Source: Elsinoe ampelina
Lineage: Eukaryota
Length of the DNA stretch: 64,000 nt
Assembly (NCBI GenBank): GCA_010093995.1
Contig: ML992509.1
Location: 790,178 to 854,177 of the forward strand
Reading direction: 5' to 3'
The translations under genes were made by a program, and so were the position numbers. The notes beneath the pieces are model-generated. The model made no database searches. It was given only the letters and a program-made list of their open reading frames with translations, and was not told where the DNA came from. The stretch's first letter is position 1; each line of letters starts with the position of its first letter. Below are positions 1-64,000 of this stretch, piece after piece.

Positions 1-1237
1 ACACCTAAAGTAATAATCTTCTTCTTTGTAAATAACATTACTATTATATATCTTAAGAAGCACAAGGAGAAAGCTAATACTATTATTATAGCCCTCTATA
101 CTAAATATAAGATAAAGGTACTTAGAGATCTAAGCTAGTTTCTAGCTATCTAAGTTATAAGGGATAGACTAATAAAGAGACTCTAGCTTAGCTAAGCCTA
201 GTATATACAACAGATATATAGTAAGTTTATTATAGAACTAATAAGGCTAGTATTAATACTACTACTAATTAAGATACTTTAACCTTATAAAGGCTAAGTA
301 TTACTATAAGAGATCTACCTATATTAGTAAAAGATAAAATCTATTAACTTTATAGCAGTTATTATAAGGCCTAATATAGCCTTTGCTACTTCTAGATTAT
401 TAGAGTATCTAATAAATCTATTACTAACTTACTAGAGAATAGTAAATAGAGTAATCTAATATCTCTATAAAACTAAGAATTTAGCTCTTACCTTTAATAG
501 CTTAATACTACTAATCTTTTAAGCTTTATTAGATACTAGCTTTAGTAGCCACCTAACAAGGAAGAGCCTTTAAGGCTATCTCTTTAAGATGTTTTAAGGA
601 TTAATTAACTAGAAGGCTATAAAGCAACTAATAGTTACAACATTAACTATAGAGGCTAAGCTACTTACTCTTATAAAGACTACTAAGTAAGCTATGTAGT
701 AGAGGAGGCTAATAGCCTCTATCTATCCCCTTAAGTATATTAGTATTTAGTGTAATAATTAGTAAACAATTAGCCTTATTACTAGTCTAATTAAGAAGCT
801 TAATATACGCCTTTATTATATTAATATCTATTATTACTAGCTAAGACAAGAGATTAATCTAGCTAGAGATCTATCTAGCCCTATCTTAGTAACATAGACA
901 CTATTAGTAGACACCTTAGCTAATAGATTAACTAAGTTATTGCTACCTAGAAGGTATAAGGCCTTCTTATAATAGCTATCTCTCGAGTTAGTAGTTCACT
1001 AACTAGCTATAACAGCCTTATAGCTATTTAGTGAAGGGGTGTGTCAACCGAGGTATAAGCTAGAGCGCTAAGAAGGACCCTAATTTAGTTTATCCCTTAG
1101 TAGAACTAAACACTTATCTACTACTCTACCAATTCATAATTAAATTAGATAGTTATTGTCTTAATCTATTATTACTCAGGAGTTCTATTAATTTATCTAT
1201 CTCTTAGTTTATCAGGTTAAGTATTTATATAGTTACA
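1..1237 (+). mobile_element. RIP-mutated Ty1/copia LTR retrotransposon, 3' part (RT C-terminus, RNase H, PPT, 3' LTR); 5' part lies outside the window
   Basis: Very AT/TpA-rich, with an abrupt return to normal GC at 1238. From 532 it reads DTSFSSHLTRKSL*GYLFKMF*GLIN*KAIKQLIVTTLTIEAKLLTL, the copia RNase H motif (DASF..RKS.QGYLFK.FGGPIDWKATKQ.TVTTSTTEAE) after C>T/G>A changes. RT-like LS*FLAI*VIRDR..KRL*LS*A*YI at ~130-207 and LANRLTK (ADGLTK) at ~916-936. Confidence 0.9.
1042..1237 (+). repeat. 3' LTR (~196 bp) preceded by a polypurine tract
   Basis: Purine tract GAAGGGG(T)G at 1033-1041, then TGTCAAC at 1042; ends GTTACA at 1237 (TG...CA termini) exactly where the AT-rich sequence stops. 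The 5' LTR and TSD cannot be checked here. Confidence 0.7.
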
Positions 1238-1719
1238 ATCCACCTCAGTTTGGTGGATCAGGCAGTAATCAATCCTTTTTCCTCCCCTACACAAGTCAAC
1301 AGAATCACTTCCGCCATTTGCGGATCTGCAGACGGCAATTCCCGTGATCCACTCGCGTCACAGGTTTGGAGCTGGGGAAACCGGCTGTATTCTTCTTCTC
1401 TTGCATCGACACATTGCACCTCAAACACTTATTCATCCATGCCGAGCGGGGACACAGAGTCGCCTCATCTTTGGCGAAATTGACTCCTCAATTTGGAGCG
1501 GTTCAACTGCTCAAATTCTCACGGACACTTGACCCTTGCAGGACCCCGAGATCGCGTTCCTGAAAGCTCGGTTTTTGAAGGTCTTCCTACCGAGCAGCCG
1601 ACCCCTGGCGAGCCACAACGATAGCTCCAACAAGGCCGCAGAGTGAGGGCAGAGCTCGGAGACAGAATACGAGAGGACAGTTCAGAGCGCCGACATCATA
1701 GGAGCGAACTTTGGCCGAA

Positions 1720-4700
1720 ATGAACCCCTCACACAGGGAATGGCCTCGTCCGCCCGCGAGCGCCAACAACATTCACCGAGAAGGTGAACAATCGCACTCT
1801 CAACCTCACAGGCCTGGTGCTGGATATGGGTAAGTTCGCCTTCACCAAGCTTGCCTGCTTCTACCGGCGCGACACTGGCAAGAAAGAATTTCAGACTGAC
1901 GCCATCACTAGACCGAGCCCCTCACAAGCTTCACCTCATGCGCCAGCAAGCAGTCTACCGCCATCGTCGGGTAAGTGGGACGCATAAACACAATTCTACA
2001 TTGCGCATAAGCTGACAAATATATCTAGGACATTTTGTGCCATATCAACAGCCAGCTCACGGCCTTCCTGCGCTTGCAAGTATAGGTCAAGGTTCGCCCC
2101 GAAATCAACCTCCACCGCCGGCATCGCATCATCCAGGCGCTTTCCCTGGAGGTGCACCAGGCTCGCGCGAAGCTCAAGAAGCTAGAGATCGAGAACAGCG
2201 GGAAGTACATATCAAGGAAGAGCAGGATCGCCGCGAGCGAGATGTCAGAGAACGACAGCTGTTAGAACAGATGCATCCGCAGCAAGCGCAAGGTCCGCCA
2301 ATTCAGTTGCACCAGCCTGTCGCGGTTGGTCCACACACTGTTCATGGGCCCAATGGTCTGCTTGGAAACCCTGCAGCTCTGGCAGGTGCTGGCGCCCCTC
2401 AACAACTCAGTGGTCCGCCCGGTGCGCCGCCAGCTTATCCAGGTCCACTTGTCCAACAGCCAGGTGGGCCGGTGCAATCTGGCTTGTCCGTCCCTTCTCC
2501 AGCGACCGCAGCACAAGCTGCTGCCCAGGCGCAAGCGCAAGGACAACAGCCGATTCTCAATGTATGTTCCGTGACTTCAAGATCGGCGGAATGGCACTGA
2601 CAAGTTGCAGGACGCACTGAGCTATCTGGATCAGGTCAAGATCCAGTTCAGTGAGAATCCAGACGTTTATAACAGATTTTTGGATATCATGAAAGATTTC
2701 AAGAGTGGAGTGTAAGTTCATATCTCTGACAGACTTCCCGCAACGCTAATTTTCCAATAGAATCGACACACCTGGAGTCATCGACCGTGTTTCTTCTTTG
2801 TTCGCGGGCAATCCGGCGCTTATTCAAGGGTTTAACACATTCTTGCCCCCTGGGTATCGCATTGAATGCGGTACTGGCGACGACCCGAACGCCATACGAG
2901 TCACCACGCCCATGGGTAACACCGTCTTGGCGATGCCAGCTCCATACAGACCACTGTCGCGTGCTGATGGAGACCGCGCAGGTGGTGCTCGAACGCCACA
3001 GCCAGGCTACTCGCCAAGCGGTCGCCCTGTGGGACCTGCCACTGTATCAGCTCAGATCGCCGCGCAGCAAGCGCAAGCCGAGGCTCGTGATGGCGCACAT
3101 GCTCTGCAGGATTCCGCGCGTGGTATGTTCCAACAACACTCCGGCACATCACCAATTCCAGGTCGAGTCACACCAATTCCGTCCGGTGAGGGTCTGGATG
3201 GACAAGCAGGGGATTTGGACGACAAGAAGGAGCCTGTTGAGTTCAACCACGCTATCAACTACGTGAACAAGATCAAGAATCGGTTCTCGTCACAACCTGA
3301 GATTTACAAGTCTTTCCTGGACATCCTTCAAACATATCAGCGCGAATCACGACCAATTCAGGAAGTCTATGGACAGGTCACGAAATTGTTTGAGTCGGCG
3401 CCAGATCTCCTTGAAGACTTTAAACAATTTCTACCTGAAACGACAGCAAAGTCGAAAGCTGCAAAGGCCGCCCGAAGGAGGGACGACGCTGTCAAGACTA
3501 GTGACCTTCGTGAGAGCTCAAAGACGGCGCAACTCCAAAAGACGCCTCATGCAGACAACAGACTTCCTCCAGTTGGCAACTTTGCTCCTACACCCACCGT
3601 TAACAAGGACCATAAGAGGAAGCGTGGTGACACCAAGTCTGGCATGGGCGCTCTCGGTATCACACCAAATGACCAGGGCAAAGGTCTCGGAGCCAGCGGT
3701 AGCGTCGTGAAGAAGGCAAAACACACTGGAGGTATGAGAGTGGACGAGACCGCTGCTGTGTCACCGACATTGGTTCCTGCGCTTCCACAGCCGATGCCCC
3801 CAACCTCAAAGTCCTCAGCGACAAACGACGAGCTAAGCTTCTTCGACCGCGCAAAGAAGACCATCGGTAATAAGAACACGATGAACGAATTCTTGAAGCT
3901 TTGCAATTTGTTCACTCAGGATCTGATCGACAAGACGACTTTGGTTCACCGAGCTCGCAGCTTTATCGGGAGCAACCCAGAGCTCTTCAAGTGGTTCACA
4001 ACATGGGTTGGTTACGAGGATGCCGACGCCTTAGTTATCGAGAATCGCGCGCGACATCCTTCCGGGCGCGTAATGCTGAGCAACTGCCGCGGCTTGGGTC
4101 CCAGCTACAGGCTGCTACCCAAGCGGGAGCGTCTAAAGCCCTGCAGCGGACGTGACGAGCTGTGCAATTCGGTTCTCAACGACGATTGGGCTTCACATCC
4201 GACATGGGCCTCAGAAGATTCAGGCTTCATCGCACATCGCAAGAACACGTATGAAGAAGGTCTCCACAAGATCGAAGAAGAGCGTCACGACTACGACTTC
4301 CACATCGAGGCCTGCGGACGAACGATTCAACTGCTCGAACCATTTGCACAGCAACTTTTGCGCATGCCCGAGAAGGAGCGCGAGACGGTCGAGATTCCGC
4401 CTGGCATTGGCGGTCAAAGCGAGACTATTCACAAGCGTATCATCATGAAGATCTATGGCCGCCAAGCTGGACAGGATGTCATCGAGGCGCTGCATCAAAA
4501 GCCATACGCTGTCATACCTATCGTGTTGAACCGATTGAAGCAGAAACATGAGGAGTGGAAGAATGCTCAGCGCGAGTGGGAGAAGGTCTGGCGGGAGCAG
4601 ACTTCCAAGATCTTCTGGAAATCCCTGGATCATCAAGCTGTCAACGCGAAGCAAGCGGACAAGCGCCAATTCCAGACCAAGACGCTACTCGGGGAGATCC

Positions 4701-6424
4701 AGACCAAGTACGAAGAGCAGAAGAAGCAACGTGTCCAGGGAGCCTCGCTCGCGCAGGTCACGAAGCCACAGATGACCTTCGCCATTGAGGACCTGGACGT
4801 CGTTGCAGATGCTTGCTGTCTGGTCCTGACGTATGCTGAGCACCAGCATGCTACCGAGGCGCCTCGCTTTGCAAGCTTCATCCGAGAATTTGTTCCGACG
4901 TTCTTCAGCATTGACCCAGAGTGGTTCAACCACCAGATCAAGCTGAAGCTTGGTGAAGAGAGTGGCGATGAGATCATGTCCGACTATGATGGATCTGCAG
5001 GTCCCAAGCGGAAGATTGGCAAGAAGGATGATCTTCGTCGTGGCGTGCTCGACCGTGCCAACAAGAATGGTCGAGCCGACGGCAGTGGAACTCCATTCAG
5101 TCGTGCCTCTACACCCGATCACGCATCCCGGGCTGATGAGGAGATGAGCGAGGCCGCCGAGGTTTCCGCTGAGGATGGTGCAGACGCCATCAACGATACT
5201 TGGGCTGATTACCCTGCCGGCCTGAACAAGTACCGCAACAAGGAGATCAACCTCAACGAGCCGTACAAGCGGAACGACTACAATCTGTACGGCAACACGT
5301 CGATCTACTGCTTCATCCGCATGTTCGTCATATTATACGAACGTCTCAGCAAGCTCAAGGAGTCGGAAGCGGAAGTCCAAGACGCAGTCAAACGAGCTAT
5401 GATGAGCAAGGCCGCAATCGATCTCGGACTGGTGGAGAAGCAACCAACAGATTTCTTCAGCGATGTCAGCCCGTCAGCCAATTACTACAGACAAATGCTG
5501 GGCATGTTCGACGACTTGATCCGGAACAATGACATCGACCAGCCGCATATCGAAGAAACTCTTCGAAGATACTACCTCCAGTCGGGCTGGCAGCTCTACA
5601 GTGTTGACAAGTTGCTGAGCGCCCTTGTCCGCTTCGTGATCGGCATCATGGCAAGTGATAGCCGAGACAAGAGCTGGGAGATTTTGCAAGCCTTCAAAAA
5701 GGATCGTGTCAAGGATGAGACGACTTACTACGACGAGATGAATTACCGCAAGACAGTCGAGCGCTACATCAAGGATGGCGACACGTACAAGATCAACTTT
5801 GTAAGGCTAAACCCTGGCCCTCTCGAGAATGATGTAGATACTGACTTCCAACAGGACGCGGATAAGTCCCTCATCAGCATGAAAGTCTTCAAGCGCGACG
5901 AGCCCACCTTCGAAACCTCCACCATGATCGCAGAAGACGTCTGGCGAGTCTATGTCAACGACTTCCTCTCCACTTCGCCCACCCATGGCACACCAATGGA
6001 GCTCATCTCCCTCCCCGTTCTTAAGCGCAACATCAAGACCGCCGGCACCGCCAACGGCACAGCCGAGGGAGAAGAAGACGAATCCCTCGCGCGCCGCTAT
6101 GATTTCGTCAAAGCCAAAGAGCAGCTCGAATTCAAGATCCTGGTCGGCGACCTCAAGCTGGCCTTCACCCCGGAGAACGACGAGTACTGGCACCAGATGC
6201 TGCAGGCTCGCGCGGGGGGCAAAAAGGGTATTGAGGGTGCGGACGAGGCGGTGCATTATAGGGATGAGACCGTGGCGGAGAAGTTTACGATGAATAATGA
6301 GGGGATGAAGGGGTTGAGTAAGGAGGATGTGGAGGGGAAGAATGAGCTGTTCAGGAAGATGGCTGATGGGGAGCCGCAGGAAGGTGGGGCCGAGGGGGAG
6401 GGGGAGAAGATGGATGAGAGCTAG
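1720..6424 (+). CDS. SIN3: Sin3 histone deacetylase complex scaffold (PAH domains, HDAC-interacting domain, Sin3a_C)
   Basis: PAH1 [61 protein letters not shown]2 [61 protein letters not shown] 1720; GT-AG introns ~1830-1911, 1971-2028, 2562-2610, 2712-2760, 5801-5854. Confidence 0.96.
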
Positions 6425-8445
6425 AAGGCTCGTTCAGATGGTGGTGACAGAGCAGACGGCGGTCGTGAGGAACAAGGGTCGGATAAGGCGGCGGGAGCAG
6501 GGAACAGTGGTGAAGGGGATGATAACGGTGACGGGTCCGACGAGGACGAGAAGAAACCTGGCAAAGATCAGGCCCCAGATGCAGATGCAGAGGACCCCTC
6601 GGACGAGGAAAAGACATCATCCGAGAAATCAGACTCAGACTCCGAATTCGAGGCAGACCTGGGCGCGGCAGACCCGCCGGATGAAGGCTACGAATCACAG
6701 TCAAACGGCAATGCTCACCCGCCTAGACCCCTCTCGCCCCTCGACGGTGACGTGTCCGATGCTTCGACCGTGCTGGACCATCCACCGGGGTCGCCGCGGA
6801 TATACATCAGACGACTGGAATGGATGAGGGCGAGGAGGGAAAGGGCGGATATGCGGAGGAGGAGGCGGGATGAGGCTAGGGACGATGGAGGTGAGGACGA
6901 TGGTGTTGAGCATGGGTCGGCGGTGAAGGGGGGTTCGAGAAAGAACGATGGTTTGGGGGAGAAGGATGATGATGGTTAGCTGTAGCATTATTCGGTTTGG
7001 AGTTTGGGAATGATTCTCTTTTGCCTCTTCCATGCGCACTCCGTTCTACGCCTCGTTGTCGCATGTGATGCTTGACATCGGTCAGGTGATTCGTGGTTGC
7101 GTGACCACATCCTACTAGCGGAACATCTCAAAAAGAAGGCAAAGCGGCTCGGAAAGGAAGCATGCTTACCCGAAGGATAGGGTGATATATAATGAGCAGG
7201 CCAAGGGGATCGGCACGTGACATGAAGAAGGTCTATGGGCAATCTTGCCGGAAGGGCGTTCAGTGCTTCTAACGCTTTTCGGAGGATGGAAGGATAAGTC
7301 ACGACGCAGTCCTAGTAGAGCTTTGCTGACACTCAATAGAAAGGGGGCAAGGACCGGAGAATGAGCGAGCGGGCTTGATGGACTGGATGCAGACCAAAAG
7401 CGTTTTGAGCGCGTAGAGCTAAGAAGATAGCTGTCAATAGACCATTTGGAGCAAAACCCCTGATATGTGTGCACGATGAACGTAGTAGCAGGCGAAAGGC
7501 TTCATGCGGTAGCTTTGCCTGAAAGTCCGCTGCTCATGACCACGTGGATAGGAGATTTCACTAGGCCAGGAAGGCAAAGAAAAGCTCCGAATGACCGACA
7601 TGGTGGTTGTAATTTGTGGATCTGCCGTTTGCTCACCTTGACCTTAGTATCCAAGGGTTCAAGGCAATGCGAATGATCTTCGATCACCTGCACAAAGACT
7701 CGTCGCGCCTTGTTATGGTGGAACAAGTGAATTGTGCAGGCCCTATGAATGAACCTGAAGCATTTCATACATGATGCGAGTGATCTCACCTGTGTTTGCG
7801 ATTGAGGTCAGATTGCTCTGATACAAAGTGGTTATAGACAACGTGACATCATGGCGACAAAGATTCCAGCCTACCTATCTACCTTACCCAAAGAGGAAAC
7901 TATCTTCGCAGGACGAGACGGGGTTGCATGGCCCCGAAGACGTGACGGACATGCAGAATGCCTTGATTTTATTGTCATTCAGGCAATCACCATCCAGAAC
8001 CAGAGAAGCTGCTGCTGCTCCGTCTCTTCTCAAGGCGCTGGGCGGAGGCGGAGGGCTTGCCGGCGCACAAGGTCAGCACCGCCAGTCCCAGTCCCAGTCC
8101 CAGCTGCGGCAGCCTCGATGGACATTCAAGTATCCAAGCAGTCGCAAGAATGACACGGGTGTTGTTTTCTGTTGGTTCTCAACACCCAATTTTCCCTCTT
8201 TCCCTACCGTCGCCTTTACACACCTATCTACCAAAGCTCTGTTTGTTCTATTAGTACCAATACCGCCTCTATCGCGCAGACCTGAAACCAGACCTATCCC
8301 GACGGATCAATTTACTATTCTTCATACCCAAGTTCCTTTGCAATAATTGCCCATCCTGAACTCGTCATTGCGCAAACCAACCGCGTTGGGAGGACCGCCA
8401 CCTCCTTACACTTCGCAGTCCGCTGCCATCAATTCACAAACCGCC

Positions 8446-9186
8446 ATGGCTAGTTACCCAGGCGCCGCCTATCTCCAAGGGCAACCTCTTCCAGGTCCAC
8501 CACCAGGACCACCTCCAGGACCGTCAAGGCAGGCATCGCACGCCTCGCAGTACTCGAACAATTCATACGGCGCGCCTTCACCATATCAAGAGGGATCAGC
8601 TCACAATCAAGCTCCTACCTCGGCACCTCAGCCATTCCTCCATTTCCAACCACAGCCGAACGGCCAGCAACTTCCTCCAATTCCCCAGCATAGACCGCTG
8701 TCCAATTCCCAGATGAGACACCACTCTTACTCTCAACCACAGCAGATCCCTCCTGGCTACCTCGGCCCACCAGGCTACCTCCATCCCCAGCACGCTTCTG
8801 CCCCTCAACAGTCCTGGATGCCTCCAAGCGGTCCCAATACACCGGGCAGCTACCCCTTCGGTGAGCCAGGCTACTCTCAGCATCCAGGCTTGGATCCTCG
8901 CCGATACAGCGCCTCCTCTCACGGATCTTACCACTCGACACACAGCAAAGGCCGCAAGGGCCGCTACAGCGACGACAGCGGCTTCAGCGACGACGAGACG
9001 TGGGATAGCATGTACGACAGCGAAGAGGAAGAGAGGCGCCGGAGGAAGAAAGAGAGGCGGAAGAGGAGAGAAGAGGAGGCTAGCAAGAGCAAGCGGAAGA
9101 GGGACCGGCCTACCTTGGGAGACAGCGTCTTCGCCGTCTTCGATGGGTTCAAGGGGGCATTTAGCAGTACGGACGCAAAGCATTAG
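8446..9186 (+). CDS. Pro/Gln/Ser-rich low-complexity hypothetical protein with a basic/acidic C-terminal segment
   Basis: Open frame with a good start context (ccgccATGg) and biased codon use; ends ...RRRKKERRKR...RPTLGDSVFAVFDGFKGAF. No domain recognised. Confidence 0.7.
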   Translation: MASYPGAAYLQGQPLPGPPPGPPPGPSRQASHASQYSNNSYGAPSPYQEGSAHNQAPTSAPQPFLHFQPQPNGQQLPPIPQHRPLSNSQMRHHSYSQPQQIPPGYLGPPGYLHPQHASAPQQSWMPPSGPNTPGSYPFGEPGYSQHPGLDPRRYSASSHGSYHSTHSKGRKGRYSDDSGFSDDETWDSMYDSEEEERRRRKKERRKRREEEASKSKRKRDRPTLGDSVFAVFDGFKGAFSSTDAKH

Positions 9187-11156
9187 GATTACAACGGTCT
9201 GGATGGAATGCTGGAGAAGAAGTGAGGGAGTCAACACTTTGAGCTTGGGTAGGGTTGGACAAGGGCTGGTCTGCTTGCTTTTTGCATTGCCTTTTTGGAG
9301 AGCGTTTTGAGGGCTTTAACGACACCACGACCTTGTTGTTTTACTTGGGCGAAGCAGCATGATGATCTGTAATAGAAGTGTATAATTAGCGAGAGCACAA
9401 TGCATACATACCAGGAATTGCTACTGCCCTAACTCCCAACGTACTTCGGACAACGTGGTCAAAAGGGAAAGCACTGTAACATGCTTGAGAGAACGAACTG
9501 GCTCAAGCTGCTGGAGGAGGGAAGCTTACTGATGCCTACACTTACCGCTCGCGATGAGCTAGACTCACCTGCAGAAGTCGCCCAACAAGTAGGAGAAATA
9601 GAGCTCCCATTCATCGTAAGCCAGGGGGGGAAGGAGAAATCCGTTGTGAACATCAGATCGAGCATGGACAAGTTCAGCCACGTACACCTCCATCCCATCC
9701 CTGCGGCAACAATGTGCAGAACATGCAAGCCTCCCAAACGTTGACACATGCTGAGTGGGTGCGACGACGAGTCGCTGCACAGCATGTGCGCGTACCTACG
9801 GATCCCCAGCAATGAACCAAAAGGCCAATTGCGTACTCCTGCAGAGCTGGTCGTTGACTCGTTGACTCGGTGATGTCCCTCGTCGGATCAAGGGGGATCA
9901 AATAGTGGGGCAAAATAGCTGCTGCGGACGCAGGCGTCAGAATTTCTAACGTCGTGCAGTCACCACAAGAAGAAGTCACCCCGCCCGTCCGTGTCCGTCT
10001 GTCGGGAAAAAAAAGTCAAGCAGGACTGGTGTCGAGTCAAGCCCTGACTGCGCTTGGAAGGCCTCGGGGGGGTCGCAAGTGAGGCTTGGACGGCGGGTCG
10101 AGAGGAGTTATAGTTCTTGGGTGCCTGAGTCGGTCGAGCACTGGTGGTCTGTCCTCAGTTTGTGAAATGCGCGGATTGTTGCAGTTTTGACAGGCGTTTT
10201 GATGCCGTGAGGGTTTCTGGAAGGATGGGGGGCAGCGAGTCAGGGGATGAGAAAATCTAAAGTCCGACGAGTTCGTTGCGGACGAGAACGGGTGAATGAG
10301 AGCGGGAACATGTTCACTTGACGGACAGATGATATGGAGATGGGATCGGATGGAGATGCCGCTGTCTGTGGACGTCGTGATGGTAACTCGGATATCTTTC
10401 GCTTGCCAATTGCTTGTCCAGGAGAAGAAAGTGACAGGAGCATGCTCAAACTTGGTCCTAACGCCCAGCTCACAATTGAGAAGGTTTGGAAGCTGCAGTC
10501 AGTACGCGTGTCTCAGCGTCTCAGCCTTTTTTTCTCCTCGAGTCCGTGAGGTGTGTCAGCACAAGGCAGTCAAATTACCTTCCCGCCCAGTCATCAGGCA
10601 CCAAAATTCGACCCACACTCGGAGCTGACGAAGGGCTTTGGCGCAGTGAAGCCACCACCAAACCGCGAGGCCGGCGACAAGAACCACCGAAACGGCCGTC
10701 GGACCGTCCGCTGTCAAAGGAAGCTGACCATACAAATCCATCCGCGTATTCGCTTTTCAGTCCTCCCATTGGTCCTCGTCTTTCGCCCGACCTAAACCCC
10801 GGTGCCTTTTTTCCTTTTGCTTTCTCATCCTTGTGCACGATCCTAGTGCTTGATTGCGTCTCCGCTAAGGCCGCAGCATGGGTTCAGCGGACATGTGAGA
10901 CGGGAATGCTCCGGCCAGGTAAGAGTGATATATGACCCTGATTGTTCCCACCGGTTCTCGAGAGTATAGACCATTCCCGTTCCACGATCTTCACGCTTCA
11001 TACAAGGGTGTTTCACAGTTTGATGTCAGCTTGCGATCACCGACAACATACATCAGTCTTACGCAACCACCAATTGATATAGACACCTCACACCCACCAC
11101 GATCAAACAACCACACACCCAACATCACGACTCAGCATCACTACGTACACACAACA

Positions 11157-11822
11157 ATGGTCAACACCCACATCCTCCCCTCCCTCCCCGCCCTCCGCCC
11201 ACCCCAAATCATCTCCCTCCCACTCAACACCACGCCCACATCCCACCCCACCAACGCCTCCTCACCAAACCTCACCACCCCCACCACCTCCCGCCCACAA
11301 ATGCCCTCGCGACACTCAATGGACTCCTCCACCTCCACCTCGACCATCTCCTCCATCTCCTCCACCGACTCCATCCCCCGCTCCACCCCGCGGACAATCT
11401 CCACCCGCTCCTCCTTCGACCCCCTCTCCCTCCCCGCCGAAGTCCCAACCGACTTCTCCCTCCCCCCCTCGTCGGCAGCGATCAAAGCCCAACTCAACCG
11501 GCCCCGCGCCAGGTCCCACGGCCACGGTGGGGGCAGCTACACCTCTTCCCCCTCCAGCACATCCCCCTCCAGTTCGTCAGGCCTTAGCTCCTCCCTCCCC
11601 CGCTCCGCGGACGCGGCAGGGGATGGCTTCCTCCACCCTGGCCAGGCGGCGGCGGCGGCGTCGGCGAATCGCATGAGTTACACGGGGAACTACTCTGCCA
11701 TGACGGAGAGTTTCGCGAGTTTGGGGCTGCAGAGCAGGACGAGTTCGCCGGTGCTCAGGGCGAGGGGGTGTGAGGGGTTGAGTGAGGAGGTGAGGTTGGA
11801 GATGAGGATGTATAGGGATTAG
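11157..11822 (+). CDS. Ser/Pro/Thr-rich hypothetical protein
   Basis: ATG in acaacaATGg context after a CA-rich leader; 221-aa frame with the same C-rich/G-rich pattern seen at the ends of other genes here. Confidence 0.55.
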   Translation: MVNTHILPSLPALRPPQIISLPLNTTPTSHPTNASSPNLTTPTTSRPQMPSRHSMDSSTSTSTISSISSTDSIPRSTPRTISTRSSFDPLSLPAEVPTDFSLPPSSAAIKAQLNRPRARSHGHGGGSYTSSPSSTSPSSSSGLSSSLPRSADAAGDGFLHPGQAAAAASANRMSYTGNYSAMTESFASLGLQSRTSSPVLRARGCEGLSEEVRLEMRMYRD

Positions 11823-12176
11823 AGAGCCGGGGTGACGGGTCACGGGGGGGGGGGCTGTCATGGATGTTATGATCACGGTGATGGATTGTCTGGTTCAGCG
11901 TTGCGGGTATTTTTGGGATCTGGAGCAGCGATGATACCACTTTTCGTTTGGGAATGGTCAGGGGGCGGGGACTCTAGTGCAGAGCTCCGCCTGGAATTGG
12001 CATGGGATAGATTTCGTCTCGGGTAGACATGTATGAAACACCGCTCAAGCGGGTTGACCACGCAAGCTATGCGTCTCTCCTCGTGCTTCGTGACTCGTGA
12101 ATGCCCTACCTCTACCGCTGCTGCGTGCTATGAATCAAGATCCCCACATGCTGTGCGCGGAAAACTAAAGACTGAG

Positions 12177-13556
12177 CTAATAGCCATAGCTCTTCGCCAC
12201 CGCACCCGCCCCCAACGCCGCAGCCAGCATTCCCACCACTGCCAATCGCCCCTCCCATGTCGTGACGAGGTAGGCACCAATCCCCACTACCAAATCCTTG
12301 CGCGCACTCCTCGTCCGTCTTGCCTCCCAGTCGGGGTCGATACTGTGCCTGACCCTCTCTTCGCTCTCCTCTTCTCTCTGCCCTTGACTGGCCGAGACAG
12401 TGAACCGCCCCACCACAGGTCTATGGTCGCTCATGGGCTGCAGCTCTAAAGAGTCATACTGTGTCCCTTTTACCTTGGTCCCCTTCGCTGCCCGGTAGAG
12501 TATGCGGTCACACCAACTGGGTGCCCGGTGAGATGCCCAAACCTTGTTCTTCTCTGCTTTATCCATGCCTGTCCTTGCTTCTGCGCTTGTTGACGACGCG
12601 GGATCCGAAGACGAAGCCCCCTTGCTGCCGTGAACAAAGGCGATGGCGGAGTCGGAATATTTGTATGTTGGGGCAAAGTGAACCGTCTCTTCATGCAGCC
12701 CGTGGAGGGTGTTCTGAGCTTTGAGCTCGCGGGTGAGTTGGTCGGTTTTGAAGAGTGAGGCAAACGGAGATGAAGGGTCCTGTGGATCGTTCGAGAGGCT
12801 GTCGAACGGCGAGGGCCAGGAAGCGTAGTCTTCTGGGTGTGGTCGAAGATCTGTCGTGCGGTAATTGAGGTCGCCTGCTAGGAAAAGCGAAGTGTTGGGA
12901 GAGGAAAGAGAGCGTGCAAGGAGGGATGTTGTGGATGTCGTCGAGGATCCTGAGAGAAGAGGCTGTGACTCTGCAGAGCTGGAAGGAGCCTTGCGTTTGG
13001 CGGGTATAGACGAGCTGGGTGTGAAGATCATGTTCGAGGCGATAGTGGCCCAGTCTTGATTGCGGCGCTGCCATGCGTCTTCGTGGGGGGCGAGATGGGC
13101 GCCAACGAACGAGAGGGCACTGGACGGACCATTGCCTGCAGTGTAATGGACGCGAACGCCCACGGCTCCTTTGTTGCCCAGCTCGTAGCTCCCTACTCTT
13201 ACCGCGGCGGTCTCTATGCTTGTGATGTTTCGAGCAATGTCTGGTTGGGCAAAGACCATGATCCCGGTCATGCCAGCATTCAATGTCTGAACGAGCTCAT
13301 AGCGAATAGTCGTCCCGGGCAGAAGGTCGACAAGGGTATCTACTGCGTCCGTGAAGCGAGAGAAGTAGGGTGCAAGATATGTACTACCAATGAAGGCGTA
13401 CGCGATGGGAGCTAGCTCTTGCAGAGCAAGCACGAGAAAGTCTGGTGGATCGGTACCCTTGGAGAGGGCATCGTTGAGGCTGTTGGCAAAGAACTTGCTG
13501 TCGACTAGCTCGCGAGCACAGTTGAACGTGACGACACAACAGTCGAGGTCAGTCAT
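12177..13556 (-). CDS. Inositol polyphosphate 5-phosphatase with a C-terminal hydrophobic anchor (Inp54-like)
   Basis: IPPc motifs VTFN, LQE, GNKGAV, AHLA, GDLNYR, FAPTYKY, PSWCDRIL and SDHRPV; hydrophobic C-terminus. Start taken at MTDLDCCVVTFN. Confidence 0.9.
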   Translation of the reverse strand: MTDLDCCVVTFNCARELVDSKFFANSLNDALSKGTDPPDFLVLALQELAPIAYAFIGSTYLAPYFSRFTDAVDTLVDLLPGTTIRYELVQTLNAGMTGIMVFAQPDIARNITSIETAAVRVGSYELGNKGAVGVRVHYTAGNGPSSALSFVGAHLAPHEDAWQRRNQDWATIASNMIFTPSSSIPAKRKAPSSSAESQPLLSGSSTTSTTSLLARSLSSPNTSLFLAGDLNYRTTDLRPHPEDYASWPSPFDSLSNDPQDPSSPFASLFKTDQLTRELKAQNTLHGLHEETVHFAPTYKYSDSAIAFVHGSKGASSSDPASSTSAEARTGMDKAEKNKVWASHRAPSWCDRILYRAAKGTKVKGTQYDSLELQPMSDHRPVVGRFTVSASQGQREEESEERVRHSIDPDWEARRTRSARKDLVVGIGAYLVTTWEGRLAVVGMLAAALGAGAVAKSYGY

Positions 13557-13834
13557 GCTCGGAAATGGAGGAGAAGGGAGAGTGTGGATTGCGGAGACAA
13601 TTCTAAAGAATGCTCGCACATGATCGTCCACTGGCTGCAGATCAGGGTCTGGGGTCAACAATGAGATCATCCATATACGACCACGTGAGCAATTCGTTTC
13701 AGACACAACAGTGCGTTCCCAAGTTCTTCACGCGGATTCAGGTGTGCGGTCTTGCCTAGGTCCAGCTTCTGCTTGATTGCTCTAGTCGACTCGTCCTGCT
13801 CATCTCCTCCGTCGACATGATGAGTGCAAAGCTA

Positions 13835-15103
13835 CTACTCTTTCCAGACCAGAAGACCTCGGTCGTACAAGCTTGATATAATGCCAACCTTGGCTTTGGA
13901 ATCTCGCACAGCAGTACAGGCCGCTCCATACTTGACGTCAGTGTAGATCTCTTTTACTCCTTCCCTTCTCGTCCATGAGACGACCATGCTTGGACTCTTC
14001 AAATCCTTGCATTTCTGGGTTTTGCTTCCTTCAGGAGTATTACATTCTGCTCTCGTCTTGGCGTATTTGGTTATACTGGTAGTGTGGGCGTGGCCAGCGA
14101 TGAATAACGTCCCTTCTTCGTCGACGCTGAGGTTGTCGGGGAGCATGCGGACAGAAATACTTTCCTTCTCGGTCCACTTGCCGCTCTTCTTATCTTCGTG
14201 GTATAGGCGGACAGAAGCTGAAGTCGTGGATGCAACAGCGAAAGCTGTATCGTTGAGCCTTACGATTCCATTGGGGAATGGCAGACGTGCCATTGTCTTG
14301 ATACCAACTGTGGTATCGGAGAAGGTGACCTTGTCGACTGTCGATATTGGCAAGGCACCAAAGGTTTCGATCTGGTTCAGCAACGCGTTCTGTCGATGCG
14401 GGAAGTAGTGGTCATTCGTCACGTAGAAGCTGTTTTCGCTGATTGCGTAGATGGAATTGGGTGAAGGCAGGTGGACGTGCTTGATGGACTGGATGAAGGT
14501 CGCAGCAGCCTCTGATAGGTGCAGTCTGAAGACCTCGATTCTGGGCCTCCTCTCCTTTGACAGATTGACAACGAAGATGCGATTACTCGGAGCGTGGTAC
14601 CCTAAACCGAGCGGATGGAAGTCCTTGCCGGCATGAGGGTAATCCATCAGCTTGATCTCTCGCAACTCGTCGTTCTCGGGATGCTTGCCAGCATAATCGT
14701 ACAGATACAGCGCGCCCTCAGTCTTGTCGTGGTTGTTGTATATACCCTGCCGAGATCAGTTGAGTCGATGTAGGAGCAGCTGTGATGCTTACCATGACGG
14801 TATTCCACACATCTCGAGTAGGATTGCATGAGAGCAATGCATACCCAGACGCCTCATCTAAGTGTACATGCTCGCAATTCCGCACCTTGTCGGCAAGCTT
14901 CAGTTCGAAGTTGTATGGAGCCTGCCGGCGCTGGAGATTTGCAGGCGAATTCGTTTTCTCTAATCCATACAGCAATGTACCCTGAGAGTACAATTTGGGT
15001 GAGATAACCGCTACTATGACAAGGGCCTGACATGCTTGATCAGCTTCAAGTTTATCAGCTCGAATTCGTCCACACTCACGAACGACGCCACATAGTTGAC
15101 CAT
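13835..15103 (-). CDS. Paraoxonase/arylesterase-like six-bladed beta-propeller hydrolase
   Basis: NCEHV..D...ALLSC, FHPLG, SPNSI..FYVTNDHYF, FPNGI and PDNLSVD motifs; two GT-AG introns (~15079-15014, ~14791-14732); hydrophobic N-terminus MVNYVASF. Confidence 0.85.
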
Positions 15104-15620
15104 GGTCACCGCATCCACTGAAAGCGAGATGCGAGCAAGATAGTGATATGGGGAGAAAGAGACGTCGATATCAGCCACGTTTCGGGACCTGGTCGAGCCA
15201 AGACTGAGCCTATCGGATAACGCCGACGACACTGTTGTTCACAATCAATTTTCTCTGGTATAGTTACAGCTAAGGTCGACGACGTTGTCGAAGACGCCCC
15301 CATCATGCGTTTCAGTACCTGCAGCTAGCAACGATGAGGAACATACAGCATGTGCAGACACCGATGCCATTGGGGCCGAGCATCAATCGCTGACGGGCAA
15401 AACGACCAATCACAGGGTCACGTTGCGGGGTAGCAAATGGCCCCCGCATGTTCCTCCAACTGATCCTCCACTCGCTCAGGCACGGCATCAAGTGTTCCAG
15501 CCGGCCGACTGTAGATCCTACCAATTACATCAGGTTGGTTTCTTGATCCACCCGTCTCTTCTCTTCCCCTTCACACTGTTGCTACCTACCATCTTTGTCA
15601 ACCTACACAGCTCATCTACA

Positions 15621-17003
15621 ATGGCTGCTACCATGACCACACAGCTCGAAGATGAAGCTAGAGCCTCTTTCCAAGAAGACATTCGATCACTGAGCCCACT
15701 TCCACCTACCAATGGATACTCACATACGCTGGACTCGGAGTCGAGTGCGGCGGAAACGCGAGAGCTAGAGTTCCCTGACTTACCACCATTCCCTGAAGAC
15801 GTGTCGACGGTACCGCTCTTACGAATAAAACTGAGCAAGCTCCTCAAAGGCGACGAAGCCGAAATCGACCGGTTATGGAAAGCCAGCTGCGAGCTCGGCT
15901 TCTTCTACTTGGACTTGCGGGCAGATACTACATCAAACAACGGTGTGAGGTCACCCGAAGTGGAAGAGCTGAGCCACAATGTCTGGGGCGATGATGCTCC
16001 TGCTACACCTACCAAGTCTGAGTCGACGAATGGGCAGATAAATGGACACACAAAGTCGCTTGAAGTGCAGATCGACAGCGAAAAGCTGTTGAAGAATGTA
16101 GACGAGTTGTTCAAGATTGGCGAGCAAGTCTTCGACCTGCCAGTCTTGGAAAAGGTCAAATATGATCTCAAGTCGAAAGGAAGCTACTTCGGCTATAAGG
16201 GCTACGGTGACGGGATCGTAGATTCCAAGGGCACCAAAGATCGGAATGAGTTCTACAATGCCAGCTTCTCCTCCAATTGGTGCTGTCCATTCGGCTGACA
16301 AATCAACCAGGTATCGAAGGACGACATACTCGGCCTCTCAGAGCGCTTACCAGCTCCTTCAGTCTTGGAATCGCCTCGACCTATCATCAAATCTTACATG
16401 CAACAATCACATGCCATTGTCTCCCTCATTCTACGGTTGCTCAATTCACGCCTCGATCTCGCCCCTGATACTCTTCCGTCACTGCATCGCCTGCATGCAA
16501 TCTCCGGTGATCAGCTGCGTTGGGTATATGCGCCACCACAACCATTTGATGATCGGAAGACTGCTCTCGGAGAGCACACAGATTTTGGGTCTGTGACGAT
16601 TCTCTTCAATCGATTAGGAGGCCTACAAGTACTCCCGCCCGGCAGTGATGAGTGGAAATATGTCAAACCTCTCAGACACCATGCAGTGGTCAATCTGGGC
16701 GATGCTATGGTGAAGTTCACAGCCGGTATACTGAGGTCGAACATTCACAGAGTGGTAAACCCGCCGGGAGAGCAGGAAGATCATACGAGGATGAGCTTGG
16801 TGTACTTTGCACGACCAGAAGACGATATCACCCTGAAAGCGTTGGAAGGGAGTGCACTTATCGATGAGAAGAAGAAAGAGCTCGGCGATGAAGGTCCAGA
16901 GATTAGTGCAAAAGAGTGGATCTTGAAGAGAGCACTAGGGAGGCGAGCAGGAGGCAACTATGAAGAAAGCCATGGCACCGAGGCGAGGAGGACAGATAGC
17001 TGA
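15621..17003 (+). CDS. 2-oxoglutarate/Fe(II)-dependent dioxygenase (IPNS-like family)
   Basis: GFFYL, DRNEFYN|VSKDDILG, HTDFGSVTILFNRLGGLQV, VNLGDAM, SNIHRV and RMSLVYF. One 51-nt intron at 16260-16310 with a GC donor. Confidence 0.92.
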
Positions 17004-17184
17004 TCTACCAGAATTTGTCCTGCACAGCTGTTGTAATAGTACCTACCATACATGATTAACGAAGTGTAATGCACGCCAGACTCCTCCCAAAACCTACCAG
17101 ACTTTGCAAGGATTTGCCACTTCGTTCTCTTTTCCCACATCCACTTACACTCTGACCCAATCCGACAGACACACTTCCATGAAG

Positions 17185-17719
17185 ATGTCTTCCAACGCCC
17201 TGGCTGATATCCCAACACCAGAGCACTGCACAGCAGGTAGGCTTTCTCTTAAGCCAGATCGAATACGCGCTAATATCCACACCAGACTTCTGCCTCATCC
17301 CCATCGGCACCCCCACCGCCTCCGTCTCCAGCGAGATAGCAGACGTCCAACGCCTCCTCGCCAAATCAGGCCTCAAATACTCGATGCACTCCGCCGGCAC
17401 AACGATAGGCACGTACTTTTGGACCCCCAATCCCACCCGAACTCCGATCCCGCCCGGAGCTGATGTTGGCCCCATGATACACCGTCTTTCTGGCCGTCAT
17501 TTGGACAATCTTGCAGCCTTGAGATTGCAGTGCTGATTTGTAACAGAAGGTTCCTGGACAGAAGTCATGCACCTCATAGGCCAGGCGCACGGGATGCTCC
17601 ACGCCAAAGGCATCGTGCGGATCCAGAGCGATATCAGAGTTGGGTCGAGGACGGATAAAGTGCAGGGGATGAGGGACAAGGTTGAGGCTGTTGAGAGGTT
17701 GCTTGCTGGGGATAAGTAG
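17185..17719 (+). CDS. ECM15: Thiamine-binding protein family (UPF0045/Ecm15-like)
   Basis: Spliced product: ...CTADFCLIPIGTPTASVS.EIADVQRLL.KSGLKYSMHSAGTTIEGSW.EVM.LIGQAH.MLH.KGIVRIQSDIRVGSRTDK. Introns ~17237-17285 (GT) and 17409-17546 (GC donor). Confidence 0.85.
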
Positions 17720-18131
17720 ACATTACATACATACAAAGTGTGGGAGGGGGTGGGGAATGTGGATGCGGGGGATGGGAAAGGTTGAGCAGATGGGCATGGA
17801 AGAGGGGTGGGAGGTGCATGGGCAGGAGGGAGAGGGGAAGTGCATGGATGGAAAGGGATGTGAGGGTAATGGATGGAGATCACGCAGGGAAGACGAAGAC
17901 ACGTGAAGGGGTGGAAGTCACGACGAGAGGCTAAACTTGTGAATACGAATATCGTTCATCTACCTTAAGCGGGGTGTACGCAAGTATATACAGGCGACTG
18001 TGTCCACCTTCCCAACGAACGCTCAGCCAACCAAAGCGCCACGCTTGCCAAACGAACCCATCCCTAGCCATGTCGTGGGTTGCTAAAACAATATCTATTA
18101 TCCTCCCAAGTTCATCAAGGCATTATTCATT

Positions 18132-19853
18132 TCAAGCCGCATACGCTGGCGGTGGACTGATTTCCCCTTCCATGCGATCCCACAGACCACCACTTGATCT
18201 CACTGCCTTCTCCCACTGTGCGCGTCGCTTGTTTTCGGCCGCGACTTTCATCAACCAGGCTTGCTCGAGAATGCCGCCTCCGTATTCTTGTTGTCTGCTA
18301 CCAGAATCGAGACCGGTGGCGGAGAGAGAGCGTGGGAGACTGTAGCGTTTGCTCGTGGTGGAGGCGTCAATTTGGCGGGCGGCATTGGCTTCGATTTCCT
18401 TCAGTGAGGGGCGGGTCTGAGAACGTGATAGACGCCGTGCTTGGGTCTTGCTTGTGGGGCGTGGTGTGGTCTCTGGATCGGGGTACTCTGGGAGTGGTTC
18501 TCTCAGCGGTGTTGTCGGCCGTGATCGTGAGCTCGTCTCCAGAGGCCATTTCTCCCGGTCACTATTGAAGCGAACTTTGGGCGAAGCTGTTTTGGGACCG
18601 GAGAGATCAGCTGACTCTTCCATGATCACCGGCGGTACGGCAGGTTCAGAGACCGTGATAAGAGGACTGCTGAGAGTGGTCTGAGACTCCATCGGCGTAG
18701 ACGGTCCTGCTTCTGTCTTGTCTTTCCGCAGATTGACGGTCCTGTGCTTTCGCTTGCGTCCGGCGTGAGGTCGAGACCGTGTGCTGCTCATCGTGTAGAC
18801 AGTACCTGCCGAGGAAAAGTTGGACAATGACGGCCGACTCGAGTGCGAGGGCGTCTCTGAAGTCTCCGAATTAGACGAGCTCCAAGCAGAATGTGTCGCA
18901 ATCGAAGAGTGCAACCGTGATAGTACATGAGGTCGCGTGGTCGGAGTGACTGTACCGGAAGCATCACCTCTCTCGTGAGCTCCTGCCCATGCCCGGAACA
19001 CAGTGTCACGCAGAGTGGGTGTAAAAAGAGAAAGCGTTCGTTGTGACTCTGTTAGTGTGGCCAGGCGCAGAAGATTCTTCTGCGAGAAAGAAGCGTAGAT
19101 CTCGGTTGGTGCATGTAAGGAGAAATTCATATCACTATCGTCCAGATTGCTCGTATATGCGTCAGAAGCGAACTGTGGAGGTGATGCCAGAGGATCTATG
19201 GGCTGTTGAGCCTCCTCTGCCGCCTGTCGCTCGCGCTCTTCGGCTTGCTTGTATTCCGGGTTGAATGCTCGTAACGAGAGTCTGTGGATGATCGACGGTA
19301 GGTCGTCCATGAAGAGTACCCGCAATTGTCCCTCGATCGTCTTTTGCAGATAATCTCTCACAAAGGGTATTGAGTCGAATGTAGAGGAAACTTTGAGGGA
19401 CTCCAAAGGATCATTCCTGAACACCAATGTGATGCCTTTCTGTTTTGAAAAGACCAATATGACAAAGCCGGACAATCTGATATCGGACAGTGTGATCTGT
19501 AGAGGGATCGTCAAACTCGATGCCGCGGCTAGAGGTTGTGGTGATGCAAAATCAGGCCTCGTCGAAAGGTATGTATTGAGCGGATTGGCCTGTACTCTCG
19601 TCTTGAGGGTCAAGTATGCATCTCCTCGGTATGACATCTTGAAGATCCCTCTGAATTTGTCCTCTGCCAGATCGCCAATCTCCAAGATCTCGAGTTCGGG
19701 TGGTGTCGAGCCCAGATTGAGTTCGTTGACTATGATGTCGTCCACAAGAATCGCGGGCTTGTGGTTTGGGGATTTGTTCAGTGCAGCCGTAAGTAAGAGC
19801 TTGGCCATATCAGTGTTCGCGATCAGCGGAGACCAATTGAAGTTGAAGGCCAT
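18132..19853 (-). CDS. MDM34: ERMES subunit Mdm34 (SMP domain)
   Basis: MAFNFNWSPL...LNLGS.PPELEILEIGDLAEDKFRGIFKMSY.GDA.LTLKT.VQANPLNTYL...FRNDPLESLKVSSTFDSIPFVRDYLQK; C-terminal PPPAY. Confidence 0.96.
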   Translation of the reverse strand: MAFNFNWSPLIANTDMAKLLLTAALNKSPNHKPAILVDDIIVNELNLGSTPPELEILEIGDLAEDKFRGIFKMSYRGDAYLTLKTRVQANPLNTYLSTRPDFASPQPLAAASSLTIPLQITLSDIRLSGFVILVFSKQKGITLVFRNDPLESLKVSSTFDSIPFVRDYLQKTIEGQLRVLFMDDLPSIIHRLSLRAFNPEYKQAEERERQAAEEAQQPIDPLASPPQFASDAYTSNLDDSDMNFSLHAPTEIYASFSQKNLLRLATLTESQRTLSLFTPTLRDTVFRAWAGAHERGDASGTVTPTTRPHVLSRLHSSIATHSAWSSSNSETSETPSHSSRPSLSNFSSAGTVYTMSSTRSRPHAGRKRKHRTVNLRKDKTEAGPSTPMESQTTLSSPLITVSEPAVPPVIMEESADLSGPKTASPKVRFNSDREKWPLETSSRSRPTTPLREPLPEYPDPETTPRPTSKTQARRLSRSQTRPSLKEIEANAARQIDASTTSKRYSLPRSLSATGLDSGSRQQEYGGGILEQAWLMKVAAENKRRAQWEKAVRSSGGLWDRMEGEISPPPAYAA

Positions 19854-20674
19854 GATGACACTTGGGTTTGCGACTGGTTATCGTCGTCTCAGGAAGGTCG
19901 AAATCTGCTCGCGTGCCTTGTCATCCAGATGTCTCAGCTCCCGGCTGTGGTCGGCGGGTGACGACTTCGGAATTGTGTTCTTGACGAGTAAGATGCTCAG
20001 TAAAGAGTGCCGAAAGATTGAGCAGTAAAGGTAAGCTGCTGTGAAGGTATGCGGAGTCGTTTGTGTGTTGAGATGAGCAGCGCAAGGAGTCGTCGTGGAG
20101 ATCCCGAATCTTCCCTTGCCTGCTGTTTTGCTTCGAGCCAAGATTTGCTCGAGGTGTTGCTGCGAAAATCCTCCCGATGACATCGGCAAGGACCGTGCGT
20201 CGTCAAGCCAATCTCCCGGCGCGTGCGAAAGTCAATAATTTGGTCGTTGATGCTAGACGCGTTGAGACGTGTATGTTGACGATGAAGTAAAAAGCAAAAC
20301 AATGGAATCAAAATGATGATGCATTTCCGTGGTCACCCTGAAGCGGTTCATGTGGTCAAGCACGAGGACGGCTGCTGTTCGCATGTGACACTTTTGAATT
20401 CTGCCGGCACACGGACCGAGACAACCATGGTAGCAACGAAAGGTCATATAGTAAAGACTATGATGGTATACAGAAACAAGACCATTTCCCATGGCGAGGA
20501 GATTCTGACCCCGAACTCCTAACACCCTCCCTAGCAGCGCTGACGTTGTGTGAAGTTCACCTCTCGCTGAATGAAGAGTAATCGCAAAAGTATCGCCTGA
20601 AGCTCATGGAGCAACAAAGTTGCCTGCAGAACAGCATTCGGCATATTCTACTCTTGTCAGCGCCAGAAAAACCC

Positions 20675-20878
20675 TTACGGCATCCATGACTCACCCTTGA
20701 TCATCCGCCTGAACCATCCCATCCTCGCCCTGGAACGCCCTGTGGAGGCTTGTTGCATCTCCGCTTTGTACGCATCAATCGAGTCCATGGACGACCTGAT
20801 TGACTCGGGGAAAACGACTGATTTGGCTGGCATGCTTGCTGAACTGATTCTCGGTCTGACTCTGGGTTTGCCCTCCAT
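20675..20878 (-). CDS. Possible 67-aa small protein (MEGKPRVRPR...WFRRMIKGESWMP)
   Basis: ATG in gccATGg context in otherwise unexplained sequence; no domain recognised. Confidence 0.3.
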   Translation of the reverse strand: MEGKPRVRPRISSASMPAKSVVFPESIRSSMDSIDAYKAEMQQASTGRSRARMGWFRRMIKGESWMP

Positions 20879-21580
20879 GGCAGGTCGTGACTCTTTGTAG
20901 TTCCTCGACCGAGCATGAATATGCAGATCCCGCATTTCTGTATGAGTGATCCACCTGCAGCAACGAGAAGTGCCCACCGCGGTAGGAGTGCAGTTCGTAC
21001 AGAAATGAACAGTCAACGATTGGAAGTAGTAATCAGAAATCAAGCCAGGGAATGATGCGATACTATACAAGCGACCGAACAGTGGTGATTACTTATTCTA
21101 TACCAGGTGGGCTGTGGTCTGGGCTGAGTGAGCGGCTGCCAGCTTCAACCTATGAAACATGCTGACTTGTCAAATCGCACCACAATGCAGCAAACGACGC
21201 CGGCGCAGCTGCAAAGTAATCATATCTCGCGAGAGCCGAGCCGTATGATTCGTCAGTGTCGACATGCGGTATGCGCCAAACATAGACTGTCCTGAGAGCT
21301 GCAAGGCTGTGGATTACTCAACTTGGGATCGCAGCTACACCACCTGGAGACAGCGTGCAGTGCAGCAGCTTATGTCAGCTACATAAATAGATTATCGGTG
21401 CTGCCGCGGAGATGCATGTTGTCGGAGATATCAGATGAAAAGAGAATGATATGTGACTGAGAAGATGGTTGATTCAGCCGTGGAAAAACTGGCAAATTGG
21501 TCACGTGCACTTCGTGAGGTGCCATCGGCCTGTTCCGCTACCCGCATAACTTCACTCCCTTGTCCTCCATTCTTTGACAA

Positions 21581-23598
<2,018 letters not shown>

Positions 23599-23651
23599 CT
23601 ACATAACTATATACGCAGGAACATGGTCAGGGTCAATTAGGGCTCGACGTT

Positions 23652-23899
23652 GGGCCGGGGAAGTTGAGGGGCGGGGTCCGCCACTTCAATGCGGGGCATG
23701 TGGGGAATTTCCGGGGCCCCTATATCGCAGTCTTCGCGGGAATTGATATGCTGTGAGTGCCGGGGTGATCAAAGGAAGCGGAACAAGCATACTTTCTCAA
23801 AGCTGGATTTACATAATGCTGTCGATGGTGCGCTCGGCCACAGCCGTCGCCTTCCTTCAGGCACAGTGTGTCAAGGAGAATAGGCATTCACGTGCGGGG
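23652..23899 (+). promoter_or_regulatory. Cluster of seven SYGGRG (CreA/Mig1-type) sites upstream of the VAO gene
   Basis: SYGGGG at 23655, 23671, 23691, 23700, 23711, 23760 and 23894, all on the same strand, 140-390 bp upstream of the VAO ATG. Confidence 0.5.
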
Positions 23900-24195
23900 A
23901 AGTACATTCACGGTAGGCATTTAGAGAAGAAGGCCCTTTGTCCTAGGAACGTCAGGGACGTAGTTCTGGCCAGGATGTCTATCTTGCTACTAGATCGATC
24001 AACGCCTATATAAAACCGCTTGGACGATGACATACAAAGGTGTTGTCATTTTTCGCATTTCCCGACAACATCACCAGAAATACTGCGGACAATATTGTCC
24101 GCAGGTCAACAACAGATCCACAATTGCAAACTCGTTTCAATCCAACATTACATACCCCGCGAAGTCCCGCCAACAGGATTCACGGGTCCAGGGCA

Positions 24196-25186
24196 ATGTC
24201 AGTTGCAGACCGATTGAGAGCTATCGGTGTCTTCCATGCGCTACCAGAGTTGACGAAAACGAAACGCCGGCGAGATGAGGCACCACAATCATATGCACAT
24301 TCAGTCAAGAAGGCTTACTATTACACAGGGGATGTATTTTTGTGGGCTGAGCTTGACACCTGGACAGAGTGATTGGCCAAAGATCTAGAACTTGGTGACG
24401 CGGACAGGCAGGGCTATCCGCCGCTTACACCTACAACTGATGCCCCTAAATATGAGGCCCACTTCGAAGATGGGGTTTCAAATTACGCAACCAGAGATAT
24501 TTTCGATCCTGTTATAGCTGCATCGAATTGTTTAAAGGACGAAGCGGGATAGAGGTTTGGTGAAACAGGTGGTGCAGCAAAGTTATTGTCTCGATTAAGA
24601 CCGGACCACATGGCGTATACCGTGGCCGCAAGTCTTGATAAGAAAGAGACCCGACATACACTTGTCACTATCGAGATAAAGCACTGTTTCTCCTAACGAC
24701 ATCTCGACCTCGGGACCGACATTAACCAACTCTTCGCCACTAAGCGCGTAAATCGAAACCTCCGTCACTGCCTAGGTATGTTTCTTATACGTTGCGAGAG
24801 ACGATTGTTCTAGTTTACTAATCATTCCAAGTCAACCTTGTATATACATCAATGGATGCGAGGCCGATTATTTCCTGTATTCATGGTACGAGGGATCTTT
24901 CCTAGTACGACAGTCGGGTGCTAGAATCAGCGTCTCGAGGTGCTTCAGGTCAACCGATCGTGGTAATGATAGCATACGCTTCGCTCTTGTAGCCCTCCTC
25001 TATCGTCTACAACACCACCCACCAAGTAAAAAAGCCCTAGTACGTCTCCAAACGAGAGACTACTTTTCTGGTCGAGCAACAGTGCTATCATCTTCGCAGT
25101 CGTCACTCGCGTCTATCATGGCGGTCGAGCGCGGACGGGACAATAAGAGGAGGCGAGGTGCCAGACTTCAAGGTGCCGGAGTTTGA
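24196..25186 (+). pseudogene. Degraded PD-(D/E)XK restriction-endonuclease-fold gene
   Basis: TATATAAAA at 24007; ATG 24196; one frame with three stops (24370, ~24550, ~24694) containing LRPDH...LVTIEIK. After an intron-like segment (24776-24830: GTATGT, CTAAT, acceptor CAA instead of CAG) it reads GQPCIYING..YFLYSWYEGSFLVRQ...ISVSR. Confidence 0.6.
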
Positions 25187-26024
25187 CATGCGAGAAGACA
25201 GGATATGCACTCTTGTAGACGATGGCCGAGCTGGAACCGCATCTCCCCTCTCATAGGATGGGTCATAAGGCTAGAACAGGAGCATCAGGAGCAGGACAGA
25301 GCGCGCAGCACATAAGCCGGCGATAAGCAGCCTGTTCCTACCTGTGTCAGAGCTTCTGCGTCCTTGATGAGTCGATCTCCGCTATCAACTCCCTCCACTC
25401 ACGAGTCCACGGCGCAAGGCCACTCGCAAAGATGCCGCAAATCATGTACATTTCCACCCCGATGCTGAACGGGGTGGCGGTCACGTCGTTCGTAAGTCCG
25501 CATTGTCGAAGCGACAGATGGCGAGTACCAATAAACATGTCTGCGACACAACAGCGTCAAGACGAACTGCACCATCCACGGGCATGGATCCTATCGTCAA
25601 TGACCTCTCAGTATGTCATCGACATACATTGAGCAACGAGACATGTGAGTGTCAGGGTTGCTGGTAGTATTGCTGTATCTCTGTCCACAGCAACATATTC
25701 TGCAACCTCTAGTAAGGAGACTGCCTTAAAGTGACGTCGCGTATGACATTGTAGGATACAGGAGAGAAAGGATTTATTAGCCTACCAATAACGACAACGG
25801 AATAGAGCATGATATCACCAGAGCTGACGCTGTATTCCGGACCCTGTAGTGCATTACTACATCAATGAGTGACCTAATGATGTAGCAAAAGCGCCGCCAA
25901 GTGCAGTATTCCTCGAATGCGTTCCATTCATTACTAAGTCTGAAATGCCTGCGGAAACCCCTATTGATGTCCGATTGGGACTGCCCTGCCGCCCAGACGA
26001 AAGAACTACCATCAAACACGCTTG

Positions 26025-27511
26025 CTACTGGAATATGAGCACCACTTGAGCGTCATCGTCTCTCTGTTGCTGTTCTCTCGACCGAAGATTGCCCAACGAG
26101 TGCCGATCGAAATTCAGCCTCCGTAGAATTGATGGAGGGATCCATGCAGCTGTTGCCTTGAGGTGTATGTGAGTTTGGTCTTGGGTTCTTGAAGACGTCA
26201 AGAGCACGGTACCATTTGGTGTTTTGATGTGGTATTTCTGATCTACCTCAAGTGGTCGAGACTGGCGGTGGTAACAGTCCATAAACACGGAGACCTTCGA
26301 GCCGAGTGAGGGGATTGTCGGACACCAGAGCGCCTTGTGGTGCTTGCGTGAACCTTTTCCAGTACGCAGGCATTTTGGGACCATATATGCAAACGTGACA
26401 ACCTCGCGAGTATCTGAACGAATCTTCAACCAATCATTCTCCCTCTTGAGATTTATTTCGATACCGTCGTTGGTGCTCCCGGCAGAGGGGGCAGCGATGA
26501 CCAGCTTCGAACCGGATCGATCGATACCTGTATGACGAAGTTCGAGGAGCATTTGGCGGATAATGTCGAGAGACTTTGAACAGAGTGACGTCGAAAGCCT
26601 CCCCAACTATGTATGGAAGCCTTGACGATCAGCTTCTAGCGCCTTGAACAGTTGCTGATCCACCAATTGATCCCACGAAGTTTTGTCGTACAATGGCGAG
26701 TGGCAAACAGCAGAATCAAGTCGGTGACCATAGCTCGAAGCGAGACTCGTCGGGCCACACCCGGACACATACTGACCTGAAAACCCCAGGAGCCCTCTAG
26801 AAACTCCATCAGTGTCTGGTCATGTGTAAGGCTTCTAGCAATGTCGAGGGAATCCTTCTTGGTTATCCCGTCCATTTTGCTCTGAGTTAGCGCAACTGAT
26901 GCAGTGACGATATGGCCCGCCTGCACGCCAACTTGTCTCTGTGTTTTCTTCCACAACGGATCGAGTGTTCCTAGAGTGACGAAATCACCCTTGTGCTCCT
27001 GTCTCCATGAGAGCTCGCGCAAGCGGCACCGGCTGTTCTCGGTGATGACAGAGCCGATTATGATTTCATCGCCCATGTTAATGCCTTCGAGGGTATCGAA
27101 ATTCAAGGTAGGATCAATTGTCCAGTGAGCGGTGCTACCAGTCCCATGGTGCATGTGTACATACCCTCCGTGAATGCTAATCGCAACAGGATGTTCGTAA
27201 CCTTCTCGATAGACGGCCAGGCCGGGTCGCAATATCGCGAGGAGAGATGATCGAGAATGTTGGAGAGTGGTACCGTGTAGTTTAGTGCAACCAGTTGGAT
27301 GTGTGATGTTGCGGGAGTCGCGTGCCATGAGGTGTACCATCCACTCTACTGGCAACTGGACGGAGAGCGATGATGGGGACGAGGCGTCGATGGAGGAGCA
27401 GCTGGTTGGGAGGTGTGGAGTGGAGGCGGGGCAAGAGGAGGAGAGTTGCGAGGTCTAGCGGTACATGGAACTGCGTCAAGACCGGCGGTCGATGGAGGGG
27501 AAGCTCTCCAT
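26025..27511 (-). pseudogene. Disrupted fungal hypothetical gene
   Basis: Consecutive protein-like ORFs (26636-27355, 26025-26606) with LGT..P.W....RQVGVQAG and WGFQVSMCPGVARRVSLR; in-frame stops near the ATG at 27511 and a frame break near 26700-26610. Confidence 0.6.
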
Positions 27512-27972
27512 GTTAGATTGATGGCGATAGGTGACCGGCCACAGCTAATTGGTGGCGTTTCTGTGGTGTACGGAGAGGAGGCGAGAAGAAGAAGTCAACC
27601 GGTCAAGGGACGCGACGCGACGACGCAGAGGAACGTGCTCTCCAATGTCGGAAAGGTGGATCATGATTCCAGAAAACACATTGGGAACGTTCGTGTCTGT
27701 GAGTATGTGTTTGCCATGAGTCGTTTTTGGATGGTAACGAAGAGTTCGCTGTTTGGTTCAGGCACTGCGATATTATCACGTCATTTACCCTGAGAGATCA
27801 ACACTTTCAGAAACGCTTCAATACTTCATACTCGTGGTATCTCGCATAGTCATCACCACTTTTGAATGATAATGGCCAATTTTCCCAGAAGAATACACCG
27901 TCAAGACCCCATCCGTCATCTCCAGAGTTGCTCTCGTTCCGCGGCCGTCGACCACCATGACTATCTTAATCC

Positions 27973-29290
27973 TCAATTGCGTGCCTGCTTGCTGCGCCTC
28001 TTGGTCCAGTCCTCAAGCTTCACCTTGCCTTTCTTGACGAAGTTCCTGTAATGCGTCTGGCAGTTTCCGCATATCTGCTGTGTCGACCCTCCAGGAAGCT
28101 CGATAGAGCTGAATGTTCTGTCATACTCGAAGGCCCCGCACATGCAGAACACGGTAGCTCTCATCGCTGTGCGTCGGTCATGCTGGCGGGAAGTGGTAAG
28201 GACTCCTAGTGCCGGCGGATCGAGGTTCGGATATTTAGAGCCGATGTAATCGTAACAGTCGGGGCACATTTGTACGTCGTCTGGCATTCTGGGATGATAC
28301 ATGGTGGCCATGTGCTGGTTGCCAACAACCGAGCAGAACAGAGAGGTGAGTTGGGTGCCTCTGCTGTCGCCACCTTCCCCTGCTGAAAGGCTTTTGCTCT
28401 CTTCCTAGCCTTGGTGTTGTTGACGAATATGGTTTCCAAACGCCGGCGCACACTCAACGGGATAGCATCGGCTGCGAACCATTGCTAGAATGATTGCCAC
28501 AACTTCTTGCACTCCGAGCAAGCCGCCTTGTACCCGTACACCTCCGTGAACTCTTGCCCGTTGATGGCGACTTCGTGTCCGTCGATGGAGCAGAAGCAGT
28601 TCAGCCCGGTTACACCCAGCTCCGCATGGCGATGAGGGAAACGCGAGACACGACCCTCAACGCTCTGCAAGGCATCTTGTGTCACCAGTCTGCGGTCGTT
28701 GATCCATTTGTCGCGCTGGTGAGTGGTGTACTCGGGGTTGCGGCCGACGAAGTTCTTCCAACCTTCTTTGCAATTGGCGTCCCACCATTGGTCTGGCATG
28801 TCGAACTCGTCGGGGATGAGAGTGTAGGCCCTTCCATTATTCTTCATTTTGCATAGACAGATGGCACATGCCGGATCGGGTGTCGCTCGCCAAGCTGCTT
28901 TGGCATCCCTGTTGGCTTTGTACTTGCTGACTGGATAGTCAGAGGGCGAGGTATGGACAAATTCATAGTGCATGGTGCCTGCTGGTTGCTTGGTGGACAA
29001 CTCCTGGGAGTGTGGATTTGATGGATTTGGCTGGGATCTGACACCATACATGTCGAAGTGTGACTCGGCAGACTCATGGATAGTCGCGTGATTGTGGTCA
29101 TGGAGCTCAAGAGGGTGAAGATGCGCGTGAGACTGCGGGTCCTGTGGAAATGTCGGAGTGCCTTGATTCGCAGGTGCGGGCCGGCATTCTCAAGGGAAGA
29201 AGACCGTGACATGTCTAAAAGACGTGGGTCGATCGGAATATCGGGCTCAGTCATTCGGTCCACCGCGAAGTGAAGTTCGGAAGGCTCCAT
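27973..29290 (-). pseudogene. Cys-rich repeat protein, copy A (two frameshifts, one in-frame TAG)
   Basis: CT-rich leader then ATG 29290 (MEPSEL..IPIDPRLL); shift ~29180 into ORF 28485-29051; same frame resumes after TAG 28485; shift ~28320 into ORF 27973-28311. Cys motifs CAIC, CFC, CSEC, CPDC, CMC and CGNC. Confidence 0.55.
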
Positions 29291-30112
29291 GTTGGGCACT
29301 GGATAGTATAATCGGGTTGTGCAAGATCTGTTCAGAGAAGATGCTTTGTAATGGGTGTAATGTGTAGGGGCGAAGGAGGGCGAAAGACAACTGAATGGCG
29401 GAGTCGAATTTGAGGAGTGAAGATGAGACTCAGGGAAGGAGTGAGTGAGGAAAGAGCGATAGAGAAGCGAGTTGAGTCGTAGAAGGACGAGGAATTTGAC
29501 AGGGGAGTGAGACTGTATATCAGGTAAAGATCGAGGTTCAGATGCGATACCCAAGTGAAGAGTATTACTCATAGTCAAGATAGTAAAATGTCGGTTATTG
29601 TCGCGTATGTCTGGTGTTTCTGAAGATAACCTACTTGCTGCAGGTCTCGCGATTGGTAGTTTCGACTCGTCGTGGTTCAATGTGCATGTAGCTGCACGTG
29701 CCATAAGATCTGATCAAGAGTGTTGGGGACAGGTGGAATGCTGGAGGGTGGACGAAGAGGATGCTAGAGGCGCCTTTGAGGGTATAGCTGAACAATGAGG
29801 ATGGGTAGGATGCTTGGAAGAGAGGTTGAAGGGGGCGTTGGAGGAGTGGGTGGGTCAAAGGTTGGAGTGGGTTGGAGATGAGAATGAGGTAGGTGTTGGA
29901 GCAGAGGTTGACCGAGTATGTTCAGGAAAGGATGAGAGGGTTGTTGGAACAGTGGATGAGGTTGGTGTTTGAAAAGGAGAACAGAGATCATCGAATGGTA
30001 CTAATCAGAGAGGAGACGGATGAGGTTGTCGAGGCAGTCGCGAAGCCAGCGAGAGATCCCTCGCCTGGACAAGGATGTGAGAATAGAAGGCGATATGAGC
30101 AGTCCTTCGACC

Positions 30113-31226
30113 CTATTTTATGCTCTCCCACGCTGCCTTTTTGTCCCGCTTGAAAACTTTGCCTAGCCTTGGGGTTGAATCGTCTCTGTTGTTGACGGCG
30201 TTCGGCGACCCATTTGTCGATTTCAATGCCCCTAGATTGACAGGAAAGTGTGCCAAGCAGTGCGGCACTTTTCGTCCCAGAATTTGCCAGGCATATTCAA
30301 CCCAAATGCGATAGGGGTGTACTTGTCGTCGTGGTGAGTAGTATTCAAACAGATGCCACACGAAGCGTCGAGGGCTTTTTCTGCCACTCGTCCAACAATG
30401 TCTTCTGGATGGCGGAATTCTCCTCGGTCGTTAACCAGTCCGCCATAAACTTCATCGGCTGGACTTGTGACAAATGTAGTTGAAAATAGGAAACGAACCT
30501 CGTCGAGCAGGATGGTCGGTCTGAGTGTTTGCGGTTGCACAAGAAGAATTCCGTTGCAGTGCCATGAACGCCAAAGACTTCATAATTTTCCATCCGAAGG
30601 GATACATCTTGGTGACCACAGCATCTACATGTCAATTGTCCAGATTTGAAGGCCGTTTCCATCGCTATCCGCGACTGAGTGTACTTGGACTTGGCCTTTT
30701 CGTGTCCATCTGTGTCAGTAGCCAGTACATGGTGCTGAGTTTGCAAGCTGACACAAGGGTATGTGATGTCGACCTCATACGGAAGAGGTGAGACGTGGTC
30801 GGGGGGATGGTAGTCGTCATCGTCAATGCGACAGGGATTTGTAGAGTTTATCGTGCTGACATCTTCACCCTCGTCTGTAGTCGTTCACTGATCCCATACA
30901 TCGAAGGCTGACTCTCTACTGTCGTCGTTGTTGTTCGTTCGATTGTGGCGCCTTTCGTCGATCCCAGTATTTCGTTTCCTCTTTCGCGTCCTCAAGGGAG
31001 CGGGAACAGAACCACGTGGCAGTGTCTCGGGGTGAGCCTGCCCAGGTATATATCGACTATCGTGTCCCGGCCGTGGCGGAATACCCATACTGGTGTCTCC
31101 AAATGGAAGGATGGAATCTGGTTGCGGGCCGATGGAAGAGGCAGTGTGCCATGGTGGGCCTGCATCAAACGCCGCATTCGCTGTTCTGAAGGTCGAGACT
31201 GGAGATGGGAGGCTGGGATTGCGCAT
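30113..31226 (-). pseudogene. Cys-rich repeat protein, copy B (fragmented)
   Basis: Colinear ORF pieces 30885-31226, 30345-30746 and 30232-30540; CGICL...YTPI...NMP..FWD..C...W..F matches the copy A module. Confidence 0.5.
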
Positions 31227-31619
31227 GTCTCGAGCGTGATTAACTAGGTGGGGATGTGTCGGATATGACCGTGCAGGGGCCGGTCTTTGCGGGCCAACGA
31301 GCTTTGATGGTACACATATCTCGCGAAACTCTCATAATGGAGACTTCGAAGATATTGACCATGTCCCTTATGTGGCTCGAAAGCCGGCACAGAGAGATGC
31401 TCGCAATGTGTCTGTCATTGGTTCGCGACATGACTTGCATTGGCACTATAGAGCTCTTAGTCTGATTCGGTGCGTCCACTGCTACTGCCACAAACGTCTC
31501 AATGCCATATACATTCCCGTGCGACAGATCCGGCAGTAAGTAGTCATGCATGAGCGGACCGTTACTCCCCGTCGCTTCGTTCGCCGTGAGAAGTGACTAA
31601 AGAGCCAGTGTCATGGCGC

Positions 31620-32474
31620 TCAGACACTGTTCATGGCCTTGTGGCCGCAGAATGGGCACCAGATTAGCTTCTTTGACGGCGTGAGCATCGATTTCTCGCA
31701 GTTGGTACAAGCCCATCTGTGTTTCTTTTCGTCTGTCCCCTTCATCAATATCTCAAGAAGTATGGTTCCCAGCATAGGAGTCTCGTGGATGTAGGTTTCC
31801 CTCTCTTCGGCTGACAACTTCTGGAGGGCAGTGGCGCTGACTTTGACTGCTTTGATTGCCAGGCTTTGTAGAGCCGAGTCGGTCGTAGCTGCGAAGGGTT
31901 CTATCGCCGCCAGTAGATCCTGCAATGCCTCCTTGGACAACGGGTCCGCGCATTTACTGTGCAGGTGACGCAGAGTGTCCGCCTGCAGCATGGGATAGTT
32001 GATGCGGTCTGCGAGTACGTAAAGACCGACAAGGTGCCCAGCGGTTTCGCTGACGGCGTTGACGAACAGAAGATCCATATCGAAACCATAGATGTATCTC
32101 AAGAGGGCTCCCACCACATCTGCATCATCTTCGCTCCAGTCCAAATTCTTCTCGGTGGCTTCCTGCTAGTTTATCAGCATGTATCGCGCAACATGACACG
32201 CCTTTGGCACAACCTTGAACTTGCTCCCGAAAGCTTTGTCGAAGTAGCTGCACGCATTCTTGAGGACGATTAGATGCGCGCGATAAACCCTGCCTCCCAC
32301 TGCTGTGATTTGGCAATCAGAATCTTCGCCAGTGACCAGAGCTCTGACTTGATCAGTGATGGACGAAGGAATGGTAAGATATGGTTACTCTGCCACGGAT
32401 CTTGTCATCCAGCGTTCTAGCTGGAGTTTGCAGTCCTTAGCGGCGGTCTTTGCTGTTGGAAGAATCTCGTTCAT
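31620..32474 (-). CDS. BTB/POZ domain protein with a C-terminal CxxC...CxxC zinc ribbon
   Basis: Spliced SDCQITAVGGRVYRAHLIVLKNACSYFDKAFGSKFK|EATEKNLDWSEDDADVVGALLRYIY...LYVLADR; ends WACTNC...WCPFCG; two introns (~32388-32340, ~32214-32166). Confidence 0.8.
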
Positions 32475-33166
32475 CTTGTCGTGGTCGTTGATGATGCTGA
32501 GATGAGAATGTGAATCGCAAAGGGAATGTGGAAAAGGTGTGTTCCAGAGCGCTCTGTGCGATGACTAAAAAACATGTGATCTGGCACGAGCGTGTCGTGA
32601 TAGGCTTCATTCAGAAGAAGCCACCACGAGGACGACGGACATCCCCGCCGCACAGGGAAGATGGCATTACTACAATAGCGAGAGCTTTCTTACTCAAGTT
32701 ATGATTGGCCAGTCATAGGAAGGTCTCCAGTCCCTTTTGTGTACCTATATCCTGCATTTCCTCCTCTTCTAAGTTGCACAATCCACAAGCCATACCCAGC
32801 ATCCGGATAGGATCACATGCACACATTTCCGGGAGCACATCCATTTGACAATCGACGATCTTTAAACATACTACGGAAACAACATGGCTGTAGGATGCTC
32901 TTGTTAATGGTTCGACCTGGGAAGTGATCGATCTTGGTACGGTTCAGTATTGTTCGAAGAGAGAAGAAGAGTTAAATTGGGGACTTCAGGTTCAGGCACA
33001 GAGCGGTTCTTATCGATAAGAGATAAGATTGACATCCAACGCCAAGGATCGTGGGGAAGCAGCAAAAACGTCAATCGCGAGGGCGGAAAAAAATTAAGCT
33101 GTATCGAGTTGTCTTCAGCATGGCGAGGATTTGCTAACACTGACCGCCTCGCGAAAGCCTCTCGAT

Positions 33167-36100
33167 ATGGTCAAGAAGGCTATGTAGGTGCTTGCTCGAG
33201 CCCGTCGAATTCCCGCTGACTGTCCACAGTGACTCGCGCATCCCGGCGCTCATCCGGAATGGCGTACAGGTAGGATCGGAGGGTCTTCCTGTCCAACGGC
33301 ATGCTGACCCTTGCCTAGGAGAAGAAGAGGAGCTTTTTCGTAATAGTCGGCGATCGCCAAAAAGATGTCATCGTCAACCTCTACCACATCCTTCTCAATG
33401 TCGATCTCAAGCTCAACAAATCCGTTCTCTGGGCATACAAGAACAAGCTACTAGGATTCACGAGTCACCGGAAGAAGCGCGAAAAGAAGATCAAGAAGGA
33501 GATTAAGCGTGGAATACGAGAAGCAGACACCGAGGATCCTTTCGAGCTTTTTGTTTCTACTCAGAACATACGCTATGTCTACTACAAGGAAACCGACAAG
33601 ATTCTGGGCAATACCTACGGCATGTGTATTCTCCAGGACTTTGAGGCGATCACCCCGAACTTACTGGCTCGGACGATAGAGACGGTCGAAGGAGGGGGCA
33701 TCGTATTGCTCTTGTTGAAGGGCATGAACAGCTTGAAGCAGCTCTACTCTATGTCCATGGACGTCCACTCGAGATACCGCACAGAGGCGCACGACGATGT
33801 AGTGGCTCGGTTCAACGAGCGCTTTATCTTGTCGCTTGGACGATGCGACTCGTGTCTGGTGGTGGACGACGAACTGAACGTATTGCCAATCTCAGGGGGT
33901 CGCTCAGTGCAGCAGCTGCCTCCGCCAGATCCAGATGCTCAAGGCAAAACGCCTGCCCAGCTAGAGCTTGCAAATATCAAGGAAAGTCTAGCAGATGCTC
34001 AGCCGGTCGGACCTCTGATCAGTCTTGCCAAGACAGTGGATCAGGCAAAGGCGCTTCTGACATTCGTGGACGCCATCGCTGAGAAGACCCTGCAAAGTAC
34101 CGTCACTTTGACTGCCGCACGTGGTCGTGGTAAGTCTGCAGCGCTTGGAGTGGCTATCGCCGCAGCTATCGCGCATGGATACAGTAACATCTTCATCACA
34201 TCTCCGAGTCCAGAGAATTTGAAGACTCTCTTCGAATTTGTGTTCAAGGGTTTCGATGCCTTGGACTATGCCGATCATGCCGACTATACCATCATTCAAT
34301 CTACAAATCCCGACTTCAATAAGGCCATAGTGAGGGTCAATGTGCACAAGCACCATCGCCAGACTATCCAATACATACAACCTCAGGACGCCTACACTTT
34401 AGGTCAAGCTGAACTGCTGGTGATTGACGAGGCAGCAGCTATTCCCCTTCCGCTTGTGCGCAAGCTTATGGGGCCTTATCTGGTCTTCATGGCATCAACC
34501 ATCAACGGCTATGAAGGTACTGGTCGATCACTATCGCTCAAGCTCATCCAACAATTACGAGAACAATCGAGAGGTGCATCAAAACCCAGCAATGGCGATC
34601 AGATCGCAGACAGATCGACCGGAAAGCCATCCAAGTCTGAGGGGAACATCACAATGGGCGGTCGATCACTAAGAGAGATCAAGCTGGCAGAACCCATTCG
34701 CTACGCAGAGGGCGATGCGGTTGAGAGCTGGTTAAACAAACTCCTCTGCCTCGACGCAAAGCTTCCCACCAAGAGCAATATCCATGGCTGCCCTCACCCT
34801 TCAGAATGCGAATTGCTTTATGTTAACAGAGATACCCTTTTTTCCTTTCATCACGTTTCAGAAAAGTTTCTTCAGCAAATGATGGCGCTCTACGTCGCCT
34901 CGCATTACAAGAATTCACCTAACGACCTACAATTAATGTCTGACGCTCCCGCCCATCAACTCTTCGTTCTGGTACCGCCGGTCTCGGAAAATCAGAATCG
35001 CCTCCCCGAACCTCTTTGCGTCATCCAGCTGGCTCTGGAAGGCCAAATCAGTCGCGAGTCTGTCATGAACAGCTTAGCACGGGGGCAACGAGCTGGCGGT
35101 GATCTCATCCCCTGGCTTGTGTCTCAGCAATTCCAGGACGAGAACTTTGCTAGTCTTTCTGGCGCTCGCATTGTCCGCATCGCCACGAATCCAGAGTACA
35201 CCAACATGGGCTACGGCTCCCGTGCACTTGAATTACTGACCGACTTCTTCTCCAACAAGTTCCTACCCCTGACCGAAGATGACTCGACCACTCTTCCCTA
35301 TGCGGGCGACGATGCCATGGTCCGAGTCACAGATGCTGAGCTGGAGTCTACCACGCTGCTCAAAGATGATGTCAAAGTCCGTGACATCTCGGCCATGCCA
35401 CCTCTCTTCAGCCGAATGAACGAACGCCGACCCAACAAGCTCGACTATCTCGGCGTCTCATACGGTTTGACCCAACCACTTCACAAATTCTGGAAGCGGG
35501 CCAAGTACACCCCAGTCTACCTCCGCCAAACCGCCAACGAGCTCACAGGCGAACACACCTGCGTCATGCTCCGCGCCCTCGAAACCAGCTCCACCGACCC
35601 AGCCTGGCTAGGCGCCTATGCCAAGGACTTCCACCGTCGCTTCCTCTCCCTCCTCTCGTACCAATTCCGAACCTTCGGCGCCGTGCAAGCACTCAGCCTC
35701 GAGGAATCCGCAAAAGTAGGCATGCGTCTCGACAAGAGCAAAGCCCGCCAGCCCCTCGACAAGCCAGAGCTCGACGACCTCTTCTCCCCCTACGACCTCA
35801 AACGTCTCGACAGCTACGCGAATAACATGCTCGACTACCACGTCATCCTCGACCTCCTCCCTCGTATCGCAGAGCTGTTCTTCCTCGAACGCCTCGAGGG
35901 CCCAGAAGGAGTCAGCCTCAGCGGCGTGCAGAAGGCACTCATCTGCGCCATCGGGCTGCAACGCAAGAGTCTCGACGACGTGGCGAAGGAGATTGGCGTC
36001 GGTAGCAGCCAGTTGCTCAGCATGTTCGTCAAGGTGGTGCGGAAAGTGAGCGTGCATTTCCGTGGTCTGGTGGAGAAGGAGGCAGGGAGGGACGTGCCGC

Positions 36101-36561
36101 GCCGCATTGAAGGGGGAGCGATGAATGGTGGTCCGTCTTTGGCGCCGTTGACGCAGACGCTGGAGGAGGATTTGGAGGAGGGCGCAGAGGGGGAGAGGGA
36201 GGAGAGGGAGAGGGCGAGGGAGATGATTAGTGCGGTGGCGACGGATGGGTGAGTTTCCCCTTTTCAGGGTTCTGGGTGGCTGAGCTGACTCGATAGATAT
36301 GCGATCGAGACCGACGACGCGGCGTGGGAGGACGCGGAGAAGCAGATCCAGTCGAGTGCAGCTATTGGTGAAGGACGAGTGGCGACGGTAGCCATTCCCA
36401 AGAAGGCGAAGGTGGAGAGGGAGGAGATGAAGGAGAAGAGTGGTAAGAAGGGAAAGGACGGGGAGAAGAAGCGGAAGGTGAGTGCCATGGAGGATGCGAG
36501 GAGGGAGTTGGAGAAGGCCGAGGCGGGAGGGGGAAAGAAGAAGAAGAGCAAGCAGAGGTAG
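33167..36561 (+). CDS. KRE33: RNA cytidine acetyltransferase (18S rRNA/tRNA ac4C; Kre33/NAT10)
   Basis: MVKKAIDSRIPALIRNG, LQDFEAITPNLLARTIETVEGGG, TAARGRGKSAALG, IDEAAAIP, SHYKNSPNDLQ and RIATNP..MGYGSRAL; introns ~33184-33229, 33270-33318, 36249-36296. Confidence 0.97.
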
Positions 36562-36585
36562 TGCAATGTGTGTGCCAGGATACCT

Positions 36586-36619
36586 TGCGAGACATCACTG
36601 CGTGCGAGACATCACTGCG
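36586..36619 (+). repeat. Perfect 17-nt tandem duplication in the KRE33 3' UTR
   Basis: TGCGAGACATCACTGCG occurs twice (36586-36602, 36603-36619). Confidence 0.9.
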
Positions 36620-36802
36620 AGAGGCTTGTGCTGCCCGCGCGAGGTGGCTGCCAAGAAATCATGCATCATTATTGTTCTATTCATGTATTAAAGGAGAATA
36701 TGCCAGCTCCGTGGAGCGTCCCACCTATTCCCTTGACGCCGACTATACATGCACCGGATTCCCGAAGCCCTTCTCAATCCCAAATCGCATTTCGCTATGC
36801 CG

Positions 36803-37525
36803 TCACTCCGTCCAATGACGATCTTCAATACGTTCGTAGGCCGTTTCGTCGAGCTGGTTCTTGCTGAACATGTTCCTCACGCTCTGCCCGATTCGTTGCC
36901 CGAAGCTGCGGGATCCAGGCATCGGTGAACTCTTCGGCCGCGTTCGACTATTGACTTTGGTCTTATTGTAGGATGATGAGTACCGAGGTGAGCGGCTTGC
37001 CATTGTGCCTGAGATGCCAGGGGTTTGGCGGACCACATCAGGTGGAGGGGTGAAAGAGCGCTCGTAGGCACTTGGCTGAGCTTCTGTACGATTTGTTGTT
37101 CTCGAGGGCTGGTCCGTGACAGAGACATGCCTTGTATGCGAGGGAGGAGAGGCTTCTGGCGTAGGCGGGAGTGCTTTGTTCAAGGTGAGAGGCGAGATTG
37201 GCGTTCGCGACGGACTGATAGGGCTGGTGTTGGCAGATACCGGATCGCTGTATGATCGTATGTATGGTGCGCCCTCGCCACTGGGTGACTTGACTGGAGA
37301 TACATCCGGAGTGGATGCCGTGCTCGGGACGGTCACGCGAGGTCTGGGCAAAGCTGTATCAAATCGACTGACACTTTGGCCTTGTCGGTGGCTCATATGG
37401 CTATGTCGTAGCGGAGAGCAATCTGGTAAACCTGGAAAGGGTGGTGTGACTCGAGACATGTCCCCATCTGTATCTGTCTTCGTTGAAAAAGGTGAAGTTG
37501 CAGAGAGTACCGGTCTTCTAGACAT
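36803..37525 (-). CDS. Ser/Pro-rich hypothetical protein ending YERIEDRHWTE
   Basis: 240-aa ORF rich in SP/TP sites with an LNKALPPTP motif; the true 5' end may lie further upstream (see finding at 37677-38521). Confidence 0.7.
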   Translation of the reverse strand: MSRRPVLSATSPFSTKTDTDGDMSRVTPPFPGLPDCSPLRHSHMSHRQGQSVSRFDTALPRPRVTVPSTASTPDVSPVKSPSGEGAPYIRSYSDPVSANTSPISPSRTPISPLTLNKALPPTPEASPPSHTRHVSVTDQPSRTTNRTEAQPSAYERSFTPPPDVVRQTPGISGTMASRSPRYSSSYNKTKVNSRTRPKSSPMPGSRSFGQRIGQSVRNMFSKNQLDETAYERIEDRHWTE

Positions 37526-38746
37526 GTTCGCGGTTCAGCTCTCCAGAAGTGTCATGGATATGATGTCCCCACTTCACCCACGCTGCGCACCTCGGGCACC
37601 ATGCGAGAATGTGTGCTTGGTGGCACGGTATGTGATGAAAGATACACGGCAATGGCTGAAAGAAGCTTCAGCAAAGCTATGAAAAGCCGGAGAGCACAGA
37701 AAGCGATAGCATAGATGACCTACCTGCAGCTACCGCATCGTCTAGCTGCAACCGCCGAGACTCAGGCAGTCCAGCTTGCGTGGGCGCGAGCTGAAACTGC
37801 TGAGTGCTGACACTGGCTGGAGAATCTCCAGGCAAGATAGATGACGGCATGCCGACTGCGCCGCTCGATTGCATGAATGGCTCTCGAGAGAATTGCCGGC
37901 GCCACCGAAGCTTGCCTTCACAGGGTCTGTATATTGTTCGGATCGAGGAGACTGGTGCAGACAGTGTATCGGACCCTCGGCAGGAAGTATTGAGGTCGGT
38001 TTGTTTGGAGACAAAATGGGCGGCTGCAGAGCACCGCTGATTGGTCAGATGTCTTTGCGCTCAAATATTCGAGTCAGGACTGTCGATGGACTGGGACGCG
38101 ACGATTATAATCGATGTCGCGCAAGCACCTCATGCATATATACCAACACTGAGCTACGATCTTCGCTTGATGGATATGGCTGAGATTTTCGCGATGTTCT
38201 GTCGTGTGCCGTGATAGTGCTGAACGGGTCGTTTAGAGAAGCTCTGTGCTGAGAATAGTAGGACAAGCATGAAGGGTGCTGGGCGGCGTGCTGTGCGAGT
38301 CGCGGGATGTGGTGGCTGCTACGCCGTATTGAGTTAGTGCTCACCCAGCTCTCGGTCAATCCGGGAAGTGATTGGCTGTCAGTGTCGAAGCTTATCCCGT
38401 GGCTCACTCTGAACCTCTCGCACCCCATCACACGTTCTCTTTCCCCGGGCGAATCGCCTGGCAATATCGATGTTGCTCCAAGTGTGCTGGCTAGTTTGCT
38501 CGCCTGCTGCAGGTTGCTCACGTATTGGTTGCCACCGGATTGGGAAATTATCGAGGGTCCAGATCAGCACAAGGTTGGTGCCATTGCCGGCAGTGTCACG
38601 TCGGCGCTTACGTGCATGACAATGGGCGAGTACAAGGCGGTTCCCCATATTGGCCCCCTCACCTGCGTTGACTTGGTACAATAACCTACCCTCGAGCTCT
38701 TCCGGTCCCTTGGAAGCCATCGTCCACTCTGCCGCAGCTCACCACC

Positions 38747-39627
38747 ATGTCGTTCCTTACTATTCTGCTAGCCCATGCAGCTCTGTGGCACAGCACCTTT
38801 GCCCACACGGTAATAACATACCCAGGTTGGAGAGGTAAGTCCGTTGCGCCATGTCTGGCTGCTCAGCTGACATTCCACCACAGGAAATAATCTTCACACG
38901 AACGGAACTGCGCCAGAATTCAATCGCAACTCTATTGGCATCGACTATGTCAACGGCACTCCTAGCTTTCCATTTGGGATGGAGTGGATGTATCCTTGTA
39001 GGCCACTCCAGCAGAATCACACGTGGCGTTCCTGCTGACACTGATTGCAGGTGGCGGCATGCCACTGTCTTCCAACAGATCGTTGTGGCCAGTCAACGGG
39101 GGTGCCGTTGCCTTCCAGCCTGGATGGTTTCCTGGACATCGTGTTGGCTTCATCTATGTCAACATCGGCATCACTCAGCCAGGCGAGCTGGCTCCGAGGA
39201 ACATGAGCTTCAACGTCGTACCGCCCTTCCAGATTGTCGGTCCCTCTAACGACATGTATGACGGCACGGTCTGCCTACCGCAAGTCCCATTACCTGCCAA
39301 TGCGAATCTGAAAGTGGGCGACAACATCACAATCCAGGTTGTTGAATCGGCGCAGCATGGTGCTGCCCTGTATAACGTTAGTACATTCCCCGTCGCAGCA
39401 ATGACCTGAGCTAATGTCTCTAGTGCGCCGATGTTACACTCGCAGAGCCAAAGGATGTCGCCAGGGTTGACCAGACGAACTGCTTCAACACATCCACGAT
39501 TGGCATACAGTATCTCTTCACAACATCTTCCTTGAAGTCTGCGGCCTTTCGCTCGCTCGCAGCGCCCTCACTGACGCTGGCGACGCTCGCGATACTCGTG
39601 GCAGCTGTAGTGGTGGGCTTTGTATGA
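38747..39627 (+). CDS. Secreted, GPI-anchored copper acquisition factor BIM1-like / X325 LPMO-like protein
   Basis: Signal peptide MSFLTILLAHAALWHSTFA then H-TVITYPGWRG; YPCGG, WPVNGGAVAFQPGWFPGH, CLPQVPLP and IQVVESAQHGAALYNCADV; hydrophobic tail. Introns 38835-38883, 38998-39050, 39377-39423. Confidence 0.85.
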
Positions 39628-40360
39628 GGAGTTTTGAGAGTCGGGCAGAACCATTATACGAGCATTTACTGTACATAGTGTGGATATTGCATTAGCGCTG
39701 GAGTTTGGGTGGGATCCATGTCACCGCGAATGGGTACAACAGTATAACCTGCTGGAAGGATCATTGGATTTTATTGAGATACAGCCTCAATTGCAAGTGA
39801 GGTATTGCCAACAGCTTACGTAGAAACCACAACTGATGTTCCTCGGGAATCTGAACGTCAGCTAATTGACGCTTTGCCCGCTGAAAGTGTTTAGACAATC
39901 CCACCACTCCCGTGAGCATCATGTTTGACTAAGGCTGTGCAATTGGGAAAAACGCACACCTAGCGACCAAAGATGCATTCGTCTTTGAAGCGTGCTGAAT
40001 GCAATGCATGCCTTGGAAATGAAGAAGGAAGGCTGCCATCATGGGTGTTGTGCTGCAATGTGGGCGTCGTCCCAAAAGGGAAAAGCGTCGGAGGCAAACC
40101 ACGCCTCTGCGCTGAACGACCGTTACCTTGTCGTCCTCTAATATCAGAGCCACGACGACGACGAAGACCGTGTGTGACTGCCATTACACTGTCAATCGCT
40201 ACACAAACGACTCTTGACCCTTGGTACCTCAGAGAAGCGTCACCTGAGAGATATGAGCGACATCCTCCGCGACCTCCAGCTGGACCCTGTTCGCCAGCAA
40301 AGTCGCCTCTCATGAGTGGAGACATATCAAGCAAGAGCATCGCATGAAGGACAAATAAGC

Positions 40361-43300
40361 ATGTGGAAAATCGCAAGACCGTCAGAAGCTGGTTCGACCA
40401 AGATTCGACTGGTCAAGACGTCTGGCGCTGAGCCCGCGTCGCAAGAAAGCGTCACATATCAAAATTCGACTCCCGAGGAGGCGAACAGATCCACGCAGCT
40501 GGAGCCTACAGATTCATCGAGTTCATCATCAATACACAGCGAGATCTTCGACAGGACGCCATTGAACACAGAATGTATGTTTGATGTGATTCTGTCGTGT
40601 TACATCTCAGGCTAACAGAAGAACCAGCTGAGGAAACAGGCCTATCTTCTGTCTCGTCCGCCGAACGCTCCGATCCCTTCCAGTCCCACAGCATAATCAA
40701 AGAAACCCCCAAATCCTTTTCTGCAGTACGAAATCCGGAAGGTGCGAGGAAGAGGATAGCATTATCGCCTCCAAGGTCGTCGGCTGCTCAAGCGGAGCCC
40801 AGCGCGCAAGATGACCCAATGTCTTCCCGACCGCTAAGTCAGCTCCACATTGAGCCTGATGTAGCTCGCCTGCAGTCTCCCCAGAAGCTGAGCCCAAAGA
40901 CAAGTCAGGGTTGGAACACGATACCCAGGCGTGACAGATGGAAGCCAAGCTCTTCCATACCCGCGGCTTTGTCATGGGAAGAATATGGCAGGCAATGCAT
41001 ACTCGCCGCAAATATGTCACGATTGAGTCCCTATGCATTGCATCAGGGAGAATATCGTCTGCTCAAGGGACATCTGCCGCCACAACTGGCAACAACCTAC
41101 CTCAATATCCGTAATGGAGTACTTCGCTTGTGGACTCGGAATCCGCTCGTCAGCGTCACGCTTGACGAGGCAGCCGGCTGCGTCAAAGAGAGCAGGTATT
41201 TCAATCTGGCAGTATTCGCTTATCAATGGCTGGTCAGAAATGGATACATTAACTTCGGCTGTATTGACGTTCCTCGACCGCAAATCAATCCGCCACGAGG
41301 TCGAAAGCCTGTGCAGCAGAAGACGATCGTGGTGATTGGAGCAGGAATGTCTGGACTGGGGTGTGCAAGGCAGCTCGAAGGCTTGATTGGGCAGTACCAA
41401 GATCGATGGGTCAATCGAGGCGAGCACCCTCCCAAAGTTATTGTTCTCGAGGGCCGGACGCGGATTGGAGGACGAGTCTATTCGCACCCGCTGAGGAGTC
41501 AAGTAAAAGGCAGCTTGCCAGATGACCTTCGAAATACAGCCGAGATGGGCGCCCAGATCATCACAGGATTTCAGCACGGCAATCCTCTGGATGCGATAGT
41601 CCGAGGTCAGCTTGGTCTTCAATACCATCTCATGTGGGACGAGATTGTAATGCACGACTCAAACGGTAAAGCGGTCGACCGCGATAGAGACATCCTTGTC
41701 AACAAGATTCACAATGATGTGCTCGAGCGCACCAGTGATTTTCGGATACGATCAACAGTCACAGAAACGATGGAAGGTTTACAGGACTTCATCGATGTTT
41801 GTCAAGAGCCAGCACAAGTGGACTTCGAGGCTAGAGCTGTCGTTGCAAAAGGTACAGAAGAACAGTCAAATGCCACAGCAGGCGCAGGTGGGCAGGACCG
41901 GTCACAGGTCGTACCACCTGGATTTGCGAAGCTACAGGGACGTACACAAGTCGTTGCAGGCAATAGTTCTAGTCGGACAGCAGCACAAGCGGCGAGAAGT
42001 GCAGGATGGGAGCTCCGACCTGGCATCTCACGAAACCACTCGCTCAATCTTGACAATGTGGTCAAATCGTCGAACACTCCTACACTTGGATCTACCATGG
42101 ATGAGGCGCTACGTCAGTACCAACATCTTGTACAACTGACTCCGCAAGACATGCGAATGCTGAATTGGCATTACGCTGATCTTGAGTACGCCAACGCAGC
42201 GATGGTGTCACAGCTAAGCCTGGGCGGTCATGATCAAGACAGTGGTAACGAATTTGAAGGACGACATTCGGAGGTCGTTGGAGGCTACATACAGGTCCCA
42301 CGCGGTCTTATGATGCTCCCACATCAGCTTGAGGTCCAGTTTGACTCAGCGGTCAAGACAATCAAGTACTCCGCGGACGGTCAGACGCCGGCCCAGATCG
42401 AATGCGTCAATGGCGAGACAATTGAAGCCGACAAGGTGATTCTTACAGCACCACTCGGGGTGCTCAAAGCACAAGCTATCTCGTTTGAGCCAGCGCTACC
42501 GGAATGGAAGCAGGGTGCGATTGAACGTCTCGGCTTTGGTGTTCTGAACAAAATCGTTCTTGTCTTTGAGAAGCCATTCTGGGATGAACAGTACGACATG
42601 TTTGGCATGCTCAATAACGCAGAGCGCGAAAACAGCATGAACCCTGACGACTACGCCAAGGGCAGAGGAAAGTTCTACCTGGTCTGGAACTGTATCAGCA
42701 ACAGTGGACGACCCATGCTCATTGCCTTGATGTCCGGACATGCAGCTCATGCTGCAGAGGTCACGCCAACGGCTACGCTTCTTAAGGAGATTCTTGGTCG
42801 TCTGACCCGTACCTTTGCGCCCAAGATCGTGCCAGCTCCTGTGGAAGTCATCGTCACTCGTTGGAAGAAGGACCCCTTTACAAGAGGCACGTACTCATTC
42901 GTTGCGCCCGGCACACAACCTGGCGATTACGATGTCATGGCGGCTCCGGTTGGAAACCTGCACTTCGCTGGTGAAGCCACTTGCGGTACCCATCCTGCCA
43001 CTGTACATGGAGCATATCTATCAGGTCTTCGTGCGGCGGCCGATATCATGGAAGAGCTCGTCGGGAGTGTCGAAGTGCCTTCGCCCTTGTTGCCGGAGCG
43101 AGAAGACTTTGGTAGCCCGGCAGTGTCTGAATCGTCCCAGAAGGTGTCGATTGCTGGGTCTGCTACCCGCAAACCCAGTGTAGGCGGTCGACCACGCAAG
43201 TCTAGTATCAAGATCAAGACCGAGATTATGGCTGATGCTGTTCCGGCGACGCCTTCTGTCCCGACAGTCAATCCATACCGCTCCATCAATTCAGCGAGAT

Positions 43301-43722
43301 GGACCGAACACGTCGATCAGGAAGCTGCGTTGCAGTTCTTCATCATCAGCCAGATTGGAGAGCGACCGCCACGGCCTACTAGGCCAGGTGTCAATCCTTT
43401 CTTAGTCTACACAGCCGAGAAGTGGAATGAATGCAAGGCAGAAGAGTCAGCAGTGAAAGCAAAAACGACTGGCGATGCGAATGCTAAAGCGACGAGGAAC
43501 GAGGTCCGCATCGCCATTGGGAGAAATTGGCGTCTCTTGCCCGAGGAAAGCAGACGGCCGTACAACGAGCAATGCGAGGCAGCACAGCAATTGGCCAATG
43601 AAGCTAGAGCTGAATGGGCCCGCAGGACAGATGCCTGGGACCGGGAAGCAAAGAAGCTGAGAGCTGAGTGGGGACAGCAGCATGTCGCTGGGTTGGGGGA
43701 AGACGGCAAGAGTGCTGAATGA
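40361..43722 (+). CDS. LSD1: Lysine-specific histone demethylase LSD1-like (SWIRM + flavin amine oxidase + C-terminal HMG-like box)
   Basis: SWIRM YLNIRNGVLRLW...WLVRNGYINFGC, VIGAGMSGLGCARQL, RIGGRV, GAQIITG, LHFAGEAT...TVHGAYLSGLRAA; HMG-like RPGVNPFLVY..IGRNWR. Intron 40575-40627; the start codon is uncertain. Confidence 0.93.
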
Positions 43723-44833
43723 GCAGGAGGAACTGCTTGAGTGTCGGAGCATCATGTGTCGGCATCATTATTGTCCAGCCTTTCTATGCATGAATAATCT
43801 AGCTTAAAGTAGCTGCTACTGAATAATACCACGACTATTCTTGAAGTTCAAAGATGTACATGATCATCTGTCCATCACTCTCATCGGAGCAACATTGGCC
43901 CTCGACTCCGAGCGAATGACAAAAGGCCCCTCTGTCTCGCAACAGAGTTCAGGATGCCACGCGAGCGGCTCGTTGGATCTACCAACCAAATAGGTCTAGT
44001 AATGTGGGACGTGGGACAGTGGATCCACTCCATGCGAGGATTCCATGCGAGGGAGGTCCAGAAGCTGTCCCGGGATGTGAGATGCTAATAATGCAAATGT
44101 AAACACAATCAATGCCGGTCGTCGAACCACAATGGTTGTCATTTTGAAGCCTGCCGTCGACGTCGATGCAGCCACGTTGTCACACAAGCTATGATCAAGC
44201 TCTAGGATCGGACACACTGCAAGGCCGCAACAAAATGCTTGGTCGTAAAGTCATGATCGTCAGCGGCACAGCAGCGAGGGCCGCGAGGGATCGAGGGCAA
44301 AGCGTGAGGATCCTTCGCGTAGAACTGCTGGGCAGGGGGAAGAATCGGCGTCTTTCCGCTGCGAGGGCGCTGCTTCTCGAGAGTCGAGGCGGGGAAAAGG
44401 TCAAGGCCCAGGACGCTTTTCTTTGGTACCCGTTGCTCGTTAGAAAGCGGGCCCGACTGCCGACTCGATTCGTTCTTCGACTGGCAGCAGAGAAGCTGTC
44501 ACCAATTGGATCCATTCACGCCTCTGCGAGGGCCACGCTAGGTACTACGCCAGTGACATCCACCTCATCGTACATCCGACCTCTTTACGTCCGCTCCACG
44601 ACTTGGACCAGACACGTACACTCACTGGTATAGCTCCCTCTTCAGCACACTCTTCTCGCCTCGCCCAATTTGTTCCGCGACCTCGACGACTTCGATTCTT
44701 CCGGCTTGGTCTCCGCCAACCTACCCCGGACCAGCCCCAGGGCCACCATCCTTGCCTCCCCATCTCCCTCCCTCGACCTGTGCGGCACGGCGAATACTGC
44801 GCATACCTTTGATGTCGGCGCGAGTCGCGCATC

Positions 44834-47389
44834 ATGTCATTCTTTGGCAAATTCAAGAGCAATGCTGTACGGATAATCAGTCTCTCACCCCGCGGACTCG
44901 GTCTAATTGCCGTAGCAGACTCCCTCTAGCCCCAACCTCAAAGATGCGCCCAAGAAGGACCTGCACCAGCTCTTACCGAGCGCATTAGACAAGCATCTCG
45001 CAGATCTTACTGGTCCGGTACGACCAGATGGCAGCGACAAGTTCTTCGGGTTTGAAAATGTGAGTCGGGTCGTGTAGAACAAGTGTTTAGTTAGACTGAC
45101 AAATCCGATAGTATAGCAGCACATGGTAGATTTGACCGTGATACGACCCACGTGGCTCGACTGACCTTTCTCAGTTATTGTAATTCGATTCTTCAGTGTT
45201 TATACTACTCTGTCCCATTTCGAGACCATGTACTCAACTTCCCTCCTCTGCCAGAGGCCAACGGCACTGCACATATAGACGATCCAGAAAAGCGAAACAG
45301 CACAGCTCTCAGACCGACACGATCACCACTATCCATTAAAGCACCACCGGCACAACCAGGACCACTTACGGCAAACTCCCCAGCACGACGGCCATTGGTA
45401 ATAGCAGGGACTCCACAGGCACAGAATCAGAAGCCAGACGAGAAGGATTCGCCAGAATGGAGGAAGAAGATGCTCATGCAGACGGCGACAATGCTGGATA
45501 TGCAGCTGAATTACTCGGACACGTACGACATGTCCGAGTCTCTCTTCACTGCTCTGAAGGACATATTCGAGGCCATCATATCACACCCGACACGAACGGG
45601 AATTGTCAGTCCACACAAGTTCCTTGAGATTCTACGGAAGGAGAACGAGATGTTCAGATCAGCTATGCACCAGGACGCTCACGAGTTCTTGAATCTTTTG
45701 CTCAATCAGGTAGTGGACACAGTTGAGTTGCATTCCAAACGCCAAATTTTGGGCACAAACGGCACCAAGGATGGAGAAATGTCTGGCATGAATCAGCCAA
45801 CGGCGCTCACAAAGGCATCTGCCGGCTGGGTACACGAATTGTTCGAGGGTCTTCTGGTCTCCGAGACGCGGTGCTTGACCTGCGAGAACACTTCTCAACG
45901 TGACGAGGCCTTCATGGATTTGTCTGTCGATCTCGAAGCACACTCGTCGGTCACATCATGTCTACGGAAGTTCTCCGAAGAAGAGATGTTGTGCGAGCGG
46001 AACAAGTTCCATTGTGACAACTGCGGCGGTCTGCAAGAGGCTGAGAAGCGCATGAAGATCAAGCGGCTGCCGAAGATTCTCGCTCTTCATCTCAAGCGTT
46101 TCAAGTACACCGAGGACTACAATCGTCTCCAGAAGCTCTTCCACCGAGTCGTATATCCATACCACCTTCGCCTTTTCAACACGACAGAGGATGCTGAGGA
46201 CCAAGACCGTCTTTACGAGCTTTACGCCGTGGTTGTTCACATCGGAGGAGGACCTTACCACGGTCACTACGTGAGCATTATCAAGACACAGGATCGTGGT
46301 TGGGTGCTTTTCGATGACGAGCTTGTCGAGCCTGTATCTCGGGACTATGTCCAGCACTTCTTTGGAGGTGAGCCCAAGCCTGGTGTACAAGATGCCAAGC
46401 AGCTGGCCTGTGCATATGTCCTCTTCTATCAAGAGACGACGCTCGAGGCTGTACAGAAGGAACAAGAAGCCGAGGCCGCTGCCGCCGCGGCAGCTGCAGC
46501 AGCTGCAGCTCAAGCCCGCACAAGTGACGTCCAGTCCCCATCTAGCCCGACCCAACCCTCAGGTCTCTTCGCCAACGGCTTCAAGGGCCTCAACACCATG
46601 GCCACACCGACCGAAGAAAAAGACGACCAATTCGCCAATCTCGCCCACGCCGCCACCGCTCCTGCCGTTCCCACCAATACACAAACCTCCTCCAACACTC
46701 CCGGCTCACCCCTCGTCAACTCCGGTTCCCTCCCGGCCCTCGAGAAGCAAAAGACAAAGAAAGACCTCAAGAAAGAACTCAAACAGCAAGAGAAAGAACG
46801 CAAAGCCGCCGAGAAAGAAGCCGAAAAAGCAGCCCGCCAAAAAGCAAAAGACGCAATGGAAGCGCGCCGCGACCGGGTCAAGAAGGCAGAAGAAGAACTC
46901 CAAGCCGCCATTGAAGCAAGCAAGGCCACCAAAGCAGAAGAAGACGCCAAGATCGGCTCCGAGAAACCCGCCGCAGACGACGCCGTCAAGGACGACACCG
47001 TCGGCCGACCCCTCACGCACGCCATGACGACGGGCGAGATGGGCAATGGCACCTCCCCTGCCAATGCCAACGGGGGCGGACTAGGCTCACGATTCCGCCA
47101 CGGCAGCATCTCGATCCGGCAGAAGAAGGGCTTCTGGGGCGTGGGTGGCAAGAAAGATGATGCACCCTCCCCTGCTCCTGGCGTGACTGGCGCAAACGGG
47201 GAGTTGCGAGAGGAGACGGCCAAGGATGGAAAGACGGAGACGACGACGGTCAAGGAGATGCCGAGTTCGCCGTCGTTGGGCTTTGGGATGTGGAAGCGGG
47301 GGAGCGACGCGAAGGATGAGGGGAAGGAGGCGGGGAAGAAGAATAGGTTTAGTATGGGGAGGAAGAAGAGTGCGGTTTTTGGGACGTAG
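44834..47389 (+). CDS. creB: Ubiquitin C-terminal hydrolase CreB (USP12/46, Ubp9/13 family)
   Basis: [68 protein letters not shown] and FDDELVE; introns ~44867-44918, 45060-45111, 45126-45174. Confidence 0.94.
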
Positions 47390-47819
47390 GGGGTGTCGGA
47401 CTGGGAGGGTTGGTGAAAAGTTTTGGGGGTAGTCTAAGTTGGATCGAGCTGAGAGGGAGGCAGAGGATGGGAGGGAGGGATTGAAGGGGGGGATATACCC
47501 GTTGGTGTTGTAATATATCTGATGTCATTGGGTAGGATATTCTTGATGATTTTGGAATGAAGTTATCGCTACGCTTTTCGCGATTGAGGTGATCGTTGGC
47601 CATGGGTGTCTGCTCCAAGTCCTCGCCCTCTGCCTCGAAGCATTGATTGTACCTGTGCCATTATTGGCCACGTCCTTCTACATGTACGAATGTCCTTCGT
47701 CCTGCCTGGCACGTTCATCACGCAAGGTTGATCATGGCCAATCCGTGACGCCGCGCTTTATGTCCCATGATGACCACATCGCCATCTCTTCGATGCCCTT
47801 TGGTAGCCCAAGACACCGT

Positions 47820-48448
47820 TCATCCTAGTATCAACTCGTACAGTATTATCACCGTATTGATCGCTATCAGAGGTACTGCCATACGTCAGCCATGTTTCCC
47901 TCCTCAACCTGTTACCCCATTCCTGAACCGCTATCTGGACCAAGAGCCCTGCTGAAGAACCAGCTCGCCATGCACAGAGTCCCTTCCCATGTCTTCCCAA
48001 GCTCCACCTCCTTCTCTTCCCCAACAGCTCCAACAGTAGAACGGGTACTCACTCCTCATCAGCGTCCGCACCGAAGCAATCAGATTCACGATCTTGGCCT
48101 TGACGCTCGTCGTATCCTGCACCCCACCGAATCCCGCATCTTGCGAGGCTGATGACCAGCCAACTATGTCATGTCAGCGACTCATCCCTTTCTCAACCCC
48201 ATTTTCCAATTGTTCCAAGGTAGGACGGAAGGAGTTGAAGACGCCAAAAGGGGGGCAGCGTGTGCTCAGAGACTGAGATGGCTGGGAGGAAGGTGACGTA
48301 CTTCTCGCCAGGAACCGGTCTTCGGAGAGGATAGCTATGGCGTTGACGAGCAGGACCGAGACTGGGTGTGTTAGTGTGCGTGTCGGCGGGGGGGGTGGCA
48401 GGGGGACGAGCTGTAGATGAGGCCGCCGAGGCCGAAGAAGACGGCCAT
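47820..48448 (-). CDS. YOS1: Yos1-like ER-Golgi transport membrane protein
   Basis: Exons join to MAVFFGLGGLIY..VLLVNAIAILSEDRFLAR|IGW...SVKAKIVNLIASVRTLMR|..LIAINTVIILYELILG*. Confidence 0.9.
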
Positions 48449-48680
48449 TGGACTCGCGCGGGGGTGGGCAGAGGGGATATAGAGGGCGGAATACAATCGA
48501 GAGGTCGAGAGGGGCGTGTTCAGAAGGAATCAAGGAGTGGGCGGGAATAGTAGGTGGTGGTGCATGTGGGAGCCTGCCTCTGAAAGGAAGCCTCCACGTT
48601 TCGACCTTTGGCCTTTGGCCGCGGAGCTTTGAGCTTCACCACCGTATTGTAAGCACCGAGTGGGCGATGAAGAGGACAAA

Positions 48681-50790
48681 ATGCCAAAAGCCATAGGTAA
48701 CAATTTGAGCACAAGCCATCATGTTCATGACCAATTGACTCACGACGAACAGATCTCCTTCTCACAATCGCCATCCCCGCTCTCATCCTCGTCCACCTCT
48801 TCGCCGCTCCTTACACCAAGGTCGAGGAGTCGTTCAACATCCAAGCGATACACGACATCTTGACTTTTGGTATTCCAAACCCGCTAGACAGCGATGCTGT
48901 GGACTACATCAAGACGAACTATGACCATGCTAGTTTCCCTGGATCTGTCCCGAGGACTTTTGTAGGGGCGTCGGTGTTGGCTGGTCTTGCTCGGCCCTTT
49001 GTTGGACTGCTGAGGTCGCCGGAGCAGGTGCAGTTGCTTGGTAAGGACGACCATCTCGGAGAGAACACAGATACTGAACCGGTGTAGTTCGTGGGATTCT
49101 TGGGCTGATCAATGCTGCTGCTCTGGTGAGGTTCAGGGTTGCAGTAGATGTGGCGTATGGTAGGACTGCAGGACGATTCTACCTCGCTTTCGTGGCGTGC
49201 CAGTTCCAGCTGCTGTTCTATGCTTCGAGGACGTTGCCGAATTACCTCGCCTTGCCTCTGAGTAAGTATAAATACTCAAGTGGAAGTCAGTTCGTGCTAA
49301 TAGTGTTAGCAATCGAGGCTTCGAGAGCATTGCTTCTGTCGTTATCTACTTCTCCAAAGCTGAGACCGTCATCACGAAGGAGACGACTATGTCTATATCT
49401 TCTCACCGTATCTGGTATCATATTCCGGTCTGAAGTGGCACTCCTCCTGGCTACGACCGCTGGCACGCTCGGCTTGTTCTCTGGTCTTAAGATTCGATCA
49501 GAGCTCATACCTGCTGTCTTTGCTGGAGCACTCATCGCCTTGCCTACTACCCTTGGACTCGACACGTTTCTCTGGCGACCAAGGATCGCGCTTAGTCTCA
49601 CATACGACACCGGCTCGAGCACCTTCCAGATTCCTGTCCCCACCTGGCCAGAGCTCCAAGCCTTCCTCTACAACACCATCCAAGGCCACTCCTCCGAATG
49701 GGGCACCTCCCCCTTCCACTACTACTTCACCTCGGCCCTCCCCAAACTCCTCCTCAACCCGATCCACCTCCTCCTTATCCCACTCTCCCTCACCATCCCC
49801 GCCCTCCGCCGCACCTCCCTCACCTCCCTCCTCCCCTCCCTCCTCTTCATCACCCTCTTCTCCCTCCTCCCCCACAAAGAACCCCGTTTCATAATCTACA
49901 CCCTCCCCCTCCTCCTCGCCTCCTCCTCCTCCAGCGCTTCCTACCTCTTCACCCGCCGCCACAAATCCCCTCTCTACCTCCTCTCCACCTCCCTCATCCT
50001 CCTCTCCCTCCCTCTCTCCCTCCTCCTCTCCACCACCACCCTCTACATCTCCACCCTCAACTACCCCGGCGCCCACGCCCTCTCTCTCCTCCACGAAATG
50101 GCCTCCCCCGCAAGCCTATCCTTCTCCTCCGCCGTCCCAGCCCACATCCACCCCCCCACCTCCCACCCCAGAGAACCCCCCGTCTCCCTCTCCCCGTCCG
50201 AAGCAGCCCACGCCCTGACGGCAGCAGCAGCGGCGCGCCACGCCGCCTCGGCCCTCAGAGCCAAAGGACACGTGCGCATCCACCTCGACAACCTCGCCCT
50301 CCAAACCGGCGTCACCCGCTTCCAGGAAGCGCACCGCCGCTCTCGCGCGCCGCCGCCGGGCGTCGTCATCGTCGAGCGATCCGATCGAGGCAACTGGGTG
50401 TACGATAAAACCGAGGACGTCGCGAGGCTGAACGCGCCTGACTTCTGGCTCGATGTGGATTTTGTCGTCTGCGAGAGGCCGGACAAGGTGCCGGGTGTGT
50501 GGGAGGTGGTGGGGAGTGTGGAGGCGTTTGATGGGGTGGGGGTCAGGTTGCGTCCTCAGACGGGGGAAAGGGAGGGGGCAGAGCGGGCGGTGCATGAGGT
50601 GAAGGTGAAGGGGAGGGAGGTGTTTTTCCCCGAGATCAAGGGCGGGGGATTGGGCAAGGTGACGAGGGTGGTGGCACTGGGGGTGGAGAAGGTGGGGAGG
50701 AGGGTCGCGGGGTGGAATGGTGGGTGGTGGCCTTATATCAAAGTCAAGGAGAAGCTGTTTGTCTTGAAGCAGGGGAGTTTGGGAGTGTGA
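48681..50790 (+). CDS. ALG12: Dol-P-Man alpha-1,6-mannosyltransferase (GT22)
   Basis: APYTKVEESFNIQAIHD, YDHASFPGSVPRTFVGA, YASRTLPN, IFRSE, SSEWGTSPFHYYF, PHKEPRFIIY, NYPG, QTGVTRF and YDKTED; introns 48697-48752, ~49042-49087, ~49262-49309. Confidence 0.94.
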
Positions 50791-51331
50791 AAGAGGTTAT
50801 AGCGGTAGGAGGCAGGCGTCTGCGAAAAGTGTAGATTACAATCATTCCGCTATATACCTTTCTGCGGACAGCGCGAAATGGAAAAGCAGTCGACGCTCCT
50901 GTAGATGCGTAGCAACATTATCCTCAGCATGGTAGTCAAGCAAGGGCTGTGTTCGGCTGTACCGAACCTGTTTATATATCCTCATCCCAAAAAAACGCCA
51001 TAATGTCCTTGTCCGTTCCCGGTCAGAGGTCGTGAATCCATTCTTGGTACGTCGTCACCGTGGGCGTGTCCGGAAAAGAGTGTGGTATTCCGCGAGGAAA
51101 ATGAGGTATGTGTCCGTGGTAAGAATAATTTTCCGATTTATGGGTGGTCCGGATCAGGGGTGGTCGACACTGGCTGAGTGCGACGGCAGAACAAGGTCTG
51201 CGAGCGCTGTGGGCGACCTACCTGTGAAGCGCGTAATAATGTCCAGATGTATGATGAGTGATCCAGCCGGAGACGTCCAGGGCGACAATTCTGGATGCCA
51301 GCAGACAGTGATGCACAGAGTGAAAATATGC

Positions 51332-52886
51332 TCATCGCATGCGACCATGACTGTGATGGCTATGGCGAGGAGGCTCATCCGGTGGCGCTCCACGTTTTCG
51401 GCTACTATTCGAGTACTGTGTCTCCATCCTGGTGGTCTCCATCCGAGAAGGCGGGGGCTGGGCCTGGTAGATCGGCTGCTCGACTTGTGGCATGGGAGGA
51501 GCATATGCTACAGCTTGCAAAGATGTCAGTACTGGCGTCGGATCAAGCTGACAGAATCACTTACGCCTGCCATAAGGGTCGTATCCGGCTGGTGGCTGCG
51601 CGTAGCTGTCAAGTGTCAGTTCCAGGTCGTCCTCGACCATGTTTCACTCCGGAAGCACAAGGCTAGGATAGAAAGGAGGCGCTCTCTTGGGGTGCAAGGA
51701 CGTCTCAAGGAGGTAAGCTCACCTAGCAGGATGTGGTGCTTCTTTATAAGCAGCTGGAGCAAGTCTGGGATCGTCCCTGGACACCGATGATTGATACCTC
51801 AGATCATCTCTATGGTGATCGCGTGCTGGAGCATAGCGTGGATCTTCCCTTACGTATTGCGGCTGAGCTGGAGCATAGCGTGAATCGTCCCTTGTAGAGC
51901 GGTGACGAGGGTCCTCGGCATACCTTGGTTCTTCTCGGGGTGCATAGCGAACATCCTCTCGGCTATGTGAGTACCTTGGGTCCTCCCTAGTGGCATAGCG
52001 GATCTCCTCGCGTGGATCCCTTGCAGGTGGATACCTTGTGTCAACCATGTCGACATCGCGGGGATGCGGCGTAGGATGTCCACCATAGCCAGGGATATGT
52101 TGCGGACTACCCCGGTCTGGAGCGACCAGTCTTGAGGAATGATAGCCTGGCTCCGGAGCGTATTCGTTACCTTGTACAACATATCCGGGAGGGGCACTCC
52201 TGGAAGGTGGGTAAGCTATTGGCTCCACATACGATCCAACAATGGCTCCAGTGTTGGCCAAATGGGTACGAGAATGAGGGTCCGAACGGGAATGAGGATC
52301 CTGACGGGAGTGAGGGTCCGGACGAGCAGCGACAGGTCTGCTCGGCTCATAGTCCATAGCATCCGAGTGTCCATGCCTGGAAGAGGGTGTTTGGCTGTAA
52401 GGCACCTCAACCCTTGGAGATGACTTTCCAGTGTCATTACGGCCACTGCCTTGTTCCCGGTATGTCCTCGAGTCCTCATAATTCACTGCATCATGGTCAG
52501 GGTTGTTCTGTGGGCCAACCTCTGGGGTCGCACTACCTCTCTTGCCCGACTTTTTCGATTCCTGATCCCACTTTGCTGATTTGTGCTTGAGGTCTGATAT
52601 CATGTTCTGGTGGGGAGGGGAAAGATTAGTGGTCGTACAAGATGTCAGCACAGTCGCCCTACCGATGTCAAGTTTCTGTATGCGCGGATCCAATATCCCT
52701 TCACCTGTGGACCGTCAACATGTGGTCCAGTATGCTCAATCATGCGCGTACCTTGCGCCCGGTGGACTCGTCCACGCCCGGTCGTACTGTCGCATCGTTG
52801 CCCAGGAAGCTCTGAATGTCTGCGGAAATGACCTCGCGGCGGATGCCATCTTCAGGAAGGAACCAGTCGCGAAGTATGTGGCCCAT
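51332..52886 (-). CDS. RfeG-like putative transcription factor with an Arg/Asp/Tyr-rich repeat region
   Basis: MGHILRDWFLPEDGIRREVISADIQSFLGNDATVRPG...KGYWIRAYRNLT..MISDLK matches the recalled RfeG N-terminal motif; multi-exon; last exon ends ...HSHGRMR* at 51332. Confidence 0.75.
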
Positions 52887-53933
52887 GACAAGTAAAAGAG
52901 TGGATTAGTCCGAGAGATACGCCTATGTGGTCCTGGAAGTGCAATAGCAGTCCTGGGAAGTGTCCTCCAAGAGTCCAGGCAGAAAGTGCAGATAGAACCG
53001 CCGAAGTTGGGCCTCAAGTATCCAGACGTCACAGCTACACTCGAGTGATTCAACCTCGAAAGAGCAAAGTCTACAATCCAGAAAGAGGTATGAAACCACA
53101 CTGAAGCAAAAGCACAGTATGAAGCGACAAAGACCCAAGGGCAGGGAAACGGTGTAGTATTAGCGCAGCTGCGAGAATCGAGGTCGGGCCATGGTCTGGT
53201 CGCGTGAAGAGATGAGGTTTGACCTGTGACAGTTTTGGCAGTCGCTGGATCGGCCGCCAGGCAGAGAAAAGAGGAACCAGAAGGACCAAAGAGTGGGTTG
53301 CGCGCTGGCATACCCCGCTAGGGCGAACCGGGCAAAGCGCTCCCGAGGCTGAAAGGGCGGAAGAGCAAATCAAGTCCAATCGCAGAGCCGCCGGCTCGCT
53401 GAACATATCACTCCATCTGCTCGGAATGGTCTTGACATGGTCGGTCTGATGTCTCGAAACGACCTAGGCACCTCCGCGCATGCTCGAGCAGTCCAGTCAG
53501 CGCCCTCGACTGCTGCACCTCGCTCGTTTCAGATCTATCGGGCGTCGAGCAATACGTGGCAGGCCGAGGGTACAGTTGGGCATCAAAGTCGACCCAGAAG
53601 TCACGATGCCCAAAGGTCCACCGCGAACCATACCTTGGAGCCTCAGGACAGAAGTGATCAGCCTTCTTTTAATGAGGCCAAGTGCCGCCTGTGGTTCTGT
53701 CGTGGAACAAACTTTTCCATTTGCTGATCACGATTCACTTGCACCTCATGGACGGGAAACTTTGATAAAGGATGATTCGAGTTGATGAATATGAGATTTT
53801 GAAGTCAGAATGATCTGCACCGCCGGCAGGGGTATCAGTTGGGTGTCACCGCAGAAGACTCCTCCCACCCTTTCACTCCGATGAACGCCGTTATAAACCT
53901 CTCGCATGCACTAGATCACCGCTACTCCACCAA

Positions 53934-55250
53934 TCAGCCCATCAGGCCCTTCTGCACACCAAGCAGCATCTCGGCATTATAGATGATGTGAGCTGGAACA
54001 TGCAGCCAGCTCTTCGAGTTGTCGCGAAGATGGATGACAGCTAAACGAGTGACCTCGTTGGCTGCTAGCCAAATCTTTTGCTCTCGCAAGTACAGCAGCT
54101 CGTAAATTAGGCCGCCAATGATCATAAGGATGACCTTGGTGTGGAGAGGTAGTAGTTCGATGATGTCCCACGTGGTGGCCTCGCGCTCGGTGTAAATCGC
54201 GTTGGGTTGGGCTCCTGCCGCACTGGTGATCGGCGGCTCGACGGTCGTGGGCGAGATTGCCGTACTTCTGAGAGGAGAAAGACCAAGCTCAGGTCTGCCC
54301 GAGGGCGGCAGAGATGCGATAGTCGTCGGGGTGAAGATCTCGAGGTTGAGTTCTGGCCGGCCTTTCTCCTCATCCGCTCCGTTCCTTTCGGGCTGTTCGT
54401 CCGACAAGGGCGACCTCGCGCCAGGACGTTTCGTGTATTTGGGTGATGGGAACAAGGCCGTCGCCGGAGATCCGGCATAGTTTGAGTCGAGGTCCTCGCC
54501 AATATCAGCAAGCTCGTCCTGCATACTGGGCTGCCTCATGGGTCGTTGCCGAGGAACTATGAGGTCTGACAGGAAGGCATCCGTGTTCGCGCGGCCATTC
54601 TCCGTCAACCGAATAACCTCGTGCAATAGCGTGTAGATCTCGCTCGTCTCGCAGTCGGAGATGTCCTTGGACAACTTCCTGCCGAGAATGGTGTTCTCCT
54701 TGAGAAATCCCTCGATCTCATCAAGTCTCCTTTTCGACTGTCCGAGAGACTCGATTTCTTGCTCGTACGCAGCATTGATCTCCTTCTCCATGGTGAGGGC
54801 ACTGGCTTGCTGCTCTACCTTGTAGGTCTCATCCCTTGCCTGTTTCCTTGCCGTGTCTCTCTCAGATCGAGCTCGCCTCAATTCGAGTTCCAGCTTCTTG
54901 AATTCATCAAGAAGATGGTCGTGAGTGCTGTTCAAAGTGCCTTTTTCTTTCTTAACCTGCTCAAGCCTCTGTGTTGTCTCTTCGTGCTCCTTCTGCAGCT
55001 TGTCCAGAACAGCAGTCTCGTACTTCAGCCTTTTTTCCTCGGCCTCCAGGTCCCTCACCCGTGCTCTCTGCTTGTCCAGCTGGTCGTTGAGTGCTTCGAT
55101 ATCTTTGTCTTTTTGCGCCAGATCGTTGTAGAACCCTGCATTGCTCGTGGCGAGCTCGTCATTCTTTCTTTTGAGCTTCTGGTAGTCGTCCCCTTGATTC
55201 TGAGTGAACTCTTTGGGCACGGTCGGTGTATCCGGTGTCTGATCGGCCAT
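53934..55250 (-). CDS. Coiled-coil protein with a C-terminal transmembrane segment
   Basis: 438-aa intronless ORF; heptad-like E/K/L-rich first ~190 aa; hydrophobic VILMIIGGLIYELLYL followed by WLAANEVTR. Confidence 0.8.
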   Translation of the reverse strand: MADQTPDTPTVPKEFTQNQGDDYQKLKRKNDELATSNAGFYNDLAQKDKDIEALNDQLDKQRARVRDLEAEEKRLKYETAVLDKLQKEHEETTQRLEQVKKEKGTLNSTHDHLLDEFKKLELELRRARSERDTARKQARDETYKVEQQASALTMEKEINAAYEQEIESLGQSKRRLDEIEGFLKENTILGRKLSKDISDCETSEIYTLLHEVIRLTENGRANTDAFLSDLIVPRQRPMRQPSMQDELADIGEDLDSNYAGSPATALFPSPKYTKRPGARSPLSDEQPERNGADEEKGRPELNLEIFTPTTIASLPPSGRPELGLSPLRSTAISPTTVEPPITSAAGAQPNAIYTEREATTWDIIELLPLHTKVILMIIGGLIYELLYLREQKIWLAANEVTRLAVIHLRDNSKSWLHVPAHIIYNAEMLLGVQKGLMG

Positions 55251-55731
55251 AGTTGCGAGTGCTGGTGGTATTGCTGTCGGGAGTGTGAATGTTGGTGGAG
55301 GAGAGGTGAACTAAGCATGATGAGAGTGTAAATAGAATGCTTTCAGAGCGGCATATGTTTGCGACCTTAGGGACAATGCGCCGGGAGCAATTGTGGAATG
55401 TGAAATGTGACAATGAATGGACAATGCGACAATAATTGACAAAACCGTCACATCCCACGCGAGCTGCGGGTGCTTTCCGCTTTCGTCATTGACCCTTGGA
55501 CGTGGTGAGCTTCCCCGGATTTAGTTGAAGAAGCACAGACCTTTGCATATTGATGGATTGCATGTGAAGGATACCTAGTGGATGCATGCCAACGTGCTTT
55601 GATTGTCTTCTGGACACGTTACTGTCCTTGCATTACGGTCGTATGTCATGTCTATACCCCAGCAACATATGCTTTGTCAATCAACCACCACATCACATCT
55701 ACTGATCGACGAAACCTCGTTCCTTCCTGCT

Positions 55732-57776
55732 TCATGCTCCGTTCAATCCGATCTTCTTTACTCTCTTCGCGAGTTCACCCTCCCCATCAATACCAAAGTC
55801 ACTCCTCCGCTTTGCCACGCGTGGCCCTACTTCATGCAGAATAGCTCGCAAAGTGCTCCAACCTATATCGCAAACCAAAAACGGTACCAGTCAGTTTGTT
55901 CACATCTGCAGGATAGTTTGTAGAGTGGCCCAACCTGGCGATTGCTGTAGCGCCGCTCCAGCGCTGACATCCTTGTTGATTGCAACTTGACAAAGGGTAG
56001 AAAACTCGGTCTGCGTTGAGGCGGCATTAGCTGAGATCTTGGTATGGTCTCGATCGACGGGCAGGCTTACCTTGCTCAAGACATCCATGTTACGGATGAA
56101 ACTGAGGAGATGAAAGTCGGCGATCTTAGCAACCCCTTCTGGTCGGCTGAGATCGACCTTGTCCAACGCCTTCTTCAGGGATGTTGTTTCCTGTGCTTGA
56201 CCGATGACCGCTCTGTTCTCTACTGGGAATGCTGTGCTGGTGAAGACTGGCTTCGACTCTGTCGGGAATCCATGGGTGAGAGTGACAAGTAGATATTCGA
56301 CCGGGAACGATGGCTTCGCATTCTCTTGAACGTTCGCACCATACTCATTGATCTTTCTGTAGAATACTTCTGGGATGTAGCGTACTCGGCCGAGCTCATT
56401 CTCCTCGTCTTCGTCTTGCACGAGCATGACTGTAGGGTCTGCCGATGGTTCGATAATGTCGGCTCGTACCATCTCGACCGCTGAATCTGATGCCTGATAA
56501 GCTGTGACGGCAATCTGTCCTTCCTCATCGCCGCTGATGACACACGTGACAAAATGTGATCCAAACTTTCCGGTGTCGCTCCATTTGCTTGGTCTGGGGT
56601 ATCGTGCTTGGTATCGTGATGCAAAAATTACCTCAAGAGAAGAAAAGTAGAAGGAGTCTGCGTGTCTCTTGCAGATCACAGTGCCGTCACCAGCGCCTGC
56701 ATCGAGAAGATCGGTGAAGATGACGCCTACACGCTGTAGTCCACACTCCTGGGCAAGCTGATCAATTGCTTGCTCATTGTCCCACTCGTTGAGGGTCACA
56801 CCGTCCATCTCGTCGACTTGTGGAGGCTCATAGATGGCCTCAACAACGGCCTTGGTGCCGAGCGGGACCTCCGAGTATTCCTCGTACCGTCCATAGAGAA
56901 AGCCTATTCGTTGAGCGCCAGAAGTTCGCCAGAAGTCGAGTATCGTATTGATAAGTGCTGGTGAGGAGAACTCAACATGATCCACCATGCGGTACGGCTG
57001 AGGCTGGAGAGTGATAGCACTCGGCTGGCATTTTGTGCAGATGCCTTGTGGGAAAGGCTTGTGACCTGAAGGACAATCCGGTCGGACACGGTAGTATGGT
57101 TCGGTGAGAGGAGGCATGTAGGAGCTACCCGACTCATACTTGTTCTTTCCCTGGTTGAGCTTCCGGAGGTGAGCGTGATATGACAGATGCTTGATCTTCT
57201 TCTCCGCGAGGTATTCTGCATTATACGGCTCAATCGGCATGCAGTAGTCGCACATGCCCTTCGGTCCGTGTCGACACATCTTTTGATCTTTGGGTCTTGA
57301 AATCTTGCCATCCTTCTGATCTAGCCTGTCATCTACCGGTAGTTGCTTTACCGTTTCCCATGGATTCTTGATGATGCCCTGTGCTGCCGCAGACGGGATG
57401 GCAACGCTGGCGGCTTCTGAGGCGGCGACCGGATTTCCGTTGAGCCTAATCGCAGCTTCACTATGACCATTCGTTTGGGCAGCTTGTTGTTGGTAGTCGA
57501 GGAAGATCTGGGTGCCGTGTCTGGTCAAATTAGTTGCATGTAACAGATACCAGGTGGCCATACTCACGTCAGACCGAGTCGCTGGAAGGTGACACCCCTG
57601 AGAGCCTCTAGAGGACGTGAATCTCCGCCTTGCGGCTTCGGACTCATGGTCACTGAAGAGGGTATGACATCTGAGGGCAGCTTCTCAAGCACCTGCGGAA
57701 GGATAGAAGCGATGTCTGTGGTCGGCTCCAGAGTGAGTCGGAACTGGCCATTTCGGCTTTGGAATCGTAGTATCAT
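55732..57776 (-). CDS. NPL4: Npl4, cofactor of Cdc48-Ufd1; stop at 55900 (intron retained) or 55732 (intron spliced)
   Basis: [71 protein letters not shown] and [15 protein letters not shown]; introns ~57567-57522, 56070-56011 and optional 55934-55863. Confidence 0.96.
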
Positions 57777-58327
57777 GATGCCGTCTGATGTGAATGGTTC
57801 CAAGATGGACGAAAGTCGAGAGTAAAGAAAGGAATGAAGTCAAGAGTGCTTCACGTGCAAAGCGCCATATCCAGTGACTTCGGGCTTGTCGTGAGAGATA
57901 TTTGGTGGTTATCCACTCGCAGTAGGGTGCCAGAGACTGCAGAAGCTAGATTGATCGATGTTTCGAGGCTTTCGGGCAAGTTTGAAGTCGGGTAAGAGAG
58001 GATGCTGACTGATCAAAGATTGATGCCTGTTCTTCGCGTGAAGATGACCTTTGTGATTCCATCGAGCTCCAAATGCCGAAAGCTCGAAGATGAGGTAATA
58101 CTGCAGCATCGGAGGATCGGGCCGACCGAAGGAGGGCTTGCTTCAAGCAAATGGAGGGACACGTTGTGAAGAGCGGCTGCCATGTCAGGGTCCGAATTAT
58201 TTCGCGACTGAATACCATCCTCGTCTCTGATCAGCTCACCACCAGTGTCGTCCTCGCCGAATCACACCCCGGAACACGCGTGTCCCATCATATGAATCTC
58301 TAGAGACGCACACTTCACACAATCACA

Positions 58328-59102
58328 ATGGTGGACTGGATCGGCCTCTCCATCCCCTTCGCCTACCTCACAGTCCTCCTCGGCTCATTAGGGACATTCA
58401 GCCACTTGTACCGGAAGCGAAAGGCACAAAAAGCTGCTTCTCTCGAGCCATGGTTCCCATCACATCTCCAGCGCAACATCTACCTCTCCCTCCTACACAT
58501 TGACCCATCGGACCCATCATCAACACCTCCCGGGTCCGAGAAGTCACTCTCAACCGTCCCGGAGAGCATCATCAAAGCTGCCCTCATGCGCAGAGCCGTC
58601 GAGGATATCCACAGAATCATCCAGGTCAGGAACGCAAAGCCAGCACTTCAGACTCTGTTGCAGCGCGGCAGCGTAGGCGAGGAGCTATGGCAGAGGTTCT
58701 TGAGAGCTGAGCAGGACATTGAGGAGGAGGTCCAGGATGTAGTGAACGAGGTATGGTCAATGCAACATATTCATCACACACACACGCTGACCCGATTAGG
58801 CGAACGCACTTGCACCAAATTGGGGCCAAGTCATCTTCCAGTCCGCTAACGAGATCGCAAACAACCAGCTAGCGAAAGCGCGCATGGAGGAGTTGCAGGC
58901 AAAGGTCGACGAGGAACGCGAGTGGTGGGAGGCAAGGAAGAAGGCGGCAAACGATAGCTTCATGAAGGAGTTGGACGAAGAGAAGACCGCGACGCCCGTC
59001 ACGAAGAAGAGCAACAGCGACGACGATGCGGTCCTTGTCGAGGTGGGCGGACCAGCAGGCGCACAAGGGAGCATCAGGGGCAAGAAGAAGAGCAAGAAGT
59101 GA
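58328..59102 (+). CDS. SEC66: Sec63 complex subunit Sec66/Sec71
   Basis: N-terminal TM, FSHLYRKRK, WFPSHLQRNIYLSL, KAALMRRAVEDI..LLQRGSVGEELWQRF..EVQDVVNE|ANALAPNWGQVIFQSANE; intron 58751-58799. Confidence 0.92.
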
Positions 59103-59373
59103 GCTCCTCCTTACTTGTATAGTTGCGAATAGCGTAGTGGCATTAGGGGCATCAGGTACGGAGTCAGGCGCATGTCAACGAGCATCAAGGCTTGACTGGG
59201 GTTGACAACTTTGGTATGAGAATATTAGTCTGAAGGGGTATATGTCTAGAAGTCGAAGGCCCGCATCCAGTAACCGAAATGTCATTTCCCGTGGAGACCG
59301 TGAGGGCTACGACGGATGCAATAAACAATGCTATGCAGCTTCATGTCTTCGTCTCGTTCCGATCATTGCTCAT

Positions 59374-60757
59374 TCAAGGACCTCCTTTGGGCGCTTGCTT
59401 CCACTCCTTGATCGATCTCGGCGACACCTCGATCAGTGAGAACTTGCCGGCCTTTGGATCGTAGAAGGCGAGCACCTCGAACATCATTGATGCTCGACTA
59501 CCCGATGCCTGGAGCACGCCGTTGACGGCAAAGTTGCCGCGCGGCGGCTCCTTCGTCTTGGACTTTGCGTTCTTGCGCATCGAGTTGGCGAAGACGAGTG
59601 TAGCGACGGTCTTCTCTGCCGGCTCGCCTGGAAACCCGAGGGACATGGCTGGGATGTACCATTTGCCTTTCGTCCCGTCTGATGTGTCGGCAGAATTGCC
59701 TCTGCCTTCGCTCTGTGGTACCGAACTGGGCGACACAGATGAAGAATCGACACCCCCTGAGCTGGGTTGAGGTTTCCCGATGGCTTCATTCTTTGCGGCC
59801 TGTGCAGCTTCGTGTGCTTGTACCATTCGCAGCATGTGGTGCATTCTGTGCTCCGGACTCCCCGGCTCTGGCTTGGTATCCATACCGAGAGCCTCTTTGA
59901 TTCTCTTCATTTGAAAAGACCAGATTGTGTTGTAGAATGCATAAATGCTGTTCAGGGTCGCACTCGGCCACAGAATACGTGATTGCCGTTCGTATTGTTG
60001 TTGGGTGATCACTTGCTCCGAAAGTGCGACGTAAGCATCACCAATCTCCAGCCCTTTTCGGACGTACTCCTGTGGCGGACCGTAGGGGAAGTCCACCTCG
60101 AGCCAGTACCGCCTCACCCTGGTATCCTTGCCCATGACTTTCGCGGTCGATGGTAATTGTGCAAGTCCTTTACCGATGATGTTGGCGAGCTCCTCTGTAA
60201 ACATATCAGCACGTGTATATGGTAGATCCAAAGCATAGAAACCTACTGAAAAGCTTCTGCACCTTTTCCTTATCAGGCGCAATCTTCTTGAACTCTTGCC
60301 ACTCCGGATCTGTACCCTTGTAATATTCTCGAGGCAGTTTCTTCGCGGGCATGAGAGGTATGAATATGGCATCCTCATCCCCTTCGAACACATCATCGTC
60401 CTCTTCCACTTCTTGACCAGCTCTGGCCTCCGACTGGCCCTGCCCCTGCTCCTGCTCTATCGTTTGGTCATCGTCCTCCGTTGCCTCGGCTCCCTCCTCT
60501 TCCTCGATAGCAATCTCGAAATCGGCCAAAAGCCAGTTCAGGTAGCCTCCAACGCAGGTTGTGTACAATAAGACCGTCAGAATCCTCTTTCCCGTCCACC
60601 ATCGCCGCAGGCGGACTGGCTGTACTGTCACCGGCTGGTCATGTTGGATGTATCTTGAGAAAGGGCGTCTCGAGATCCGCTGCAGGTGTGTGACAGGTAC
60701 AACATGGCGAGGCAGACGGGAAGTATAGGTCTGTAGCAGCCGAGCGGGTCGGAACAT
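59374..60757 (-). CDS. Conserved fungal hypothetical protein, probably mitochondrial membrane
   Basis: Arg-rich, acid-poor N-terminus, one TM segment, acidic linker, FIPL...YKGTDPEWQEF; intron 60246-60195 joins the two ORFs. Confidence 0.75.
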
Positions 60758-61102
60758 GGGCGTGCTCAGTGATGTAACATATGACGAAGCTATTGCTCGA
60801 AATCTGTGAGTGAGCTGATGTGAGTTGAACGGGTTTGTGGTAGTCGACGTGAGGTTTATTTGTGTACAAAGTCGCGTCCGTGTGCTTGTTTATGAGCCTT
60901 AGCTGGATCTGTGAGTGAATATGGAAGGGTCTCGATGACTTCCTGGTTCGGCGGCGTCGGAGAAGTGGTAGTTGGCCACCAATGGGAGGAGTTAGGGTTA
61001 GGGTCCGAGCAATGAGGTCTGATCCTGCCAAGAACGAGTTGCTTCACGACATCGAGCGTAGCCTGGTCTCGTTCAGAAGTACATCCACATCGACCAGCAA
61101 TC

Positions 61103-62274
61103 ATGAGGTGGCTGTCGCTGAGCCTCTGGCTACCTGCACTGGCTGCTGCAGCTCAAGTACCAACCGACTTCAATGGACGATTATACATTTACGACAAGAG
61201 CTCACCTTCGTTATCGAACAAGCACGCCCCAATCAGCCATGAAGCGGCGAGACTGATAATTGCGCAACGACTGGGTGTAGACCGGTATCATGATGGCGAT
61301 AGCATCTCACCGGAGACTATGAGCGCTCTCAACAGCTTGGGAAGCAGCAGCGGTCTATTCGAAGAGAAGGATTTCAGACGACCTCTTGCGGTCCTCCTCT
61401 CGTCTGAAGACCGACATCACCATCGTAAGATCAGCTTGCGTGGGACACAGAGGCAAGCTAACGTTGTCCAGAGCAAGATCTTGAGCCCTATACCCACTTG
61501 GCGACAGTCGAAGCTATTCCCTCACTCAAGCAGAGCGACAGCCTCTTCGTCGGATTTGCCGCACAAAAGTACGCATCAGAAAACCGCCGACCAGTCTTCA
61601 GCAAAGACAACGCCGAACAAGGTATTTACTTTGAGAGCGACGATGCTATTGTCCGCCGCATCACCGGCTTCCCCCAGCCTGGCCTTCTTCTCGACCAGTA
61701 CCGCCGAGAAGGCTACGACGTCATCCTTCTCATCTCCCCCAAGCAGTGGGCGGCAAAGACCTCGTACGGCCACTTCGAATGGCCGATGGTCACCCACGAC
61801 AAGCGTCAAATTCAAGAAAAGCCCCTCGAGGAAGAGCCAGATACACCTGCGCCGAACGAGACCATCTCTCCTTCCAAGTCAAATGACACTACGCCTCTTC
61901 GCGGCATTCTCCCCTTTTGTTACTCCACCAAGGAGAAGTGCGAGTCCACCACCCGGAACTGCACCGGTCATGGCAGCTGCAAGATTGCCTATACGCAAAA
62001 GGACAGCTCGAGCGACGATGAAGGTGTCCCATGCTACTCTTGCAGCTGCAGCGCAACTGTCCGTGAGAACAAAGATGGATCGAAGAAAACCACTGTCTGG
62101 AGCGGACCAGCATGTCAGAAGAAGGATGTGGTGACGCCATTCTGGCTCATCACTGGATTCACTGTGCTCATGATCTTCCTCGTCTCATGGGCGATTGGCA
62201 CGATCATGACGATGGGCAATGAGGAGCTACCGAGCGTGATTGGCGCAGGTGTGAGCGGCGTGCCGAGGAAGTAG
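61103..62274 (+). CDS. DUF3844/Vps3844-like type I membrane protein
   Basis: Signal peptide; ARLIIAQRLG; Cys-rich CYSTKEKCESTTRNCTGHGSC...CSC...KTTVWSGPACQKKDV..FWLITGFT..LPSVIGAGV; intron 61425-61471 restores the frame. Confidence 0.85.
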
Positions 62275-62431
62275 AAATGTGATAGCCGTACGAAGGTGGA
62301 CAGAAACATGAACCCTAGCGCAAGGAAAGGCTTAGGAAGGGAGCAAGCATCTGACATTATGTACTCTGGCGCTGTTTACCAATTAGCTTCTCGCAGAATC
62401 AAACAACCTGTACAATCCCCCGCCCCCTTTC

Positions 62432-64000
62432 TCATCCCCCTCCCATCCCCTTCCCCTCCCACTCCCTCTCCACCCTCCTCGCCTCCTCCACCGTAAACCC
62501 AATCTCCCCCCTCCTATCATCCGTCAACCGTCCCCACTCCAACAACAACCTAAACATATAAACCTCCATGTCCTCCTTCCTCAGCACCTGCCCCGCCCAC
62601 TCCCTCCCCGCCTCCGCAATCCCCATCCCTTCCTCCTCCCTCCCTCGCATCCGCGCGTGCTCCCTCCCCTTTTCCGCCGGCCATCCCATGAAATACACCA
62701 ACGTCGCCCAGAGCCCCGTCCCTCGCAGGTCCAGCGGGACGAAATGCGCCCATGCCTCGACGCGGTCGTCGTACCATTCGCGAAACAGGGCGGCCTTGAA
62801 GGGGAGGCTGCGGGACTGCAGGAAGGGTAAGAAGCGGCCTGAGAAGCCCGCGCCGTCGAGGTCGAGGAGGTACTTGTAGGTCCAATGCGATTGGAAATCC
62901 GTCGGGGCGACGAGTGGTTTCAGGGCTTGGGCTTGCGCGGTGCAGTCCGGCTCGCCGCAGCGGAGGATTGGGTCGGTGAATTTGACGTCTGGGGAGAGGG
63001 TGAAGCGGAGGTGGGACGAGGGGAGGTAGGTGTACTTGTACTTGGACGAGGAGGTGGGGAGGAGGACGAGGGCGGAGGGCGAGACGCGCGAGTTGAGGAG
63101 TTGGTGGAAGCGTTGGCGCACGAAGCCGGTCCAGGCGTTGGAGCTGGCGGAGACGCCTTCGGTGGTGGCGCCGCGCCAGAAGAGGATGGATTTCTTTTCG
63201 GCGTAGATAGGGTCAGGTAATTCGGAGGTGGGGGAGTAGATGGCTTTGTCCATGTAGTTCCAGGCGGAGGGGTAGAGGATGTCGTTGAATTTGGGGGCTT
63301 TGGATTGGGAGAAGATGGGAAGGAGTTTATGGGTGCCTTTGAAGGAGGCAGGAGAGGCGAAGAATCCGTGGAGATGGCCTAGGTCGGGTTGGGAGCAGAT
63401 GTCGTTGGACAAGCGCCAGTCGGAAAGGAAGATGACGTCGGAGTGCTGCTCGATGCAGGTGGTGCAGAGCTGTGAGCGATCCCATACGTGTTTGGCAGCC
63501 ATGGCTTTCCGGTTCGGACAGGCACGAGCGCCGTATGGCTGGAATATGTTCTGGTATGACAGCTCGTCAAAGGCGGCGCCTAATAGATTCCCGTCTGGGG
63601 GTGGATCTTGCCATGTTCCAGCTCGGTCCTGACTGAAGGACGGCCGAAGGTTTTCGAAACCGGCAGTAGACGTCGCGTGTCGCTTTTGTACGGTCGTCTG
63701 TTGTCGAGTTGCATCAATCCAGCCCTCGAGACCTGCCATGACTCTTGTTTCATCATTGGTGTTGAAGGCCAGATCCATGTCTGGAATGTGTTCCTCAAAG
63801 GGACGGATCATTCTCTGAACACCTTCCATCATCCACCTGTGTGTGTCTCGAACTTTGTATATGCTTGTCTTGCCTCCTCGGATAGCGAGACCGGTGACAT
63901 CGTTGTCCGGACTCGACATGGCTTCCCAGGTCCGACTTCGAAGCTCATTCGGCTGGAACAGGCTGAATGGTTCGAGATCTCTCCAAATGCTGTCAAAATC
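62432..64000 (-). CDS. Glycosyltransferase family 90 (CAP10/xylosyltransferase-like), 5'-truncated by the window edge
   Basis: PDMDLAFNTNDE, LPIFSQSK..FNDILYPSAW, LFWRGATT, YKYLLDLDGAGFSGRF, FREWYDDR..W.HFVP and LRKEDMEVYMFRLLLEWGRL. Confidence 0.92.
   Translation of the reverse strand, partial: DFDSIWRDLEPFSLFQPNELRSRTWEAMSSPDNDVTGLAIRGGKTSIYKVRDTHRWMMEGVQRMIRPFEEHIPDMDLAFNTNDETRVMAGLEGWIDATRQQTTVQKRHATSTAGFENLRPSFSQDRAGTWQDPPPDGNLLGAAFDELSYQNIFQPYGARACPNRKAMAAKHVWDRSQLCTTCIEQHSDVIFLSDWRLSNDICSQPDLGHLHGFFASPASFKGTHKLLPIFSQSKAPKFNDILYPSAWNYMDKAIYSPTSELPDPIYAEKKSILFWRGATTEGVSASSNAWTGFVRQRFHQLLNSRVSPSALVLLPTSSSKYKYTYLPSSHLRFTLSPDVKFTDPILRCGEPDCTAQAQALKPLVAPTDFQSHWTYKYLLDLDGAGFSGRFLPFLQSRSLPFKAALFREWYDDRVEAWAHFVPLDLRGTGLWATLVYFMGWPAEKGREHARMRGREEEGMGIAEAGREWAGQVLRKEDMEVYMFRLLLEWGRLTDDRRGEIGFTVEEARRVEREWEGKGMGGG

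What the first reader, a model, noticed from the sequence alone, without database searches (positions are those of the whole stretch)
6422..6979. SIN3 frame stays open for 184 protein-like codons after the TAG
Seen: after TAG 6422-6424 the same frame continues without a stop to TAG 6977-6979 (KARSDGGDRADGGREEQGSDK...EKSDSDSEFEADL...IYIRRLEWMRARRERADMRRRRRDE...). It is dominated by GAN/GGN codons in that frame and gives an acidic tract plus an Arg-rich helix. Possible routes (inference): (a) an alternative intron removing the stop, since GTAAGG at 6318 or GTGGGG at 6384 joined to TTCAG at 6437 both keep the frame (120 or 54 nt), although branch sites are weak; (b) UAG-to-UIG stop-loss editing, established in sexual tissue of Sordariomycetes; (c) readthrough, though TAG-AAG is not a classic leaky context; (d) a recent nonsense mutation. 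Caveat: G-rich composition lowers the chance of stops.
Basis: partly seen in the sequence, partly recalled or inferred. Interest (0 to 1): 0.7.

Follow-up and report, generated by a model that had tools for sequence, protein, structure and literature searches.

The report
Hidden protein tail behind SIN3 stop
In a grape-infecting fungus, the mRNA of the gene-silencing scaffold SIN3 carries 184 more protein-like codons right after its normal stop codon; they may form a rarely made extra tail, but nothing yet shows they are translated.

Summary
Observation confirmed. After TAG 6422-6424 the SIN3 frame stays open for 184 codons (37 of 20,000 dinucleotide shuffles). Its codon-position bias was reached by 0 of 5,000 frame-blind simulations. 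Among 88 other ORF ends sampled from this genome, the only long, coding-like post-stop frames followed stops inside introns. The fungus is Elsinoe (SIN3 identical to a protein named E. ampelina). The TAG sits at the conserved SIN3 C-terminus, so a recent nonsense mutation is refuted. One spliced RNA contig runs through stop and extension to 7442 with no junction and no A>G; contigs drop rare forms. A-to-I editing is unlikely: neither DUF726 (Ame1-family) gene has the MV residues needed. The context UAG-AAG is not a known leaky one, and no homologue of the extension was found. Best reading (0.35): a cryptic, disordered, acidic C-terminal extension with one basic helix, reached by occasional UAG readthrough. 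Rivals: untranslated relic of coding sequence (0.25), minor splice form (0.15), compositional by-product (0.15). The decisive test, the 3' flank in other Elsinoe genomes, could not be run.

The parts
2750..6424 (+). Long SIN3 frame (PAH repeats, Sin3_corepress, Sin3a_C); reads through one in-frame intron; 5' exons lie further upstream
   Evidence: 1220 of 1220 residues identical to P0011, named Elsinoe ampelina
5801..5854 (+). 54-nt GT-AG intron, spliced in RNA; positive control that run X3 is RNA
   Evidence: joint 5800 to 5855; signals GTAAGG / ACTGAC / CAG
6422..6424 (+). Normal SIN3 stop codon TAG, context AGC TAG AAG; its A (6423) falls in the loop of a small, non-significant hairpin
6425..6976 (+). 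184-codon in-frame open segment inside the mRNA's 3' region; coding-like; no homologue found
   Evidence: searches
6425..6706 (+). Acidic, hydrophobe-poor tract (residues 1-94, net charge -22); no T at codon position 2 in the first 66 codons
   Evidence: no secondary structure in the single-sequence model
6794..6883 (+). Predicted Arg-rich helix (extension residues 124-153), the only confidently folded element
   Evidence: H313-342; pLDDT 72-91 in blocks 311-340, single-sequence model
6707..6707 (+). Only variant seen in the extension between runs: G>A, Gly95Ser; no stop or indel
   Evidence: X4, X7
6977..6979 (+). Second TAG; G-rich before, T-rich after, like ordinary gene ends of this genome
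6980..7442 (+). Ordinary non-coding 3' region, covered by the same spliced RNA contig to 7442
6318..6437 (+). Candidate alternative intron sites (donors 6318, 6384; acceptor 6437); not seen used

Best explanation
The segment is a cryptic C-terminal extension of SIN3 kept under protein-level selection. Most ribosomes stop at UAG 6422 and make the standard SIN3 of about 1,470 aa. A minority, or a regulated fraction, insert a near-cognate residue (Gln, Tyr or Lys, by analogy with yeast) and go on to UAG 6977, adding about 185 residues: an acidic disordered tract, a Pro/Ser linker and one Arg-rich helix. Such a tail could change the stability, localisation or partners of the SIN3-HDAC scaffold. 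Shown: open frame, coding-like bias in the SIN3 frame only, presence in the spliced mRNA, conserved first stop. Inferred: translation, the route, and any function.
For: Coding-like signal starts at the first TAG, ends at the second, and is confined to the SIN3 frame. T at codon position 2 is 0.00 in the first 66 codons, against mean 0.25 and minimum 0.09 at 55 other gene ends. Hydrophobic fraction 0.098 is lower than 131 of 131 coding windows and below the non-coding minimum of 0.217; low hydrophobicity and disorder are what selection on readthrough tails is reported to give (10.1101/737452 abstract; PMC6550407 section heading). The second TAG has a normal gene-end profile, while the 200 nt after the first are T-poorer than at 55 of 55 other ends. 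One RNA contig bridges stop and extension without junction or edit. There is no in-frame AUG until codon 135, so the segment is not an ordinary separate gene. No stop or indel appears in the two further runs covering 6402-6940 (weak, one SNP only).
Against: No ribosome or peptide data. UAG-AAG matches neither UGA-CU (PMC4207609) nor UAG-CAR-NBA (PMC4973966). No stimulatory RNA structure: z = -0.38, +1.20, +0.03, no Rfam match. No homologue in five protein searches. Four distinct distant SIN3 loci end in TGA with post-stop frames of 16, 2, 4 and 56 codons. Synonymous codon use is inconclusive: 25 of 131 coding windows score lower, 33 of 131 non-coding windows score higher. Most readthrough is argued to be non-adaptive error (PMC6550407 abstract).
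Confidence: 0.35

Rival explanations
1. Untranslated relic of coding sequence: the 3' part of a former downstream orphan gene, or a duplicated and diverged SIN3 tail, became joined behind the stop and now sits in the 3' UTR, not yet decayed.
For: Explains coding-like bias without a leaky context. The second TAG looks like a real gene end. A 34-nt imperfect direct repeat ends at both TAGs (6391-6424, 6946-6979; 71%; post hoc p about 0.002).
Against: Needs a junction within a few codons of the stop and in frame. No parent gene in this genome or in protein collections that hold E. batatas, E. fawcettii and E. australis proteins. A 555-nt tandem duplication is not supported overall (DNA 57 of 1,000, protein 630 of 1,000 shuffles reach the score). 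Divergence of 29% without any stop or frameshift would itself imply selection.
Confidence: 0.25
2. A minor or stage-specific splice form removes the stop: donor 6384 or 6318 joined to acceptor 6437, or the known donor 5801 joined to the stop's own AG at 6424 as an alternative last exon. All three keep the frame.
For: The sites exist and are in phase. The 54-nt option equals the size of the confirmed intron. Contigs drop rare variants. Fungi use splicing to bypass stops (PMC4207609, PMC11156358 passages).
Against: Only the 5800-5855 joint is seen in the spliced contig. No branch consensus lies within about 50 nt upstream of 6424 or 6437; the one at 6362 has nearer AGs at 6373 and 6379. The candidate intron is G-rich. 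The 6318 and 5801 options delete invariant SIN3 residues.
Confidence: 0.15
3. Compositional by-product: a purine-rich 3' UTR grown by triplet slippage from SIN3's G/E-rich tail, never under protein-level selection.
For: Gene ends here are G-rich. Synonymous usage is not clearly coding. The Arg-rich part begins in an out-of-frame look-alike of SIN3's last codons (repeat D4). No homologue found.
Against: 0 of 5,000 frame-blind simulations reach the codon bias. Only two 15-16 nt tandem arrays in 6200-7700. One register holds across G runs of 4-6 nt. The middle third is C-rich yet scores highest as coding (0.29). No comparable case among 88 other ORF ends.
Confidence: 0.15
4. Sexual-stage A-to-I stop-loss editing (UAG to UIG, read as Trp).
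For: U at -1, G at +1, A at +3 and a loop position fit the fungal preference (PMC11156358). Elsinoe ampelina has a sexual stage (PMC8295512) and a listed Ame1 orthologue (PMC11087585 Data 6). Pseudothecial fungi were noted as uninvestigated in 2020 (PMC7306014). The tissue of the runs laid is not on record.
Against: Editing needs Ame1 residues MV500-501, gained in Sordariomycetes (PMC11087585 section 17). The two full DUF726 genes here have KS and LA just before RAD[KQ]AG (position inferred by counting back from the catalytic Ser and from a recalled motif, plus or minus one residue). No A>G in contigs. The stop-loss tails cited for F. graminearum are 11-27 aa (PMC13123824). The hairpin is not significant.
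Confidence: 0.06
5. Recent nonsense mutation that truncated a longer SIN3.
For: Only the continuity of composition across the stop.
Against: All 9 homologues end at the same M(D)Ex motif, as do the E. australis proteins and the distant loci. All three runs covering the TAG keep it.
Confidence: 0.01

Closest known systems
SIN3 corepressor family (Pfam PF02671, PF08295, PF16879)
   Same: Host gene is an ordinary member with the conserved Myriangiales C-terminus.
   Different: None of the homologues retrieved carries the 184-aa tail; annotations stop at the first TAG.
Fungal functional readthrough at UGA-CU(A) making peroxisomal PTS1 isoforms (PMC4207609)
   Same: Conserved first stop with an in-frame extension in the mRNA.
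   Different: UAG-AAG context; 184-aa tail ending in DDDG, no PTS1; host is a nuclear regulator.
Long disordered readthrough extensions of Drosophila regulators (PMC4999894; Vvl/Dfr, PMC8417969)
   Same: Long regulatory host protein; long, disordered extension; poor conservation beyond close taxa.
   Different: Those were shown by cross-species conservation, ribosome profiling or protein detection; here none is available. Yeast extensions are described there as lacking such hallmarks.
Sordariomycete stop-loss A-to-I editing, e.g. FgDBF2 (PMC13123824, PMC11087585)
   Same: UAG stop, preferred flanking bases, loop position, disordered tail.
   Different: Host is a Dothideomycete whose DUF726 genes lack MV; no edit seen; tail about seven times longer than the longest of the three examples cited.

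Membership tests
SIN3 family (host gene) | PAH repeats, Sin3_corepress and Sin3a_C domains | tested here: met
Functional translational readthrough | First stop at the conserved orthologous position | tested here: met
Functional translational readthrough | Extension present, unspliced and unedited, in the mature mRNA | tested here: met
   contig X3 record 2, dominant form only
Functional translational readthrough | Coding signature continues in frame up to the second stop | tested here: met
   single-genome measures only; synonymous usage inconclusive
Functional translational readthrough | Leaky stop context (UGA-CU, UAG-CAR-NBA) | tested here: not met
   UAG-AAG-GCU; contexts from PMC4207609, PMC4973966
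Functional translational readthrough | Stimulatory 3' RNA structure | tested here: not met
Functional translational readthrough | Cross-species conservation of the extension frame | tested here: inconclusive
   absent in 4 distinct distant loci (about 40% identity); no close-relative 3' DNA obtained
Functional translational readthrough | Ribosome footprints or peptides beyond the stop | not testable with these tools
   no such data offered
Stop-loss A-to-I editing | UAG with U-1, purine +1 and +3, in a hairpin loop | tested here: met
   fold not better than shuffles
Stop-loss A-to-I editing | Ame1 with MV500-501 in the genome | tested here: not met
   (KS and LA; site located by inference)
Stop-loss A-to-I editing | A>G reads at the stop in sexual tissue | tested here: inconclusive
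   none in contigs of X3, X4, X7; tissue unknown, rare variants dropped
Alternative intron removing the stop | Junction in RNA | tested here: inconclusive
   none in contigs; contigs show presence, not absence
Alternative intron removing the stop | Branch consensus shortly before the acceptor | tested here: not met

The most novel reading that the evidence does not exclude
Elsinoe makes a second, long SIN3 isoform by regulated bypass of a non-leaky UAG (readthrough, or a stage-specific splice or edit). The isoform carries a selected 184-aa acidic disordered tail with an Arg-rich helix: an animal-style long regulatory extension on a core chromatin corepressor in a Dothideomycete fungus, through a signal not yet described.
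Probability: 0.3. Interest if true: 0.75.

Novelty: new variant of a known kind. Interest (0 to 1): 0.47.

Why it matters
The fungal stop-bypass cases seen in the papers read here give short tails (peroxisomal signals at UGA-CU; 11-27 aa degrons by editing in Fusarium). A long selected tail on SIN3, the scaffold of the main histone-deacetylase complex, would show a recoding route in Dothideomycetes that annotation misses, and would give a switch on global repression that can be tested with one reporter. If the segment is a relic or a proto-ORF, it is still a clean case for studying how new C-termini arise from 3' UTRs. A paper search for Sin3 + readthrough + fungal + stop codon returned one unrelated tRNA review; the library lacks most subscription journals.

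Tried and rejected
Homologues of the extension: none among 277 candidates of 101-322 aa at E<=1, 287 candidates of 323-2000 aa at E<=10 with residues 78-156, 1.84 billion representatives at E<=0.001, Pfam, ESM Atlas whole and part, or exact look-ups. Hits covered the SIN3 half only. Proteins under 101 aa were not searched with the word-index tool. No second copy in the genome. Antisense-shadow explanation rejected: 6, 3 and 3 stops in the minus frames and coding score at most 0.03. A 555-nt tandem duplication is unsupported. No Rfam family, no tRNA gene in the window. Close-relative 3' DNA was not obtained: run X12 covered only 5959-6184; the metagenome scan gave 6 loci of 178 candidates, all about 40% identical; the prokaryote collection gave 0 of 94. 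No holder was on record as RNA; X3 was shown to be RNA by its splice joint, X4 and X7 were not. X4 and X7 contigs start at 6402/6407 and stop at 6940/6928; both edges lie at G runs, so they were not read as transcript ends. 4 of 12 listed runs were laid. BLASTP of the extension against P0018 gave nothing (best E 0.05). E. batatas locus tags of SIN3 and the next gene are not consecutive, so they gave no synteny test. A text search for SIN3 in 5 supplementary files of PMC13123824 found nothing; this is uninformative if the table uses locus ids.

Full report
1. The observation. The long frame 2750-6424 is SIN3 (PAH, Sin3_corepress, Sin3a_C). Composition does not explain this. The frame stayed open in 11 of 20,000 mononucleotide and 37 of 20,000 dinucleotide shuffles. 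Frame-blind Markov models of order 2-5 trained on the segment kept it open in 8-32 of 5,000 runs, and none of 5,000 at any order reached its base-by-codon-position bias. That bias (G 0.54 at position 1, A 0.41 and T 0.08 at position 2; p 2e-11) holds in all three thirds and vanishes after 6979.

2. Background in the same genome. From the window plus 20 stretches of 10 kb on the same contig I trained a coding model without SIN3 and scored 89 of 91 candidate ORF ends; 2 lacked downstream sequence. The extension scores 0.24 per codon in the SIN3 frame (SIN3 tail 0.36), at most 0.03 in other frames, and -0.35 downstream. Of the 88 other ends, 6 have post-stop frames of 148 codons or more. Three of these are stops inside introns and three score 0.06 or less and look like overlaps with the other strand; this was judged by eye. 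For 55 ends picked by hand from that list as true gene ends, T at codon position 2 over the next 66 codons averaged 0.25 (minimum 0.09); after the SIN3 stop it is 0.00. The 200 nt after the first TAG are T-poorer than at all 55, while the second TAG is G-rich before and T-rich after, like ordinary ends. Hydrophobic residues make up 0.098, below 131 of 131 coding windows. Against this, synonymous codon choice lies between coding and non-coding (25 of 131 coding windows lower, 33 of 131 non-coding higher). The sample is one contig and unannotated.

3. Organism and stop. The nearest proteins are from Elsinoe, Sphaceloma and Myriangium; the frame is identical over 1,220 residues to one named Elsinoe ampelina, a Dothideomycete. 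All 9 hits end at the same M(D)Ex motif. Six metagenome loci, four of them distinct, also stop there, with TGA and post-stop frames of 16, 2, 4 and 56 codons. So the TAG is the ancestral terminus, and the long frame is not shared by distant SIN3 genes. One annotation, P0018, has a different last exon from its cluster partner P0007, without similarity to the extension.

4. RNA. Four of 12 listed runs were laid. X3 is RNA: its contig skips the GT-AG intron 5801-5854. The same contig runs from 5855 to 7442 with no other joint and no other letter, so stop and extension lie together, unspliced and unedited, in the dominant transcript, with at least 1,018 nt behind the stop. X4 and X7 cover 6402-6940 and 6407-6928 and differ only by G6707A (Gly95Ser). 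X12, a relative, covers only 5959-6184. Contigs drop rare forms and give no strand, and the tissues are not on record.

5. What the segment encodes. Residues 1-94 are acidic (net -22), 95-124 Pro/Ser-rich, 125-153 basic (net +7). A single-sequence AlphaFold2 model is low-confidence overall (mean pLDDT 42.5) and confident only for a helix at extension residues 124-153. No homologue was found. It is not an antisense shadow, not a tandem array, and not a recognisable 555-nt duplication. A 34-nt, 71% direct repeat does end at both TAGs (post hoc p about 0.002). The first in-frame AUG is codon 135.

6. Routes. Nonsense mutation: refuted (paragraph 3). Editing: the flanks (U-1, G+1, A+3) and a loop position fit the fungal preference (PMC11156358, parts 1-2 of 3 read), but the fold is not better than shuffles (z -0.38). 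Editing is reported for Sordariomycetes and Pyronema and depends on Ame1 MV500-501 (PMC11087585, passages and section 17). That paper's Data 6 lists Elsinoe orthologues, and pseudothecial fungi were noted as uninvestigated (PMC7306014, passages). The two full DUF726 genes of this genome (2 of 3 matches) have KS and LA at the inferred site (located by counting from the catalytic Ser and from a recalled motif). But no branch consensus is near these acceptors, the one at 6362 has nearer AGs, two of the options delete invariant residues, and no junction was seen. Readthrough: UAG-AAG matches neither UGA-CU (PMC4207609, passages) nor UAG-CAR-NBA (PMC4973966, passages), and no structure follows the stop.

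7. Judgement. The coding-like signal starts at one stop, ends at the next, uses only the SIN3 frame and lies in the SIN3 mRNA. A history of translation as SIN3's tail explains all of this with the fewest coincidences, and readthrough is the route least contradicted (0.35). It has no direct support. A relic of coding sequence (0.25), a minor splice form (0.15), a compositional by-product (0.15), editing (0.06) and nonsense mutation (0.01) are the rivals. Any function (stability, localisation, partner binding) is inference.

8. Comparison. It works like the long disordered readthrough tails of Drosophila regulators (PMC4999894, abstract and opening; PMC8417969, abstract) more than like fungal PTS1 readthrough or the 11-27 aa editing tails of Fusarium (PMC13123824, passages and section 13). 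Selection for disorder and low hydrophobicity in cryptic tails is reported in yeast (10.1101/737452, abstract), and most readthrough is argued to be error (PMC6550407, abstract and headings). It fails the context and structure tests for known readthrough and the Ame1 test for editing, so it is not filed as a member of either. E. ampelina has a poorly studied sexual stage (PMC8295512, passages). Nine paper searches were answered (listings only) and none showed a report of an extended fungal SIN3; subscription journals are mostly missing, and bioRxiv supplements were not seen.

9. Verdict. A real and unusual feature with an unproven mechanism; interest 0.47. Aligning the 3' flanks of the public Elsinoe genomes would settle most of it.

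Noticed in passing
window 5801-5854: This stop-free 54-nt intron is spliced in RNA, yet the identical named protein P0011 reads through it, and P0003, P0004, P0008 and P0010 carry an insert at the same place: probable annotation error, or retention.
   Followed up: partly
window 6391-6424 and 6946-6979: 34-nt imperfect direct repeat ending in both TAG stops (GEKMDES* / GEKDDDG*); may be convergence of G-rich gene ends or a trace of duplication.
   Followed up: partly
window 6410-6428 and 6820-6838: The Arg-rich helix starts in an out-of-frame look-alike (16 of 19 nt) of SIN3's last codons.
   Followed up: partly
window 7619-8446: A second X3 contig begins at 7619, about 830 nt before the next gene's ATG at 8446: possibly a long 5' leader with upstream frames (7806-8153, 7822-8346).
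   Followed up: no
window 49498-50115 (-): A 205-aa Gly/Glu-rich open frame that is the in-register antisense shadow of a C/T-rich gene; shows how acidic ORFs can arise without being genes. The SIN3 extension is not of this type.
   Followed up: partly
L029, L030 (G000:C9:597167-598177; C11:580735-581784): Two DUF726 (Ame1-family) genes; neither has MV at the inferred Tad3-binding site.
   Followed up: yes
protein P0018 versus P0007: Two members of one cluster differ in their last residues: P0018's annotation splices past the usual stop into a different short C-terminus.
   Followed up: partly
window 1000-1250: AT- and TA-rich stretch upstream of SIN3, resembling a RIP-mutated repeat (resemblance recalled, not tested).
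   Followed up: no
window 16255-16310: The 2OG-Fe oxygenase-like gene (family recalled from its motifs) has an in-frame TGA at 16296 inside an apparent short intron that my consensus scan for splice signals did not flag; possibly non-canonical sites.
   Followed up: no

Follow-up and report, generated by a model that had tools for sequence, protein, structure and literature searches.

The NPL4 gene of Elsinoe ampelina has two homologous alternative C-terminal ends, a structure that is real and conserved among related fungi. Taken as a whole, the evidence is probably best explained by a retainable third GT-AG intron in which the terminal helix of the protein and a stop codon are still encoded, giving two isoforms of the Cdc48 cofactor Npl4.

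Anatomy of NPL4 and its two C-terminal ends

The window, by which we mean the whole stretch of 64,000 nucleotides that was analysed, carries NPL4 of E. ampelina, a species placed in Myriangiales, Dothideomycetidae, on its minus strand (Table 1). Exon 2 was 100% identical to the annotated E. ampelina Npl4 (P0001, 589 aa), for which the precomputed Pfam domains PF05020 and PF05021 establish membership of the Npl4 family, and the gene product matched the Npl4 proteins of C. thermophilum (6chs; E = 6e-238) and yeast (6oa9; E = 5e-161). Binding of Ufd1 and Cdc48 by the E. ampelina protein is predicted from this orthology.

Table 1. Features of NPL4 in the window (positions in the window; all on the minus strand)
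Feature	Position	Strand	Remarks
Exon 1	57568..57776	minus	ATG 57776-57774; 57568 joined to 57520 in RNA contigs X1 and X2
Intron 1, 47 nt, donor GTGAGT	57521..57567	minus	constitutively removed; skipped in contigs X1 and X2
Exon 2, 483 codons + 1 nt	56071..57520	minus	zinc-finger and MPN core; matches solved Npl4 structures
Intron 2, 60 nt, donor GTAAGC	56011..56070	minus	constitutively removed; skipped in contigs X1, X2, X12 and X6
Exon 3, ends ...CCA G, phase 1	55935..56010	minus	same exon end in 18/19 related loci
Retainable intron 3, 72 nt	55863..55934	minus	donor GTTGGG, branch ACTGAC 55895-55890, AG 55864-55863
Helix copy 1	55903..55932	minus	end of short 589-aa isoform; Gly codon spans 55935-55933
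TGA stop of short (intron-retained) isoform	55900..55902	minus	
Distal exon 4	55732..55862	minus	coding only once intron 3 is spliced
Helix copy 2, in exon 4	55860-55831	minus	
KRR, in exon 4	55812-55804	minus	
KRVKK, in exon 4	55767-55753	minus	tail then ...NGA
TGA stop of long isoform	55734-55732	minus	
3' UTR	55601..55731	minus	contig ends 55642 (X1), 55601 (X2) and 55668 (X12), which cannot fix the poly(A) site

A first-pass annotation of the window, made from the sequence alone, had proposed a 72-nt intron with donor GTTGGG at 55934, branch site ACTGAC at 55895-55890 and acceptor at 55863, flanked by alternative stops at 55900 and 55732, and every one of these coordinates matches the minus-strand sequence. 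The glycine codon at intron 3 is split G/GT, which gives phase 1 splicing. The same annotation held that the terminal helix had been duplicated, and this proved correct: the two copies in the window are identical at 22 of 30 nt, and each can be aligned to the one GWATL.TIL helix that Npl4 has in other fungi, so that the duplication is genuine and no chance resemblance. Two public proteins record the two readings of the gene: P0001 has exactly the C-terminus of the unspliced reading, and P0002 (621 aa, from E. batatas) exactly that of the spliced one, matching all 42 residues that exon 4 encodes in the window.

Comparison with known structures bears on what each end contributes. Yeast Npl4 (580 aa, 6oa9) aligns over its full length with P0002 residues 1-591 and therefore stops just past the helix, at the same place as the short isoform; the C. 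thermophilum protein (659 aa), in which residues 585-594 align with helix copy 1, continues into a tail. The overall quality of the AF2 model of P0002 is low (mean pLDDT 51, 28-row alignment), and only its C-terminal 130 residues were used; there, the helix at 578-589 is confidently modelled (block pLDDT 87-92) and residues 596-621 fall below 50. The short isoform is thus a complete, yeast-like Npl4, to which the long isoform adds a tail that is predicted to be disordered. Human NPLOC4 (608-aa chain, 11ve) extends beyond the aligned core by about 44 residues, a part that we take to be an NZF zinc finger, whereas Pezizomycotina have a basic disordered tail there; it is past the terminal helix that members of the Npl4 family vary between lineages.

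Public gene models of Elsinoe disagree between sister species (589-590 versus 619-621 aa) because, as we read them, each catches one of the two isoforms. The short end is modelled in P0001, P0003, P0007 and P0009, the long end in P0002, P0005 and P0006, and both ends in Aureobasidium subglaciale (P0040 and P0042). Two further splice choices were considered and rejected. A donor AT/GTRR downstream of the final Met in copy 1, used by P0121 and P0050, two gene models with joints unsupported by comparison, has G at +5 in 0 of 16 sequences, and the window has no acceptor for it that preserves the tail frame; a 41-nt intron with GTGAAC (55904) as donor and the same acceptor AG is too short, and its frame meets a stop after 10 codons.

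Conservation, selection and retention of intron 3

A metagenome scan gave 80 loci, 19 of which have the duplicated-helix design (hereafter group A), with helix copies that share 14-22 of 30 nt. The sequence AG/GTTGG stands at the start of helix copy 1 in the window and in all 19 group-A loci, and AGGT occurs at the same position in 0/54 single-helix loci, where the choice of Gly codon is free (GGC in 29, GGA in 10, GGG in 8 and GGT in 7). Synonymous sites are therefore held in a form that preserves the splice signal in group A (19/19 versus 0/54), and the fixed CCA-GGT of the duplicated clade, judged by this comparison of codons, marks a used splice donor; the one departure at the end of exon 3 is TCA G in L023. 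A CTRAC branch sequence and an AG directly ahead of the second Gly-Trp were found in the window and in 18 of the 19 loci, and L035 has no AG able to restore the tail frame. With its GT donor and a CTRAC branch 20-35 nt ahead of the AG acceptor, intron 3 has the features of a GT-AG intron.

The spacing of the two copies also speaks for splicing. Across the window and 18 loci (L035 left out), the two copies lie 70 to 203 nt apart, a distance that leaves a remainder of 0, 1 or 2 on division by three in 4, 9 and 6 of the 19 sequences, respectively; as intron lengths fall into all three classes, the tail comes into frame only via splicing at these exact sites. A stop follows directly after copy 1 in all 19 sequences of the same set (L035 was not tabulated), with TAA, TAG and TGA all in use, and an open tail frame with a LAKRVK-type motif at its end is present in all 19 group-A loci. 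Pooled over 5 independent pairs and left uncorrected, pN/pS was lowest in helix copy 1 (0.08), followed by the tail (0.25; 0.05-0.16 in close pairs) and helix copy 2 (0.41), and these low ratios, together with the stop right after copy 1, argue that both ends are translated and constrained. By this measure there is purifying selection on both C-terminal ends, with the short end the more constrained. The claim that the gene has two homologous alternative C-termini, the first helix lying inside a retainable GT-AG intron, is supported, and the arrangement is conserved across Dothideomycetidae, where relatives keep both tail frame and splice signals. That splicing of intron 3 is real is supported by these comparisons.

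Transcripts provide a direct view of the other outcome. Assembled RNA contigs from three studies, X1 (depth 697), X2 and X12, have intron 2 removed and keep the 72 nt of intron 3, through which they run on to the ends given in Table 1; X1 and X2 have intron 1 removed as well. Because introns 1 or 2 are skipped in X1, X2, X12 and X6, these runs represent spliced transcripts, and because such processed contigs keep the 72 nt, the intron-retaining message, encoding the 589-aa protein, is the dominant assembled form. Retention of intron 3 is the default and the short form is the main message; the distal exon lies in the 3' UTR of that message. The mRNA-like group-A metagenome contigs L023, L032 and L035 retained the intron in 3/3 cases. 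A joint of 55935 to 55862 was found in none of the contigs X1, X2 and X12, and since assembled contigs drop minor variants, its absence from them is compatible with a spliced minority. X6, from a relative of 95-99% identity, gave no cover of 55837-55926 at a depth of about 3, a gap to which no meaning attaches.

Protein searches gave a similar picture. Among transcript-like raw open reading frames the long end was not found by a search with P0002 residues 560-621 (6 matches), which returned it in NCBI gene models only, and a profile of nine long ends against longer proteins (59 matches) likewise recovered long ends of the duplicated-helix clade only from NCBI models; both searches were word-based and so are weak negatives. 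The tail-less end is encoded by all 8 mRNA-like metagenome loci and by 5 transcript-like raw open reading frames (P0010, P0026, P0033, P0097 and P0108), from which it follows that the long form may be rare. We infer that a minority of transcripts is spliced. The first-pass annotation had gone further and proposed a splicing switch, of which the contigs of the three RNA studies, all retaining intron 3, give no sign in any balanced or regulated form; the division between nuclear and cytoplasmic/ERAD pools that it attached to this switch is speculative. It had also named a combination that would tell against its proposal, the want of any spliced form together with transcripts ending before about 55800, and this combination was not observed, as transcripts extend past the distal exon to about 55601-55668.

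Uniform retention in every RNA contig examined, with no transcript-derived long form found, a weak donor (GTTGGG) and a locus without a usable acceptor (L035), is also what one would see if the gene ended at the TGA at 55900, the 72 nt were never spliced and the distal reading frame were a decaying relic of the ancestral tail within the 3' UTR. We regard this as quite unlikely, since a relic would lose both the splice signals and the open frame, and GT, CTRAC and AG are kept in 18/19 loci and the frame in all 19; the pN/pS of the tail and the fixing of the codons that form AG/GT within the clade, free elsewhere, weigh against it too. The opposite proposition, that the 72 nt are an ordinary constitutive intron, the 621-aa protein the sole product, and the short models and contigs no more than unprocessed RNA or mis-annotation, draws on the spliced form in three NCBI models (P0002, P0005 and P0006) and on the collinearity of the spliced product with other Pezizomycotina Npl4. 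It is most improbable, given that introns 1 and 2 are gone from the very contigs that keep the 72 nt, in X1 at a depth of 697, and that conservation in the region is highest in copy 1 and its stop, unlike in an ordinary intron.

In the explanation that we prefer, both isoforms are made. The first 30 nt of intron 3 have kept the coding sequence for the final helix of the C-terminal domain of Npl4, with the stop behind it, and the donor G/GTTGGG is formed by the Gly-Trp-Ala codons. This donor is weak because its positions +3, +4 and +6 are off consensus, and the weakness would lead most transcripts to keep the intron. Retention would allow translation to the TGA at 55902-55900 and yield a 589-aa protein ending where yeast Npl4 ends. 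Removal would leave the Gly codon to be completed by exon 4, which would supply its own helix copy, and the product would be 621 aa long and end in a basic, disordered tail of 32 residues (KRR-x12-KRVKK), which is the ancestral Npl4 tail of Pezizomycotina. The position of the splice site upstream of the helix, which neither isoform can do without, would account for its being encoded twice.

Origin of the intron and the single-helix relatives

Among named proteins, the short end or the duplicated design was found in Myriangiales, Dothideales, Mycosphaerellales and genera such as Cladosporium, the order placement of the last being our assumption. One helix running straight into ...SGERPPKR...QLAKR[VF]KG.SL was found in Botryosphaeriales, Pleosporales, lichen-forming fungi, Aspergillus and Penicillium, and a single helix continuous with the tail in 40 metagenome loci. 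The LAKR-type tail that the first-pass annotation had ascribed to other filamentous fungi is therefore present in the relatives compared. As these outgroups have one helix that runs into the tail, the duplicated-helix design is a derived trait of Dothideomycetidae, and the spliced product, which is collinear with Npl4 of other Pezizomycotina, is the form that, on the alignments, restores the ancestral protein order with an uninterrupted tail.

The available text of PMC3265369 describes how introns can be born when an exon segment containing AGGT undergoes tandem or segmental duplication. In keeping with this Rogers model, AGGT lies at both borders of intron 3, the intron and the exon after it have homologous starts, and outgroups have no intron and one copy of the segment. 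On these features, an origin of intron 3 by tandem duplication starting at AG/GT may be put forward as evenly balanced between true and false. Beyond the helix, the rest of the intron had no similarity to exon 4 (shuffle p 0.2-1.0 in 19/19 sequences), so the unit of duplication is untraceable further and the origin is one that we infer; erased similarity is expected for an old event. Set beside duplication-born introns as portrayed in the accessible parts of PMC3265369 and, for potato RdRp, PMC4974935, NPL4 shares the AG/GT borders, the homologous starts, the intron-free outgroups and the restored ancestral order, but differs in that the copy within its intron stayed coding and gained a stop, whereby retention makes a second conserved isoform.

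The single-helix clade may reach the same pair of proteins by another route. Splice-like signals were scored on 32 distinct sequences from the 40 single-helix loci: the Gly-Glu codons are GGTGAG in 32/32, the Ala-Lys codons are GCTAAG in 30/32 and AAG encodes the final Lys of KRxK in 28/32, and removing the stretch from GT to AAG puts a TAG in frame 1-2 codons past the joint in 28/32. The mRNA-like locus L018 lacks a 128-nt GT..AG stretch that is present in the genomic locus L028, with 25 of 26 nt matching past the joint, and L021 has a similar, less clean missing stretch. A conserved internal GT, branch and AG, combined with transcripts that lack the stretch, are the marks of an exitron, and they were found in the single-helix clade, to which this comparison was confined. 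Outside Dothideomycetidae, the tail-coding stretch thus looks like a removable intron (exitron), and the two clades seem to arrive at tailed and tail-less forms of Npl4 through opposite uses of splicing. Among the literature matches listed there was no study of exitrons in fungi.

Somewhat short of an even case, and so put forward tentatively, is the broader proposal of an isoform pair across Pezizomycotina with the tail-less form dominant, made by an exitron in most classes and swapped by the ancestor of Dothideomycetidae to the duplicated-helix intron. In most classes the tail would be spliced out via the signals GGT-GAG and GCTAAG..AAG held within codons, with a frame-shifted TAG to follow; in the ancestor of Dothideomycetidae, a tandem duplication at AG/GT would have produced an intron carrying helix and stop, so that retention gives the short form and splicing the tail. 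If this is true, two unrelated splice architectures serve one isoform pair and the ratio of tailed to tail-less protein would itself be selected, a plausible purpose being the dosing of nuclear versus cytoplasmic Cdc48-Ufd1-Npl4.

The basic tail, related systems and significance

The statement of the first-pass annotation that a basic tail is found on the distal end only was borne out, as was the likeness of KRR-x12-KRVKK to a bipartite nuclear localisation signal (NLS). The rule as coded, [KR][KR]-x10-12-(at least 3 K/R in 5), is the Robbins-Dingwall consensus. It fits the window tail, with a spacer of 12, and 13 of the 16 distinct group-A tails, the other 3/16 missing the spacing, and K[KR]x[KR] occurs in 16/16. 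Outside the clade the spacing of the basic clusters is much longer (about 16 to over 50 residues), and the most conserved part of the tail is Q-L-A-K-R-[VF]-K-G-x-S-L at the very end.

By the motif rule alone, the tail may be a nuclear import signal that adds NLSs to Cdc48-Ufd1-Npl4, a proposition that we rate a little below even. There is precedent in human cells, where, in the available text of PMC10541173, the NLS-bearing cofactors VCF1/2 associate with p97-UFD1-NPL4 and promote nuclear import of p97, the argument of its authors being that large cargoes require many NLSs; by analogy, an NLS borne by Npl4 is plausible. NPL4 resembles VCF1/2 (FAM104), as presented there, in that a bound cofactor would give the p97/Cdc48 complex extra NLSs; the difference is that VCF1/2 are a separate protein family, described from animals, whereas in the fungi Npl4 would carry the putative NLS within its own chain, and splicing would set the dose. 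Both isoforms might instead be made with the tail acting as a docking motif for a partner (Cdc48, Ufd1, a UBX adaptor or the proteasome) or as a regulated degron, which we consider somewhat unlikely. The unconserved spacing of the basic clusters outside the clade suits such a role, as do the conserved Q-L-A-K-R-[VF]-K-G-x-S-L, which exceeds the needs of an NLS, and the chance that part of this conservation is, in the other clade, at the RNA level, as branch and acceptor signals. The frequency of the bipartite rule and of K[KR]x[KR] in group-A tails, the predicted disorder of the tail and the human precedent of cofactor-borne NLSs (PMC10541173, in its available text) all favour the import signal.

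The arrangement also invites comparison with known cases of alternative C-termini and of conserved splicing. The resemblance to peroxisomal dual targeting (related work: PMC4207609, available in part) lies in one gene with two C-termini, one bearing a targeting-type motif, conserved in fungi. In NPL4, by contrast, the default is retention, the predicted motif is NLS-like and not PTS1, and the last structural helix is duplicated so that both forms keep one. For the peroxisomal case, Freitag et al. in 2012 are said to have found fungal enzymes that are dual-targeted via alternative 3' splicing or stop-codon read-through, which adds a C-terminal peroxisomal signal. SKI7/HBS1, as described in the accessible text of PMC3597508, is likewise a rare and deeply conserved case of fungal alternative splicing that gives two functional proteins. 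There, distinct N-terminal parts are made and gene duplication has resolved the pair in some lineages, whereas in NPL4 only the 32-residue tail differs, and no case of resolution by gene duplication was seen among the relatives compared. A link of Npl4 to intron retention or alternative splicing in fungi was not found in the literature covered, which lies outside subscription journals.

According to the portion of PMC3597508 available, fungi seldom have alternative splicing that both alters the protein and is deeply conserved, and NPL4 would be a further case of it. Intron 3 would in addition be a natural example of an intron, perhaps born by duplication, that has kept its coding function. For annotation, the existence of two isoforms explains the conflicting public NPL4 models between sister species. 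Cdc48-Ufd1-Npl4 acts at the ER and in the cytosol, and on chromatin. If the tail is an NLS, a hard-wired splice choice would give these fungi a simple mechanism for dosing the complex between those sites.

Tail-coding stretch and transcript-like assemblies

Outside Dothideomycetidae, in the loci with a single terminal helix (L024-L080), the stretch of NPL4 that encodes the tail looks like an exitron. Comparison of these loci revealed that synonymous sites within it are held fixed at GGT-GAG, GCTAAG and AAG, and that its removal places a TAG in frame directly past the joint. The stretch was absent from two mRNA-like contigs, L018 and L021. All of the transcript-like assemblies examined, in both clades (loci L018, L021, L023, L032, L035, L038, L071 and L072; proteins P0010, P0026, P0033, P0097 and P0108), carried a tail-less NPL4 end, and none in either clade encoded the tail.

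The mRNA-like contig L035 combines the duplicated-helix design with an intact tail ORF, and contains no AG able to restore the tail frame; this may be a lineage that has lost the splice or a contig with a 1-nt assembly error.

Several NCBI gene models propose other joints, none of them supported by the signals conserved across loci: helix 1 (the intronic copy of the helix) joined directly to the tail (P0121 and P0050), both helices skipped (P0048), and use of an earlier donor (P0063).

Coordinates of NPL4 features in the window and related loci
Feature	Sequence	Positions	Strand
C-terminal codon, short isoform	window	55903-55905	minus
Copy 2 of the helix (10 residues)	window	55831-55860	minus
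3' UTR indel polymorphism	window	55683-55701	minus
Exitron-like tail stretch, example locus	L028	5880-6007	
Contig lacking the tail stretch	L018	1868-1930	
Contig lacking the tail stretch	L021	1870-1930	
Duplicated helix with intact tail ORF	L035	1904-2090	

Short-isoform end, 3' UTR and helix copies

When the window was compared with homologous sites in the duplicated-helix loci (group A), the short isoform ended in Met in 18/19 sequences and in Phe in L015, with a stop codon directly after this residue in every one of the 19. The letters at this end, ATGTRR, look like a decayed donor.

The NPL4 3' UTR is polymorphic for an indel: 18 nt present in the window and the contig of RNA run X1 are missing from those of runs X2 and X12, the gap splitting as 17 + 1 nt and 10 + 8 nt, respectively.

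Copy 2, which lies in exon 4, shares 22/30 nt with copy 1 in Elsinoe ampelina/batatas, the highest match found (other loci, 14-21/30); gene conversion from one copy to the other is a possible cause of this high similarity.
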